IMG/VR virus record: IMGVR_UViG_3300045988_021594
Source of the DNA: a virus
Reading direction: 5' to 3' (one strand)
Length of the DNA stretch: 42,278 nt
Shown here: in pieces, positions 1-42,278 of the stretch
How the letters are laid out: the number at the start of each line of letters is the position of its first letter
Position numbering within the stretch: the stretch's first letter is position 1
Made by a program: the position numbers and the translations under genes
The notes under the pieces: generated by a model
What the model saw: only the letters and a program-made list of their open reading frames with translations
The model's database searches: none
Told to the model about the DNA's origin: nothing

Positions 1-119
1 CATCACTCTGGCTCTGATCGTCGAGAACCAGCTTGGTGGTGATGGTCTCTTCAGCATCGTCGCAACACCGGACAAGATCACCGTCCTCGGTGATGTGTGC
101 GTAGATCGTCCAGATCTGG
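1..119. repeat. Terminal direct repeat, copy 1 (identical to 42160-42278)
   Basis: Compared base by base; identity runs exactly to both window edges. Confidence 0.95.
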
Positions 120-214
120 CAATCACGGCTTGCGGATTCAAAATCCTCATATTCAATCTCGGTGCCGTTCTCCATGACCTTGGTTGCGAACTCTTCAGCA
201 GTCAGCTTTTTCAT
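1..214 (-). CDS. Small hyper-acidic protein A, N-terminal part (gene wraps the circular junction; the rest is at 42065-42159)
   Basis: ATG at 214-212 is preceded by GGAGGTAACTAAA. The frame continues across the junction to TAA at 42065-42067, giving 309 nt or 102 aa, about 28 of them D/E by my count. Confidence 0.7.
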   Translation of the reverse strand, partial: MKKLTAEEFATKVMENGTEIEYEDFESASRDCQIWTIYAHITEDGDLVRCCDDAEETITTKLVLDDQSQSD

Positions 215-260
215 TTTAGTTACCTCCAGTTGATTGTGTGTGGTGTCTTTCACTGTCTAT

Positions 261-321
261 ATTATACGCTCATTGAGCGTATTTATCAAGGCTTTTTGCG
301 AATTTTTATGCTCATTGAGCG
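261..321 (-). promoter_or_regulatory. Promoter P_A with two palindromic operator copies
   Basis: Minus strand reads TTGATA (289-284), 17 nt, TATAAT (266-261). The perfect palindrome CGCTCA-A-TGAGCG lies at 267-279 inside the spacer, with a 12/13 copy at 309-321. Confidence 0.7.
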
Positions 322-322
322 T

Positions 323-366
323 AAAAAATCTCTAGCAGCCTTGTGCCAGACCGCCAGAGATTTTTT
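323..366. terminator. Bidirectional intrinsic terminator downstream of the HTH gene
   Basis: AAAAAATCTCT (323-333) pairs with AGAGATTTTTT (356-366). An A-run and a T-run flank the stem. Confidence 0.6.
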
Positions 367-415
367 ACTTTTTCTTCAGCTCTTCAAGGGCTTTTTTAGA
401 TCATCCTGCCATCCA

Positions 416-739
416 TTACAGAAGTCCATAATGCTCTGCCAGCAAAAAGCGGATGTATACAGGGCACTCTCTTGTCTCACCGCACCAGCCTTGCAGTGTA
501 CGATAAGGAACCCCGGCCATCTTGGAAAAGGCCGTCTGCGTGAGGCCTGTCTCTTCCACCATCTCTTTAAAAGACATGTGGGCGATCTCCCAAATATTTT
601 CAAGCTTAGTCTTTTGAGCGTCCAGATCAACGCACCCAGAGGCATCGTCCTCCACGCTGAGGGTGACGTTGTTCAAAAAGATTTCTTTAACGGCCTTTGG
701 GTCAGATGCCATGACGAAAAGTTCAGCTGCATTATACAT
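416..739 (-). CDS. HTH (XRE/Cro-like) DNA-binding protein
   Basis: AAGGAGA SD lies upstream of the ATG. A helix-turn-helix (LTQTAFSKMAGVPYRTLQGW) sits in the C-terminal half. Confidence 0.75.
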   Translation of the reverse strand: MYNAAELFVMASDPKAVKEIFLNNVTLSVEDDASGCVDLDAQKTKLENIWEIAHMSFKEMVEETGLTQTAFSKMAGVPYRTLQGWCGETRECPVYIRFLLAEHYGLL

Positions 740-764
740 TGCAATTCTCCTTTTTTGATTGATA

Positions 765-806
765 AATTCCCCGGGTGGTGTTTGCGCATCACTCGGGGAT
801 TTTTTA
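765..806. terminator. Hairpin plus T-tract, copy 1 of a duplicated terminator (copy 2 at 42018-42062)
   Basis: TCCCCGGGTG pairs with CACTCGGGGA (one mismatch) and is followed by TTTTTT on the plus strand. Only a weak T-run follows on the minus strand, so read-through into 416-739 is plausible. Confidence 0.5.
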
Positions 807-807
807 T

Positions 808-981
808 TTACTGCTCGCTCTCTTCAAACATTTTGAAATATTTCTCGTACTCTTCCCACTCTTCGGGATCTGCCGGGTCATCACAAGCCGGGCTGCAATA
901 CTCTGCAATCCACTCTTCCCTGTCAGTGCTTCTCCAACCGCCATCGAACATCGCTGCTGCACTGCTGTAATAATCTTTCAT
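808..981 (-). CDS. Small hyper-acidic protein B (57 aa)
   Basis: The internal ATG (M14 of track ORF 808-1020) is preceded by GGAGGTAACTAAA. 17 of 57 residues are D/E. Confidence 0.7.
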   Translation of the reverse strand: MKDYYSSAAAMFDGGWRSTDREEWIAEYCSPACDDPADPEEWEEYEKYFKMFEESEQ

Positions 982-1027
982 TTTAGTTACCTCCATTTGA
1001 TTGTGTGTGGTATCTTTCACTGTCTAT

Positions 1028-1088
1028 ATTATACGCTCATTGAGCGTATTTGTCAAGGTTTTTCACGAATTTTTATGCTCATTGAGCG
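1028..1088 (-). promoter_or_regulatory. Promoter P_B with two palindromic operator copies (duplicate of P_A)
   Basis: Minus strand reads TTGACA (1056-1051), 17 nt, TATAAT (1033-1028). Operator copies lie at 1034-1046 and 1076-1088. Confidence 0.75.
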
Positions 1089-1137
1089 CCTTTTTTCGCC
1101 TGCGCGGCCCCGCTGCCGTGCGGGCGCTTTTTTATTT

Positions 1138-1165
1138 TTGGCACTCGTTTGGCATTCGTTGGCAC
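1138..1165 (+). promoter_or_regulatory. Three helically phased TTGGCA(C/T)TC repeats upstream of the accessory operon
   Basis: TTGGCAC starts at 1138, TTGGCAT at 1149 and TTGGCAC at 1159, a spacing of 11 and 10 bp. Confidence 0.4.
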
Positions 1166-1214
1166 TCACCGCGGTTTAAAAAAGTACACTGGGCGCAAAG
1201 GGAGGGAGTGCACC

Positions 1215-1592
1215 ATGTGGCACAGGTTCAACCCGAACCCCCAAGGAAACGGCGTGGGGGATTGCACCGTGCGGGCCGTGGCAGCCGCAACAAGCCAAGA
1301 CTGGGAGAAAGCTTACCTTGGGCTTGCGCTTACTGGCTTTATCCTCGGCGATATGCCCAGCGCCAACCGCACATGGGGCGCATACCTCCAAAAACGCGGG
1401 TTCAAGCGCCGCATAGTGGAAGCGGATTGCACCACGTGTTACACCGTGGCGGATTTTGCCCGGGAGTACCCGCGCGGCGTGTATGTGCTGGGCTGCTCCG
1501 GGCACGTCTTGACCGTCATCAACGGTGAGTGGTGGGACAGCTGGGACAGTGGCGCAGAGTGCCCGATATATTACTGGTACAAGGAGGACTAA
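1215..1592 (+). CDS. Hypothetical protein with a possible Cys-His-Asp catalytic arrangement
   Basis: GGGAGGGAG SD precedes the internal ATG (M23 of track ORF 1149-1592). Motifs GDCTVRA, SGHVLTV and DSWDSG are present. Confidence 0.7.
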   Translation: MWHRFNPNPQGNGVGDCTVRAVAAATSQDWEKAYLGLALTGFILGDMPSANRTWGAYLQKRGFKRRIVEADCTTCYTVADFAREYPRGVYVLGCSGHVLTVINGEWWDSWDSGAECPIYYWYKED

Positions 1593-1595
1593 GCG

Positions 1596-2036
1596 ATGCC
1601 ATACATTCCATACGGATACCAGCCTGGCTATTATGGGCAGGCAATGCCGGATCAGCTTGCACAGCTGCGGCAGAACGCCTACCAGCAGCCCATGATGGGG
1701 CAAACGGCGCAGCAGACGCAGGGCACGCCGTCCATCATCTGGGTGCAAGGCGAGGAGGGCGCAAAAGCATACATGGTTGCCGCAGGAAACAGCGTGCTCC
1801 TGATGGACAGCGAAAACAGCGCATTTTACATCAAGAGCACCGATGCAAGCGGGATGCCGCTTCCCCTCCGGGTGTTTGACTACAAGGAACGCACCACAGC
1901 CGCAAAAACGCCGCCACAAACGGCGCAGCAGCCCGGCGTGGAGTTTGTCACACGGGCAGAGTTTGACGCGCTGGCAGCCCGCTGTGCGGCACTTGAGAAG
2001 CAAGAGCCTACAAAACCTGAAACGGAGGTCAAATAA
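1596..2036 (+). CDS. Hypothetical protein with a Y/Q/P-rich N-terminus
   Basis: AAGGAGGA SD; sits 3 nt after the previous stop. Confidence 0.7.
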   Translation: MPYIPYGYQPGYYGQAMPDQLAQLRQNAYQQPMMGQTAQQTQGTPSIIWVQGEEGAKAYMVAAGNSVLLMDSENSAFYIKSTDASGMPLPLRVFDYKERTTAAKTPPQTAQQPGVEFVTRAEFDALAARCAALEKQEPTKPETEVK

Positions 2037-2038
2037 GT

Positions 2039-2263
2039 ATGGCAAACCCTCTTTTTAACGCACTGGGCGGCGGTATGCCCGCCATGCCAAACCCTATGGG
2101 TCAGTTCGGGCAGATGATGCAGCAGTTCCAGCAGTTCCGTGCAAACTTTCAAGGCGACCCGAAAGCAGAGGTGCAAAAGCTGCTGCAATCCGGCAAAATG
2201 TCACAAAACCAGCTGAACCAGCTGCAGGCGATGGCGCAGCAGTTTCAGCGGTTCCTCCATTAA
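2039..2263 (+). CDS. Small Q/M-rich hypothetical protein
   Basis: GGAGG SD; tightly packed after the previous gene. Confidence 0.6.
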   Translation: MANPLFNALGGGMPAMPNPMGQFGQMMQQFQQFRANFQGDPKAEVQKLLQSGKMSQNQLNQLQAMAQQFQRFLH

Positions 2264-2326
2264 GTCGTAACCGTGGCCACGGTTCAAGCATAAAAATCAT
2301 TTAAAACACACGAAAGGAGTACAAAA

Positions 2327-3103
2327 ATGTCTCTTTCTTCCGATTCTGCGGTTCTGACCATGCCTGTTCAGCCCGCAAACACCAACGGCGGCAACGGCTT
2401 TGGCTTTGGCAATGATGGCGCATGGTGGATCATCATCCTTTTCCTGTTCGCTTTCTGCGGCGGCTGGGGCGGCAACTGGGGCGGCAATGGCAACACCGGT
2501 GCCGGCGTCGTGGACGGCTACGTCCTGACCTCCGATTTTGCCAACATCGAGCGCAAGATGGATGGTATCAACAACGGCATGTGTGATGGCTTCTACCAGC
2601 AGGCGCAGCTTGTCAACGGCGTGCAGCAGACCGTGAGCAACGGCTTTATGTCCGCAGAGATCAGCCGCGCAAACCAGCAGGCGGCGTTCATGCAGCAGCT
2701 GTTTGCCATGCAGATGCAGCAGCAGGAGTGCTGCTGCGAGAACCGCTCTGCCATTCAGGGCGTCAACTACAATCTGGCCACCCAGTCCTGCGAGACCCGG
2801 AACACGGTGCAGAACACCACCCGTGACATCATCGATAACCAGAACCAGAACGCCCGCGCCATCCTTGACGCACTGACCGCACAGCGCATCGAGGCAAAGG
2901 ACGCAAAGATTGCTGAGCAGGGCCAGCAGCTGTTCTTAGCACATCTTGCGACATCTCAGGCAGCCCAGAACGAAACGCTCAAGGCCTACATGAGCGGTCA
3001 GCTGGCCTACTACAACCCCCGCCCTGTGCCCGCTTTCCCGGTTCCTGCACCTTACCAGTACGGTAACTGCGGCACCGGTTGCGGCTGCAACGGTTGCGCC
3101 TAA
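2327..3103 (+). CDS. Membrane protein with a Gly/Trp-rich N-terminus, a Q/N-rich core and a Cys-Gly C-terminal tail
   Basis: AAAGGAG SD. Hydrophobic segment WWIIILFLFAFCGGW; internal CCC; C-terminal GNCGTGCGCNGCA. Confidence 0.7.
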   Translation: MSLSSDSAVLTMPVQPANTNGGNGFGFGNDGAWWIIILFLFAFCGGWGGNWGGNGNTGAGVVDGYVLTSDFANIERKMDGINNGMCDGFYQQAQLVNGVQQTVSNGFMSAEISRANQQAAFMQQLFAMQMQQQECCCENRSAIQGVNYNLATQSCETRNTVQNTTRDIIDNQNQNARAILDALTAQRIEAKDAKIAEQGQQLFLAHLATSQAAQNETLKAYMSGQLAYYNPRPVPAFPVPAPYQYGNCGTGCGCNGCA

Positions 3104-3170
3104 CCGAATAACGGCAACTGACTACAATTTGTAGCCTGTTCAGCCCCAGAGCTGATTTTGCAAACCAGAG

Positions 3171-3197
3171 CGCCGGGGCAGCAGTCCCGGCGTTTTT
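3171..3197 (+). terminator. Intrinsic terminator
   Basis: CGCCGGG (3171-3177) pairs with CCCGGCG (3186-3192) and is followed by TTTTT. Confidence 0.6.
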
Positions 3198-3217
3198 ATT
3201 ATGAAAGGAGCATTCAA

Positions 3218-3439
3218 ATGACCGTAACAGACTTGAAGCAGCAGTTTGTTGACCATCTGGCCAACATGGACAAAAACAAAATGAGCATGACGGATCTGAG
3301 TTTATACAGTTCTATTTTGCATACTTTGATAGACACAGAACGACCGGACTTTTCAGCTTCCTGCATGGAAGTGCTGAAAAACATCTACGCAAGTAAAGCG
3401 GGGGTCTGCGCAGAAAAGGAGGACGCGAATAATGGCTGA
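3218..3439 (+). CDS. Hypothetical protein (73 aa)
   Basis: GAAAGGAG SD precedes the internal ATG (M21 of track ORF 3158-3439). Confidence 0.6.
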   Translation: MTVTDLKQQFVDHLANMDKNKMSMTDLSLYSSILHTLIDTERPDFSASCMEVLKNIYASKAGVCAEKEDANNG

Positions 3440-3854
3440 ATTTACCTCTACCACAATCCAGACCGTGGCAGCCGGTCAGAATCTTCCCTTGACCGAAACA
3501 GCTATCAAGGGGTCAAACTGCATCAACCACCGAGCAGGTGCTGGCAATGTGACGCTGCGTGGGATTACGAACCAGTGCAAGGCACTGTTCAAAGTGAGTT
3601 TTGGCGGCAACATCGCCATCCCTACCGGTGGCACTGTGGGCGCTATCTCTGTGGCGCTGGCTGTCGGCGGTGAGTCGCTGACCAGTGCGACAGCCATTGT
3701 CACCCCGGCGGCAGTCGAAAATTACTTCAATGTTTTCATGGCCGCGTTCATCGAGGTGCCGCGCGGCTGCTGCGTGACCGTGGCGGTTAAAAACACCAGT
3801 ACGCAGGCAGTCAGCATTGCAAACAGCAATTTGATTGTTGAGCGGGTAGCATAA
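3432..3854 (+). CDS. Hypothetical protein, possibly a C1q/TNF-like (BclA C-terminal-domain-like) jelly roll
   Basis: Overlaps the upstream stop. The alternating beta-strand pattern (VTLRG, FKVSFGGNI, ISVALAVGGE, VTVAVKN, LIVERV) resembles BclA-CTD proteins; this is judged by eye only. Confidence 0.6.
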   Translation: MAEFTSTTIQTVAAGQNLPLTETAIKGSNCINHRAGAGNVTLRGITNQCKALFKVSFGGNIAIPTGGTVGAISVALAVGGESLTSATAIVTPAAVENYFNVFMAAFIEVPRGCCVTVAVKNTSTQAVSIANSNLIVERVA

Positions 3855-3870
3855 GAAAGGAGATAAAGTC

Positions 3871-4272
3871 ATGCTGGATAAACTGAATCATCTGAAAGAC
3901 GAAATGTGCGAAGAGCTCATGGATCTGACCGACAAAAAGAACCGATCCCCGGGCGATGTTGAGATGATCGGCGAAATCGTGGACATCATTCTGGACATCC
4001 ACCGCATCGAGGACTACTGCGAGGGCGGCGAGTACAGCCGTGCAGGCGAGTGGGAAGCTGACATGCGCGGATCTTTCAGCCGCGATGCCGGAAACGGTTA
4101 CAACCGGGGCAACAGCTATGCCAACCGAGGCCGTCATTATGTGCGCGGGCACTACTCCCGCACGGATGGCCGTGAGCGTATAATCTCTGACATCGAGGAC
4201 ATGATGCAGGACGCCACCGGCGCAGAGCGCGATGCCTGCAAGCGGGCCGCTGACATCTTGCGCAACGCATAA
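3871..4272 (+). CDS. Hypothetical protein with an R/G/N/Y-rich central segment
   Basis: AAAGGAGA SD. Confidence 0.65.
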   Translation: MLDKLNHLKDEMCEELMDLTDKKNRSPGDVEMIGEIVDIILDIHRIEDYCEGGEYSRAGEWEADMRGSFSRDAGNGYNRGNSYANRGRHYVRGHYSRTDGRERIISDIEDMMQDATGAERDACKRAADILRNA

Positions 4273-4289
4273 GAAAGGGGGCGGCAGGC

Positions 4290-4619
4290 ATGGACATTGA
4301 CGAGATCAACACCCATATTCACAAGCTGAAATGCGGTGCAACGGACTGGCAGAGCGTGGAAAAGCTTGCCGCCCTCTGCACTGTGCGGGACGAGCTGGAA
4401 GAAGCGCACACACCTGAAGCGCAGATCCAGGCATTGCCGCCCGCGACTTATGCGGCGGCGTACTCCACAGCAGCGGAACCGCAAAGCGACTTTGTGGCGG
4501 CTGCCAGCTCTGTGCCTTTCGGCGGTCTGATGCAGGTGCTTGACGAGCACATGAAGGCAATAAAGCTGGTGTACCCGAAAGAGTATGAGCTAGTAATGCG
4601 GAAGATAAGTGACTTGTAA
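4290..4619 (+). CDS. Hypothetical protein
   Basis: AAAGGGGG SD; last gene of the accessory operon. Confidence 0.65.
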   Translation: MDIDEINTHIHKLKCGATDWQSVEKLAALCTVRDELEEAHTPEAQIQALPPATYAAAYSTAAEPQSDFVAAASSVPFGGLMQVLDEHMKAIKLVYPKEYELVMRKISDL

Positions 4620-4674
4620 AAAGACATAAAATGTGCTATTTTTACATAAGCTTCAGCGTTTGGGCACGAGGCAC

Positions 4675-4703
4675 ATAATCTAACAATAATCTGACAAATC
4701 AAT
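4675..4703 (+). repeat. attP arm repeat, copy 1 (ATAATCTAACAATAATCTGACAAATCAAT)
   Basis: Near-identical direct repeat of 4868-4897, flanking the tRNA-like core. Confidence 0.6.
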
Positions 4704-4731
4704 GATTATTTGCATAAATACGTCAAATAAA

Positions 4732-4781
4732 CTTGATTTGTAATCAGTGGGTTGCAGGTTCAACTCCTGTCACCAGCTCCA
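4732..4781 (+). other. attP core: 3' portion (anticodon arm to CCA) of a tRNA-Thr(UGU)-like gene
   Basis: Anticodon loop TTTGTAA, T-arm GCAGG-TTCAACT-CCTGT, and acceptor 3' strand CACCAGC plus T-CCA. No matching 5' acceptor strand or D-arm lies upstream. Confidence 0.7.
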
Positions 4782-4788
4782 AAAATAA

Positions 4789-4832
4789 ACGCACGAACGA
4801 TGAAAACGACTCGTCCGTGCGTTTTTCTTTTT
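4789..4832 (+). terminator. Intrinsic terminator after the tRNA fragment
   Basis: ACGCACG (4789-4795) pairs with CGTGCGT (4816-4822) and is followed by TTTTTCTTTTT. Confidence 0.65.
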
Positions 4833-4867
4833 GCTTAAAATACCTTAAAATCTCCTAAATGAACGTG

Positions 4868-4897
4868 ATAATCTAACAAACAATCTAACAAATCAAT
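4868..4897 (+). repeat. attP arm repeat, copy 2 (ATAATCTAACAAACAATCTAACAAATCAAT)
   Basis: Direct repeat of 4675-4703; it overlaps the integrase stop codon. Confidence 0.6.
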
Positions 4898-6026
4898 ACT
4901 TCATTTTTTGCATTTCCCGCAACAGATAAGCCGGGTCATTGTGGGAGACGTACTTGTTGGCTGTGGTGGAGAAATTTTTGTGACCCAAGATTGCCTGCAC
5001 GGCGGTCTTTTCCAGGCCGCACTCCACCATCTTGCTGCTGGCTGTATGGCGCAGCGTGTGCGGATGCACGCCCTCTATATGGCATTCCTGCATCAACGCC
5101 CGGAACTTTGTAGCCACGTTACGCTTGTCCAGCTTTGTGCCGGCTTTGGACGGTATCAGCCATTCACACCCGCTGTCCATCATCCAAAAGGCAATGATCT
5201 TGTAAATGGGCTCAAGGATGGGGATGATGCGGTTCTTGCCCGCTTCTGTCTTTTCACCGCCCTGCATGTACCGCTCTTTCAGGTGCACGTCCTCGCAGCG
5301 CATGGAAAGCAGCTCGTCAATGCGCATACCGGTATAAAGCAGCACCATTGCGATTTGCGCCGTCTGCCCAAACTTTGGGTCGTCTTGTCGGCCGCTGATC
5401 CGCTCGATCTCTTGGGCGGTCAGGGTGCGTTCTTCCTTGCCTGTAGCCGCTGGGAGCTGCAAGAGCATAGCATAGTTTTTGTTTATGATGTCCTGCGCCA
5501 TAGCCCACTCGCAGATCTGGCTGAAAAGTGTGCGCTGCTTTTCGCAGGAGCTGCGTGAAAGGCCCTTTTCCACCATTGCGTCAATGACCTGTTGATAATC
5601 TGCCGCTTTCAAGTCCCGCAATTGTCGGTCGTATAGCGGCGCAGCCTTTGCATAGGCCAGCTCGTACCCCTTTTTCATGTCAGTACTGAGCTTGTCAAAC
5701 TTGGGCTGCACTTTCCATTGGGCGTAGGCATCCGCAAAAGTGCATTTCAGACGCGCTGCGGGGGTGTTCTGGGCGTTGTAAGCGTCCAGTGCTTGTACTG
5801 CTTCGCCCGGCGTCGCAAACGTCCCCAGAACGTCTCGCTTGGCTGTCAGGGCCACATACGGCTTTGACCTCGTCCCGATCAGTTTATAAACGCTGCCGCT
5901 GCCCTTTGGGCGGCGGCGTTTTTTTCTTTGCTGCGGGGCGGCTTCCGGCTGCTTCTTCCCGCACCACGGACAAAAAGAAGCACCATCCGGGATCTCTTTC
6001 CGGCAGCATGGTCTCACGCATTTCAT
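4893..6026 (-). CDS. int: Tyrosine recombinase (phage integrase) with an N-terminal Cys4 zinc ribbon
   Basis: C-terminal HPHTLRHT, LGH and NKYVSH motifs match the R-H-R-Y catalytic set. The N-terminus reads CVRPCC...CPWCG. It lies adjacent to attP. Confidence 0.9.
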   Translation of the reverse strand: MKCVRPCCRKEIPDGASFCPWCGKKQPEAAPQQRKKRRRPKGSGSVYKLIGTRSKPYVALTAKRDVLGTFATPGEAVQALDAYNAQNTPAARLKCTFADAYAQWKVQPKFDKLSTDMKKGYELAYAKAAPLYDRQLRDLKAADYQQVIDAMVEKGLSRSSCEKQRTLFSQICEWAMAQDIINKNYAMLLQLPAATGKEERTLTAQEIERISGRQDDPKFGQTAQIAMVLLYTGMRIDELLSMRCEDVHLKERYMQGGEKTEAGKNRIIPILEPIYKIIAFWMMDSGCEWLIPSKAGTKLDKRNVATKFRALMQECHIEGVHPHTLRHTASSKMVECGLEKTAVQAILGHKNFSTTANKYVSHNDPAYLLREMQKMKY

Positions 6027-6029
6027 GGC

Positions 6030-6617
6030 TTACTCCTTTTTCTGCCCGATATATCCGAATGCGCCATTTTCAGCAGCGGCTCTTCCGGCCTTGTAGTTGA
6101 TCTTCAAGTCGTCAATGGGAGGGTGCGGAGCGTCCGGGCATGGGTCTAATCCCATGCTCTGGGCAAAGTTGTATTGGTCGATGATTGTTCCGCATACGCT
6201 GACCCGGTTATTGAGCGGGCAGTGCAAGTTGGCTGCCACCTCGGAGATCACCGCGGGCGGGCTGCTGCCGTGACTGCCTTTCAGTATGAAGAGAAGCAGC
6301 CTTTTTGTCAGCGGCGGCAGTTTTACCACGATACGGCGCAACTCCGCGTTTAGCTCATCGTCGGCCTTTCCGTCATCCGGCACTTTGTACAGATCCGGGT
6401 GGGTCATCTCCATAAACACCGTGATGGGCGACACCCCACACGCCGTGCACCAGTCCATGATCTCGTCACTGTCCGGGCTGGTGCAGCCTTTTTCCCAGCT
6501 CTGCACGGTGCGTTCTCCTTTTTCGATGCGCCTTGCGATCTCCACTTGGCTCAGGCCGGCAGACACCCGTGCTTTTGCAATCGCTTTCCCGATTTGGCTC
6601 GCCGTAAAATAACTCAT
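6030..6617 (-). CDS. XRE-family HTH regulator co-transcribed with the integrase
   Basis: GGGGG SD precedes M33 of track ORF 6030-6713. HTH reads LSQVEIARRIEKGERTVQSWEKG. The C-terminal domain shows no S24 peptidase motifs that I can see. Confidence 0.8.
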   Translation of the reverse strand: MSYFTASQIGKAIAKARVSAGLSQVEIARRIEKGERTVQSWEKGCTSPDSDEIMDWCTACGVSPITVFMEMTHPDLYKVPDDGKADDELNAELRRIVVKLPPLTKRLLLFILKGSHGSSPPAVISEVAANLHCPLNNRVSVCGTIIDQYNFAQSMGLDPCPDAPHPPIDDLKINYKAGRAAAENGAFGYIGQKKE

Positions 6618-6655
6618 ACTTTCGCCCCCATAATTCCGGTGTGTTTTTAACAAAA

Positions 6656-6729
6656 AATGGCGCAGAAAAAATCCGCGCCATTCGACAAATTTTATCCGTA
6701 TTTTATTTTCCAATGGCGCATGGTAGAAT
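6656..6729. promoter_or_regulatory. Divergent control region: AATGGCGC inverted repeat plus a half-site abutting an extended -10
   Basis: AATGGCGC lies at 6656-6663, GCGCCATT at 6675-6682 and AATGGCGC at 6712-6719. TGgTAGAAT lies at 6721-6729. Confidence 0.45.
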
Positions 6730-6775
6730 TTGGTTTATAAATCGTAGATGTGCACAAAAGAAAGGAGAAAGCAAA

Positions 6776-6886
6776 ATGGATTTTGAGCAAAGAAACGGTA
6801 AAGAAACCGAAATGACCATCATCGATGGAATGCCCGCCAGTATCCTGACCGGCACCGACCGCACCCCTGCACCTTGGGAGGAATGA
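6776..6886 (+). CDS. Small hypothetical protein (36 aa)
   Basis: AAAGGAGA SD precedes the internal ATG (M46 of track ORF 6641-6886). Confidence 0.35.
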   Translation: MDFEQRNGKETEMTIIDGMPASILTGTDRTPAPWEE

Positions 6887-6889
6887 GCT

Positions 6890-7099
6890 ATGAAAGACAA
6901 GATGAAGCACTTCAGCACCTATATCCGCGCCGCTTTGGCCTGCTATGTGAGCATGACGCCAGATCAGCAAGCCCTCGCTATGATGTACGCGGCCCACAAG
7001 ATCGCCGCGCTTGACAAGCTGCACGCTGCCGCCGGTGAGCCCGGCGGGGCTGTAGCCGCTGACCTGCTGCAAAATTTGCAAAATCCTTGCAACCGCTAA
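6890..7099 (+). CDS. Hypothetical protein (69 aa)
   Basis: GGGAGGA SD; follows the previous ORF by 3 nt. Confidence 0.5.
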   Translation: MKDKMKHFSTYIRAALACYVSMTPDQQALAMMYAAHKIAALDKLHAAAGEPGGAVAADLLQNLQNPCNR

Positions 7100-7215
7100 T
7101 AGCAACGTGCATATTTTGCGCGTATTCAGCGTAAAACGTGCAAAAGTCAGCGTAAATTTTAACGCTTCAACGCAAATGAATAAATTTTTAACTTGTTTTG
7201 CGCAATTTTTTACGC

Positions 7216-7245
7216 TTGACGCATCACAACAAGCAGTTGTATAAT
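7216..7245 (+). promoter_or_regulatory. Near-consensus sigma-A promoter firing antisense into the 3' end of 7262-7978
   Basis: TTGACG (7216-7221), 18 nt, TATAAT (7240-7245), with TG immediately upstream. No SD or start codon lies downstream. Confidence 0.5.
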
Positions 7246-7261
7246 GCGGTTGTAAACAAGT

Positions 7262-7978
7262 TCACAGGCCAAGCAACTGAGCTTTCTTTGCGTTGTACTC
7301 CGCTTCCGTAATGGCCCCCATATCCAGCAACCGCTTAAACTTCAAAAGTTCATCGGCGGAGCTTGGGGCAGCCGGAGCGGTGCCCCGCGGCTGTTCTGGA
7401 GAGCCTTTGCAACTCTTGAGAAACGCAGTCATTCCGCCAGGATAAACCGTTGTCAGCAAGTTGCTTTCGCCTAGTGGAAGCTCAAAGTGGATAGACACGC
7501 TCTCTTTACTGCGACCTTTGCGGGTCTCTGTTTTAGCGGTGGCGGCGCCCACGATCGCACCCACAGACCCGGCAACGGCTGCACCGATCACGGCACGGCC
7601 AATACCGCCCTTTGTCTCTGTCACCGTCAGATCGTCAGGCGCGTCAGATTCATAACCGGCGACTTCATCAAAGCTGTAGATCATGCGAGGACCTTTATCA
7701 CCGCCGCGATGCCCAAAGCAAAACAGGCGGTTTTCCTTGTCGATGGACACAAAAAGCGCATCTCCATCATAGATGGAGTCGGTCTCCTTGAATGCCTTGC
7801 GGCGGTCTTCCAATGTAACCCAGTAGTCCGCAAGGGCGGCTGTCGGTTGCTTTGCTGCCCGGATGCCCAATTTTGAAAAGAAAAAGTTACTGCATCCGGC
7901 GCAGATCAAGCCGTCAGCGCTCTTCTCTCTGTTCAGAAAGCCCAGCTTGCCGCCGCAGACCGGACAGGTATTTGCCAT
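7262..7978 (-). CDS. Zinc-ribbon / glycine-zipper / SHOCT-domain protein
   Basis: N-terminal CPVCG...CAGC; hydrophobic Gly-rich segment GGIGRAVIGAAVAGSVGAIVGAATA; C-terminal ELLKFKRLLDMGAITEAEYNAKKAQLL, which is SHOCT-like. Confidence 0.8.
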   Translation of the reverse strand: MANTCPVCGGKLGFLNREKSADGLICAGCSNFFFSKLGIRAAKQPTAALADYWVTLEDRRKAFKETDSIYDGDALFVSIDKENRLFCFGHRGGDKGPRMIYSFDEVAGYESDAPDDLTVTETKGGIGRAVIGAAVAGSVGAIVGAATAKTETRKGRSKESVSIHFELPLGESNLLTTVYPGGMTAFLKSCKGSPEQPRGTAPAAPSSADELLKFKRLLDMGAITEAEYNAKKAQLLGL

Positions 7979-7980
7979 GA

Positions 7981-8574
7981 TTACACCTCACCTTTTGATT
8001 TTATAAAATTCTGCATTTTGTCAAAACGCAAAATCACACAACCCATCATCGAATTTGTAATTCGTTCATCCGAAAAGGAATCTTTCCACTTTTGAATAGA
8101 GTTTGCTTTTCCATTTTGAGTTTTCAAAGTCAGGAGTTTTTCCAGCTGCTTGATATAAGAATTTTCGACAACAACCTCAAAAAGGTCAAAGAGAGAAAAC
8201 TTCATCATGTCATAAAGCTCAGTAGGGCTAAAATCAAATTTGAACCCCATCCTCTCATATTTCTTGAGCTCATCGAGCGTATCAAGAATCATATCATATC
8301 TTGAAAACAGAACATCGATATCTGAAGTCCTCTCTATCACTAGAAAAGAGTCCAAAACTTTCCGTATCCGTTCTGGTATTGTTTCTTCTGGGAAATCCAC
8401 AAATTCTTTCCCAGTGTCAGGATCGATTAAAACAACGGGATCTGGTGATTTGCTCCAATTAGCGTTCGGGCGTACAAAACGCAACGGCTCTTGGGCTTCA
8501 GGATCGTCTTTTTTCTTGAAGACCGCATTGATAACCCGCGTGATATTTTTCCGAAATCCAACATTCCATATCAC
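7981..8574 (-). CDS. Hypothetical acidic protein in an AT-rich, probably foreign, gene
   Basis: GAGGTGG SD lies 5 nt before the GTG (V13 of track ORF 7981-8610). Its stop is 2 nt before the next start. GC is visibly lower than in the flanks. Confidence 0.65.
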   Translation of the reverse strand: MIWNVGFRKNITRVINAVFKKKDDPEAQEPLRFVRPNANWSKSPDPVVLIDPDTGKEFVDFPEETIPERIRKVLDSFLVIERTSDIDVLFSRYDMILDTLDELKKYERMGFKFDFSPTELYDMMKFSLFDLFEVVVENSYIKQLEKLLTLKTQNGKANSIQKWKDSFSDERITNSMMGCVILRFDKMQNFIKSKGEV

Positions 8575-8592
8575 GGGAACCACCTCACATAT

Positions 8593-8620
8593 ACAAAAAT
8601 AGGCAGCCAACCCGCTGCCG
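8593..8620 (-). terminator. Minus-strand hairpin plus T-tract just upstream of the cassette
   Basis: GGCAGC (8602-8607) pairs with GCTGCC (8614-8619). On the minus strand it is followed by TATTTTTGT. Confidence 0.45.
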
Positions 8621-8663
8621 AAAAACTAAGTTATCAAGGAAAATGCCAAAGGAGGAAAATAAA

Positions 8664-8816
8664 GTGCAAGAGACTAGCACAATGTTTGCAAAATGTGATA
8701 CAATGGAAGAAAAAGAAAAGTGCCGCCTCAAAGCTTTATTTTCTTCTTTGTCAGCACAGGAAAAACAAGAGGTGCTTTCCTATGCGGAAAGCCTGCTCAA
8801 CAGCAGAAAGGAGTAG
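8664..8816 (+). CDS. Possible small ORF (50 aa)
   Basis: Strong AAAGGAGGAAAA SD lies 5 nt before the GTG. Below the length cutoff of the ORF track. Confidence 0.35.
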   Translation: MQETSTMFAKCDTMEEKEKCRLKALFSSLSAQEKQEVLSYAESLLNSRKE

Positions 8817-8820
8817 ATCC

Positions 8821-9270
8821 ATGGATAAGTACGAGATTGAACTGGGCCGGTACAAAACCAGAATTTTTGCTCTTCTGGCAACGGAAGCGTCTTGCCTGCC
8901 CGGAATCAAAAGCGAAGAGTGCGCAAATTGCGACCACAGGTGCTCTCTTGAAATCGGGTGTTACTGCTTCAATTACGGATGCGGAAATGGTAAGACCACG
9001 GAAGAGCTGCACGAAGCATTTGACCGCGTTTGTGATGCCCTTAAAATTTCTGACCGAAGATGGACACCAGCAAATCCAATGCGGCCTGAAGTATTTGATT
9101 CTCCCGATCTGCTCGAAGTTCTTGAAGATAGGCTTCTCCAGCTAGCGGAAGAGAATAAATGTACTCGCTTGGAAGAAAACCACCCACCCCGTCAGGAATG
9201 TACTCTTTGCGGCGCTCATCAATCAGACCGCGGCTCTTCAAATTCTGAATGTACCGATTCTGGCCGTTGA
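8821..9270 (+). CDS. Possible Cys-rich ORF (149 aa) that overlaps the convergent gene 9041-9382 by 230 nt
   Basis: AAAGGAG SD lies 7 nt before the ATG (M111 of track ORF 8491-9270). The N-terminal ~75 aa look protein-like; the C-terminal part is doubtful. Confidence 0.3.
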   Translation: MDKYEIELGRYKTRIFALLATEASCLPGIKSEECANCDHRCSLEIGCYCFNYGCGNGKTTEELHEAFDRVCDALKISDRRWTPANPMRPEVFDSPDLLEVLEDRLLQLAEENKCTRLEENHPPRQECTLCGAHQSDRGSSNSECTDSGR

Positions 9271-9382
9271 GACTGAAATCCTCGCCGGAAATGAGGCAGA
9301 CTTCGTGCTGGTTCATTTTCCCGTTGTGCTTCTCCATATATAATAGGAGAGCCAGGCTCTTTTTGTCCAAAAACTCAGCCAT
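9041..9382 (-). CDS. Small winged-helix-like protein (YjcQ/MarR-like pattern)
   Basis: ATGGCTGA start/stop overlap with the upstream XRE gene. The pattern LLLYMEKHNG...YIQNLKSRGLI...YSLPLAGEAYLQE is wHTH-like. Confidence 0.65.
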   Translation of the reverse strand: MAEFLDKKSLALLLYMEKHNGKMNQHEVCLISGEDFSLNGQNRYIQNLKSRGLIDERRKEYIPDGVGGFLPSEYIYSLPLAGEAYLQELRADRENQILQAALDLLVSIFGQKF

Positions 9383-9740
9383 TGGAGTTTTCCTTTCTTG
9401 AAGCAACCTTAAATTTTGCATATTGCAGCACGTCAGCAAGCTCCTGTTCGGTCAACTGATCGAGCACGGCGTTGAATGCTGCATCCAGTCCACTCTCTTC
9501 ACTGGGAGTGGGCTTTTCTTTTTGCTCGTTTTCGCCGGTGAGCTCTTTAGAATCAACTCCAAAGTAGGTTGCGATTTTTTCAACGGTTGCTTTTCGCGGG
9601 GCGCTTCCATTTGCCCATCTTGTTACAGAAGAGCGCTGAAGCCCCATATCCTCTGCTACGGCAGATGGCGACTTGCCAATGCTATTGCAAAGGCGAACGA
9701 AGTTCAAATAGAACAAAACACCACCCCCGTTTTTGTGCAA
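9375..9740 (-). CDS. CI-like XRE-family repressor (start uncertain: TTG at 9740 or TTG at 9716)
   Basis: HTH reads SPSAVAEDMGLQRSSVTRWANG. It is divergent from the Cro-like gene across an operator-rich region. Confidence 0.8.
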   Translation of the reverse strand: MHKNGGGVLFYLNFVRLCNSIGKSPSAVAEDMGLQRSSVTRWANGSAPRKATVEKIATYFGVDSKELTGENEQKEKPTPSEESGLDAAFNAVLDQLTEQELADVLQYAKFKVASRKENSNG

Positions 9741-9754
9741 GTCTACAAATAGGC

Positions 9755-9832
9755 AACAAACGCAACAAAACCTATTGACTGTTGCGTTTGTTTACGTTAT
9801 AATACAGACACTGCTTGTGAACAAACGCAACA
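9755..9832. promoter_or_regulatory. Genetic switch: overlapping divergent promoters plus three copies of a 13-bp operator
   Basis: Rightward promoter: TTGACT (9775-9780), 17 nt, TATAAT (9798-9803). Leftward promoter: TTGTTC (9824-9819), 17 nt, TATAAC (9801-9796). AACAAACGCAACA lies at 9755-9767 and 9820-9832 and is inverted at 9780-9792. A degenerate copy lies at 9910-9922. Confidence 0.75.
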
Positions 9833-10312
9833 CGAAAAACGCCCGAACAGAAATCGGGACGTCCGAATGCTATTGGTAACCTTGCAATTACATAATAGCA
9901 CGTTTTGTGAACATTTGCAACAGTATTTTGACACGGCGACAAGAAAAAATCTGCCTGTGGTCGCTTCACAGACAGACTTTTCACCGATTTGTCACCAGAA
10001 CGCACCTGCACCCCGGCGGTAATGCAAACATGCGCGTTTGCACGTCTTTTGCGCCATGCGCGGCGCAAAAGTAACGCCCGGGCTGCAAAAACAACTTGCA
10101 GGGCTATGGGTACGCCGCTTCCTTTGGCGGGTCGGCACCGCCTTGTAAGCCCTAGCGCTTCACGCACTTGCTCGTGTCTGGAACTGGCTGGCTCAAAAGT
10201 TTGGTCATCGAAATCACCTGCCTTTTGAATCAGTTTAACTAGGAGCCTTGAACAGTATAGAAAATCGGTGCGCCGTTGTCAATTTATTAACACATAACAG
10301 GGAGGTGGAAGA
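9833..10312 (+). promoter_or_regulatory. Long ORF-less structured 5' leader (or candidate ncRNA) before the Cro-like gene
   Basis: Hairpins lie at 9843-9858, 9868-9900, 10023-10042, 10046-10071 and 10126-10142, with an enclosing GGGCT/AGCCC pair at 10101-10152. No credible ORF is present. Confidence 0.4.
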
Positions 10313-10516
10313 GTGCCCGAACCGTGGACTGGCCGTTTGATTGGCCGAATGCACAACAACAAAGTCACGCTGGAACAGCTTGCCGCTTATCTGGGCTGGA
10401 CAAAGAGCTACTGCTCGATGATCCTGAATGGCCAGCGCAAGCCGCGCGGCATCCGCGAGAAAATGGAAGCCGCCGTCAGCGAGATCATCAAGGAAAAGGA
10501 GGACAAAACGGCATGA
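10313..10516 (+). CDS. Cro-like HTH regulator
   Basis: GGGAGGTGG SD precedes the GTG. HTH reads VTLEQLAAYLGWTKSYCSMILNGQRKP. Confidence 0.8.
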   Translation: MPEPWTGRLIGRMHNNKVTLEQLAAYLGWTKSYCSMILNGQRKPRGIREKMEAAVSEIIKEKEDKTA

Positions 10517-11292
10517 GCGAATTAAACAATCTCATCCCCATTAGCTACGACAACCCGGAGCGCCCCACGGTGAGCGGCCGGGAGCTGCACGAGTTTCTTG
10601 GCGTCAAATCCAGATATAATGACTGGTTTAACAACATGACTGCCTACGGATTTGCCGAAAATATCGATTATGTGTCGCTTACTAAAAATTTAGTAAACGG
10701 TGGACGCAGCACCGACCACCAACTCACCATCCCAATGGCCAAAGAGCTCTGCATGATCCAGCGCAACGAGCGTGGCAAGCAAGCCCGGCAGTATTTCTTG
10801 GCCGTGGAGGCGCAGTGGAACAGCCCGGAAGCGGTCATGCGCCGGGCGGTGCTTATCGCCCAGAAGCAGAACGACCAGCTCAAGGCCGTAAACAAACAGC
10901 TTTTGGCTGAGAACAGCGACCTGAAGCCAGATGCAGAGTATGCCAGGGCCGTGTGCATTGGCGATAACTGCCGGACGGCTACCAGCATTGCAAAGGATTA
11001 CGGCATGAGCGGCGAGAAGCTGAACAGCATCCTGCACGGGCTGAAAATCCAGTGGAAGAACAGCGACGGGCAGTGGGTGTTATACGCAAAGTATAGCGGA
11101 AAAGGTTACACCAAAAACCGCAAAGGCCGTCCGTTTGAGCACAACAGTGGCAAGATCACCACGCCAAACACCACCGTTTGGACGGAAGCGGGCCAGCGGT
11201 TCATTTATGAGCAGCTCAAGGCCATTGGCCTGACGCCCAGCATCGACCACAAAGAGAATGTGGAACAGACCACGTTTGAAATGGGTGCGTAA
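10513..11292 (+). CDS. Phage antirepressor (AntA-like N-terminal domain plus KilAC-like C-terminal domain)
   Basis: ATGA overlap with the upstream gene (M64 of track ORF 10324-11292). Recognisable segments are RELHEFLGVKSRYNDWF...MAKELCMIQRNERGKQARQYF and, C-terminally, TSIAKDYGMSGEKLNSIL. Confidence 0.8.
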   Translation: MSELNNLIPISYDNPERPTVSGRELHEFLGVKSRYNDWFNNMTAYGFAENIDYVSLTKNLVNGGRSTDHQLTIPMAKELCMIQRNERGKQARQYFLAVEAQWNSPEAVMRRAVLIAQKQNDQLKAVNKQLLAENSDLKPDAEYARAVCIGDNCRTATSIAKDYGMSGEKLNSILHGLKIQWKNSDGQWVLYAKYSGKGYTKNRKGRPFEHNSGKITTPNTTVWTEAGQRFIYEQLKAIGLTPSIDHKENVEQTTFEMGA

Positions 11293-11331
11293 GATGACGC
11301 TGAACGCATGGACGGTAAATGAGGAGCAAGC

Positions 11332-11574
11332 ATGAAAAAAGCTATTGTTGGCGTAGCGTCCGTATTGGCAAGCGCTTTGCTGATGGCCGGATGCAATAAG
11401 CAGGTTATCGACCTGACCTATGAATACAACTGGGCACAGCTGAAAATGCCCGACGGAACGGTTGTCGAGGGCAAGGTCGAAAGCTGGTGCGACTATGAAG
11501 GCGACCAGCTTCAGGTTGTGATTGACGGTGTGACCTATCTGGTTCATTCGTCCAACATTGTTATGCGTCATTGA
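11332..11574 (+). CDS. Small lipoprotein
   Basis: Signal peptide with lipobox: MKKAIVGVASVLASALLMAG-C. Confidence 0.8.
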   Translation: MKKAIVGVASVLASALLMAGCNKQVIDLTYEYNWAQLKMPDGTVVEGKVESWCDYEGDQLQVVIDGVTYLVHSSNIVMRH

Positions 11575-11590
11575 TGCAAGGAGGATCTTT

Positions 11591-11815
11591 ATGAAAACCA
11601 CGATGCGCGATAAGGTTTGCCAGCTGATTGGCAAGTATCAGTATCTCGAAGACTTTTACAAAACGAAAGCGGCCATCAACACACAAAAGAGCTTCCTCGA
11701 CGGCGGCTTTATCATCCGGCTTGCAGAGCCGGCGCAGGCGGATATGTGCGGCCAGTTCTTGGCCGATTTGAACAAGCTGCTGGAAGAGGACGAGGTGAAC
11801 GGCCATGAAGCTTGA
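11591..11815 (+). CDS. Hypothetical protein (74 aa)
   Basis: AAGGAGGA SD precedes M12 of track ORF 11558-11815. Confidence 0.65.
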   Translation: MKTTMRDKVCQLIGKYQYLEDFYKTKAAINTQKSFLDGGFIIRLAEPAQADMCGQFLADLNKLLEEDEVNGHEA

Positions 11816-12092
11816 AGACCATATCAGGGCGCTGATCGCTCAGTACCAGAAGCTCCAGCAGCGCCATCAGTTCCACGCACAGAACGCCTATTACAAGTTC
11901 CAGAGCGATATGTGGCAGGCTATGGCCGATGATTTTGGAATCATCGTGGAAGACCTGCAGCAGGCACTCTATTGTGCAGATGATGTGAAGCCCCCGGAAC
12001 GGCCGGAGCCAAAGAATCCGGAAACCTGGCACAAGCTGAACACCGCCACCGCCAGAAAACTTGTTGGAAAGGAGGTGGCGCACCGTGTCTGA
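11805..12092 (+). CDS. Hypothetical protein (95 aa)
   Basis: Overlaps the neighbouring genes in an operon-like way. Confidence 0.6.
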   Translation: MKLEDHIRALIAQYQKLQQRHQFHAQNAYYKFQSDMWQAMADDFGIIVEDLQQALYCADDVKPPERPEPKNPETWHKLNTATARKLVGKEVAHRV

Positions 12093-12267
12093 GGCATTGA
12101 TGATCGTTGCAATCCTCGCTGTGCTGCTGGGTATCTCGTGGGGCGTTACCTGCGCCGCCGTGTGGGCCATCTGCGCATTGATGCACTGGACATTCACTTG
12201 GGGCGCCGGAACGGCGGCGTGGATCGCGCTCTTGCTCATTGGCAGCTTTTGCAGCTCTAAGAAGTGA
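12085..12267 (+). CDS. Small two-TM membrane protein
   Basis: AAGGAGGTGG SD precedes the GTG (V9 of track ORF 12061-12267). Two hydrophobic helices are present. Confidence 0.6.
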   Translation: MSEALMIVAILAVLLGISWGVTCAAVWAICALMHWTFTWGAGTAAWIALLLIGSFCSSKK

Positions 12268-12314
12268 GGCGTTGACCATGCCTGCACAGAAGAAACACAC
12301 AAATAAGGAAGGTT

Positions 12315-12971
12315 ATGAGCATGAGTGAAAAGATCATCGCCTACAAGGCCATGGACAAAAATATGCAGTGCCGTGGCAAACAGTACGAGGTGGGTAAGAC
12401 CTACCACGAGGAAAAGGCGGACTGCTGCCACGCTGGTATGCACGCCTGCGAGAACCCGCTGGATGTGCTGCACTACTACCCGTTGAAGGATAGCCCGCGC
12501 TTTTTTGAGGTCGAGTGCGGCGGGAACGTGGATAAAAGCGAAGAGGACAGTAAGCTGGCCTGCACTGAGCTGACGGTAAAAGGTGAAGTGAATTTTGCAG
12601 GGCTTGTAAAAGCTGCGGTGAATGCCGTTTTTAATCGGGTGAAAGGCAAAGAACCTTTTTCCAGCGGCTATTCCAGCACGGCGGGTTCCAGCGGCTATTC
12701 CAGCACGGCGGGTTCCAGCGGCGATTACAGCACGGCGGCAGCCACTGGGGCTTATTGCAGCGCAAAAGCAGACGGCAAAGATAGCATTGCCGTTGTAAAC
12801 GGCGTTTGCGGTAAGGCGTGCGGCGCACTTGGCTGCTATCTGGTGCTGACTGAGTACGATGATTACGGCCACATGATCTGTGCCAAAATGGCCCTCGTAG
12901 ACGGTTCTTCAATCAGAGAAAACGTTTATTATACCCTCAAAAATGGCGAGTTTGTGGAGGTCAATCCGTGA
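12315..12971 (+). CDS. Conserved-looking phage protein with an N-terminal Cys/His domain and a Ser/Gly/Thr repeat core (start may be the ATG at 12321)
   Basis: AAGGAAGG SD. Motifs AYKAMDKNMQCRG...CCHAGMHACENPLDV are present. The repeat is SSGYSSTAG. Confidence 0.75.
   Translation: MSMSEKIIAYKAMDKNMQCRGKQYEVGKTYHEEKADCCHAGMHACENPLDVLHYYPLKDSPRFFEVECGGNVDKSEEDSKLACTELTVKGEVNFAGLVKAAVNAVFNRVKGKEPFSSGYSSTAGSSGYSSTAGSSGDYSTAAATGAYCSAKADGKDSIAVVNGVCGKACGALGCYLVLTEYDDYGHMICAKMALVDGSSIRENVYYTLKNGEFVEVNP
12660..12740 (+). repeat. 27-bp in-frame tandem repeat (two exact units plus one diverged unit)
   Basis: TCCAGCGGCTATTCCAGCACGGCGGGT lies at 12660-12686 and 12687-12713. A diverged third unit follows. 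Confidence 0.85.
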
Positions 12972-12981
12972 AGAAGCACTA

Positions 12982-13014
12982 CATCCCAGCGCTGGCTTGA
13001 ACAGCGCTGGGATG
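12982..13014. other. Perfect 13-bp inverted repeat with a 7-nt loop
   Basis: CATCCCAGCGCTG (12982-12994) pairs with CAGCGCTGGGATG (13002-13014). No T-tract follows. Confidence 0.8.
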
Positions 13015-13086
13015 AAAGGCAGCCGGAACGGTTGGAGCACATCCGGCTGAAACGGCAGCTGAGAGAAAAAAAGGAGGGGTGCGGCA

Positions 13087-13323
13087 GTGAAGCCGAGCAT
13101 GGGAATTGCAGAGTGTTGCCAGATCATGCGTGATAACAACATCTCGGTGAGCGAGCCGATCTTTACCGGTATGATTCAGGCCGGCAGCTTCCCGGCATGG
13201 GCGGTGCCGTCTATTGACACCAAGAGCGCCGCCCCGCTGATCTCCCGCGCCGGATTTATGGCGTGGGTGAAGGATTTTTACAAACTTGAAAATGTTTACA
13301 CAAAGGAGGACCAGAAAGCATGA
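13087..13323 (+). CDS. Small hypothetical protein, possibly DNA-binding
   Basis: AGGAGGGG SD lies 7 nt before the GTG. Confidence 0.55.
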   Translation: MKPSMGIAECCQIMRDNNISVSEPIFTGMIQAGSFPAWAVPSIDTKSAAPLISRAGFMAWVKDFYKLENVYTKEDQKA

Positions 13324-21145: not shown

Positions 21146-21580
21146 GGATAGGCTAAAATAATTACAAGCGATTCAGCGCTTTGAGCGCGACGCTTGCCAC
21201 GCAGCCTCCGAAACGGTTCCACCCGGCGGGTTTTCATGCTTTCCCGTTCCTTCCCCGTTTCGTGGGCTGCTTCTATGTGCGAGATTCCGAAACGGCTCCG
21301 CTCAGAGCTGCGCAACTTTGAGCGAATGGGGAAGGTTCGAGGCTTTCCTTTCCGCGCGGTTTGACTCCGCGATCTCGCCCCACAACGCGGGGCAGCTGTA
21401 CCCGCAACCGCATGACGCATGGGGCCCATCACCCCACCGGCAACACCTCCTTTCTGGCTTTTTCTTCTCTATGTCACACGCATTTTTCCATAACAGCAGA
21501 GCCGGAATCCTAAGCGCGCCGTTCCTTGCGCGCCGGATGTGCGTCAACAAAGCCCCGAGACCGCAAACCAGGGGCTTTTT
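21146..21580 (+). ncRNA. Candidate ~430-nt non-coding transcript (or a long 3' UTR)
   Basis: An extended -10, TGtTAAAAT (21131-21139), lies upstream. The terminator GCCCC (21552-21556) / GGGGC (21571-21575) plus TTTTT lies downstream. There is no credible ORF, and TCCGAAACGG(T/C)TCC is repeated at 21207 and 21286. Confidence 0.3.
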
Positions 21581-21592
21581 CAATGCTATGTG

Positions 21593-21663
21593 GCCGCCTG
21601 AGCGCAGTTTGGAGCGCGTGTCAGCTGAAATATTGCTGGCTGGTTCGAGCCCTGCAAGCGGCA
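21593..21663 (+). other. Degenerate tRNA-like element (pseudo-tRNA)
   Basis: The acceptor pairs 6 of 7 positions, the D-arm GCGC/GCGC is intact, and the T-arm and 3' acceptor are 22/22 identical to the tRNA at 29518-29539. The anticodon arm does not fold, and the element ends ATAT instead of CCA. Confidence 0.55.
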
Positions 21664-22252
21664 TATTCGATATTCTGACCGTTCGGATTTTCCGGGCGGT
21701 TTTTCTTTTGCACGGGAGGAGGAGCCCGCCGTGAGATATGGTGTGCCGTATCGTGGCAGTAAGAACAAAATCGCACAGTGGGTTGTCTCTAATCTTCCTG
21801 CTGGCGACACGCTGATTGACCTGTTTGCTGGTGGTTGTGCGGTCACGCACGCGGCATTACTGTCCGGCAAATGGAATTGCATTGTAGCAAATGACATTGG
21901 CGATGCACCGCAGCTGTTTATGGATGCTATTCATGGCAAGTATGCCAATGAAAAGCGCTGGATTAGCCGTGAAGATTTTCACCGTCTGAAAGAATCCGAC
22001 CCTTACGTTTCACTTTGCTGGAGCTTTGGAAATAATCGCACGGATTACCTCTACTCAAAAGAGATTGAACCGTGGAAAAAGGCTTTGCACTATGCAAGAG
22101 TATTTGGCGATACATCGCTTTTGCGTGAGTTCGGAATCAATTCGGACGGAAGTTCAAAGGACATCAAGCTAAACAACGGTGAATACAAAAAACTCTATTC
22201 ACAGTGGCTCGGACATCAAGCAAAACATAAAAGGCCCTATGATTTAGAACAT

Positions 22253-22342
22253 CTTGCAAGGCTAGAGAATCTTGAGCGCTTGCAGAATCTTGAGGGTCTG
22301 CAAAGGCTTGAGGGTCTGCAAAGGCTTGAGGGTCTGCAAATG
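22253..22342 (+). repeat. 18-bp in-frame tandem repeat within the methyltransferase (5 units; 2 exact, 1 differing at one base and 2 degenerate)
   Basis: CTTGAGGGTCTGCAAAGG lies at 22289, 22307 and 22325, with degenerate units at 22253 and 22271. It encodes the LEGLQR heptad-like run. Confidence 0.9.
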
Positions 22343-22389
22343 GATTACAGGGACGTACAAATTTCGTCAAATGCAGTTGTGTACGCAGA

Positions 22390-22397
22390 CCCCCCCC
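22390..22397 (+). repeat. Homopolymeric C8 tract at the frameshift point
   Basis: Read directly as GAC CCC CCC CTA TAA. Confidence 0.95.
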
Positions 22398-22643
22398 TAT
22401 AAACGAACGAAATGTACGGGATACAAATGCGATTTTGACCATGAAGCGTTTGAAAAGTGGCTTTCGGAAGTTCCGTTTATGGTGGTTGTCAGCGAGTATG
22501 AAGCGCCAAATGGATGCTTGGAAGTTGCAAGCATAAAGAAGCAATCTTCTATGGGCACTGGGAATAAAGGCGGGTCTAACACTGAAAAACTGTTTGTTCA
22601 AAAGCGATTTGTCGAACAGTATAAAAATTCATTTACATGAGAG

Positions 22644-23120
22644 GTGGTGGCGGTGAGTGCGAAGCGGCTGACAGACAGGCAAAAAAAGAAGATCGTTGCT
22701 GACTATGTGCAGCTGCAAAGCTACGCCAGAGCCGCCAAGCTGAACGACGTGGCAGAAAGCACCGTGCGGAAAATCGTGAAAGATAATCCCAAGTGTGCGG
22801 ATTTGTGCGCCTTAAAAAAAGAGCAGAACACACAGGACATGCTTTCCTACTTAGGCAGCAAGCGCGGGGAAGCACAGGATCTCCTCGGGCTGTACCTGAA
22901 AGCGATGGCAGATCCGGACAAAATCGCGGAAGCAACACTGCCGCAGCTGTCCACGGCGTTTGGCACCATCGTGGACAAGTTTGCTATGCTGGGAGACCAG
23001 AGCGGCATAGAAGCCCCGGACGATGGGCTTGTGGAGGCACTGAGCGCCGCCGCAGACCTCAGCCCGCCTGACGATGTGGATCTTCTGCCAAAGGAAGAGG
23101 ACGACCATGCGGAAAAGTAA
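22644..23120 (+). CDS. terS: Terminase small subunit (start may be the GTG at 22653)
   Basis: N-terminal HTH-like region LTDRQKKKIVADYVQLQSYARAAKLNDVAESTVRKIV and an acidic C-terminus. It lies directly upstream of terL and overlaps it. Confidence 0.7.
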   Translation: MVAVSAKRLTDRQKKKIVADYVQLQSYARAAKLNDVAESTVRKIVKDNPKCADLCALKKEQNTQDMLSYLGSKRGEAQDLLGLYLKAMADPDKIAEATLPQLSTAFGTIVDKFAMLGDQSGIEAPDDGLVEALSAAADLSPPDDVDLLPKEEDDHAEK

Positions 23121-24354
23121 CGGTTTTCGATGGAAAGCCCTCAGCCAGCGGCAAAAGCAGGTCCTGAGCTGGTGGACACCGCAGAGCGCATACAGCGGTT
23201 ACAACGGCATCATTGCTGATGGCGCTATCCGCTCGGGCAAGACCTTTGCCATGAGCTTCTCTTTTGTCCAGTGGGCTATGACCTGCTACAGCGGGCAGCA
23301 GTTTGCCATGTGTGGCAAGACCATTGCCAGCTTCCGGCGCAACGTGCTGGGCACACTCAAACAGCAGCTTGCGGCCCGTGGCTACAGCGTCAAGGAGCAT
23401 CGGGCAGAAAACTGCATGACCGTCAGCAAGAGCGGCAGAACCAACGAGTTTTACTTTTTCGGCGGCAAGGACGAGAGCAGCCAAGACCTGATCCAGGGCA
23501 TCACGCTGGCCGGGGCATTCTTTGACGAGGTGGCCCTGATGCCACAAAGCTTTGTCAACCAGGCCACGGCCCGCTGCTCCGTCACCGGGTCAAAGTTCTG
23601 GTTCAACTGCAACCCGGGTAGCCCACAGCACTGGTTTTATCTGGAATGGGTGCGGAAATGCCGCTCCCGCAAGATGATGTATCTCCACTTTACGATGGAT
23701 GACAACTTGTCACTTTCCGAGGACATCAAGGCCAGATACCGCAGCCAGTACAGCGGCGTTTTCTACCAGCGCTACATTATGGGCCTGTGGACAGTGGCAG
23801 AGGGCCTTGTATATGACATGTTCGACCCGAAAAAACACGTCATTGACGTGCTGCCGGAGCTGTCCCCCAAGAGCGCCTATGTGGCGTGTGACTTTGGCAC
23901 CCAGAACGCAACGGTGTTCCTGCTGCTCCAAAAACAGGCAGATGCAGACTGCTGGATCGTCACCCGGGAGTATTACTACAGCGGGCGAGAGCAGAAGCGG
24001 CAAAAGACCGTGGGAGAGTATGTTGCAGACCTCAAGGCGTGGATGAATGGTCTCAAGCCGGAGAGGATCATCGTTGACCCCTCTGCCCTGCCCCTGATTA
24101 CGGAACTGCGCAAGAATGGCTTTACCCAGACCCCCGCAAACAACGACGTTCTGAGCGGCATTCTGGACGTGCAGACCATGCTGCAGACCGGGCGGCTGAA
24201 GATCTACAAAGACTGCAAGCACACGCTGGAAGAGTTTGGCGTGTACGCTTGGGATCCGGACAAAGACGACACCGTGCTGAAGGTCAACGACCACTGCATG
24301 GACGCTATCCGTTATTTCGTGCGCACAAAGCGCCTTGTGAAACTGAGGGATTGA
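23107..24354 (+). CDS. terL: Terminase large subunit (PBSX/XtmB-like)
   Basis: Walker A reads DGAIRSGKT, and the Walker B-like motif is AGAFFDE. Nuclease-region motifs include VNDHCMDAIRY. Start is M12 of track ORF 23074-24354. Confidence 0.9.
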   Translation: MRKSNGFRWKALSQRQKQVLSWWTPQSAYSGYNGIIADGAIRSGKTFAMSFSFVQWAMTCYSGQQFAMCGKTIASFRRNVLGTLKQQLAARGYSVKEHRAENCMTVSKSGRTNEFYFFGGKDESSQDLIQGITLAGAFFDEVALMPQSFVNQATARCSVTGSKFWFNCNPGSPQHWFYLEWVRKCRSRKMMYLHFTMDDNLSLSEDIKARYRSQYSGVFYQRYIMGLWTVAEGLVYDMFDPKKHVIDVLPELSPKSAYVACDFGTQNATVFLLLQKQADADCWIVTREYYYSGREQKRQKTVGEYVADLKAWMNGLKPERIIVDPSALPLITELRKNGFTQTPANNDVLSGILDVQTMLQTGRLKIYKDCKHTLEEFGVYAWDPDKDDTVLKVNDHCMDAIRYFVRTKRLVKLRD

Positions 24355-24356
24355 TT

Positions 24357-25739
24357 TTGAGCACTGTATACACATTCCAGACCTTCCAGCAGGCGCAAGC
24401 CGCCGGGGAACAGCCTGATTTCATCCGGCGATTCGTGCAGCAGCACTGCGCTTCCAAGCCCTACAAGATGGCGCTGGACGCTGATTTGTACGATGCCCAG
24501 AAAAACCCGGGGGCTGAACGCTTCGCGCAGGCTTACGCTTTGATGCTGAAGCGCCTATCCAAAAACACCAAGCAAGACATCCTACACCCCGATATGGTCA
24601 AGAGTAATCTTTTCCGGCGGCTCAACAAGCAGCGGGCGACCTACTCCCTCGGCAACGGCGTGGTCTTTGCGGACGATGGCGTGGACAAGGGCAAGCTGGG
24701 GCAAAACTTTGATGAGCAGATCCAGAAAGCCGGATATTTTGCCCTGATCCACGGTGAGAGCTTTGGATTCTGGAACAACGACCATCTGGTGGTGTTCAAG
24801 CTGACCGAGTTCGCACCCCTGTACGATGAAAAGACAGGCCTTTTGCAGGCGGGTGTGCGCTTCTGGCGGCTGAATCCTGACACGGATATGCACTATATCC
24901 TGTACGAGCTGGACGGCTTTACCGAGTACACGGAAAGCAAAATCGGCAATGTGATGCAGGAGACCGTGCCGAAGCAGGCATACAAGAGCGTGACCGTCAC
25001 CACACCCGGCGGCGGGCTGGAAAGCGTAGAGGGCGAAAACTACAGTGCCCTGCCCATTGTGCCGCTGTGGGGCTCAGACCTGCACCAGAGCACCCTTGTG
25101 GGGCTGAAAGCCTACATTGACAACACCGATCTGGTGATGTCTGGCTTCTGCAATGACCTGCAGGACTTTTCGCAGATTTACTGGCTGTGCGAGAACTTCA
25201 ACGGCATGACCGATGGCGAGCTGCAGGAGTTCCTTGTCAAGCTGAATCTGTACCACATTGCAGGCGCAGACACCAGCGAGGGCGGCAAGATCACGCCCTA
25301 CACCACCGAGATCCCTGTGACGGCCCGGCAGGCTCTTTTGGAGCTGCTCCACACCCGGGTGTATGAGGACTTCGGCGGTCTGGATGTGCACTGCGTCAGC
25401 GCGGACAGCACCAACGACCATCTGGATGCAGCCTATGAGCCGCTGAACCAGAATGCGGACGACTTCGAGGCGCAGGTCAAGCCGTTCATCCGGCAGATCT
25501 GCGCGCTGGCTGGCTTTGACAACGCCATGCTGACATTCAACCGCAGCAAGATCACCAACACAGCTGAGCAGGTCAGCATGGTGATTTCCGAGGCGGCGAT
25601 CATCGGGCAGGACATGGCCATTGACCTGCTGCCCAACCTGACCCCGGAACAAAAGGAGCAGGCCAAGGCCACGCTGATGGCCGAGAGCGCAACACGGGAG
25701 ACCGTAGACGAGGAGGACGACGACGGTGATGAAACGTGA
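24357..25739 (+). CDS. Portal protein (SPP1 gp6-like)
   Basis: GAGGGA SD precedes the TTG (L37 of track ORF 24249-25739). The size, the acidic C-terminus and the position between terL and the MuF-like gene all fit. Confidence 0.8.
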   Translation: MSTVYTFQTFQQAQAAGEQPDFIRRFVQQHCASKPYKMALDADLYDAQKNPGAERFAQAYALMLKRLSKNTKQDILHPDMVKSNLFRRLNKQRATYSLGNGVVFADDGVDKGKLGQNFDEQIQKAGYFALIHGESFGFWNNDHLVVFKLTEFAPLYDEKTGLLQAGVRFWRLNPDTDMHYILYELDGFTEYTESKIGNVMQETVPKQAYKSVTVTTPGGGLESVEGENYSALPIVPLWGSDLHQSTLVGLKAYIDNTDLVMSGFCNDLQDFSQIYWLCENFNGMTDGELQEFLVKLNLYHIAGADTSEGGKITPYTTEIPVTARQALLELLHTRVYEDFGGLDVHCVSADSTNDHLDAAYEPLNQNADDFEAQVKPFIRQICALAGFDNAMLTFNRSKITNTAEQVSMVISEAAIIGQDMAIDLLPNLTPEQKEQAKATLMAESATRETVDEEDDDGDET

Positions 25740-26818
25740 TTTCTGACCGTGACCGTATCTCTACCCGCCAGCTGAACCGCCTGCGCCGCCGCATTTTGCG
25801 GGTATACGGCACTGCCCGCCGGGAGATGACCGAGCAGCTCACCGAGTTTCTTGGGAAGTACCGAGCGTTGGACGAGCGCAAGCGGGCGCAGCTGGATGCG
25901 GGAGAGATCACCGAAGAGAATTACCGCATCTGGCTGCAAAATCAGGTCTTTCAGTCCGATTTGATGCGCAAGAAGCTGGACGGCATCACCCAGACCTGCA
26001 CCACAGCCCAAGAGACGGCCTACAAGCTGGCCCGGGACGAGCAATACAATATCTTTTCCTTTGGCGCAAACTGGGCTTTCTATGAGCTGGAACAGGCCGC
26101 AGGCGTGACGTTCGGGCTGACCCTGTACAACACCGAAGCGGTCAAGCTGCTGCTGAAAGAGAACCCCCGCATGGTGCCAAACAAGCGCATCAAGAGCGAG
26201 AGCAACCGAACCTATGACGCCCGGGTGTTCAACCGCTACGTCATGCAGGGCATCGTGCAGGGCAAGAGCGTCCACAACATTGCTGTGCAAGCCGTCAACG
26301 GCATGGCTGATACAGAGATCCACTGGGCCATGAACAACGCCATCACGGCGCTCACAGGGGCCCAGAACGCCGGGACCCTGCAGCAGCTGCGCAACGCCCA
26401 GGCTCTTGGCATTGATGTGCAAAAGCGGTGGAACTCCACCCACGACTACCGTACCCGTGAGACCCACCGCCTTCTGGATCAGCAGACCGCCGACCTTGAC
26501 GAGCCGTTTAAGGTGCAGGGCTACGAGATCATGTACCCGGGAGACCCCAACGCGGCCCCGGAGATGGTTTACCACTGCCGCTGTGTGCTGTCCTCTGCGC
26601 TGGTCAAGTACCCCCGGCAGAACGCCATGCAGCGGGAAAACATTGTCACATATGAGGATACAGGAATGGTAAATGCCAAGGGAAAGCCGATCAAGGTGGC
26701 CGTAAAGAAAGCGGTTCCGGCTATGACCTACACCGAGTGGTATAAATCCAAGGGCGGCAAAGAGAAAGAGCAAATGTGGTGGGCGGAAGAGCGCAAGAGG
26801 AAGAGGGCGAAAAAATGA
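25736..26818 (+). CDS. Head morphogenesis protein (SPP1 gp7 / Mu F-like)
   Basis: The motif THDYRTRETHRLLDQQ...PGDPNAAPEMVYHCRC is present. GTGA overlap with the portal gene. Confidence 0.8.
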   Translation: MISDRDRISTRQLNRLRRRILRVYGTARREMTEQLTEFLGKYRALDERKRAQLDAGEITEENYRIWLQNQVFQSDLMRKKLDGITQTCTTAQETAYKLARDEQYNIFSFGANWAFYELEQAAGVTFGLTLYNTEAVKLLLKENPRMVPNKRIKSESNRTYDARVFNRYVMQGIVQGKSVHNIAVQAVNGMADTEIHWAMNNAITALTGAQNAGTLQQLRNAQALGIDVQKRWNSTHDYRTRETHRLLDQQTADLDEPFKVQGYEIMYPGDPNAAPEMVYHCRCVLSSALVKYPRQNAMQRENIVTYEDTGMVNAKGKPIKVAVKKAVPAMTYTEWYKSKGGKEKEQMWWAEERKRKRAKK

Positions 26819-26973
26819 ATCCTGCCGAAAATTTTGAGAAGCTTGCAAAGGCATTTTACAATGCCGGCGGAACCGCTAAAAATTTCGCCGAAGCGGTCAG
26901 GAAGGCTGAAAAGGCAGCGAACCGTCCCGATTGGCCGAAAACTTATTTTGAACGCAAGAGAAAGAAGGGATGA
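26815..26973 (+). CDS. Small basic hypothetical protein (52 aa)
   Basis: ATGA overlap with the upstream gene (M14 of track ORF 26776-26973). Confidence 0.5.
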   Translation: MNPAENFEKLAKAFYNAGGTAKNFAEAVRKAEKAANRPDWPKTYFERKRKKG

Positions 26974-26976
26974 ACT

Positions 26977-27600
26977 GTGATCTTGCCGATGGAAAACACC
27001 GAGAAAATGATTTTTCCGGGCGTTGGCAAGTATGGCATCCCTGAAATCAGGCCGGAAACGGACATCCGCATTGACAAGCTGGAATGGATCCCGGTCAATT
27101 ATGCGCTGACGGCCAAAGACAAGGCCACAAAAGGCGTGCATTTTTACAAGGACGACTATCAGTTTGAACGGTTCTGGAACAACCCGGATAAGTACATCCC
27201 GCTGCTGCAGCAGTTTGGGGCTGTGTGCTCCCCGGACTTTTCTCTTTACATCGATATGCCGCTTGCGGTGCAGATTTTTATGCACTACAAAAAACACTGG
27301 TTGGCTGCTTACTGGCAGATGCACGGTATCCATGTGATTCCTACGCTCTGCTGGTGCGGCGAGCAAAGTTATGACTGGTGTTTTGACGGTGAGCCCAGAA
27401 ACGCCATCGTGAGCATTTCGAGCCACGGCACGCAGTCTGACCCATACGAAGCAGAATGCTTTGCCAAACACTGCCGCAAGGCACTTGAGGTGCTGCAACC
27501 AAGCAGCATTTTGTGGTACGGAAAGTGCCCGGCGGAGTTTGACTGGAACGTGACCAAAATTAAGCCATTTCAATACGAAAGGAGGCACTACCGTGAGTAA
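26977..27600 (+). CDS. DUF4417-like protein
   Basis: The pattern HFYKDDYQFERFWNNPDKYIPLLQQF...SPDFSLY...HGIHVIPT matches DUF4417, recalled from memory. Confidence 0.65.
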   Translation: MILPMENTEKMIFPGVGKYGIPEIRPETDIRIDKLEWIPVNYALTAKDKATKGVHFYKDDYQFERFWNNPDKYIPLLQQFGAVCSPDFSLYIDMPLAVQIFMHYKKHWLAAYWQMHGIHVIPTLCWCGEQSYDWCFDGEPRNAIVSISSHGTQSDPYEAECFAKHCRKALEVLQPSSILWYGKCPAEFDWNVTKIKPFQYERRHYRE

Positions 27601-28147
27601 AAGAGGTTCTGGCAGATCCGAGAGAGCGGGCGAGGTCGCAACTAACGCCCGAAACATCGAAAATATGAACGAAGCCCAGTTGAATAAGGAAATTGCCAGG
27701 GCCAAAAAGAAAATCGGAAGCTACGACAAGGCTATGTCCGAATCTCAAAAGCGCACCCAATTTGAGAGAATGGATAGAGTTGTCGATAAGGCCGTTTCTT
27801 TCACGTCTGCTTACGACAAAAAACAATCCGCGCAAAACCGACTCTCTGAGCTTCAAAAAGCCAAAAAACAGGTTTCCGGCACTTGGAAAACTCAAAGCCA
27901 GCTTTCAAAATCAGAAAAAGCAGCAGTCACAAAAAGTGGCAACACCCTGAAATGGAAAACAACCAACAAGGGCGGTTATACGGCTGACGGCGGGTATATG
28001 TCAAAAGAAATCAGCGCTGGAAGCTATAAAATCCGTGGTTCTAGCGGCGTTTTCCGCATCTATGACGGTTCAAAACAAATTGGAGGCGCGTCAAAGCTGA
28101 GCGACGCAAAAGCATTTGTGGAGGTTTGGCGTAAGAAAAAGAGGTGA
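27593..28147 (+). CDS. Basic hypothetical protein (184 aa)
   Basis: GAAAGGAGG SD precedes the GTG. Confidence 0.65.
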   Translation: MSKRGSGRSERAGEVATNARNIENMNEAQLNKEIARAKKKIGSYDKAMSESQKRTQFERMDRVVDKAVSFTSAYDKKQSAQNRLSELQKAKKQVSGTWKTQSQLSKSEKAAVTKSGNTLKWKTTNKGGYTADGGYMSKEISAGSYKIRGSSGVFRIYDGSKQIGGASKLSDAKAFVEVWRKKKR

Positions 28148-28152
28148 GCTAG

Positions 28153-28413
28153 ATGCACGACTGCGAATACTGCGAAATGATTAGAACGGGCGAAGAAAAT
28201 GAAAAAGAACTGGTTGGCGATGAGTGGGCACAGCTACACATCGGGTGCGATGAAGACTATAAAATTTATCTGAAAGCCAACGGTATCTACGACGTTACTT
28301 GGTATCCAAACTTCTGCCCGGTTTGCGGACATGATTTAAGGCCCATCAACCACCCGGAATCTGCCCCTAGTTTGGCTGAGAGATTTTTATGGTTAGAGCG
28401 TGATTTAGGATAA
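28153..28413 (+). CDS. Small zinc-ribbon protein
   Basis: CEYC...CPVCG is present; the segment is lower in GC. Confidence 0.6.
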   Translation: MHDCEYCEMIRTGEENEKELVGDEWAQLHIGCDEDYKIYLKANGIYDVTWYPNFCPVCGHDLRPINHPESAPSLAERFLWLERDLG

Positions 28414-28428
28414 AAACGGAGCGAAAAC

Positions 28429-28641
28429 ATGAAAACAACTAACGTTCGTGTTGAGTATCATTTGGCAGAAGCGGACCGAGACCTTTTGCGAGGATTTATT
28501 ACTGCTGTTGATTTTTTAAGAGGAGAGACAATAAATCGCCCCGCATCAGAAAAAGACCTTATTGGTCAGATTTTGGCCAAAGCGGAACAGAATCGCATCT
28601 TGATGGATCAGATCACAAACCGAGATAATCATGAACTTTAA
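28429..28641 (+). CDS. Hypothetical protein (70 aa)
   Basis: An ORF with a modest SD (ACGGAG). Confidence 0.5.
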   Translation: MKTTNVRVEYHLAEADRDLLRGFITAVDFLRGETINRPASEKDLIGQILAKAEQNRILMDQITNRDNHEL

Positions 28642-29083
28642 CTACGACATCAAATTCACCGACAACACCCCGCAGCTGCATGAGGCGCTAGACTCATGGA
28701 CAGAGCGGGTGCTGACCATTTGGGGCATGAAAGTGCAGGACTACGCCCAGCTGCTTGTGCCCACAGGCACGGCAGACAGCACTGGCATTGAGGGCTACGT
28801 TGGCGGCGCGCTCAAGCAGAGCCTGACCTTTGCCCTCGACCTCGCAAAAAAGACCGTGACTATCGGCAGCAATCTGTTTTACAGCGTCTATGTGGAGCTT
28901 GGCACGGGCATCTTTGCCGAGAAAGGCAACGGACGCAAAACGCCGTGGGTCTGGAAGGACTTCAACGGCAAGTGGCACTTTACCCGGGGCATGAAAGCCC
29001 GCCCCTTTCTGCGCCCGGCGGTGGAAGACCACATTGACGAGCTGCGAGAGATTGCAGTGGAAGAAGCAAGCAAGGAGGCTTAA
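28631..29083 (+). CDS. HK97 gp10-family tail-completion-like protein, displaced upstream of the capsid genes
   Basis: The motif YSVYVELGTG...ARPFLRPA is present. Confidence 0.6.
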   Translation: MNFNYDIKFTDNTPQLHEALDSWTERVLTIWGMKVQDYAQLLVPTGTADSTGIEGYVGGALKQSLTFALDLAKKTVTIGSNLFYSVYVELGTGIFAEKGNGRKTPWVWKDFNGKWHFTRGMKARPFLRPAVEDHIDELREIAVEEASKEA

Positions 29084-29085
29084 GC

Positions 29086-29427
29086 ATGGGAATTTCTTTC
29101 AAAGACACTATTTTGCATATGTTCGTCAAAGACAAAGTTGAACAGAAACCTAGAGAAGAGCTTTCCAACGAAGAGCTGATAGAAGAGGCTCAATGGCTTT
29201 GGAGGCTTTATGAAGGGCTCCTAAAAGAATTGCGAAGAAGAGGCGCAGGGAACGCAGAAAGAGCAAAACTGCAAAAAATGAGCCCGGAGGATTTTTGGGG
29301 TCAAGCAAGAATTGCCAAAGAAGAGCTTGGTTTGCTTTACGAGTCTACTGGCATGAGCCCTGCGCAAATCAAAATCGTTGTTGAATGGGCTGGCAATTAT
29401 AACGTCAGTTCTCATGTTGAAATTTAA
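29086..29427 (+). CDS. Hypothetical protein (113 aa)
   Basis: AAGGAGG SD. Confidence 0.6.
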   Translation: MGISFKDTILHMFVKDKVEQKPREELSNEELIEEAQWLWRLYEGLLKELRRRGAGNAERAKLQKMSPEDFWGQARIAKEELGLLYESTGMSPAQIKIVVEWAGNYNVSSHVEI

Positions 29428-29432
29428 TACCT

Positions 29433-29466
29433 AGCGGTTGGCGCACAGCGTCAGCCGCTTTTTTAT
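29433..29466 (+). terminator. Intrinsic terminator immediately before the tRNA
   Basis: An imperfect GC-rich stem, GCGGTTGGCGC / GCGTCAGCCGC, is followed by TTTTTT. Confidence 0.5.
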
Positions 29467-29542
29467 GCCGCTTTCGCACAACTGGTAGTGCTCCCGGCTC
29501 ATAACCGGGCAGTTGCAGGTTCGAGCCCTGCAAGCGGCACCA
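29467..29542 (+). tRNA. tRNA with anticodon CAT (elongator Met, or Ile2 if modified with lysidine)
   Basis: Full cloverleaf folded by hand: acceptor GCCGCTT/AAGCGGC, D-arm GCAC-AACTGGTA-GTGC, anticodon arm CCCGG-CTCATAA-CCGGG, variable loop CAGTT, T-arm GCAGG-TTCGAGC-CCTGC, then A-CCA. Length is 76 nt. Confidence 0.9.
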
Positions 29543-29618
29543 CACCGGCAGCACGTCCGGCAAATTAAACCTTATTGCCAAGCATGGCAGCCCGAGCAAG
29601 GGCAGAAAGGACTATCAC

Positions 29619-30206
29619 ATGGCACTCGAACGCAAGACTCTCCGAGCGATTCTGGAAGATGAAACGACTGACACCAGCGGCAAGCTCAAGAAAATTCTGG
29701 ACGTGCTGCATGAGGAAACGGACACCTTGCAGAACCAGCTCGATGAGAAGAACGCAGCCCTCGCCAAAGCCGAAAAGGACCGGGACGCAGCCAACGGCGG
29801 CAAGGAAGCCGCTGAAAAAGCGCTGACCGACTACAAGGCCCAGCAGACCAAGAAGGACACCCACGCAGCCAAGGAAGCCAAGTTCCGGAAGCTGCTGAAG
29901 TCAGCCGGGGTGCTGGACAAGTATGCTGATCGGGTCGTGCGGCTGTCTGGCGAGGATATCGACAAGTTGGAGCTGGACGAAAATGGTAACGTCAAGGACG
30001 CCAAGAAGCACACCGACAGCCTGAAAGCTGATTGGAGCGACTTTGTGGCTACAACCACGACCACCGGCGCAAAGGTGGACACCCCGCCCACCAACACCGG
30101 CTCCAAAATGACCAAAGACCAAATTTTTGCAATCAAGGACGCTGGCGAGCGCCAGGCGGCCATTGCAGCAAATGCCGACCTGTTTACAGGCGGCGGAAAG
30201 GACTAA
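29619..30206 (+). CDS. Capsid scaffolding protein
   Basis: Charged coiled-coil composition, directly upstream of the major capsid gene. Confidence 0.7.
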   Translation: MALERKTLRAILEDETTDTSGKLKKILDVLHEETDTLQNQLDEKNAALAKAEKDRDAANGGKEAAEKALTDYKAQQTKKDTHAAKEAKFRKLLKSAGVLDKYADRVVRLSGEDIDKLELDENGNVKDAKKHTDSLKADWSDFVATTTTTGAKVDTPPTNTGSKMTKDQIFAIKDAGERQAAIAANADLFTGGGKD

Positions 30207-30209
30207 CAC

Positions 30210-31109
30210 ATGGCAGCAAAGACCAATCTGATCACCACTACCGAGATCACCGTCAACCCCCGGGAAATCGACTTCGTGACACGATTCCAGCGCAACTGGG
30301 AGCATCTGCGGGAGATCATGGGCATCATGCGTCCCATCCGGATGCAGCCCGGCACCGTGCTGAAGAGCAAGTACGCCCAGGGCACCCTGCAGAGCGGCAC
30401 CGTGGCAGAGGGCGAGGAGATCCCCTACAGCCAGTACACCGTCAAAGAGAAAGACTACGGCAAGATCACCATCGAAAAGTACGCCAAGGCTGTCTCCCTG
30501 GAGGCAATCCAGAACTATGGCTATGATGTGGCCGTGCAGAAGACCGATGACGAGTTCCTGTTCGACCTGACCGCAAAGGTCACGGACAAGTTCTACAAGT
30601 ACCTGAACACCGGCAGCCTGAAAGGCACCCCCAAGACCTTCCAGATGGCTCTGGCCATGGCAAAAGGCAGTGTGGAGAACAGGTTTAAGAATATGCACCG
30701 CACAGTCACCGGCGTTGTGGGTTTTGCCAACGTCCTGGATGTGGCGGAGTACCTGGGCACCGCCCCGATCACCATCCAGAACCAGTACGGCTTCCAGTAC
30801 ATCAAGGATTTCATGGGCTACAACACCATCTTCCTGCTGTCTGACGGCGAGATCGCAAAGGGCAAGGTCATTGCCACCCCCGTGGACAACATCGTGATGT
30901 ACTACGTTGACCCCTCCGACAGCGACTACGCCAAGGCTGGGCTGGTGTACACCACCGCAGGCGAGGCCAACAACCTGATCGGCTTCCACACCCAGGGCAA
31001 CTACACCACCGCAGTCTCTGAGAGCTTCGCCATCACCGGCGTGACCCTGTTTGCTGAGTACCTGGACGGCATCTCTGTCCAGACCATTACCCCGGGTGAA
31101 TCGGTCTGA
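30210..31109 (+). CDS. Major capsid protein
   Basis: Position after the scaffold gene, size of 299 aa and composition all fit. Confidence 0.8.
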   Translation: MAAKTNLITTTEITVNPREIDFVTRFQRNWEHLREIMGIMRPIRMQPGTVLKSKYAQGTLQSGTVAEGEEIPYSQYTVKEKDYGKITIEKYAKAVSLEAIQNYGYDVAVQKTDDEFLFDLTAKVTDKFYKYLNTGSLKGTPKTFQMALAMAKGSVENRFKNMHRTVTGVVGFANVLDVAEYLGTAPITIQNQYGFQYIKDFMGYNTIFLLSDGEIAKGKVIATPVDNIVMYYVDPSDSDYAKAGLVYTTAGEANNLIGFHTQGNYTTAVSESFAITGVTLFAEYLDGISVQTITPGESV

Positions 31110-31130
31110 CCTGCAAGGGGGTGACTTTGC

Positions 31131-31541
31131 ATGACCGTCCCTGAGCTGTGCGTTTACACGCACAATTTCTTTGACCGGGCGGACGACCCCGTTTCCGGGA
31201 AGTTTGCTTTTGAGCCGGATACCGTGCCCGCCGGGGTAGTGCCGGGGCAGTATTTCCTCGTGTGCGGATCCATCTTCAATGACGGCGTGCACAAGGCCGG
31301 GGACGGCGATCTGACCGCCGAGACCTTCACCGGGACGGTGCAGCCCATGCGCGTGCCGCCTGATTTTGTGGCGCTGGCTGAAAAAATCGACGCATACGAC
31401 AAGGCGCTCCCGGCCGGTGGCGTGTATGTGTCCCAGTCCTTTGCCGGATGGTCAGGCACCATGGCTACCGGCGCGGACGGACTGCCCGCTGACGGCAAGA
31501 CCCGCTATAAATCCGAGATCAATCAGTGGAGGAAGATGTGA
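31131..31541 (+). CDS. Head-tail connector/adaptor candidate
   Basis: Called from position in the module and a GGGGG SD. Confidence 0.5.
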   Translation: MTVPELCVYTHNFFDRADDPVSGKFAFEPDTVPAGVVPGQYFLVCGSIFNDGVHKAGDGDLTAETFTGTVQPMRVPPDFVALAEKIDAYDKALPAGGVYVSQSFAGWSGTMATGADGLPADGKTRYKSEINQWRKM

Positions 31542-31542
31542 C

Positions 31543-31911
31543 ATGGTCAACGCGTTCACTGCATCCACCGTGATGCAGAGCTTTACCCAAAAATACCGCT
31601 TTCAGACCCACAGCTATGAGCCGGACGGCGTGGGCGGCTTTGTGTCCGGCTGGCAGGACGGTCCCGAGTTTGAGGCCGTGGAGCGCCACGACACCACCGT
31701 GGAAGCTCAGGTGGCGGAGCAGGCTGACACCGCATCTACCTATACCCTGCTGGTCAACACCGGCGTGCCGCTGGCTTTTCCGGACTACATCAAGCGGGTA
31801 AGCGATGGGCAGACTTTCCAGATCACAAGCACAGCGGACGAAGCCAAAGCCCCGCCGGAATCCGGCATGGGGCTGCGGGCCGTCAAGTGCAAAAAGGCGG
31901 TGCTGCCGTAA
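31543..31911 (+). CDS. Head closure (head-tail joining) protein candidate
   Basis: Start is M60 of track ORF 31366-31911. Size and position fit SPP1 gp16-type proteins. Confidence 0.55.
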   Translation: MVNAFTASTVMQSFTQKYRFQTHSYEPDGVGGFVSGWQDGPEFEAVERHDTTVEAQVAEQADTASTYTLLVNTGVPLAFPDYIKRVSDGQTFQITSTADEAKAPPESGMGLRAVKCKKAVLP

Positions 31912-32288
31912 TGGGGGCCGCCGAGAGCATCAACCGGGCGCTGAACACTTTTTTCAACGGGTTCGGCATCCCGGGCTATCTGGAAGACAACATCCCACCC
32001 GCCGTTTCCCTGCCCTACCTGACCTACAAGCCCGCCGTCCCCGGCAGCTGGAACGAGGAAGCGTCGTTTCATGGCCGCTTGTGGTATCCAAGCAGCGCGG
32101 GGCGTTTGCCCATCTTACAGACCGAAGACAAAATCAGCGCAGCCCTTGCAGGCGGTTTGACCGTGCCGTGCGAGGGCGGCGCTATTCTTTTGCGCAAAGG
32201 CACCCCGTGGGCCCAGCCGATGGACAACCCGCCCGAGGGCTATTTGTGCGAGTACCTGAATTTTGAGATCACGCAGCTATGCGAGTAA
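31911..32288 (+). CDS. Tail completion/terminator protein candidate
   Basis: TAATG overlap with the upstream gene (M9 of track ORF 31887-32288). It lies immediately before the major tail gene. Confidence 0.5.
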   Translation: MGAAESINRALNTFFNGFGIPGYLEDNIPPAVSLPYLTYKPAVPGSWNEEASFHGRLWYPSSAGRLPILQTEDKISAALAGGLTVPCEGGAILLRKGTPWAQPMDNPPEGYLCEYLNFEITQLCE

Positions 32289-32296
32289 GGAGAATT

Positions 32297-32872
32297 ATGG
32301 GAAGAAAATTTACCAAAATTTCCGCAGAAGCATTCAAGTCCATGCAGATCAACGCGGGCCTTGTGCTGAACAAGTTCGACACTGAGGGCCAGACCGCCGT
32401 CGCTGATGCCGACATCATCTGCGCAACCACTGGCGGCATCACCGCCACCTGCACCCCCAACATCACCGACCTGGGCGAAGATGTGGACAACTGCCAGAAG
32501 AACACCGTGGAGCTCATGGAAATTGAGGACTACGACTGCACGCTGGCCTTCACCGCGCTGAATACCTCCGCCGAGGTCATCCGCATGGCGCTGGGCGCAG
32601 CGGACGTGGCCGGGGGCAAGGTAACGCCCCGCATGACGTTCAAAACTGACAAGACCACGGGCGACTTCAAAACCATTTGGTTTGTGGGCGACCTCATCGG
32701 CGGCGGTTATGTGGCTGTTCGGCTGGACAACGCAATCAGCACGGGCGGCCTGTCCCTCAAGACAACTGACAAGGGCAAGGGCAATGTGTCCGTCACCCTG
32801 ACGGGCTGTGTCCGAATGGGAGACGAGACCGTCCCCATGGAGTTCTTTGTGAGTGAAGACGCGGCAGCATAA
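32297..32872 (+). CDS. Major tail protein
   Basis: AAGGAGA SD precedes M7 of track ORF 32279-32872. It lies before the chaperone pair and the tape measure gene. Confidence 0.75.
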   Translation: MGRKFTKISAEAFKSMQINAGLVLNKFDTEGQTAVADADIICATTGGITATCTPNITDLGEDVDNCQKNTVELMEIEDYDCTLAFTALNTSAEVIRMALGAADVAGGKVTPRMTFKTDKTTGDFKTIWFVGDLIGGGYVAVRLDNAISTGGLSLKTTDKGKGNVSVTLTGCVRMGDETVPMEFFVSEDAAA

Positions 32873-32883
32873 GGAGTGGAACA

Positions 32884-33288
32884 ATGAAAACTCTCAACCA
32901 GATGGACGAAACAGAATTTCTGCGCCACTGTTACATGATCGCGGACAAGGTGGCCGCCCTGCTGACCGAGACGCAGGTGATGGAGCTGCGAAAAGTCGGC
33001 CCCATCCTTACGGGCAGTGAAACCCCAGATGAGCTCAAGGCCAAAAAAGAAGCCCAGGGCCGCAAGAACATCAAGGCAATGGCAAAAAAGCTGCTGTTCG
33101 ACAACGCTCAGAACACTGCGGAACTGCTTCCTTTGCTGTACGAGCTGGAAACGGACAAGGATGGCAAGCCCGAAAAGATGACCCCGTTCAAGACCCTGCG
33201 CGTCATCACCGAGACCATCAACGACCGGGACGTGCTGGATTTTTTATCCTCGTTGGTGAGGTTGGCTCAGACCGATATCGGCGGATGA
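32884..33288 (+). CDS. Tail assembly chaperone (G-type product)
   Basis: Position between the major tail and tape measure genes; contains the slippery site. Confidence 0.8.
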   Translation: MKTLNQMDETEFLRHCYMIADKVAALLTETQVMELRKVGPILTGSETPDELKAKKEAQGRKNIKAMAKKLLFDNAQNTAELLPLLYELETDKDGKPEKMTPFKTLRVITETINDRDVLDFLSSLVRLAQTDIGG

Positions 33289-33548
33289 TCTCATCCATCC
33301 GGCTGGATATGCTGAAAGCCATTGGAAAACCCTACATCGTCCAGCATTGCGTCAATGCGATGCAGCAGGAAGCTTTCGAGAAGAGCTACCGCGCCTACAT
33401 CACGGACGCCCTGGCTGGCCTTGCGGGGATGGAAAAACGGTGGGTGGATACACTGCCCGATTTCGACGCCGCGCCTCAGCCCCAGCAGAGCGCGGAGGAA
33501 ATTAAGGCCCGCATTCTGGCCGGATTGAACGGAGGTGACACACCCTGA
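32884..33548 (+). CDS. Tail assembly chaperone frameshift fusion (G-T-type product, about 221 aa)
   Basis: ORF 33285-33548 is in the -1 frame relative to 32884-33288, and no stop lies between the slip site and 33285. Confidence 0.7.
33240..33246 (+). promoter_or_regulatory. -1 programmed ribosomal frameshift heptamer T TTT TTA
   Basis: It is in phase (gaT TTT TTA are codons 119-121). The -1 frame is open from here into ORF 33285-33548. Confidence 0.75.
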
Positions 33549-33562
33549 AACTTTTTGAATTG

Positions 33563-36109
33563 ATGGCCACTCTTGGGCTGGACACGTCCGCGTATGAGCA
33601 TGGCATCAACAACGTCCAGAGCGAGACCAAAAAGACCGTGACGGCGCTTTCCAGCGAGTACAGCAAGGCCGCAAAAAGCGTGCTGGAACTGACAAAGCAG
33701 TATAACGAATCTGCGGCCAAGACGGGCAAGACCTCGGCTGAGACCAAAGAACTGAAAAATCAGCTTGCAGCAGCCGAGGCGCAGCTCAAAACGACTGCCT
33801 CCGCCCTGAAATCCGCAAACAACGGCATGGACTCCTTTGGCAAGTCGGCCGGCAGTACGGGAAGCGGGCTGACGGCGGCGCTGACAAAATCGCAGCTTCT
33901 GGCTTCTGCCATCTCCACGCTTTCCACCGCGGCTCTCAGCGGCGCAAAACAGTTTGTGTCCATGGGCATCGAGTACAACGCCCAGATCGAGAGCTACCGC
34001 GTGGGCCTGACCAATATGCTGGGCGATGCACAGGCGGCCAATGAGGCCATGGCGGCCATTCAGGAGGACGCAGCCCGCACCCCGTTCAGCGTGGATTCGC
34101 TGACACAGGCAAACCAGCTGCTGATCAGCGCGGGCGAAAACGCGGGCTACTCCCGCAAGGTCATCATGGCGCTGGGCGATGCTGTTTCCGCCACAGGCGG
34201 AGGCAATGTGGAGCTGTCCCGCATGGCAGCTAATCTGCAGCAGATCGCCAATGTGGGCAAGGCGTCCGCTATCGACATCAAGCAGTTTGCCTATGCCGGC
34301 ATCAACGTTTATCAGGTGCTGGCTGACTACACCGGGAAAACGGTGCAGGAAGTCCAGAACATGACCATCAGCTATGATGTGCTGTCCCAGGCTCTCATCG
34401 CCGCCAGCGAAGAGGGCGGGCGCTACTACAACGCCATGGACACCCAGAGCCAGACCATGAACGGCCGCGTGTCTACCCTGAAAGACAACGTAAGCCAGCT
34501 GGCCGGGCTTCTCACGGGGCCCCTGAGCGAGGGCGTTGGCATTGTTATCTCAAATCTCAACGATTTGGTAGTGGCTGCGCAGGAGGGCTACAAGCAGGAT
34601 GGATGGATTGGTCTTGCAGGTGCGATCACCGGGCTGAGTGAGCCCATCGAGTCCGCCAAAAGCCACATGCGCGACTTTGCGGCAAATACCCTCAACTGGC
34701 TGGACCAGATGAGCTATAGGCTCAACAATTTTCTCGGCAAAGCATCTGTGGCAGGGTATGGCAGCGCAGAAGAGTATGCGGCGGCAAGGCAAAGCGAGCG
34801 CAACCGCGATGCACGCCGACAGGCTGCCCTTGCGGGAAAAGGCATCAGTAACAAGAGCTGGACGGAACGGCAGGCGGAAGCAGCAGCCGCAGCTGCATCA
34901 GCCACGACCAGCAGTTTGACCAGCGCTTCCGGCGGGACGGGCAAGAGCGGCAGCACAAAATCAGCCGGGTCCACCGCAAAAAAGACTGCCCAGGTCATCA
35001 ACCAGCTGACCGAGACTTCCCAGAAAGTGGTGGGCGACGTAACCACCGACATGAAAAAGGTCACGGCCATCTATGACGACGGCACCAGCCACATCACCGA
35101 GACTGTGACCACCAGCCAGACCAGCATCGTGGACGGCGTCAAGCAGACCACAAAGACCATCGAGACCTATGTGAACGGCATAAAGACCAAGGTGGACAAG
35201 ACCGTGGATAACGCCGTGCGCTCTGTCTCCAAGATGCAGGAGGAGATTGACCAAAACCTCAGCACTGCGCAAAAGCAGTGGTCAAACGGCATCTTCGGGC
35301 GGCTGCAGAACGGCCTGTCTGACCTCAAGAACCGCAACTGGGCCGGGCTGGCTACCGATGTAGCAAAGCTCATCTGGGGCGAGGTATCGCAGGAGCAGCG
35401 GGAGATCATCTCCAAGTGGGCGGTGGATTCGCTGACGGCCATCAACGAGAGCTACAGCGGCGGCGGGGTTAAGGCGGCGTATGAGAGCATCAAGGCCCTC
35501 TTTACAAGCGGCATTGCAGCAGATGCTACAGAAGCAAAGACCGCGGTGCAGAGCTTTGGCGAGATTCTGGACGGCCTGGGCGCTTCTGGTGGCGTGGGCG
35601 AAAAGCTGGCTGGCATCGCCACGAGCTTTTCCAGCATGTCCGGCAGCGTGATCTCTAGTCTGGGCGGCATTGTGTCCTTTATCACTGCCAACCCGATTCT
35701 TGCGGCGATTCTAGGTCTTACCGCTTTGGCGAGCGGCATTGGACTGGCTGTGCTCTCCAAAAAGAGCAAGGGCAGCGACAGCGTGACGGGCGGCAGCTAT
35801 GACAGCCCGTTCTCAAAAACGCCCATCTATGACAGTCTGGCGGAGTTTTCTGCCCGTGCGGACTCCCTGAGCCGCTACAGCACTGCCACCGTGTCGCCGT
35901 TCAGCGGCCGGCAGGACAGCACCGGAAAGCAGCAGCTCAGTGTGCTTCAGCGCATTTCCAATTCTCTGGACGAGCACCTCCCTGCCATCGGCACCGGGCA
36001 AGTCGTCTTTGATACCGGGGCCGTGGCGGGTGCTTTGCGTCCGGCTCTGGTGGACGGCATTGATACTGACCTGGGCACACGGGCCAAGCGGAAAGCGAGG
36101 GGCGGCTAA
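33563..36109 (+). CDS. Tape measure protein
   Basis: At 848 aa it is the largest gene. It is Ala/Ser/Gly-rich and helical with a C-terminal hydrophobic segment, and it follows the chaperones. Confidence 0.9.
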   Translation: MATLGLDTSAYEHGINNVQSETKKTVTALSSEYSKAAKSVLELTKQYNESAAKTGKTSAETKELKNQLAAAEAQLKTTASALKSANNGMDSFGKSAGSTGSGLTAALTKSQLLASAISTLSTAALSGAKQFVSMGIEYNAQIESYRVGLTNMLGDAQAANEAMAAIQEDAARTPFSVDSLTQANQLLISAGENAGYSRKVIMALGDAVSATGGGNVELSRMAANLQQIANVGKASAIDIKQFAYAGINVYQVLADYTGKTVQEVQNMTISYDVLSQALIAASEEGGRYYNAMDTQSQTMNGRVSTLKDNVSQLAGLLTGPLSEGVGIVISNLNDLVVAAQEGYKQDGWIGLAGAITGLSEPIESAKSHMRDFAANTLNWLDQMSYRLNNFLGKASVAGYGSAEEYAAARQSERNRDARRQAALAGKGISNKSWTERQAEAAAAAASATTSSLTSASGGTGKSGSTKSAGSTAKKTAQVINQLTETSQKVVGDVTTDMKKVTAIYDDGTSHITETVTTSQTSIVDGVKQTTKTIETYVNGIKTKVDKTVDNAVRSVSKMQEEIDQNLSTAQKQWSNGIFGRLQNGLSDLKNRNWAGLATDVAKLIWGEVSQEQREIISKWAVDSLTAINESYSGGGVKAAYESIKALFTSGIAADATEAKTAVQSFGEILDGLGASGGVGEKLAGIATSFSSMSGSVISSLGGIVSFITANPILAAILGLTALASGIGLAVLSKKSKGSDSVTGGSYDSPFSKTPIYDSLAEFSARADSLSRYSTATVSPFSGRQDSTGKQQLSVLQRISNSLDEHLPAIGTGQVVFDTGAVAGALRPALVDGIDTDLGTRAKRKARGG

Positions 36110-36613
36110 ATGGCAGCACTACAAGGCGTACAGCTGGGCGACTACCACACCCTCAAAGACTGGGGGCTTTATCTCGTAGTGGGCGGACCCACCGTGGGTG
36201 AAGCCGAGGTGGACGAGCACCTGGTAAAAGTCCCGGGCGGTGACAGACTGCTCAATCTGACCAAAGCACTGGATGGCAAAGTGCACTACACCCAGCGAAA
36301 AATCACCATCACCCTCAAGTGCGTAAAACCGAAAAAATACTGGCCCAATGTGCAGCGCACCCTCGAAAATGCGCTGCAAGGCCAGTGGCTGCGGTGCATC
36401 TTTGATGATGACCCGTCTTGGTACTGGGAGGGCCTTTGGAAAGTGGCCCCGCAGAGCCGTGACCGATGGGAAAACGTTTTTGTTATCACCGGCACCTGCA
36501 ACCCGCACAAAATCAGCCTGACCGCAGAAGCGGGGGCAGACTGGCTGTGGGATCCTTTCAATTTTGAGACAGATACCATCTATACCACCCCAACGAAAGT
36601 GAAGAGCTTATGA
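36110..36613 (+). CDS. Distal tail protein (Dit)
   Basis: Immediately after the tape measure gene, with typical size. Confidence 0.7.
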   Translation: MAALQGVQLGDYHTLKDWGLYLVVGGPTVGEAEVDEHLVKVPGGDRLLNLTKALDGKVHYTQRKITITLKCVKPKKYWPNVQRTLENALQGQWLRCIFDDDPSWYWEGLWKVAPQSRDRWENVFVITGTCNPHKISLTAEAGADWLWDPFNFETDTIYTTPTKVKSL

Positions 36614-38358
36614 GCTATAAAGCCTATGCCGGGACTCAGACGGCAATTGATACATGGAGCGAAAAGGTCTGTATCTATGACCCGGGTTCCGAGGATGACA
36701 CAAAAATCCTGCTGGATCCGGTGCTCACGCGGGAAGATAGCAAAGCGGGCAGCTTTGAGGCTACCGTGCCGCTTGGCAATATCGCCCACTCTGCTTTGCA
36801 GAAGCTGAAAGCCATCGTGGAAGTAGAGCAGGACGGCGAAACGCTCTGGCAGGGGCGCGTCATGAGCCACGACATGGACTTTTATCTCAATCAAAAAATC
36901 TACTGTGAGGGCGAGCTGGCGTACCTCAACGACAGCTCTATGGTGCCGTACAAGTACGAGTGGATCACTATCTCTGAGTTTCTTGGCAAAGTGCTGGACA
37001 ACCACAACAACCAGACAGAGGGCTACAAAGCTTTTTACAGGGGCAAGGTGGACGCGGGCGGTTATCAGCAGGTGCTTTATGCTACAGGCTGCACCGTCCA
37101 GAGCCACAGAGACGAGGACGATGACGGCAATGTAGACCGCTGGTATACCTACCACGATCAGAGCGGAAGAATACTGGCTTCGATCGATGCTAACCAGTCC
37201 AGCTTGGTTGATGACCCGTCCAGCTGGAAAGTGGGCTCCACCCACTACGTCGGCGGCAAGGATTATGTATGGGGCCAAGCTCAGGATGCCGCAACGGCCA
37301 TTACAAAAACGTCCGACACTCTGTATACCGTCAGCGCGGGCGTCGTGTACAGTGATAGCTCAAAAAAGACCTATGTGGCCAATATCAAAGTGGTCACGTC
37401 CGGCAGCACAAAGCGGACCTTGTTTGAGCAAACCGACACGGAAAGCGACACCTATACCGTAAATGTTGCGGATGATGGTAGCGTGACCGTGACCATCAAA
37501 GACAAAAACGCTGTAACCGGGGCAACGACCACCACCACCGGCGTGGGCTATGTGCTGAAAAAAGAGTACAACCTGTATACCTTTGGCGACGGCAAAAACT
37601 TTGGCGTTACCTTGGATATTTTGCAGTCTGAACTCACGGACACCTACGGCGGGCACTTTATCGTGCGGAGAGAGAAGCACCCATACTGGATAAATGGAGA
37701 AACTCATTACATCACCCTGCGGCATCTGGATTATGTGTCCAATGTCACCGAAAAAACCGGGCAAAAAATCGAGTTTGGCGAGAATCTTCTGGATCTGGAC
37801 AGCTATGTCAAGGCAGAAAACATCGTCACCCGCGTCATCGCGGTGGGCTACCGGACAAGCGGATTCTGGGTGTGGAAGAGAACCAAGACCATCACGGCCA
37901 CGGCCAACGACTACGCCGCCCAGAAGTACTATGGCATCATCACACGGGTCATCGTGATCGAGGGCACATCCTCTACCACTGAGACCCTTTTGAAAGCGGC
38001 TCAGAAAGAGCTTGCAAAAAATCTGCGGTATCTGGATGGCATGACCATCTCTGCCGTAGATCTGAAAGACGCGGGAGTGGATACCGAGCGCCTGCAGTTT
38101 ATGAAGAACGCAGACATCATCTCCGAGCCCCACGGCGTGCATACGTCTCTGACCTGCACCAAGCTTGTGGAGCCGCTGGATAAGCCGGACGAGAAGAAAT
38201 TTACCTTTGGGATTGACTTCTCTTCCATCTCTGACCTGCAGGCCCTCAGCGCCCGCAAAGCCACCAACGCTTTTGATATGGCGCACTCCGCCGTCATGAG
38301 CTTTAACGACTCTACCCCCGCCAGCCTGAGCTTGGACGAAGAGGAAGATTTGAAGTAA
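36610..38358 (+). CDS. Tail-associated protein (Tal; prophage tail endopeptidase-family N-terminus)
   Basis: Position after Dit. The N-terminal pattern DPVLTREDSKAGSFEATVP...LWQGRV fits the family. Confidence 0.7.
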   Translation: MSYKAYAGTQTAIDTWSEKVCIYDPGSEDDTKILLDPVLTREDSKAGSFEATVPLGNIAHSALQKLKAIVEVEQDGETLWQGRVMSHDMDFYLNQKIYCEGELAYLNDSSMVPYKYEWITISEFLGKVLDNHNNQTEGYKAFYRGKVDAGGYQQVLYATGCTVQSHRDEDDDGNVDRWYTYHDQSGRILASIDANQSSLVDDPSSWKVGSTHYVGGKDYVWGQAQDAATAITKTSDTLYTVSAGVVYSDSSKKTYVANIKVVTSGSTKRTLFEQTDTESDTYTVNVADDGSVTVTIKDKNAVTGATTTTTGVGYVLKKEYNLYTFGDGKNFGVTLDILQSELTDTYGGHFIVRREKHPYWINGETHYITLRHLDYVSNVTEKTGQKIEFGENLLDLDSYVKAENIVTRVIAVGYRTSGFWVWKRTKTITATANDYAAQKYYGIITRVIVIEGTSSTTETLLKAAQKELAKNLRYLDGMTISAVDLKDAGVDTERLQFMKNADIISEPHGVHTSLTCTKLVEPLDKPDEKKFTFGIDFSSISDLQALSARKATNAFDMAHSAVMSFNDSTPASLSLDEEEDLK

Positions 38359-38369
38359 GGAGAAAAATT

Positions 38370-40049
38370 ATGGCTACGAATCTTACTGACATCATCAAAA
38401 AAGTACGCACTGCCTTGCGAGGTGAAGAGGTGCGCGGCAGCATCGCCGACGGGCTGGAGTTTTGCGGGCATATTTCCGAGAATGCCAAAGCAGATATGGA
38501 GGCAAGTGCCGCGGCTACCAAAGAGCAGCTGTCTAAAGACATCGACGCCAAAGCCGCAGAGACACTCAAGACCATCCCGGAGAGCTATACGGAGCTTGAT
38601 GGGAGTGTGAAGCAGCTAAAGGAAGATTTAGAAGATGTCAATTCAATAATTGATTATAATAAAACTGCCATGTCCTATGGATACAACTCATACGTTGACG
38701 TTGGTGAATGGGAAAATGGTATGATATATAATGGTGACAATATAGACAGAATCTACGCAATCAGAACAAAAGAAAAAGTGTCCATTGATGAGAACATGAT
38801 GGTCATGGATTTAGACGGAGGCAATTTAGTATGGCAGACTGTTCAGTATACTCCTGATGGGACTTTTGAAAAAAACAGCACAGTAAATAGCAGCGGAGGT
38901 AAAGTGTTTGAGTTTGACAAGTCAAAACTTTACAGATTCATTATTCGTTCAACAGATGGAGCTACACCAATCATAAACATCAAAAAAGCGAAAAATACTA
39001 TTAAATTTTTCTATGAGAATGATTTGTTTGACAAATATGCGAAAAGCGATGTTGTGAATCGTGACATAGAAAACCTTAAAAAATTAAAGGAAGACATCGG
39101 TGAATACTCTGCTGTTTACAAGCGACAGCTGGAAAAAAGAATTGAACAAATCAATGACAAGTCAAAAGAAATTGGCACGAATGGGGATATGTTTATTTTT
39201 ATCACCGATATGCACAACCCTTACGCACCATTTGTGGATAAACCTATTTCTACAAGACAAAATTTAAGGGCAATTCCATTAATAAAAAAGGTTTTAGAGT
39301 GTACACCTTGCAATAAAGTATTTGTTGGTGGAGATTTGGCATTTTCGTCACTGAGCGCCAACAATACAAGAGAATTGGCTTATAATCAATGCAGAACTGT
39401 GGTCAACAGGTTCAACGAATTGATTGATGTACCAGTATATTTTATAAAAGGAAATCATGACGATAATGGATATACTGATGACACTTATTATATGGACAAT
39501 CAGCTGTATCCATTGTTTAACGCATGTCTTGAAAAAGATAAAGATGTAACATGGGGAGACAGAAACAAACTCTATTGGTATGTAGATAATCCTATCGCTA
39601 AAATACGCTATATCTGTCTGAATACCTTTCCTCGAAAAAGTGATGGAACGCAAAGTACCGGTATGGAAAATGACCAAAAAATATGGTTAAAAGATGTCGC
39701 ATTAAATGTACCAAATACCGATTGGGTGGTTGTTATTTTAGCACACAAGATTCACTGGAATGTTCAAGAAATTGCAAAAGAAAAAATGGATAGTGGTGTT
39801 ACGGTTGCGTTTTGTCTAGGCGGACATGAACACAGAGATACATTTATCCCTTATACTGATCTGGAAAATGGAAAAGGTGTAAATTTTGTGCAGACAACTT
39901 GTGATGCTTGCTATGCAGATGATGGCTATGGCCGTACAGTTGGAACAGACTTTGAAAACGCTTTTGATGTTGTGACGATTGATAAGACGCAAAGAAAAAT
40001 AGTTATGTATCGCATTGGGGCTGGAGATATCAGAAGCTTCACCTATTAA
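38370..40049 (+). CDS. Chimeric tail fibre/receptor-binding protein with a C-terminal calcineurin-like metallophosphoesterase domain
   Basis: Metallophosphoesterase motifs appear in the canonical order: TDMHN, GGDL, GNHDD, AHKIH, GGHEH. GC drops sharply from about 38620 to the stop. Confidence 0.8.
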   Translation: MATNLTDIIKKVRTALRGEEVRGSIADGLEFCGHISENAKADMEASAAATKEQLSKDIDAKAAETLKTIPESYTELDGSVKQLKEDLEDVNSIIDYNKTAMSYGYNSYVDVGEWENGMIYNGDNIDRIYAIRTKEKVSIDENMMVMDLDGGNLVWQTVQYTPDGTFEKNSTVNSSGGKVFEFDKSKLYRFIIRSTDGATPIINIKKAKNTIKFFYENDLFDKYAKSDVVNRDIENLKKLKEDIGEYSAVYKRQLEKRIEQINDKSKEIGTNGDMFIFITDMHNPYAPFVDKPISTRQNLRAIPLIKKVLECTPCNKVFVGGDLAFSSLSANNTRELAYNQCRTVVNRFNELIDVPVYFIKGNHDDNGYTDDTYYMDNQLYPLFNACLEKDKDVTWGDRNKLYWYVDNPIAKIRYICLNTFPRKSDGTQSTGMENDQKIWLKDVALNVPNTDWVVVILAHKIHWNVQEIAKEKMDSGVTVAFCLGGHEHRDTFIPYTDLENGKGVNFVQTTCDACYADDGYGRTVGTDFENAFDVVTIDKTQRKIVMYRIGAGDIRSFTY

Positions 40050-40094
40050 CTAAAGAAGGCTTTATCTTACCAAAAACTGAAAGGACGTGACCAC

Positions 40095-40898
40095 ATGAAC
40101 CTCCTGACTTTTCTCTCCCGCCTCTTTTCCGCCCTTGCCCACGCAAAGGAAGCGGCAGACAACTCCACCGCAGAGCCTGCCCCCGTGTCCACTGTGGACA
40201 CCCAGAGCGCCGCTCCTCCCGGCTGGGGCGGGCCGCCGCCTTACCGCTACATCGACGTAAGCCGCTATCAGGGCAAAATCACCCTCGACGGCTGGCGCAA
40301 GGTCAAAGCGGCTGGTTACAAAGGTGTCATGCTCAAGACGGTCTCCACGAATTCTAAGATGAGCAAGCGGGCAGACGGACTGTACATCGACCCGACCTTT
40401 GAGCGCAACTACCGCGGCGCCCGGGCTGCCGGGCTGGACGTGGGCGTCTACTACTACACCTACGCCACTAGCGAGGCTATGGCAGATGCAGAGCTGGCCC
40501 TTGTGCGGGAAGCGGTACGAGGCAAAGAGCTCACCATGCCCGTGTGCGTGGACGTGGAAGAAAACAAGCTCAAAAAGCTCTCCACGCTTGACCTCACCAA
40601 CGTGGTGGCGTATGCGCTGGAAAAGGTGGAAGCCATGGGCTTTTATGCCCAGCTGTACACCTACACTGGTTACAGCTATGAGCTGGACATGCAGCGCTTG
40701 GCTGCCCGTTGGGACGTCTGGCTGGCCGACTACACGGGCGAAACGCCCAAGGTGGATTACATCTACCACGCCCACCAGCACACCAGCAAGGGCTCTGTGC
40801 CGGGCATCACGGGCAACGTTGACCTCAACGTGACCACCCGCAACTATCCGAAGATCATCAAGACAAAGGGCCTGACGCGGCTCAGGGAGGGCACATGA
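40095..40898 (+). CDS. GH25 muramidase endolysin with an N-terminal signal-peptide-like segment
   Basis: The motifs YIDVSRYQG, VGVYYY, CVDVEE, WLADY and HQHTSKGSVPGITGNVDLN are present. The N-terminus reads MNLLTFLSRLFSALAHA. Confidence 0.85.
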   Translation: MNLLTFLSRLFSALAHAKEAADNSTAEPAPVSTVDTQSAAPPGWGGPPPYRYIDVSRYQGKITLDGWRKVKAAGYKGVMLKTVSTNSKMSKRADGLYIDPTFERNYRGARAAGLDVGVYYYTYATSEAMADAELALVREAVRGKELTMPVCVDVEENKLKKLSTLDLTNVVAYALEKVEAMGFYAQLYTYTGYSYELDMQRLAARWDVWLADYTGETPKVDYIYHAHQHTSKGSVPGITGNVDLNVTTRNYPKIIKTKGLTRLREGT

Positions 40899-41293
40899 CT
40901 GAAAAAGAGGCTCTGATTTGGATTGTGGGCATCTTGGGCAGTGCGTGCGCGGCAGCGATTACGCTGGACAAGGTGCTGGACATCATCCACAAGTACATCA
41001 AAAAGGCACAGGCTCCCGACGATGCACAGGACAAGCGGCTGGATGAACTGGACAGGCGCGTGGGAGTGCTTGAGACGGGCTACTCTAACCACTCTGCCGC
41101 TCTGAGCCGCGATCTGGAGCATTTTGGGGCGCTGGAAAACGCCATCACCATCCTTTTGCGCTCCAACCGCGCCGTTTTAGGCGCTCAGTTGTCAGGTGAT
41201 AATATCAAAGCAATGGAACAGAGTGCGGAGGAAATCGACAAGTTTTTGTATGAGAGGAGAGAAAACGCATGGACGCAGCAGCAAAAATCCTGA
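40895..41293 (+). CDS. Single-TM membrane protein of the lysis cassette
   Basis: ATGA overlap with the lysin gene. The TM segment is ALIWIVGILGSACAAAITL, followed by a coiled coil. Confidence 0.6.
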   Translation: MTEKEALIWIVGILGSACAAAITLDKVLDIIHKYIKKAQAPDDAQDKRLDELDRRVGVLETGYSNHSAALSRDLEHFGALENAITILLRSNRAVLGAQLSGDNIKAMEQSAEEIDKFLYERRENAWTQQQKS

Positions 41294-41607
41294 GCGCCGT
41301 CCCGGGCCCGGTGGCCCTGGCTCTGATGCTGGGCGGCTTCATCTTTTACGCCCTTGGCTGCATCCGGCTGGGGTATGGTGCGGCGGTTAAGCCCACCGTG
41401 CTCCAGCTCATCGAACAGGCAGAAAAGGACATCCAGGGCACCAAAAAAGGCGCGGAGCGCAAAGCCTGGGTGGCTCAGATGCTCCGCGCGGCCCTGAGTA
41501 CCAGCAAATACGGCAGGCTCATCAGCTGGGCCATCACCGATGAGACCATCGGCATCATTATCCAGTTTTTCTTTGACCGCATGAAAGCGGCGCTGCAAAA
41601 GCAGTAA
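41269..41607 (+). CDS. Holin (LL-H-like)
   Basis: An N-terminal TM segment (VALALMLGGFIFYALGCI) is followed by KGAERKAWVAQML...ITDETIGIIIQ, typical of LL-H holins as I recall them. Confidence 0.6.
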   Translation: MDAAAKILSAVPGPVALALMLGGFIFYALGCIRLGYGAAVKPTVLQLIEQAEKDIQGTKKGAERKAWVAQMLRAALSTSKYGRLISWAITDETIGIIIQFFFDRMKAALQKQ

Positions 41608-41617
41608 GGAGGATATC

Positions 41618-41800
41618 ATGGCAAGCACTACATACGAGCAGAAACGATTTTGCGAAATCAAGAGATGCGGCGAAATTGACCATCTCGGTAACGTCCCCGT
41701 GATGGTGCGCAATGCCGGACAGCTGCCGCAGCCTTTCTGGCTCGGTGCTGCCTGTGGCGGCGGCTCGTGTAGTGCTGCCACTGTGCCTGCAAGGACTTGA
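41618..41800 (+). CDS. ORF with a strong SD, probably the N-terminal part of a frameshifted regulator
   Basis: TAAGGAGGA SD lies 5 nt before the ATG. The C-terminal 20 aa are low-complexity (AACGGGSCSAA). Confidence 0.4.
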   Translation: MASTTYEQKRFCEIKRCGEIDHLGNVPVMVRNAGQLPQPFWLGAACGGGSCSAATVPART

Positions 41801-41978
41801 TCGACAGCAGATGACAGCCGCCATCAAAAACGCACCGCTTGGGAGGGTTGACCGAAAGATAGCCTTACTGCGGTACGTTGAGCGGCTCCCGCAGGCCGAC
41901 ATTGCAGCACGCACCCACTACTCCCGGCAGGCGGTAAGCTATCGCCTGCAAAGCATTGATAAAATACTGGATATGTGA
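41712..41978 (+). CDS. Sigma-region-4/LuxR-like HTH protein (start unresolved; no SD of its own)
   Basis: HTH-like segments are RVVLPLCLQGLDRQQMTAAI and IALLRYVERLPQADIAARTHYSRQAVSYRL. It is in the +1 frame relative to 41618-41800. Confidence 0.5.
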   Translation: MPDSCRSLSGSVLPVAAARVVLPLCLQGLDRQQMTAAIKNAPLGRVDRKIALLRYVERLPQADIAARTHYSRQAVSYRLQSIDKILDM

Positions 41979-42017
41979 TATACTATCTGCACACCTCCCT
42001 GTGAGGTGTCTTTCACT

Positions 42018-42062
42018 AAAAATCCCCCGGGTGGTGTTCGCGCATCACTCGGGGGATTTTTT
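42018..42062. terminator. Bidirectional intrinsic terminator (copy 2) closing the late operon and acidic gene A
   Basis: AATCCCCCGGGTG pairs with CACTCGGGGGATT (one mismatch), with an A5 run upstream and a T6 run downstream. Confidence 0.7.
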
Positions 42063-42064
42063 AT

Positions 42065-42278
42065 TTACTCCATGTCCTCCAGCACTTTGAGGTACTTTGG
42101 ATAGAGCTCATCAATGATGACCTGCTTTTCCATGTCGTCCAACTCGCCGTTCATGAGGGCATCACTCTGGCTCTGATCGTCGAGAACCAGCTTGGTGGTG
42201 ATGGTCTCTTCAGCATCGTCGCAACACCGGACAAGATCACCGTCCTCGGTGATGTGTGCGTAGATCGTCCAGATCTGG
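42065..42278 (-). CDS. Small hyper-acidic protein A, C-terminal part (continues from 1-214 across the junction)
   Basis: TAA lies at 42065-42067. The frame is contiguous with the ATG at 214 once the 119-bp overlap is collapsed. Confidence 0.7.
   Translation of the reverse strand, partial: QIWTIYAHITEDGDLVRCCDDAEETITTKLVLDDQSQSDALMNGELDDMEKQVIIDELYPKYLKVLEDME
42160..42278. repeat. Terminal direct repeat, copy 2 (identical to 1-119)
   Basis: Compared base by base. Confidence 0.95.

Follow-up and report, generated by a model that had tools for sequence, protein, structure and literature searches.

A probable acr-aca-type locus with two transcription units under one Aca10-like repressor in a Faecalibacterium phage

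Introduction

What do two near-identical strong promoters, each with a built-in operator, control in the genome of a gut (Faecalibacterium) prophage, and what purpose do the small acidic proteins behind them serve? Few gut commensals are as abundant, or as much discussed clinically, as Faecalibacterium prausnitzii. Our literature search retrieved no anti-CRISPR or anti-defence protein described for the phages of this species; CRISPR-Cas systems of type I-C or I-E have been reported in it (PMC12716062).

The window, by which we mean the whole stretch of 42,278 nt that was analysed (IMG/VR record IMGVR_UViG_3300045988_021594), is a circular contig whose ends overlap by 119 nt (1-119 = 42160-42278), with a unique length of 42,159 bp. 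It is the genome of a temperate phage whose host is Faecalibacterium. Annotated phage genomes gave no match to the window, and the matching sequences are unannotated human-faecal contigs only. The two-cassette locus is flanked by the lysis module on one side and by integrase-proximal accessory genes on the other, and its transcription units run on the minus strand, antisense to the late genes. Our analysis indicates that this is probably an acr-aca-type anti-defence locus, composed of two transcription units under a single Aca10-like repressor.

Promoters, leaders and operators of the two cassettes

The cassettes share a 113-nt repeat at 209-321 and 976-1088 with 95% identity (about 7 differences with the edge base counted). 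This is the pair of near-identical segments that a sequence-only reading had placed at 211-322 and 978-1089, with about 7 differences. On the minus strand each copy presents a near-perfect sigma-A promoter, as that reading had it. P2 (1028-1056) combines TTGACA (1056-1051), a 17-nt spacer and TATAAT (1033-1028), with 12 of 12 consensus bases; P1 (261-289) combines TTGATA (289-284), a 17-nt spacer and TATAAT (266-261), with 11 of 12. Both lead into the common leader with SD that had been noted before, which is conserved, A/C-rich and unstructured and lies on the minus strand at 982-1027 in cassette 2 (SD GGAGG, 994-990) and at 215-260 in cassette 1 (SD at 227-223). The precedent of Aca2 and Aca1 prompted a search for structured RNA in this leader. 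The leader has an MFE of about -2 kcal/mol and no match in Rfam, and a role as a structured regulatory RNA was rejected. As Aca10 failed to bind its own predicted RNA motif (PMC13551039) and the leader is unstructured, there is no evidence for translational control. Just outside cassette 2, a predicted intrinsic terminator on the plus strand (1097-1136; a 12-bp G+C stem and a T-run) shields the minus-strand island from plus-strand transcription.

The perfect palindrome described within the promoter spacer, and its 12/13 copy further upstream, are present in each cassette. Exact copies of the 13-nt palindrome CGCTCAATGAGCG lie at 267-279 and 1034-1046. The copies with 12 of 13 positions are the distal operators, both on the minus strand: ACGCTCAATGAGCA at 309-321 for P1 and GCGCTCAATGAGCA at 1076-1088 for P2. 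In both cassettes the centre of the distal operator is 42 bp (four helical turns) upstream of the centre of the proximal one. A scan with up to two mismatches gave 10 raw matches compared with 1.7 expected, a count that was reached in 0 of 100 shuffles. Only four sites in the 42 kb are good ones, all of them within the two cassettes, and the palindrome was found nowhere else in the genome, lysogeny switch included, which argues for a regulator dedicated to these cassettes.

The proximal operator is identical to the minimal Aca10 site

Aca10 is the repressor of the Pseudomonas citronellolis acrIC7-acrIC6-aca10 operon (Leon et al. 2021, PMC7913775; Lee et al. 2022, PMC9410881; PDB 7XI5). Its minimal site, defined by EMSA, lies between the -35 and -10 elements of that promoter (PMC9410881). 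The proximal operators of the window are letter-for-letter this site: the 19-mer ATACGCTCATTGAGCGTAT occurs exactly at 264-282 (P1) and at 1031-1049 (P2), on the minus strand in both cases, with 0 occurrences expected. Each copy occupies the 17-nt spacer of its promoter together with the edge of the -10 element. The P2 copy, of the form ATACGCTCA(A/T)TGAGCGTAT, is a site in the regulator's own operon, placed as in the Pseudomonas promoter, and by sequence it has the properties of a cognate Aca10 operator. The exact 19-mer is found in 25 IMG/VR loci that span 38-70% G+C.

The HTH gene encodes a remote relative of Aca10

The HTH gene (416-739, minus strand) encodes a predicted repressor of 107 aa, with an XRE-type HTH at residues ~58-95. 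Single-sequence searches with the protein (Pfam, PHROGs, NCBIfam, PADLOC, PDB) returned only a weak HTH_3 match, and the full-length search of the PDB returned none. A profile of the HTH domain, searched against the PDB, has Aca10 (7XI5) as its best natural match (E 4.2e-4). Alignment of the window HTH family with canonical Aca10 by hhalign gives a probability of 93% (E 3.2e-7), with columns 58-95 facing Aca10 12-49. The relationship is remote, at 26% identity over 38 columns. Four residues of Aca10 that read the DNA, as determined by mutagenesis (Q22, R34, Q37 and R44; PMC9410881), align with Q68, R80, Q83 and R90 of the window protein. Within the family alignment R80, Q83 and R90 are invariant and Q68 is nearly so. 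These four are the predicted DNA-reading residues, with G84 as the putative specificity position.

The dimer interface is a different matter. G49 and E52 of Aca10 were reported as completely conserved among its homologues, and they are not kept in the window protein, where the aligned positions are V94 or Y95, and R97. Dimerisation may proceed through the N-terminal extension or another interface. This extension comprises ~50 aa and leaves the HTH in the C-terminal half, so the protein departs from the single domain of ~65 aa that is typical of Aca10. The long form is common to 114 clusters. High-GC phages with the same operator encode long forms of 117 aa that are 40% identical to the window HTH protein, and short forms of 62-64 aa occur with the same operator in two further loci (L007 and L012). 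By these sequence comparisons the gene is a long-form, remote relative of aca10.

Two probable transcription units with small acidic cargo

The HTH gene had been described as one without an obvious promoter. That is wrong: the gene is the second of the P2 operon, and a strong intrinsic terminator on the minus strand (~323-367) follows it and abuts the P1 distal operator. The arrangement argues strongly that P2-ORF2-HTH is an autorepressed operon, which gives the HTH gene its promoter, and that the same repressor governs P1-ORF1 as a second operon. ORF2 and the HTH gene are separated by a hairpin (764-805, both strands) that is a strong terminator on the plus strand (-26.4 kcal/mol and a T-run); in the minus-strand direction, at -16 kcal/mol and with no U-run, it is weak or leaky and hence not a good terminator for ORF2. 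The bidirectional terminator at 42020-42061 ends both the ORF1 transcript (minus strand, -27 kcal/mol and U5) and the plus-strand late/lysis operon (-32.6 kcal/mol and a T-run). The two hairpins, each of 42 nt, are 90% identical. The earlier proposal of a duplicated downstream terminator therefore holds for the duplication and fails for 764-805 as the terminator of ORF2. The recurrence of a 13-nt leader fragment at 42005-42017 was confirmed as well. This leader-like 13-mer, AGTGAAAGACACC (minus strand, 0.06 expected), stands just after the terminator at 42020-42061, and it is part of the sequence that flanks the ORF1 module at its 3' side, since "hairpin + GTGAAAGAxACCTCACA" also follows an ORF1-family gene in another locus (L061).

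The two mini-ORFs are different and acidic, in agreement with the first description. ORF1 begins with the ATG at 214 (codons 1-71 in 1-214, minus strand), continues over the circular junction and, once the 119-nt overlap of the contig ends is taken into account, ends at 42065 (3' part and stop codon in 42065-42159). The whole protein has 102 aa with 28 D/E (13 D and 15 E), a pI of 4.05 and a net charge of -19. ORF2 (808-981, minus strand) opens the P2 operon as a candidate anti-defence cargo gene and encodes 57 aa with 17 D/E (6 D and 11 E), a pI of 4.05 and a net charge of -12. Searches with ORF1 and ORF2 in Pfam, PHROGs, NCBIfam, PADLOC and the PDB gave no match, and thus no significant Acr match in Pfam or the PDB. 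Homology to Ocr, ArdA or any known Acr was found neither in the sequence searches nor, for ORF1, by fold. An AF2 model of ORF1 (pLDDT 92) retrieved no match in the PDB (best E 1.3); its sole confident fold neighbour is a viral protein annotated as "AcrIC5-like domain-containing protein" (probability 1.0, TM 0.66 for the predicted fold). The model of ORF2 is poor (pLDDT 60), for which reason ORF2 was left out of the fold search. An exhaustive profile search for relatives of ORF1 yielded 28 representatives only, all small unnamed proteins; one extra match, to a 2004-aa SpaA-domain surface protein, was judged spurious. Variants of ORF1 carry 2-6 synonymous and 0 non-synonymous codon differences each. 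Those of ORF2 carry few differences, and purifying selection is not clear.

Related loci keep the frame and exchange the cargo

Some 50 related loci have the constant order of operator-promoter, variable small ORF and this HTH gene. In every locus retrieved from Faecalibacterium phages the three elements are on one strand. The architecture is that of acr-aca operons: a strong promoter with inverted repeats, small cargo first, the HTH gene last, and one predicted transcript. In the type-3 loci only ~14 nt separate the cargo stop from the HTH start, which makes co-transcription unavoidable there. A motif scan of loci outside this phage group located an Aca10-type HTH within ~3 kb downstream of the 19-mer in six of the ten newly found loci (L064, L065, L069, L070, L075 and L077), in addition to L007 and L012. 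One of the six, L065, is the canonical Pseudomonas acrIC7-acrIC6-aca10 locus itself, and its promoter layout is that of the window.

The cargo slot holds seven unrelated families inside a shared frame of promoter and leader on one side and hairpin on the other. Two of these families are basic and one is neutral, so DNA mimicry cannot apply to the slot as a whole. The other cargo families have no known relatives in the PDB, Pfam or PHROGs save for a sub-threshold Phage_Gp111 match. Chimeric cargo proteins occur, close relatives differ in whether they have the second cassette, and the DNA of ORF2 is 96-98% identical between phages whose HTH proteins are only ~75% identical. These observations, together with the seven families in one frame, support the modular recombination that the sequence-only reading had suggested. 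The slot is framed by conserved DNA, at its 5' side by promoter, leader and SD and at its 3' side by the hairpin and the HTH gene, and homologous recombination between phages can consequently swap the small genes.

The operator half-site changes symmetrically among three forms, and these appear largely to co-vary with one residue of the recognition helix, at position 84: CGCTCA with G, CACGCA with D (L001 and L060) and CACCCA with N (L036-L055). The exception is L061/L062, where N84 goes with a lone CACGCG-like site and the promoter is rearranged. The assignment of the 416-739 protein as the candidate binder of the palindrome, made earlier from its position, gains support from this covariation, from the identity of the site with that of Aca10, from the remote homology, from the conserved contact residues and from the synteny.

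Discussion

With its Aca10 operator, its Aca10-related HTH protein and its constant gene order with swapped cargo, this is an acr-aca-like locus. We consider the regulatory architecture set out above very likely to be correct. Upon entry of the phage DNA no repressor would be present, and P1 and P2 would fire at full strength. The unstructured A/C-rich leaders and strong SD sequences would then let both proteins, ORF1 and ORF2, be made in a burst. The P2 transcript would run from ORF2 (57 aa) through the leaky hairpin into the HTH gene (107 aa) and on to the strong terminator, so that the HTH protein would be made along with ORF2; the P1 transcript would carry ORF1 (102 aa) alone as far as the bidirectional terminator. 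As the HTH protein accumulates it would dimerise, bind the proximal and distal operators of both promoters and occlude RNA polymerase, with autorepression of P2 and repression of P1 in trans. In the lysogen it would keep both units at a low level.

The presence in both promoters of an operator that is the Aca10 site makes ORF1 and ORF2 good candidates for new inhibitors of bacterial immunity. Inhibition of a host defence system is their most likely role, and we regard this anti-defence function of the cargo as evenly balanced; because neither protein is homologous to any known Acr, the case for it is drawn from context. A specifically anti-CRISPR activity is a more tentative proposal, for which the first candidate targets are the type I-C or I-E CRISPR-Cas systems of F. 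prausnitzii. The resemblance to anti-CRISPR and anti-restriction loci noted earlier holds up in the acr-aca architecture; acidity is not a property of the whole slot.

Could the module be as described and its cargo something other than anti-defence? Generic early or "moron" genes (host takeover, antirepressor-like modulators of lysis-lysogeny, superinfection exclusion, lysogenic conversion) would also need a short burst and then shut-off, and the locus sits in the classic moron position, from lysis to integrase. The mixed charge and size of the cargo, the absence of homology between ORF1 or ORF2 and any known Acr or anti-restriction protein, and the weak likeness of one cargo family to Streptococcus phage Gp111, a protein with no assigned function, agree with such a reading. 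We nevertheless hold it to be unlikely. It was on a genuine acr operon that this pair of regulator and operator was characterised (PMC9410881); the ORF1 family is linked to anti-CRISPR genes by a fusion of the AcrIC5 type and by the AcrIC5-linked fold neighbour; and counter-defence loci typically combine a constant regulatory frame with fast turnover of cargo (PMC13551039).

Two further alternatives concern the HTH protein itself. The phage encodes several other HTH proteins, among them the lysogeny repressors at 6030-6713 and 9375-9740, and one of these, or a host regulator, might own the palindromes, with the 416-739 protein a mere piece of cargo. This is very improbable: neither the lysogeny-switch region nor any other part of the genome outside the cassettes has the palindrome, the linkage of HTH gene and operator is invariable over ~50 loci and in unrelated phages (38-70% G+C) with different other genes, the operator type follows the recognition-helix residue, and the DNA-contact residues of Aca10 are conserved. 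A small upstream gene, a downstream XRE-HTH gene and a palindromic autoregulated promoter also recall a HigBA-like type II module, with toxin and antitoxin in these positions. Here, however, seven unrelated families alternate in the upstream position next to a constant HTH, a second cassette has cargo and no antitoxin, and the strongly acidic ORF1 and ORF2 have no RelE/ParE-type match by sequence, nor ORF1 by fold, all of which renders a toxin-antitoxin module extremely improbable. The acr-aca-type locus remains our preferred reading.

In its boldest form this reading would make operator, promoter, leader and hairpin a portable "plug-and-play" frame, spanning Pseudomonadota, Bacillota and high-GC phages with its 19-bp operator unchanged, into which counter-defence genes are shuffled by homologous recombination. 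ORF1 and ORF2 would then found two new families of anti-CRISPR (I-C or I-E) or other anti-defence proteins for Faecalibacterium, and the conserved N-terminal extension of the long-form HTH protein could add a second activity (sensing, or an Acr-Aca fusion as in AcrIIA1 or AcrIF24). We advance this as a speculative possibility. On the practical side, an operator with an experimentally proven binder, Aca10, now flags by a simple DNA search a gene slot in ~50 gut-phage genomes, whose at least seven unannotated small-protein families form a short, directly testable list of inhibitor candidates. The pair shows an Aca operator identical across phyla with a protein that goes down to ~26% identity and has gained a domain, which is useful for motif-based discovery of anti-defence loci. 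The natural specificity variants (CGCTCA, CACGCA and CACCCA with residue 84 as G, D and N) offer material for the study and engineering of HTH-operator recognition.

Comparison with known systems

ORF1 and ORF2 resemble the DNA-mimic anti-restriction proteins Ocr and ArdA in their very low pI (4.05), large negative net charge and predicted early, strong expression, and differ from them in sequence and, for ORF1, in fold. AcrIC5 is a small, highly acidic inhibitor of type I-C. ORF1 is likewise small, acidic and phage-borne, and the best fold neighbour of its model carries the AcrIC5-like annotation. Direct homology of ORF1 to AcrIC5 (Pfam PF22147; PDB 7YHR) was rejected, as hhalign against AcrIC5-type sequences gives 0.7% and Pfam has no match at E <= 1. 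The two are joined in one protein, P0032 (Pfam AcrIC5), which has an ORF1-family N-terminus and an AcrIC5-type C-terminus. Its gene is the first downstream of a strong promoter, a different one that lacks the Aca10 operator, and adjoins a phrog_3754-like gene, the same conserved neighbour as in the window. Orthologues of AcrIC5 are known from Firmicutes (PMC7913775). A profile comparison of ORF1 with AcrIC7 of P. citronellolis (12.5%, E 0.0023) is suggestive, and we treat this likeness as a lead.

With the acr promoters controlled by Aca1 and Aca2 (Birkholz 2019, PMC6765145; Shehreen 2022, PMC9410906; Feussner 2026, PMC13551039) the locus shares a strong promoter, two inverted repeats and a dimeric HTH autorepressor, the last predicted here. 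The protein families and operator sequences are others, and Aca2 and Aca1 also bind structured RNA in the 5' UTR, unlike what the unstructured leader of the window (MFE about -2 kcal/mol) would offer. Compared with the Aca10 operon, the window belongs to a phage of a Bacillota host (Faecalibacterium) instead of Pseudomonas, its HTH protein has 107 aa with the ~50-aa N-terminal extension instead of 65 aa and lacks the interface residues G49 and E52, and no significant score relates its cargo to AcrIC6 or AcrIC7. It also has the second, distal operator 42 bp upstream, whereas IR1 of Aca10 is unrelated and not bound, and the second operon, P1-ORF1, predicted to be controlled in trans. Such control agrees with the finding that Aca proteins commonly control neighbouring anti-defence operons (PMC13551039), as one Aca-type protein is predicted here to repress neighbouring operons with the same motif. 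What the locus has in common with the Aca10 operon is its core: the 19-bp operator ATACGCTCATTGAGCGTAT is identical and placed in the -35/-10 spacer with overlap of the -10 element, the gene for the HTH regulator closes the operon at its 3' end, after small, acidic cargo genes, and the regulator is homologous to Aca10 at the profile level (93%, E 3e-7), with all four predicted DNA-reading residues conserved.

Duplicated cassettes and transcription units

The sequence-only reading had proposed a duplicated promoter-operator segment, and the duplication is genuine: 209-321 and 976-1088 (113 nt each) are 95% identical. Each copy presents on the minus strand, in this order, a 12/13 palindrome (the distal operator; 309-321 and 1076-1088), a promoter with the exact palindrome CGCTCAATGAGCG within its spacer (the proximal operator), a 46-nt leader, GGAGG and ATG. 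The hexamers match the consensus at 11 of 12 positions in the first promoter (P1) and at all 12 in the second (P2), with a 17-nt spacer in each. Genome-wide, the palindrome occurs at four sites only, all in the two cassettes. P1 leads into ORF1 (minus strand, 214 to 1, then 42159 to 42065; 102 aa, 28 D/E, pI 4.05) and P2 into ORF2 (minus strand, 981 to 808; 57 aa, 17 D/E, pI 4.05). ORF1 crosses the circular junction, as the window is a complete phage contig, circularly closed or terminally redundant (1-119 repeated at 42160-42278, a 119-nt overlap) with a phage unit length of 42,159 bp and 53.5% G+C.

The hairpin that follows the cassettes is duplicated as well (764-805 and 42020-42061), but the equivalent terminator role first ascribed to both copies does not hold, as their folding is asymmetric. 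The hairpin at 764-805 reaches -26.4 kcal/mol in plus-strand RNA, followed by TTTTTTATTT, and only -16 kcal/mol in minus-strand RNA, followed by AAUUUAUC; most P2 transcripts should thus pass the hairpin and continue into the HTH gene (739 to 416, minus strand), for which an SD of its own is present. The second copy, 42020-42061, works in both directions (-27 and -32.6 kcal/mol, with a U/T run on either strand). Behind the HTH stop lies a strong terminator of the minus strand (about 367 to 323), directly next to the P1 distal operator. This terminator and the hairpin asymmetry define two transcription units, P2-ORF2-HTH and P1-ORF1. Promoter analysis of the region gave the HTH gene no promoter of its own; this apparent lack, remarked on earlier, is no anomaly, since the gene belongs to the P2 unit.

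The operator is identical to the Aca10 site

A search of the PDB with the HTH-family profile retrieved 7XI5, the entry for Aca10, which regulates the acrIC7-acrIC6-aca10 operon in Pseudomonas citronellolis (PMC9410881; PMC7913775). The minimal Aca10 site defined by EMSA, 5'-ATACGCTCATTGAGCGTAT-3', occupies the -35/-10 interval and extends into both elements (PMC9410881). The exact 19-mer is present at 264-282 and 1031-1049, positioned relative to the hexamers as in the Pseudomonas promoter. Profile-profile comparison aligns the window HTH family with canonical Aca10 over the HTH (93% probability, E 3.2e-7). Mutagenesis identified Q22, Q37 and R44 as DNA-reading residues of Aca10 (PMC9410881); Q22, R34, Q37 and R44 align with Q68, R80, Q83 and R90 of the window protein, which are invariant or nearly so within its family, and Q38 aligns with G84. 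The earlier nomination of the 416-739 product as operator binder gains support from these alignments, which make it a predicted Aca10 relative facing an Aca10 site.

A scan of IMG/VR with the 19-mer gave 25 loci of 38% to 70% G+C. For six of the ten newly found loci (L064, L065, L069, L070, L075 and L077), a motif search placed an Aca10-type HTH gene no more than about 3 kb downstream of the site. In L065 (1774-2830 of the fetched locus, reverse strand) the scan recovered the canonical Pseudomonas acrIC7-acrIC6-aca10 locus, which encodes the 65-aa Aca10; the product of its first gene is strongly acidic, and its resemblance to the ORF1 family is weak and not significant (hhalign 12.5%). When the loci of the earlier scans are counted in, the HTH proteins are short (62-64 aa) in the low-GC phage loci L007 and L012 and long (117 aa) in the high-GC phage loci L070 and L075, that of L070 being 40% identical to the window HTH over 95 aa.

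Within the Faecalibacterium-phage family the half-sites vary symmetrically, and residue 84 largely tracks them: G with CGCTCA (many loci), D with CACGCA (L001, L060) and N with CACCCA (L036-L055). L038 combines N84 with a mixed operator site. The sole exception to the correlation is L061/L062 (N84), two locus copies 38 kb apart on one contig of a Faecalibacterium MAG (CAKTGQ010000006.1); its promoter is rearranged, and at 2520-2610 a single CACGCG-like site, fused to the conserved leader with almost nothing in between, precedes an ORF1-family gene. The covariation supports the regulator-operator pairing, short of proof, because only a few variants exist and they share descent. Covariation of the Aca10 DNA motif has been reported independently (PMC13551039).

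Cargo exchange among related loci

Three scans (one of IMG/VR for the core promoter-operator, one for the HTH protein and one of GTDB genomes) yielded about 60 phage or prophage loci; the GTDB matches were two Faecalibacterium MAGs and one Clostridiales MAG. Wherever the contig end spares the promoter, the order is operator-promoter-leader, one small ORF and an HTH homologue (58-99% identical) on the same strand. In the most divergent group about 14 nt separate the cargo stop from the HTH start, and the hairpin is absent. The cargo slot holds seven unrelated families: ORF2-like (57 aa), ORF1-like (102-111 aa) and MRNA(I/Y)EIAADIR (58-70 aa), all acidic; MTNFEVERME (139 aa, pI 5); MKLSK (62 aa, pI 9.1); MKKYD (149-152 aa, pI 9.5); and MTSFETKKK (115-117 aa, about neutral).

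The ORF1 family occupies the first slot, immediately upstream of the HTH gene, in L003, L008, L010, L013 and L060. The P1-ORF1 cassette is found in the close relatives L016, L017, L022 and L023, has a decayed -10 in L020, and is missing from L024, L026, L036 and L044; in these four the sigma-like gene lies directly next to the HTH terminator. At the DNA level ORF2 is 96-98% identical even where the HTH proteins of the same phages are only 74-77% identical. In L031 and L074, DNA 96-97% identical to window ORF2 (808-981) adjoins an HTH protein of only 74-77% identity, a pattern that indicates recent horizontal transfer of the cargo without its HTH gene. Two cargo proteins are chimeric: P0050 joins an ORF1-family N-terminus to the C-terminus of the MRNA..KLGVEI family, and P0032 (L056, 630-851) joins one to an AcrIC5-type C-terminus; they are either genuine recombinants or artefacts of assembly across a shared sequence. 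The modular recombination suggested earlier is borne out: the seven families, the patchy second cassette, the ORF2/HTH mismatch and the chimeras support a model in which cargo would be exchanged by recombination within conserved 5' and 3' frames.

ORF1 and ORF2 proteins

The ORF1 family has few members (32 clusters in one search; 28 representatives among 1.84 billion proteins in another) and clearly coding, as close variants show synonymous changes only. Its AlphaFold2 model (pLDDT 92, pTM 0.82) presents an alpha/beta core with a long C-terminal helix. The fold search found no neighbour in the PDB, and the predicted viral structures yielded one confident match only, a gut-siphovirus protein annotated as 'AcrIC5-like domain-containing protein' (probability 1.0, TM 0.66, E 0.013). 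Profile comparison ruled out ORF1 as an AcrIC5 homologue, and its similarity to AcrIC7 does not reach significance. The P0032 C-terminus exceeds the Pfam AcrIC5 threshold (44 bits, cut-off 27); its gene is first behind a strong promoter without an Aca10 operator and adjoins a homologue of the phrog_3754 gene, also a neighbour of the window's locus. Another gut-phage contig, L058, carries a bona fide AcrIC5-family gene. ORF2 has five homologue clusters only, a poor structure model and no match in the databases searched.

Genomic surroundings

The three genes form a minus-strand island (1090 to 42018 over the junction), antisense to its plus-strand neighbours. Upstream lie a GH25-like endolysin, holin-like genes and a sigma-region-4-like gene ending at 41978; downstream, from 1215, lie the phrog_3754 and phrog_21718 genes. 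The overlapping ORFs 41618-41800 and 41712-41978 (plus strand; the latter with a sigma-70 region-4-like HTH) directly precede the island, and could represent one frameshifted gene or else a small regulator of late genes. At 1137-1170, in the interval from cassette 2 to the phrog_3754 gene, stand about three tandem copies of the 11-nt unit TTTGGCACTCG, and related loci have a similar short repeat (CAACGAAGG...) at the equivalent position; these repeats may form an array of binding sites for a regulator of the divergent plus-strand genes.

The phage is temperate, as it encodes an integrase (4893-6026, minus), XRE repressors (6030-6713 and 9375-9740, both minus) and an Ant-like anti-repressor (10324-11292, plus). 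A FuFi-1 RNA (Rfam RF02986; 9945-10167, minus; 68.7 bits, E 1e-12, above the gathering threshold) lies between repressor and anti-repressor genes. The phage also encodes a tRNA-Met (CAT) at 29467-29542 (plus), whose final 25 nt recur at 21639-21663 with 96% identity and could be an att-like or recombination relic. At 12659-12739 the 27-nt unit TTCCAGCGGCTATTCCAGCACGGCGGG stands three times in tandem.

Proposed mechanism and alternatives

We infer the operator binding, cooperativity and timing of the following mechanism. On phage entry P1 and P2 would be active and unrepressed, giving a burst of ORF1 and ORF2 from unstructured A/C-rich leaders (MFE about -2 kcal/mol) with a strong SD. The HTH protein, made from the same P2 transcript, would then bind the proximal operator, occluding the spacer and -10, and probably also the distal operator four helical turns away, so that both promoters shut. 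Plus-strand terminators at 42020-42061, 764-805 and 1097-1136 would shield the island from converging late transcription.

Context suggests that the ORF1 and ORF2 cargo may be anti-defence. The regulator type was characterised on an anti-CRISPR operon; counter-defence genes are enriched in Aca-controlled operons (PMC13551039); cargo turnover is fast; F. prausnitzii has type I-C or I-E CRISPR-Cas (PMC12716062); and Firmicutes contain AcrIC5 orthologues (PMC7913775). That the cargo are early or moron genes without a role in defence is a less likely alternative. Use of the operators by another repressor is unlikely, as HTH and operator are strictly linked across unrelated phages and the site is absent elsewhere in the genome. 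A toxin-antitoxin pair of the HigBA kind conflicts with the swapping of cargo and with its acidic, non-toxin-like character.

Comparison with known systems

A search of a paper library brought up no description of the window's locus. The type of system is already known: acr-aca operons repressed by an Aca10-type protein, where a single Aca governs neighbouring operons. New, as far as that search reaches, are the occurrence in Faecalibacterium phages as a host group, the subfamily of long-form regulators, the layout with two operators and two operons, the natural operator and residue variants, and the seven cargo families that carry no annotation, of which the window holds two. Unlike Aca10, the window protein has a 50-aa N-terminal extension and does not conserve the dimer-interface residues G49 and E52, and its system adds a second operator 42 bp upstream.

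Follow-up and report, generated by a model that had tools for sequence, protein, structure and literature searches.

The two minus-strand genes that lie between the integrase side of the lysogeny region and its CI-like repressor are separate, independently swappable passenger genes rather than an obligate two-gene system. They are contained in a window of 42,278 nucleotides, the whole stretch of viral DNA that was analyzed. The original prediction had joined them into one composite system of a sensor plus an effector. Two genes 2 nt apart were indeed present: the stop codon of the upstream gene (geneA; TAA 7983-7981) is followed by the dinucleotide "tc" and then by the ATG of the downstream gene (geneB). 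No new two-gene defense system was revealed. What the analysis defines is a cargo slot with sharp boundaries, carried by a group of human-gut temperate phages that is very abundant. The slot and the signals that delimit it are as follows:

7216 to 7245, plus strand: promoter-like TTGACG-18-TATAAT, antisense into the slot, at its right boundary
7262 to 7978, minus strand: geneB, 238 aa, ATG at 7978 and stop codon at 7262, with GGTGAGGTG upstream
7981 to 8574, minus strand: geneA, 197 aa, GTG start, a low-GC moron
7984 to 7991, minus strand: second GTGAGGTG, in the last geneA codons; right insert junction and Shine-Dalgarno of geneB
8581 to 8588, minus strand: GTGAGGTG Shine-Dalgarno at the leader end; left junction of the geneA insert
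8592 to 8619, minus strand: hairpin GGCAGC-6 nt-GCTGCC, then TATTTTTGT; terminator- or attenuator-like, upstream of the Shine-Dalgarno
8620 to 9040, minus strand: conserved leader of about 420 nt between a repressor-operon gene (9041-9382) and the slot

The cargo of the slot was counted in 59 IMG/VR phages that share the same leader. geneB alone was found in 41 of them, a protein of the Ltp type (ZnR-TM-Ltp) in 13, geneA together with geneB in 3, and a lipoprotein in 1. The Ltp domain was recognized in the alternative cargo of locus L092 at 2.3e-27, and PF07553 was absent from both geneA and geneB in the Pfam search. Because this census shows alternating cargo behind one and the same leader, we regard the region as a moron exchange slot. 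The moron position within the lysogeny module, as it had been proposed, is genuine, with cargo being swapped among sister phages.

The pairing of the two genes did not hold up. geneA was absent from 44 of 78 closely related geneB loci, and an identical geneB protein (P0023) occurs with geneA in locus L130 and without it in locus L129. Seen from the other side, geneB lies downstream in 36 of 41 geneA loci, always with a 2-nt gap, and in the other 5 geneA precedes a gene of the Ltp type or one for a secreted protein. Sequence identities are decoupled as well: a geneA of 72% identity is found with a geneB of 94%, and a geneA of 93% with a geneB of 77%. geneA-like genes of 240, 249, and 427 aa precede geneB, and another, of 407 aa, is without a partner between the repressor and the integrase. 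The distant geneB clade (36 to 39% identity) is always a single gene between these two landmarks; locus L142 has a LexA-like repressor gene 46 nt ahead of the geneB start and no terminator predicted in the interval. geneA and geneB were found together only in one slot and in a single lineage of gut phages that are close relatives. Co-occurrence in other genomes, on which the original prediction had staked the pairing, thus largely gave way to independent assortment.

Around the slot, the neighbors are genes for an integrase, an XRE protein, a CI-like helix-turn-helix protein, a Cro-like protein, and an AntA/KilAC antirepressor. The leftward lysogeny operon runs from the CI-like repressor through a 113-aa gene and the leader into the slot, past which come the backbone promoter-like motif, two small plus-strand ORFs, the XRE gene, and the integrase gene. 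The equivalent of the leader in locus L129 carries no gene call, and its codon-position signal is ambiguous. A minus-strand promoter scan of 8575-9040 found no consensus promoter, so we can only infer the transcription unit of the slot. An Rfam match in the leader (SQ2397) reached 23 bits against a cut-off of 100 and was dismissed as chance. The terminator-like hairpin that had been noted upstream of the genes was found at 8619-8592; its stem is invariant in relatives and its loop variable. This hairpin and the T-run behind it could block read-through.

Both edges of geneA coincide with the GTGAGGTG motif. In relatives that lack geneA, the same leader continues ...tgtatatGTGAGGTGcttattATG(geneB). 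The GTGAGGTGTAATCATG junction recurs in locus L005 after an unrelated 76-aa gene, and loci L016 and L061 retain a remnant of the geneA 3' end. Judged by these junctions, geneA is an inserted low-GC segment with a GTGAGGTG Shine-Dalgarno repeat on either side. At the opposite boundary of the slot, the promoter-like motif matches at 11 of 12 positions and is conserved in relatives, the hexamers more than the spacer. Whatever the final cargo gene, whether geneB, the Ltp-type gene, or one for a 246-aa protein, its stop codon is followed by the -10 motif of this element. The antisense promoter predicted downstream is present, but it belongs to the phage backbone and not to the genes in front of it. 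The lysogeny region had no megablast match among cultured phages.

The reading frame of geneA is open from TTG 8610. GTG 8574 sits 6 nt past GAGGTG and is the start picked by several gene callers in homologs. With a GC content of 0.382 (GC3, 0.399) against 0.535 for the window, about -2.7 SD of 594-nt windows, geneA is AT-rich relative to the genome, as had been claimed. The description of both genes as a low-GC cassette was overstated, since geneB has a GC content of 0.554. The label "acidic" is likewise weak for geneA, whose pI is 5.46 but which contains 33 D+E against 31 K+R. Homologs of geneA form 22 clusters of 69 to 95% identity.

geneB carries the three elements that had been predicted for it, all of them conserved:

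7883 to 7969, minus strand: Cys4 zinc ribbon, aa 4 to 32, Pfam DUF4428
7535 to 7609, minus strand: glycine-zipper hydrophobic segment, aa 124 to 148, within the predicted PH-like domain
7271 to 7354, minus strand: SHOCT, aa 209 to 236 of 238, PF09851

DUF4428 (PF14471) scored 29.7 bits against a cut-off of 27.8, and SHOCT scored 35.4 bits against 27. Residues C5, C8, C26, and C29 are invariant among homologs. G132, A136, G140, and G144 are invariant even in a 39%-identical homolog, and SHOCT is near-invariant even at 39% overall identity. The glycine-zipper segment, with a Kyte-Doolittle peak of 1.86 at aa 129, is flanked by TVTETK and KTETRK. The family, with more than 302 clusters of homologs, is already catalogued with unknown function, both in Pfam, where PF27000 (PH_gly_zipper) is a precomputed annotation on every close homolog (94 to 86% identity), and as PHROG 888, which matched aa 2 to 154 (E, 1.2e-32). 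A phmmer search against the PDB returned chance matches only, and the scan of GTDB genomes gave a single match, to SHOCT only. Matches to GvpG and to a primase ribbon were below their cut-offs and were ignored.

A signal peptide, a bona fide transmembrane topology, and an enzymatic domain are all absent from geneB. The protein is predicted to attach to the membrane from the cytoplasmic side by means of its DUF4428 ribbon, a PH glycine-zipper loop dipping into the bilayer, and its SHOCT tail, a topology argued from the charge distribution and the Pfam domain name. SHOCT-like domains have been proposed as anchors in the inner membrane leaflet (PMC11237479) and are frequent on oligomeric, membrane-proximal proteins (PMC3581485, PMC11237479). 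Bacterial PH domains assemble into oligomeric rings (PMC2817789), and geneB is probably oligomeric. In homologs of SNIPE, a membrane-bound anti-phage nuclease, PH or DUF4428 domains take the place of the transmembrane anchor (bioRxiv 10.1101/2025.11.03.685801), and this exchange supports a membrane-localizing role for the N-terminal half of geneB. These SNIPE (PD-lambda-1) homologs share an N-terminal PH/DUF4428 part with geneB, and SNIPE acts at the site of DNA injection (bioRxiv 10.1101/2025.11.03.685801). PHb/SHOCT proteins share with geneB the fold family, by its Pfam name (PH_gly_zipper), and the SHOCT tail; however, they have no assigned anti-phage role, and the glycine-zipper insertion and DUF4428 ribbon are specific to the geneB family.

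No recognizable motif had been seen in geneA, and profile searches against Pfam, NCBIfam, PHROGs, and PADLOC were all blank, for PHROGs at E<=0.1. A match to TA_inhibitor (E, 0.065; 13.7 bits against a cut-off of 27) was sub-threshold and was ignored. The protein starts with a basic helix, continues through a linker of low confidence, and ends in a helical domain:

7984 to 8382, minus strand: conserved helical domain of geneA, aa 65 to 197, from the AF2 model and homolog matches

With an alignment of 43 sequences, AF2 modeled geneA at a pLDDT of 85 overall and above 90 over aa ~70-190, placing helices at residues 65-82, 86-108, 117-126, 128-149, 153-165, and 174-195; a model from a shallow alignment of 14 sequences (pLDDT, 44) was discarded. 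The fold search of the model gave nothing below an E of 0.4 against the PDB, and its fold matches were uncharacterized viral folds only. A profile search of geneA against PDB sequences returned nothing meaningful. The helical domain is undescribed: it is outside Pfam and has no PDB relative.

The geneA region of aa ~66-169 was matched by 46 representative proteins, in which the domain bears the motifs TxNPxTFFSRYD and LKTxxGKxN. PHROG 7974 and PHROG 17596, the families under which geneA relatives are catalogued, match 36 and 28 of 43 relatives retrieved with geneA, their function being unassigned; geneA itself remained unmatched. Against PADLOC, the 43 relatives gave chance-level matches only. 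The relatives occupy typical moron positions; among phage morons the domain is found repeatedly, joined to membrane anchors or to TerB_N, nuclease, or MuF-type modules. Because clusters of K/R follow the N-terminal hydrophobic segment of the relatives, their domain is placed in the cytoplasm, and we infer that N-terminal anchors in other phage proteins keep the six-helix domain attached to the inner side of the membrane. Two apparent links to geneB were discarded. A "Rosetta stone" fusion to a PH domain like that of geneB was considered for protein P0165, in which a TM segment and a beta-rich region precede the geneA domain, and neither BLASTP nor Pfam supported it. The CxxC...CxxC N-termini of several relatives resemble the geneB ribbon by eye, and Pfam calls no DUF4428 in them.

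No described defense system had been thought to share this composition, and neither protein matched PADLOC-DB v2 at E<=1. Among known single-gene functions, Ltp of Streptococcus thermophilus phage TP-J34 (PF07553) resembles geneB in being a single lysogeny-module gene between the repressor side and the integrase. An Ltp-domain gene fills the exact slot of geneB behind the same leader in the 13 sister phages of the census. Gram-positive Sie proteins such as Ltp and Sie2009 face outward and have real anchors. Ltp is membrane associated, whereas geneB has no Ltp repeat, lipobox, signal peptide, or true TM helix and is predicted to be cytoplasmic; the Ltp-type protein of the sister phages is in turn anchored by a zinc ribbon and a TM segment and not by lipid. 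The same slot therefore need not mean the same mechanism. In TP-J34, ltp belongs to the lysogeny module; it is transcribed from the prophage and prevents DNA from being injected (PMC3952083). An exclusion or defense role for the slot is reasonable because the Ltp family, with its demonstrated superinfection exclusion (PMC3952083), fills it.

We consider it probable, with some reserve, that the region is a cargo slot holding two separate modules, each keeping superinfecting phages out by its own action at the membrane. It is their position that suggests such an anti-phage role. The slot would form the promoter-distal part of the leftward lysogeny operon in a temperate gut Firmicutes phage of about 42 kb. 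geneB would be its common resident, functioning without geneA, and geneA a later low-GC insertion that may have arrived by recombination at the duplicated Shine-Dalgarno. Read-through from the repressor operon would express each gene in the lysogen, and each protein on its own would exclude superinfecting phages at the membrane, most likely at or just after DNA entry. geneB would then stand in functionally for the Ltp-type exclusion protein that sister phages carry in the slot.

Four other explanations were weighed against this one. That geneA is a cytoplasmic sensor activating geneB as a membrane-perturbing effector, in a single defense system like lambda RexA/RexB, appears very unlikely. RexA/RexB, a sensor and a membrane channel, are cotranscribed with cI; RexB is a polytopic membrane protein, and Rex requires both genes. 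The likeness lies in the place, immediately after the repressor and in its orientation, and in the order of a soluble and then a membrane-active component. The 2-nt gap and the position of the geneB Shine-Dalgarno inside geneA permit translational coupling, geneB follows geneA in most geneA loci, and the three geneA-like variants (35 to 42% core identity) that precede a geneB conserved at about 90% resemble a diversifying specificity subunit. However, no sequence or domain similarity to RexA/RexB was found, and the genes assort independently: geneB mostly stands alone, even as an identical protein, its distant clade never has a geneA partner, geneA sits beside other cargo or, as the 407-aa relative, by itself, the identities are decoupled, and all co-occurrence falls within one recombining lineage and one slot. 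An obligate toxin-antidote pair is incompatible with the data because each gene often occurs without the other; that geneA and geneB, in either assignment, form a toxin-antitoxin module stabilizing the prophage is hardly credible, the tight arrangement and the TA_inhibitor match, far under threshold, being the points in its favor. Where both genes are present they may nevertheless cooperate, given the 36 of 41 geneA loci and the three divergent variants that pair with geneB.

The other two explanations concern what geneB does by itself. It could be a self-contained abortive-infection effector, the glycine-zipper loops of a PH ring forming a pore upon an infection signal and depolarizing the cell without blocking DNA entry. 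Glycine-zipper motifs are found in channel-forming proteins, that of geneB is invariant, and the lack of a signal peptide makes a cytoplasmic sensor-effector plausible. The ring-forming tendency of bacterial PH domains (PMC2817789) agrees with a pore, and the conserved convergent 3' promoter could damp expression of a potentially toxic gene. On the other hand, that promoter follows any cargo and not geneB in particular, the hydrophobic stretch of about 20 residues between charged strands would form a helical hairpin too short for a bilayer, and PADLOC shows no likeness to known pore-forming effectors; we regard a pore as unlikely. A role in lysogenic conversion or prophage housekeeping at the membrane, such as envelope-stress modulation or the tuning of induction and lysis, is quite improbable. 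It would agree with the ties of SHOCT and zinc-ribbon modules to envelope-stress (PSP) networks (PMC11237479), with the lack of defense-model matches, and with the slot also taking as cargo a lipoprotein and a secreted protein without an assigned role. Against it, the best-characterized alternative cargo is an Ltp-family exclusion protein (PMC3952083), and the quick cargo turnover and geneA-like divergence would be typical of conflict genes.

The preferred reading of independent exclusion modules makes geneA and geneB plausible single-gene exclusion factors. A widespread uncharacterized DUF4428-PH_gly_zipper-SHOCT family (PHROG 888) alternates in this slot with the proven exclusion family Ltp, and geneB is in this respect a concrete lead to a new exclusion or defense protein in gut Clostridia-type hosts. 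To our knowledge, very few such functions are known in these hosts. There is also a small chance that geneB is a single-protein membrane exclusion or abortive factor for which geneA-type proteins serve as optional specificity or trigger adaptors to varied envelope effectors. A zinc-ribbon/PH-ring oligomer of geneB would then insert its glycine-zipper loops into the inner leaflet, and fast-diverging geneA types would plug in before geneB, the Ltp-type protein, or the secreted protein. If true, this would give gut Firmicutes phages a modular exclusion toolkit of adaptors plus effectors.

A similar gene order has been described in Lactococcus garvieae prophage PLg-TB25, where int, a gene for a SHOCT protein, one for a 196-aa acidic protein, and the repressor gene follow one another (PMC5431838). 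It was not retained as an analog, since a tblastn search with geneA of the phage collection, which may not include PLg-TB25, gave nothing at E<=1. At the level of the whole slot, P2/P4-type defense hotspots, found in satellites as well as temperate phages, offer a further comparison. Rousset and colleagues reportedly described these in 2022 as slots with conserved flanks and rapidly swapped cargo. The exchange of cargo among near-identical backbones is common to those hotspots and to the present slot, whereas the latter lies within the repressor operon of a Firmicutes siphophage and holds small membrane or envelope cargos in place of known multi-gene systems.

Two minus-strand ORFs, termed geneA (7981-8574) and geneB (7262-7978), were found between the repressor and the XRE/integrase genes, as predicted, and only 2 nt separate the geneA stop codon TAA (7983-7981) from the geneB ATG. 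Here they fill a cargo (moron) slot between the leader of the repressor operon and a promoter-like motif of the phage backbone. The features of this region are as follows.

4893-6026, minus strand, integrase
6030-6713, minus strand, XRE-type gene
7216-7245, plus strand, promoter-like element facing the lysogeny operon in antisense orientation; right edge of the slot
7262-7978, minus strand, geneB, ATG at 7978 with GGTGAGGTG upstream; product of 238 aa
7981-8574, minus strand, geneA, GTG start at 8574; product of 197 aa
8619-8592, minus strand, conserved hairpin and T-run immediately ahead of the Shine-Dalgarno (SD) sequence
9041-9439, minus strand, gene for 113 to 132 aa
9375-9740, minus strand, CI-like HTH gene
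From 10313, strand opposite to the integrase/CI side, Cro-like and AntA/KilAC antirepressor genes

The window encodes a terminase, portal, TMP, Prophage_tail protein, and GH25 lysin and appears to be a complete temperate siphophage genome of ~42 kb from human-gut metagenomes. No close cultured relative was found when the lysogeny region was compared with cultured phages by megablast. A tRNA-Met (CAT) gene is located amid the structural gene block (29467-29542, plus strand). The reading frame of geneA is open from TTG 8610, and GAGGTG lies 6 nt ahead of GTG 8574, where several gene callers begin homologues. The pair had been described as a low-GC cassette with an acidic upstream product. This holds for the GC content of geneA (38.2%; GC3, 39.9%) but not for that of geneB (55.4%, versus 53.5% for the window), and the geneA product is only mildly acidic (pI 5.46). 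Only two islands below 40% GC occur in the 42-kb window, one of them being geneA. The other, stronger island (38450-39600, 33 to 38% GC) lies within an ORF (38370-40049, plus strand) directly after the Prophage_tail gene and ahead of the GH25 lysin. The 559-aa product of this ORF belongs to the tail module and has a calcineurin-like phosphoesterase domain; it is probably a tail protein for receptor binding or wall degradation that has been exchanged horizontally.

The original prediction assigned the two genes to one composite system, a sensor with a membrane effector, whose families would co-occur. This was rejected as wrong, because the genes assort independently. Directly upstream of close geneB, geneA was present in 31 of 78 assessable IMG/VR loci and a distant geneA-like gene in 3, with nothing in 44. 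Downstream of geneA, geneB was found in 36 of 41 assessable loci and other cargo in 5, either a zinc-ribbon/TM/Ltp-repeat protein (PF07553, 2.3e-27) or a 246-aa signal-peptide protein; the 2-nt gap also separates geneA from this other cargo. P0023, an identical geneB protein, is encoded both in locus L129, which lacks geneA, and in L130, which has it. Sequence identities are likewise decoupled, a geneA of 72% identity accompanying a geneB of 94% and a geneA of 93% accompanying a geneB of 77%. A 240-aa geneA-like protein is also encoded upstream of geneB, and one of 407 aa is encoded by itself between repressor and integrase. Members of a second geneB clade (36 to 39% identity, 19 loci) are always the single gene between the repressor (LexA-like or HTH) and the integrase. 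Assortment, the shared P0023, decoupled identities, and solo variants argue that neither gene needs the other to function, or at least to persist. The best-supported reading is that geneA and geneB are two independent morons, with geneB as the usual occupant of the slot and the low-GC geneA as an addition to it. In an unrelated phage context (L005, 6763-7197), geneB (89% identity) follows a 76-aa gene with a weak, sub-threshold NikA-like match and precedes Bro-N and a HepT-like/NTase_sub_bind (HEPN-type toxin) gene, a neighborhood that looks like a small accessory or defense gene cluster.

An exact leader pattern search of IMG/VR yielded an unbiased census of the slot, which is a moron exchange hotspot. 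Among 59 loci, it held geneB alone in 41, Ltp-type cargo in 13, geneA and geneB in 3, and a 335-aa lipoprotein in 1, with 1 truncated. In geneA-less relatives, the leader '...cggcagc-loop-ggctgcctatttttgtatatGTGAGGTG' directly joins 'cttattATG' of geneB. The same leader joins geneA in the window, and a second GTGAGGTG at the geneA end restores the SD of geneB. Loci L016 and L061 keep a remnant of the geneA 3' end, geneA itself being gone. About 45 nt 3' of the geneB stop codon are conserved, including the -10 and -35 boxes of the element at 7216-7245, the -10 being contained in a 21-nt motif, ATTATACAACTGcTTGtTGTG. The antisense promoter proposed at this position stands as a conserved promoter-like element, but it comes after the stop codon of the last cargo, whichever gene this is, and is therefore part of the backbone rather than of geneB. 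Candidate roles for ATTATACAACTGcTTGtTGTG are antisense promoter, operator, and recombination boundary. A copy of the motif with ~90% identity is also present in a distant phage clade, where it separates the repressor from the geneB homologue and lies about 80 to 100 nt upstream of the latter in L156, L159, and L161. Downstream of the slot, the convergent intergenic region (7100-7215), which some relatives conserve in part, has a direct repeat, TCAGCGTAAA, at 7126 and 7147, and a palindromic pair, GCAAAATTTGCA/TGCATATTTTGC, is found at 7069-7119; these repeats may be operator-like sites.

Superinfection exclusion has been demonstrated for the Ltp family, represented by a lysogeny-module gene that is transcribed in the prophage (PMC3952083). 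With this family among the alternative cargos of the geneB slot, an exclusion or defense locus, undescribed in defense catalogues, is plausible, and this part of the original prediction survives the loss of the composite system. As alleles of one slot, geneB and Ltp offer a good starting point for experiments. Neither gene has a PADLOC match, in agreement with the expectation that no system of this composition had been described.

The predicted Cys4 ribbon, glycine zipper, and SHOCT helix pair of geneB were all recovered. DUF4428 (aa 4 to 32) and SHOCT (aa 209 to 236) scored above the Pfam gathering score, and precomputed protein-database annotation places PF27000 (PH_gly_zipper in gene tables) on every close homologue. 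With a homologue of 39% identity among the aligned sequences, the four Cys residues and the zipper spacing G132, A136, G140, and G144 are invariant, and the SHOCT helix pair is almost wholly so. The protein belongs to PHROG family 888 (1.2e-32), which has no assigned function; no enzymatic domain or signal peptide was found in it. Its hydrophobic stretch, bordered by TVTETK and KTETRKGRSK, comprises only ~20 residues (Kyte-Doolittle maximum, 1.86), with the zinc ribbon before it and positive charges after it. Since a true membrane span would place the zinc ribbon outside the cell, we infer that the protein contacts the membrane from the cytoplasm, in a re-entrant or peripheral manner. Consistent with this, SHOCT-like domains have been proposed to tether proteins to the inner leaflet of the membrane (PMC11237479), PH and DUF4428 domains stand in for the TM anchor in homologues of SNIPE, a membrane-bound nuclease active against phages (bioRxiv 10.1101/2025.11.03.685801), and bacterial PH domains form oligomeric rings (PMC2817789). 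Zinc ribbons also begin the Ltp-type cargo, and the N terminus of the integrase, a tyrosine integrase, has a CxxC...CxxC zinc-ribbon-like segment (Zn_Ribbon_1, E 0.0011, below cutoff).

No library searched (Pfam, NCBIfam, PHROGs, or PADLOC) recognized geneA, and close-homologue clusters numbered only 22, versus more than 302 for geneB. Exhaustive HMMER searching revealed a ~100-aa core (aa ~66 to 169) common to 46 representative proteins, with the motifs TxNPxTFFSRYD and LKTxxGKxN. An AlphaFold model built with these relatives has six helices and a mean pLDDT of 85, exceeding 90 over the C-terminal 130 residues. It had no fold match in the PDB, and in BFVD it matched only uncharacterized viral proteins and ones whose annotation reads minor capsid protein or restriction endonuclease. 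In some relatives, a hydrophobic N-terminal anchor and then K/R clusters precede the domain, which would thus be cytoplasmic; in others, DUF4236, TM2, or short CxxC...CxxC ribbons precede it, and in some it is itself followed by TerB_N, MuF-type, or TPR modules. Both geneA and geneB probably act at the cytoplasmic membrane face in the lysogen. Relatives of geneA with available context occupy moron positions, one adjoining a CI-like repressor and one between the tail chaperone and TMP of a myophage. Most fall into PHROG 7974/17596, neither with an assigned function, and the geneA and geneB families are already catalogued, as 'unknown function'. The geneA domain merits a family description. P0186 (512 aa) joins the geneA-type helical domain to a CxxC ribbon and TerB_N (1.2e-16), and P0150 has two copies of the domain ahead of a Phage_min_cap2/MuF-type C terminus; in these architectures, the domain behaves as a reusable N-terminal adaptor module.

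A promoter scan found no consensus minus-strand promoter between the repressor-operon genes and the slot, and the hairpin predicted ahead of geneA is conserved, with its T-run, directly before the SD. Together, these suggest that transcription starting at the repressor promoter would continue into the slot, the hairpin being a putative attenuator or stabilizer. In the distant clade, the geneB homologue begins 46 nt past the LexA-like repressor gene, with no terminator predicted in between. The leader upstream of the slot may encode divergent small genes, which would change this transcription model. A small plus-strand ORF (8664-8816) is preceded by a strong SD (AAGGAGG-8 nt-GTG) and resembles DUF2281/VapB below the threshold (E 0.0013), and at 8824-9040 variation in 13 relatives falls mostly at third positions of a plus-strand frame (0.005/0.001/0.038). 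Downstream of its distant geneB homologue, on the opposite strand, L142 carries a perfect TTGACA-17-TATAAT promoter (3854-3882, minus strand) and a terminator-like hairpin (3779-3800, minus strand), a pair that would yield a short (~80-nt) convergent RNA resembling 3'-overlapping antisense regulators. An Rfam FuFi-1 RNA (RF02986) was detected at 9945-10167 on the minus strand (E 9.9e-14; 68.7 bits, above the gathering score, 59.6). Since it is on the CI strand, between the Cro-like and CI-like genes, it constitutes the 5' part of the repressor transcript; its occurrence within a phage genetic switch may shed light on this orphan RNA motif.

Follow-up and report, generated by a model that had tools for sequence, protein, structure and literature searches.

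A probable slippage-prone C tract in the catalytic-motif codons of a Dam-like DNA methyltransferase gene of a temperate gut phage

In a temperate gut phage, an orphan DNA methyltransferase gene was found to be split by a run of eight C residues that is formed by the codons of its own catalytic motif. It is our favoured reading, held with somewhat better than even confidence, that this slippage-prone C7/C8 tract acts as a de facto contingency locus for on/off DNA adenine methylation. The DNA analysed was the IMG/VR virus record IMGVR_UViG_3300045988_021594; the whole stretch of 42,278 nucleotides is called the window below, and the features given between 21677 and 24354 lie on its plus strand.

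Direct reading of the window at the tract gave GTG TAC GCA GAC CCC CCC CTA TAA. The C8 homopolymer (22390–22397), whose count includes the C of the Asp codon GAC, spans the codons for D-P-P in the catalytic motif DPPY (GAC CCC CCC C), lies in the 3′ third of the methyltransferase gene, and exceeds by one C the C7 that is found, in frame, in most relatives. In the ORF list, the 5′ ORF of the split gene (21731–22402, 223 aa, GTG start) is preceded by a Shine-Dalgarno-like GGGAGGAGGAG (21714–21724, direct reading), which ends 6 nt before the GTG. The ORF contains an N-terminal YRGSK, AdoMet motif I (DLFAGG), a target-recognition region, a hexapeptide array and the D-P-P of motif IV, and it then terminates with Leu and a stop codon (...VVYADPPL*). 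When one C was deleted, a 302-aa ORF was obtained, which read ...VVYADPPYKRTKCTGYK... and DPPYKRTK..., and which ended with the TGA at 22638–22640; from the Tyr to the stop inclusive, 81 codons were read in this frame. The 3′ part of the gene (22398–22640, +1 frame), as defined by the repaired translation and tblastn, begins at the DPPY Tyr, covers the C-terminal catalytic half and ends with the TGA. Its frame was open and 99% identical to the corresponding part of the nearest in-frame relative. In the tblastn search with the repaired protein, residues 184–302 of the query were found in frame 3, and the locus L099 (the same contig as L054) was 99% identical over residues 201–302. The initial annotation had read DPPL-stop with eight C residues and DPPYKRTK... 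for 81 codons to 22640 with seven, which proved accurate in every detail by direct reading and translation, and the YRGSKNK and DLFAGG motifs that it had named were both present in the window sequence. In its present form, the methyltransferase gene of the window reads DPPL-stop and does not carry an intact DPPY and the C-terminal catalytic half in a single frame. It is a disrupted member of the D12 family, in which DPPY is regained only after one C is removed.

The repaired protein matched Pfam PF02086 (MethyltransfD12) with 53 bits against a cut-off of 22 over residues 7–248, and it also matched PHROG 56, DNA methyltransferase, in agreement with the earlier assignment to the D12-class N6-adenine methyltransferases. 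PF02086 was likewise found in the precomputed annotation of relatives. DLFAGG and PYRGSK were invariant across 43 homologs and were aligned with the motifs of T4 Dam. T4 Dam was the sole sequence-level PDB relative of the repaired protein, with an alignment that spanned the Y-x-G-x-K, DLFxGG and VYxDPPY motifs. An AF2 model of moderate quality (pLDDT 65) was built on P0001, a full-length relative with 92% identity, and the top Foldseek matches of this model were EcoDam (2g1p), T4 Dam (1yf3) and DpnM (2dpm), with E values of 9e-6 to 6e-5 and TM scores of 0.35–0.5. The protein shares with E. coli Dam, T4 Dam and DpnM the Pfam family, the Foldseek fold and the motif order of Y-x-G-S-K, FxGxG, recognition region and DPPY; it differs from them in its very low sequence similarity (phmmer E = 0.054 to T4 Dam) and in an additional, variable array of hexapeptides ahead of motif IV. 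Judged by family, the gene product is a putative D12-class (Dam/T4 Dam-like) N6-adenine methyltransferase and an orphan enzyme. Homologs number in thousands, and the closest ones (85–92% identity, 284–325 aa) are single-frame with DPPY; such full-length proteins form the majority of the relatives. The GATC count of the phage was unremarkable (147 vs 136 ± 11), with neither enrichment nor depletion, and gave no clue to specificity. By the established requirements of the Dam family, the 223-aa product cannot be an active methyltransferase, because the catalytic Tyr and everything past motif IV are missing.

The window was recognized as a temperate phage, with a tyrosine integrase at 4893–6026 on the minus strand. 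Further genes encode an antirepressor, a RusA-like resolvase, a radical-SAM protein (19667–20593) and a regulator (20607–21104). After the regulator follow a 626-nt gap without a convincing ORF, the methyltransferase gene, a putative small terminase gene (terS, 22644–23120, assigned by position only), the large terminase gene (terL, 23074–24354, Pfam Terminase_6N) and an SPP1-type portal gene, so that the methyltransferase gene stands at the head of the packaging module. Pfam and PHROG searches with the terS ORF gave no match. At the end of the 626-nt stretch, 30 nt upstream of the methyltransferase start, a consensus scan alone indicated a terminator-like hairpin followed by a T-run (21677–21701). 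In a second phage backbone, an 89%-identical methyltransferase gene was placed between terL and portal, and the GC content of the gene is 44.8% vs 53.5% for the genome. From these features, the gene appears to behave as a mobile accessory cassette that would be expressed with the late genes. Because its neighbours in the late packaging module are terS, terL and portal, methylation of progeny DNA would be a better fit than control of a host regulon. The phasevarion idea of the initial annotation, taken as control of a host regulon, was therefore left unsupported, the gene being at the head of the late packaging module here and between terL and portal elsewhere. The related contigs came from human gut samples. 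A scan of GTDB representative genomes gave no relative with more than 67% identity, and the matching taxa were scattered; in the GenBank phage collection, just two short unannotated fecal scaffolds were found at the DNA level and nothing above 33% identity at the protein level. Two-piece methylase matches in Bacteroides and Lactococcus phages were considered as further frameshifted genes and rejected, as they were two adjacent separate methylase genes.

Comparison of the tract among related phages, a check proposed in the initial annotation, revealed C6, C7, C8, C9 and C10 alleles, some of them on otherwise identical gene backgrounds. The allele set was collected from 76 viral loci, 11 metagenome loci and the window, and comprised 48 distinct alleles that were at least 80% identical. 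GAC CCC CCC (C7), in frame, was carried by 23 of the 48 alleles. Another 18 had a synonymous interruption and were all in frame (11 with CCCCCT, 3 with CCCCCA, and 4 with CCACCC or CCTCCC). The remaining 7 were pure-C and out of frame, namely C6 (L044), C8 (the window, L046, L047 and L050), C9 (L045) and C10 (L055). Intact single-frame genes were found in 40 of the 48 alleles, and more distant relatives had CCACCG or CCACCA at the Pro-Pro codons. The gene thus holds a simple sequence repeat within its ORF, in frame as C7 and out of frame as C6, C8 or C9. Since 7 of 30 pure-C alleles vs none of 18 interrupted alleles were out of frame (Fisher p = 0.028), frameshifts at the tract were confined to uninterrupted runs. 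The 11 metagenome loci, which had been retrieved from a second metagenome collection by a DNA-pattern scan, were all in frame, and this was counted against the hotspot reading.

The length changes were found among very close relatives. Over 733 nt of the gene, L013 (C7), L046 (C8) and L055 (C10) were free of mismatches, and for L046 and L055 this held over 6.9 kb; L045 (C9) differed from L017 (C7) by 1 nt in the gene. Tract-length polymorphism among close relatives was therefore in excess of the background substitution rate. At the protein level, five database products ended in DPPL* (P0049, P0131, P0077, P0135 and P0146) and two read DPPIN... in the C6 frame (P0059 and P0151); the pairs P0146 (DPPL*)/P0059 (DPPIN...), compared over 216 aa, and P0135/P0151 were each 1 aa apart. 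L141, the locus of P0059 (SRR34389144), carries C6. P0077, the product of a C8 allele, was found in a different phage backbone and on three contigs, which stem from two or more SRA runs, among them SRR34911970 and SRR15851090; its C8 was read directly in L139 only. When the tract was reset to C7, the open frame came back in 8 of the 9 off alleles examined; the exception was L055, which has a second lesion, a 1-nt deletion 45 nt upstream. Because C6, C7 and C8 sit on backgrounds 0–1 residues apart, the changes in tract length appear to be recent and frequent, and not the remains of an old decay.

Homopolymers are classic sites of indel errors. The phage could then truly carry C7 and an intact gene, with the extra C being a homopolymer consensus error in the assembly of the window. 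This would agree with the perfectly intact frame downstream of the tract. Exact look-ups of the truncated methyltransferase, TerL and TerS of the window gave no match; its proteins are on record nowhere else, which leaves this exact genome without an independent second copy. It would also agree with the L045 contig, in which a second run, a G7, carried +1 as well; this run lies in the gene for a PAPS-reductase-like protein (phrog_424), which in L017 is intact. L045 was altered at both of its G/C runs of at least 7, as in homopolymer-error-prone data, and represents either a homopolymer-error-prone assembly or independent slips in two accessory genes. Nevertheless, off lengths were seen at 7/30 pure-C alleles across many independent assemblies and sources (IMG/VR, ENA and Logan), which is far above the short-read consensus error expected at a run of 7–8 nt, and the off protein P0077 was on contigs of at least two SRA runs.

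The control runs of the same loci also stood against an indel error. The A7 runs of terS (22681–22687 and 22814–22820) showed no variation in 16 and 19 distinct contexts, and C6 runs elsewhere in the loci of the relatives were all invariant. In the comparison of the tract with the control runs, the tract was variable in 6/34 and the controls in 0/35 (p = 0.011). Furthermore, the tract was the only G/C run of at least 6 in the 42-kb window: CCCCCC gave 3 overlapping matches, all of them within the tract, vs 21.2 ± 5.9 in dinucleotide shuffles. A C7 run in itself is not improbable by chance, as 5.2 matches were expected in random sequence of the composition of the window. This absence of G/C runs of at least 6 elsewhere is what would be expected if truly mutable runs were selected against in genes that are needed, and sequencing error could not account for it. 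Because off lengths recurred across assemblies, the A7 and C6 controls were invariant and other G/C runs of at least 6 were absent, we infer that the variation of the tract is mostly biological rather than due to assembly error. A consensus error as the explanation of the window itself is considered unlikely, at about one chance in several.

The gene was also broken at sites other than the tract. P0121 (6 contigs) was truncated after residue 162, P0124, P0150 and L037 had frameshifts in an A6 run, P0141 (9 contigs) ended early after DPPY with ...TGYKRF, P0157 had APPY for DPPY (D-to-A), and P0148 had an internal deletion. Loss of function of the methyltransferase is common and evidently tolerated, and it may at times be favoured. 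These lesions are what would be expected of a plain pseudogene, that is, of a dispensable moron-like gene that is being lost, in which the C tract is the likeliest first inactivating site and reversion is biologically irrelevant. The second lesion of L055, the absence of a selection signal on the tract, and the low GC content and different positions of the gene in different backbones, as of a mobile accessory cassette, point in the same direction. Against a gene in decay stand, on the other hand, the 40 intact alleles out of 48 and a protein that is well conserved over thousands of homologs; 8 of the 9 off alleles were without a second lesion, and C6, C7 and C8 occurred on backgrounds that differ by 0–1 residues. 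The pseudogene explanation is thus given a low probability, slightly below that of an indel error in the assembly.

The initial annotation had described the tract as a phase-variation switch placed economically in the active site. The real length polymorphism upheld a de facto on/off hotspot, but the tract was not kept as a designed switch would be, since 18 of the 48 alleles were interrupted and no excess conservation was observed. The major allele had frequencies of 0.92 and 0.71 at the third bases of the Pro-Pro codons, and 71 four-fold sites of the same alignment averaged 0.83. Because these frequencies match the four-fold background, the tract appears to drift like other synonymous sites, and the repeat was not conserved beyond neutral expectation. 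In the 27 putative window genes sampled, none of the 12 other Pro-Pro pairs was CCCCCC. CCC made up 24% of the Pro codons, and nothing seems to hold the tract in place, because CCC is merely this fraction of them. The placement of the run at the active site follows naturally from the codons for D/N/S-P-P. As to length, the phase-variable tracts validated in Helicobacter methyltransferases have 10–13 bases (PMC6362088), whereas the present phage tract is short, with C7–C8. The tract therefore behaves as a codon-choice accident, which is carried by some lineages and lost by others and has no look of a selected feature. By these comparisons, the interpretation of the initial annotation was partly supported: the tract is a real and recurrent slippage hotspot that toggles the gene, but a purpose-built, selected switch was unsupported.

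The split gene could in principle be decoded by programmed recoding, in which the C8 allele would yield the full-length enzyme via a +1 ribosomal frameshift at CCC-C, or via transcriptional slippage on the C run. The sequence CCC CCC CUA UAA offers a slippery Pro codon, the rarest Leu codon (CTA, 18 of 605 Leu codons in the genome) and a stop, a combination that resembles known +1 frameshift sites. However, no Shine-Dalgarno-like stimulator was found upstream of the tract, most relatives were single-frame with C7 or an interrupted tract (40/48 alleles), and the C6, C9 and C10 off alleles would need different shifts. Because most relatives are single-frame and the off alleles are of several lengths, a conserved recoding site is absent; neither a prfB-like shift site nor a two-frame architecture was conserved across homologs. 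Recoding is accordingly regarded as highly improbable.

The favoured reading, a contingency locus by tract slippage, can be described as follows. In the present lineage, the Asp-Pro-Pro codons of DPPY are by chance GAC CCC CCC and form a C7 homopolymer. Slipped-strand mispairing by the polymerase on this run would then add or remove C residues at a rate far above that at which point substitutions build up. A +1 (C8) allele is present in the window; its 223-aa product stops short of the catalytic Tyr and of the whole C-terminal Rossmann half, and methylation would be off. Because most off alleles differ from the on allele in tract length only, a further slip can presumably restore the gene. With an on allele, phage DNA would be methylated late in infection and protected from methylation-sensitive (classical) restriction, while off alleles may escape methylation-dependent restriction or save the cost of the enzyme. 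Both states would be held in the population, and tract length alone would interconvert them. What the sequences show is the enzyme family, the frameshift, the length polymorphism among near-identical genomes and its confinement to uninterrupted tracts. Reversible switching is hinted at, indirectly, by the 8 of 9 off alleles that tract length alone would restore, and the selective trade-off of on and off would be part of the proposed mechanism.

A second repeat was found just upstream of motif IV. It is an in-frame 18-bp (hexapeptide) repeat array at 22256–22342, ARLEN LERLQN LEGLQR LEGLQR LEGLQM, whose copy number varies among relatives; TRF gave a period of 18 with 3.3 copies at 22281–22340. 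The array was 11, 17, 23, 29, 35 or 41 residues long in 39 of the 48 alleles, and in the remaining 9 the array-length pattern gave no boundaries. In the AF2 model the array is a low-confidence region, and nothing reliable on it can be taken from the model. The two repeats might together form a two-layer hypervariable epigenetic module, in which the poly-C would be a reversible high-rate bet-hedging switch and the 18-bp array, with 2–7 units, would tune activity or specificity. Hosts with methylation-dependent restriction would then favour the off state, and hosts with classical restriction-modification the on state. We hold this two-layer arrangement to be doubtful.

Mononucleotide runs within phage genes that frameshift frequently have been described before, and the present tract resembles them in this respect. 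The A-run of T2 agt is a phage contingency locus that toggles DNA glucosylation, with TgvAB vs McrBC as the restriction systems concerned (Gomez, Barrick and Waters, bioRxiv 2025, 10.1101/2025.10.21.683753). As cited in that work, Bordetella phage BPP-1 has a polyG in a methylase gene (Liu et al. 2004), and Campylobacter Fletchervirus phages have polyG tracts in receptor-binding genes (Sorensen et al. 2021). With T2 agt the present gene further shares that a DNA-modification enzyme is affected, and the on/off state of T2 trades sensitivity to different restriction systems. The difference is that the present poly-C lies in the catalytic-motif codons of an adenine methyltransferase, in an uncultured temperate gut phage, and is known from sequence comparison alone.

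In bacterial phasevarions, methylation is turned on and off by the slippage of simple sequence repeats that lie within methyltransferase ORFs, as in the Type III mod and Type I hsd genes of Haemophilus, Neisseria, Helicobacter and Moraxella, and in Campylobacter cj0031 (PMC12707154, PMC13076061). Repeat slippage inside the methyltransferase ORF is common to both, whereas the present gene is an orphan Type II-like D12 gene, phage-borne and located among packaging genes, and its tract is short (7–8), in the 3′ third, and without excess conservation. Given the position of the gene, control of a host regulon seems unlikely. Closer in setting is PamA of Staphylococcus aureus, a prophage-encoded Dam-like methyltransferase affecting the host (Ulrich et al. 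2025, as summarised in PMC13076061). According to this summary, it is likewise a temperate-phage orphan adenine methyltransferase that is able in principle to methylate host DNA; unlike the present gene with its tract, PamA is not described as slippage-controlled in the summary.

The kind of locus is thus already known, both from phage contingency loci and from slippage-controlled methyltransferases, and the present one stands out in that the codons of the catalytic motif themselves make up the run. For now, the event is of a sort to be expected, in a gene of a familiar type. For annotation it means that split methylase genes may be real off alleles and not errors. Because the codons of (D/N/S)PPY can form C7–C8 runs, any amino-methyltransferase would have a latent slippage site at its active centre. 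Should the tract flip at a high rate in vivo, it would provide a naturally occurring case, visible in metagenomes, of a contingency locus in a phage gene for DNA modification. To our knowledge, the experimental demonstration of such loci in DNA-modification genes has so far come mainly from T-even phages. The length of the C tract would in that case be a simple marker for the adaptation of phages to host restriction systems in the human gut.

It was found that the tract of C residues in the DPPY codons was not the only variable part of the methyltransferase gene. An in-frame array of 18-bp repeats was located at 22256–22342 on the plus strand, immediately 5′ of motif IV, and the same region was present in the related loci L002–L127. 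The array units encode the hexapeptides LERLQN and LEGLQR. Among close relatives the array was 11, 17, 23, 29, 35 or 41 residues long (2–7 units), with five units in the window versus seven in its nearest relative, L054. Comparison of the C9 allele (locus L045) with the C7 allele (locus L017) showed a two-unit difference in the array, while the rest of the methyltransferase gene differed by just 1 nt. Related L-Q/E-x repeats were also observed in more distant methyltransferase homologs, and the hexapeptide array was modelled with low confidence by AF2. The hexapeptide array is a second fast-evolving element of the gene besides the C tract.

The methyltransferase gene was also broken in relatives without involvement of the C tract. 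Such lesions were read in six protein-database relatives (P0121, P0124, P0150, P0141, P0148 and P0157) and in locus L037, and they comprised a protein cut short after residue 162, frameshifts located within A6 runs (A6 to A5 at about position 3786 of L037), a stop soon after DPPY, an internal deletion, and an Asp-to-Ala replacement in DPPY. Inspection of positions 22620–22700 of the window together with the 3′ ends of the relatives revealed three alternative C-termini among them, namely ...YKNSFT*, ...YKQMMGRF* and a 19–20 residue extension ending in ...NSFNMRGGGGECEAADRQAKKEDRC*. The last of these runs on into the start of the putative small terminase gene terS; therefore, variation extends to the 3′ end of the methyltransferase gene and to the overlap of this end with terS.

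A G7 run was found in the Glu-Gly-Gly-Arg codons of a PAPS-reductase-like accessory gene (phrog_424) that is carried by related phages, at about 600–625 of L017, within an ORF spanning 17–1084. The corresponding run of L045, at about 570–600, was G8, and the phrog_424 gene was split there. G8 in this gene and C9 in the methyltransferase gene are carried by the same contig; either the accessory gene phrog_424 is prone to slippage as well, or the L045 assembly gets G/C homopolymer lengths wrong. Across the whole window, the methyltransferase tract was the only G/C run of at least 6 nt, compared with ∼21 CCCCCC/GGGGGG matches predicted by dinucleotide shuffles of the window, which demonstrated a strong avoidance of G/C homopolymers.

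The 626 nt that separate the methyltransferase gene from the regulator gene (21105–21730) contained no convincing ORF and were closed by a terminator-like hairpin with a T-run at 21677–21701, 30 nt 5′ of the methyltransferase start. This stretch may serve as the leader of a late operon, as a target of antitermination or as a pac region. Two genes 5′ of the methyltransferase, a radical-SAM domain protein with a CxxxCxxC-like motif is encoded at 19667–20593 on the plus strand (phrog_9298, E = 8e-98); Pfam gave no hits for it. Elsewhere in the window, an Rfam match to FuFi-1 RNA was obtained in the early/lysogeny region (9945–10167, minus strand; 68.7 bits versus a gathering score of 59.6), and a tRNA-Met (CAT) gene was located among the structural genes (29467–29542, plus strand).

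A methyltransferase gene 89% identical to that of the window (21731–22640), and likewise with C8, was found at 3001–3654 of locus L139, the backbone of which differs from that of the window. There the gene is flanked by a T7-type large terminase gene on one side and by the portal gene on the other, compared with its position 5′ of terS in the window. Because of this different position in L139 and its low GC content (44.8% versus 53.5% for the genome), it is suggested that the methyltransferase gene is a mobile accessory cassette.
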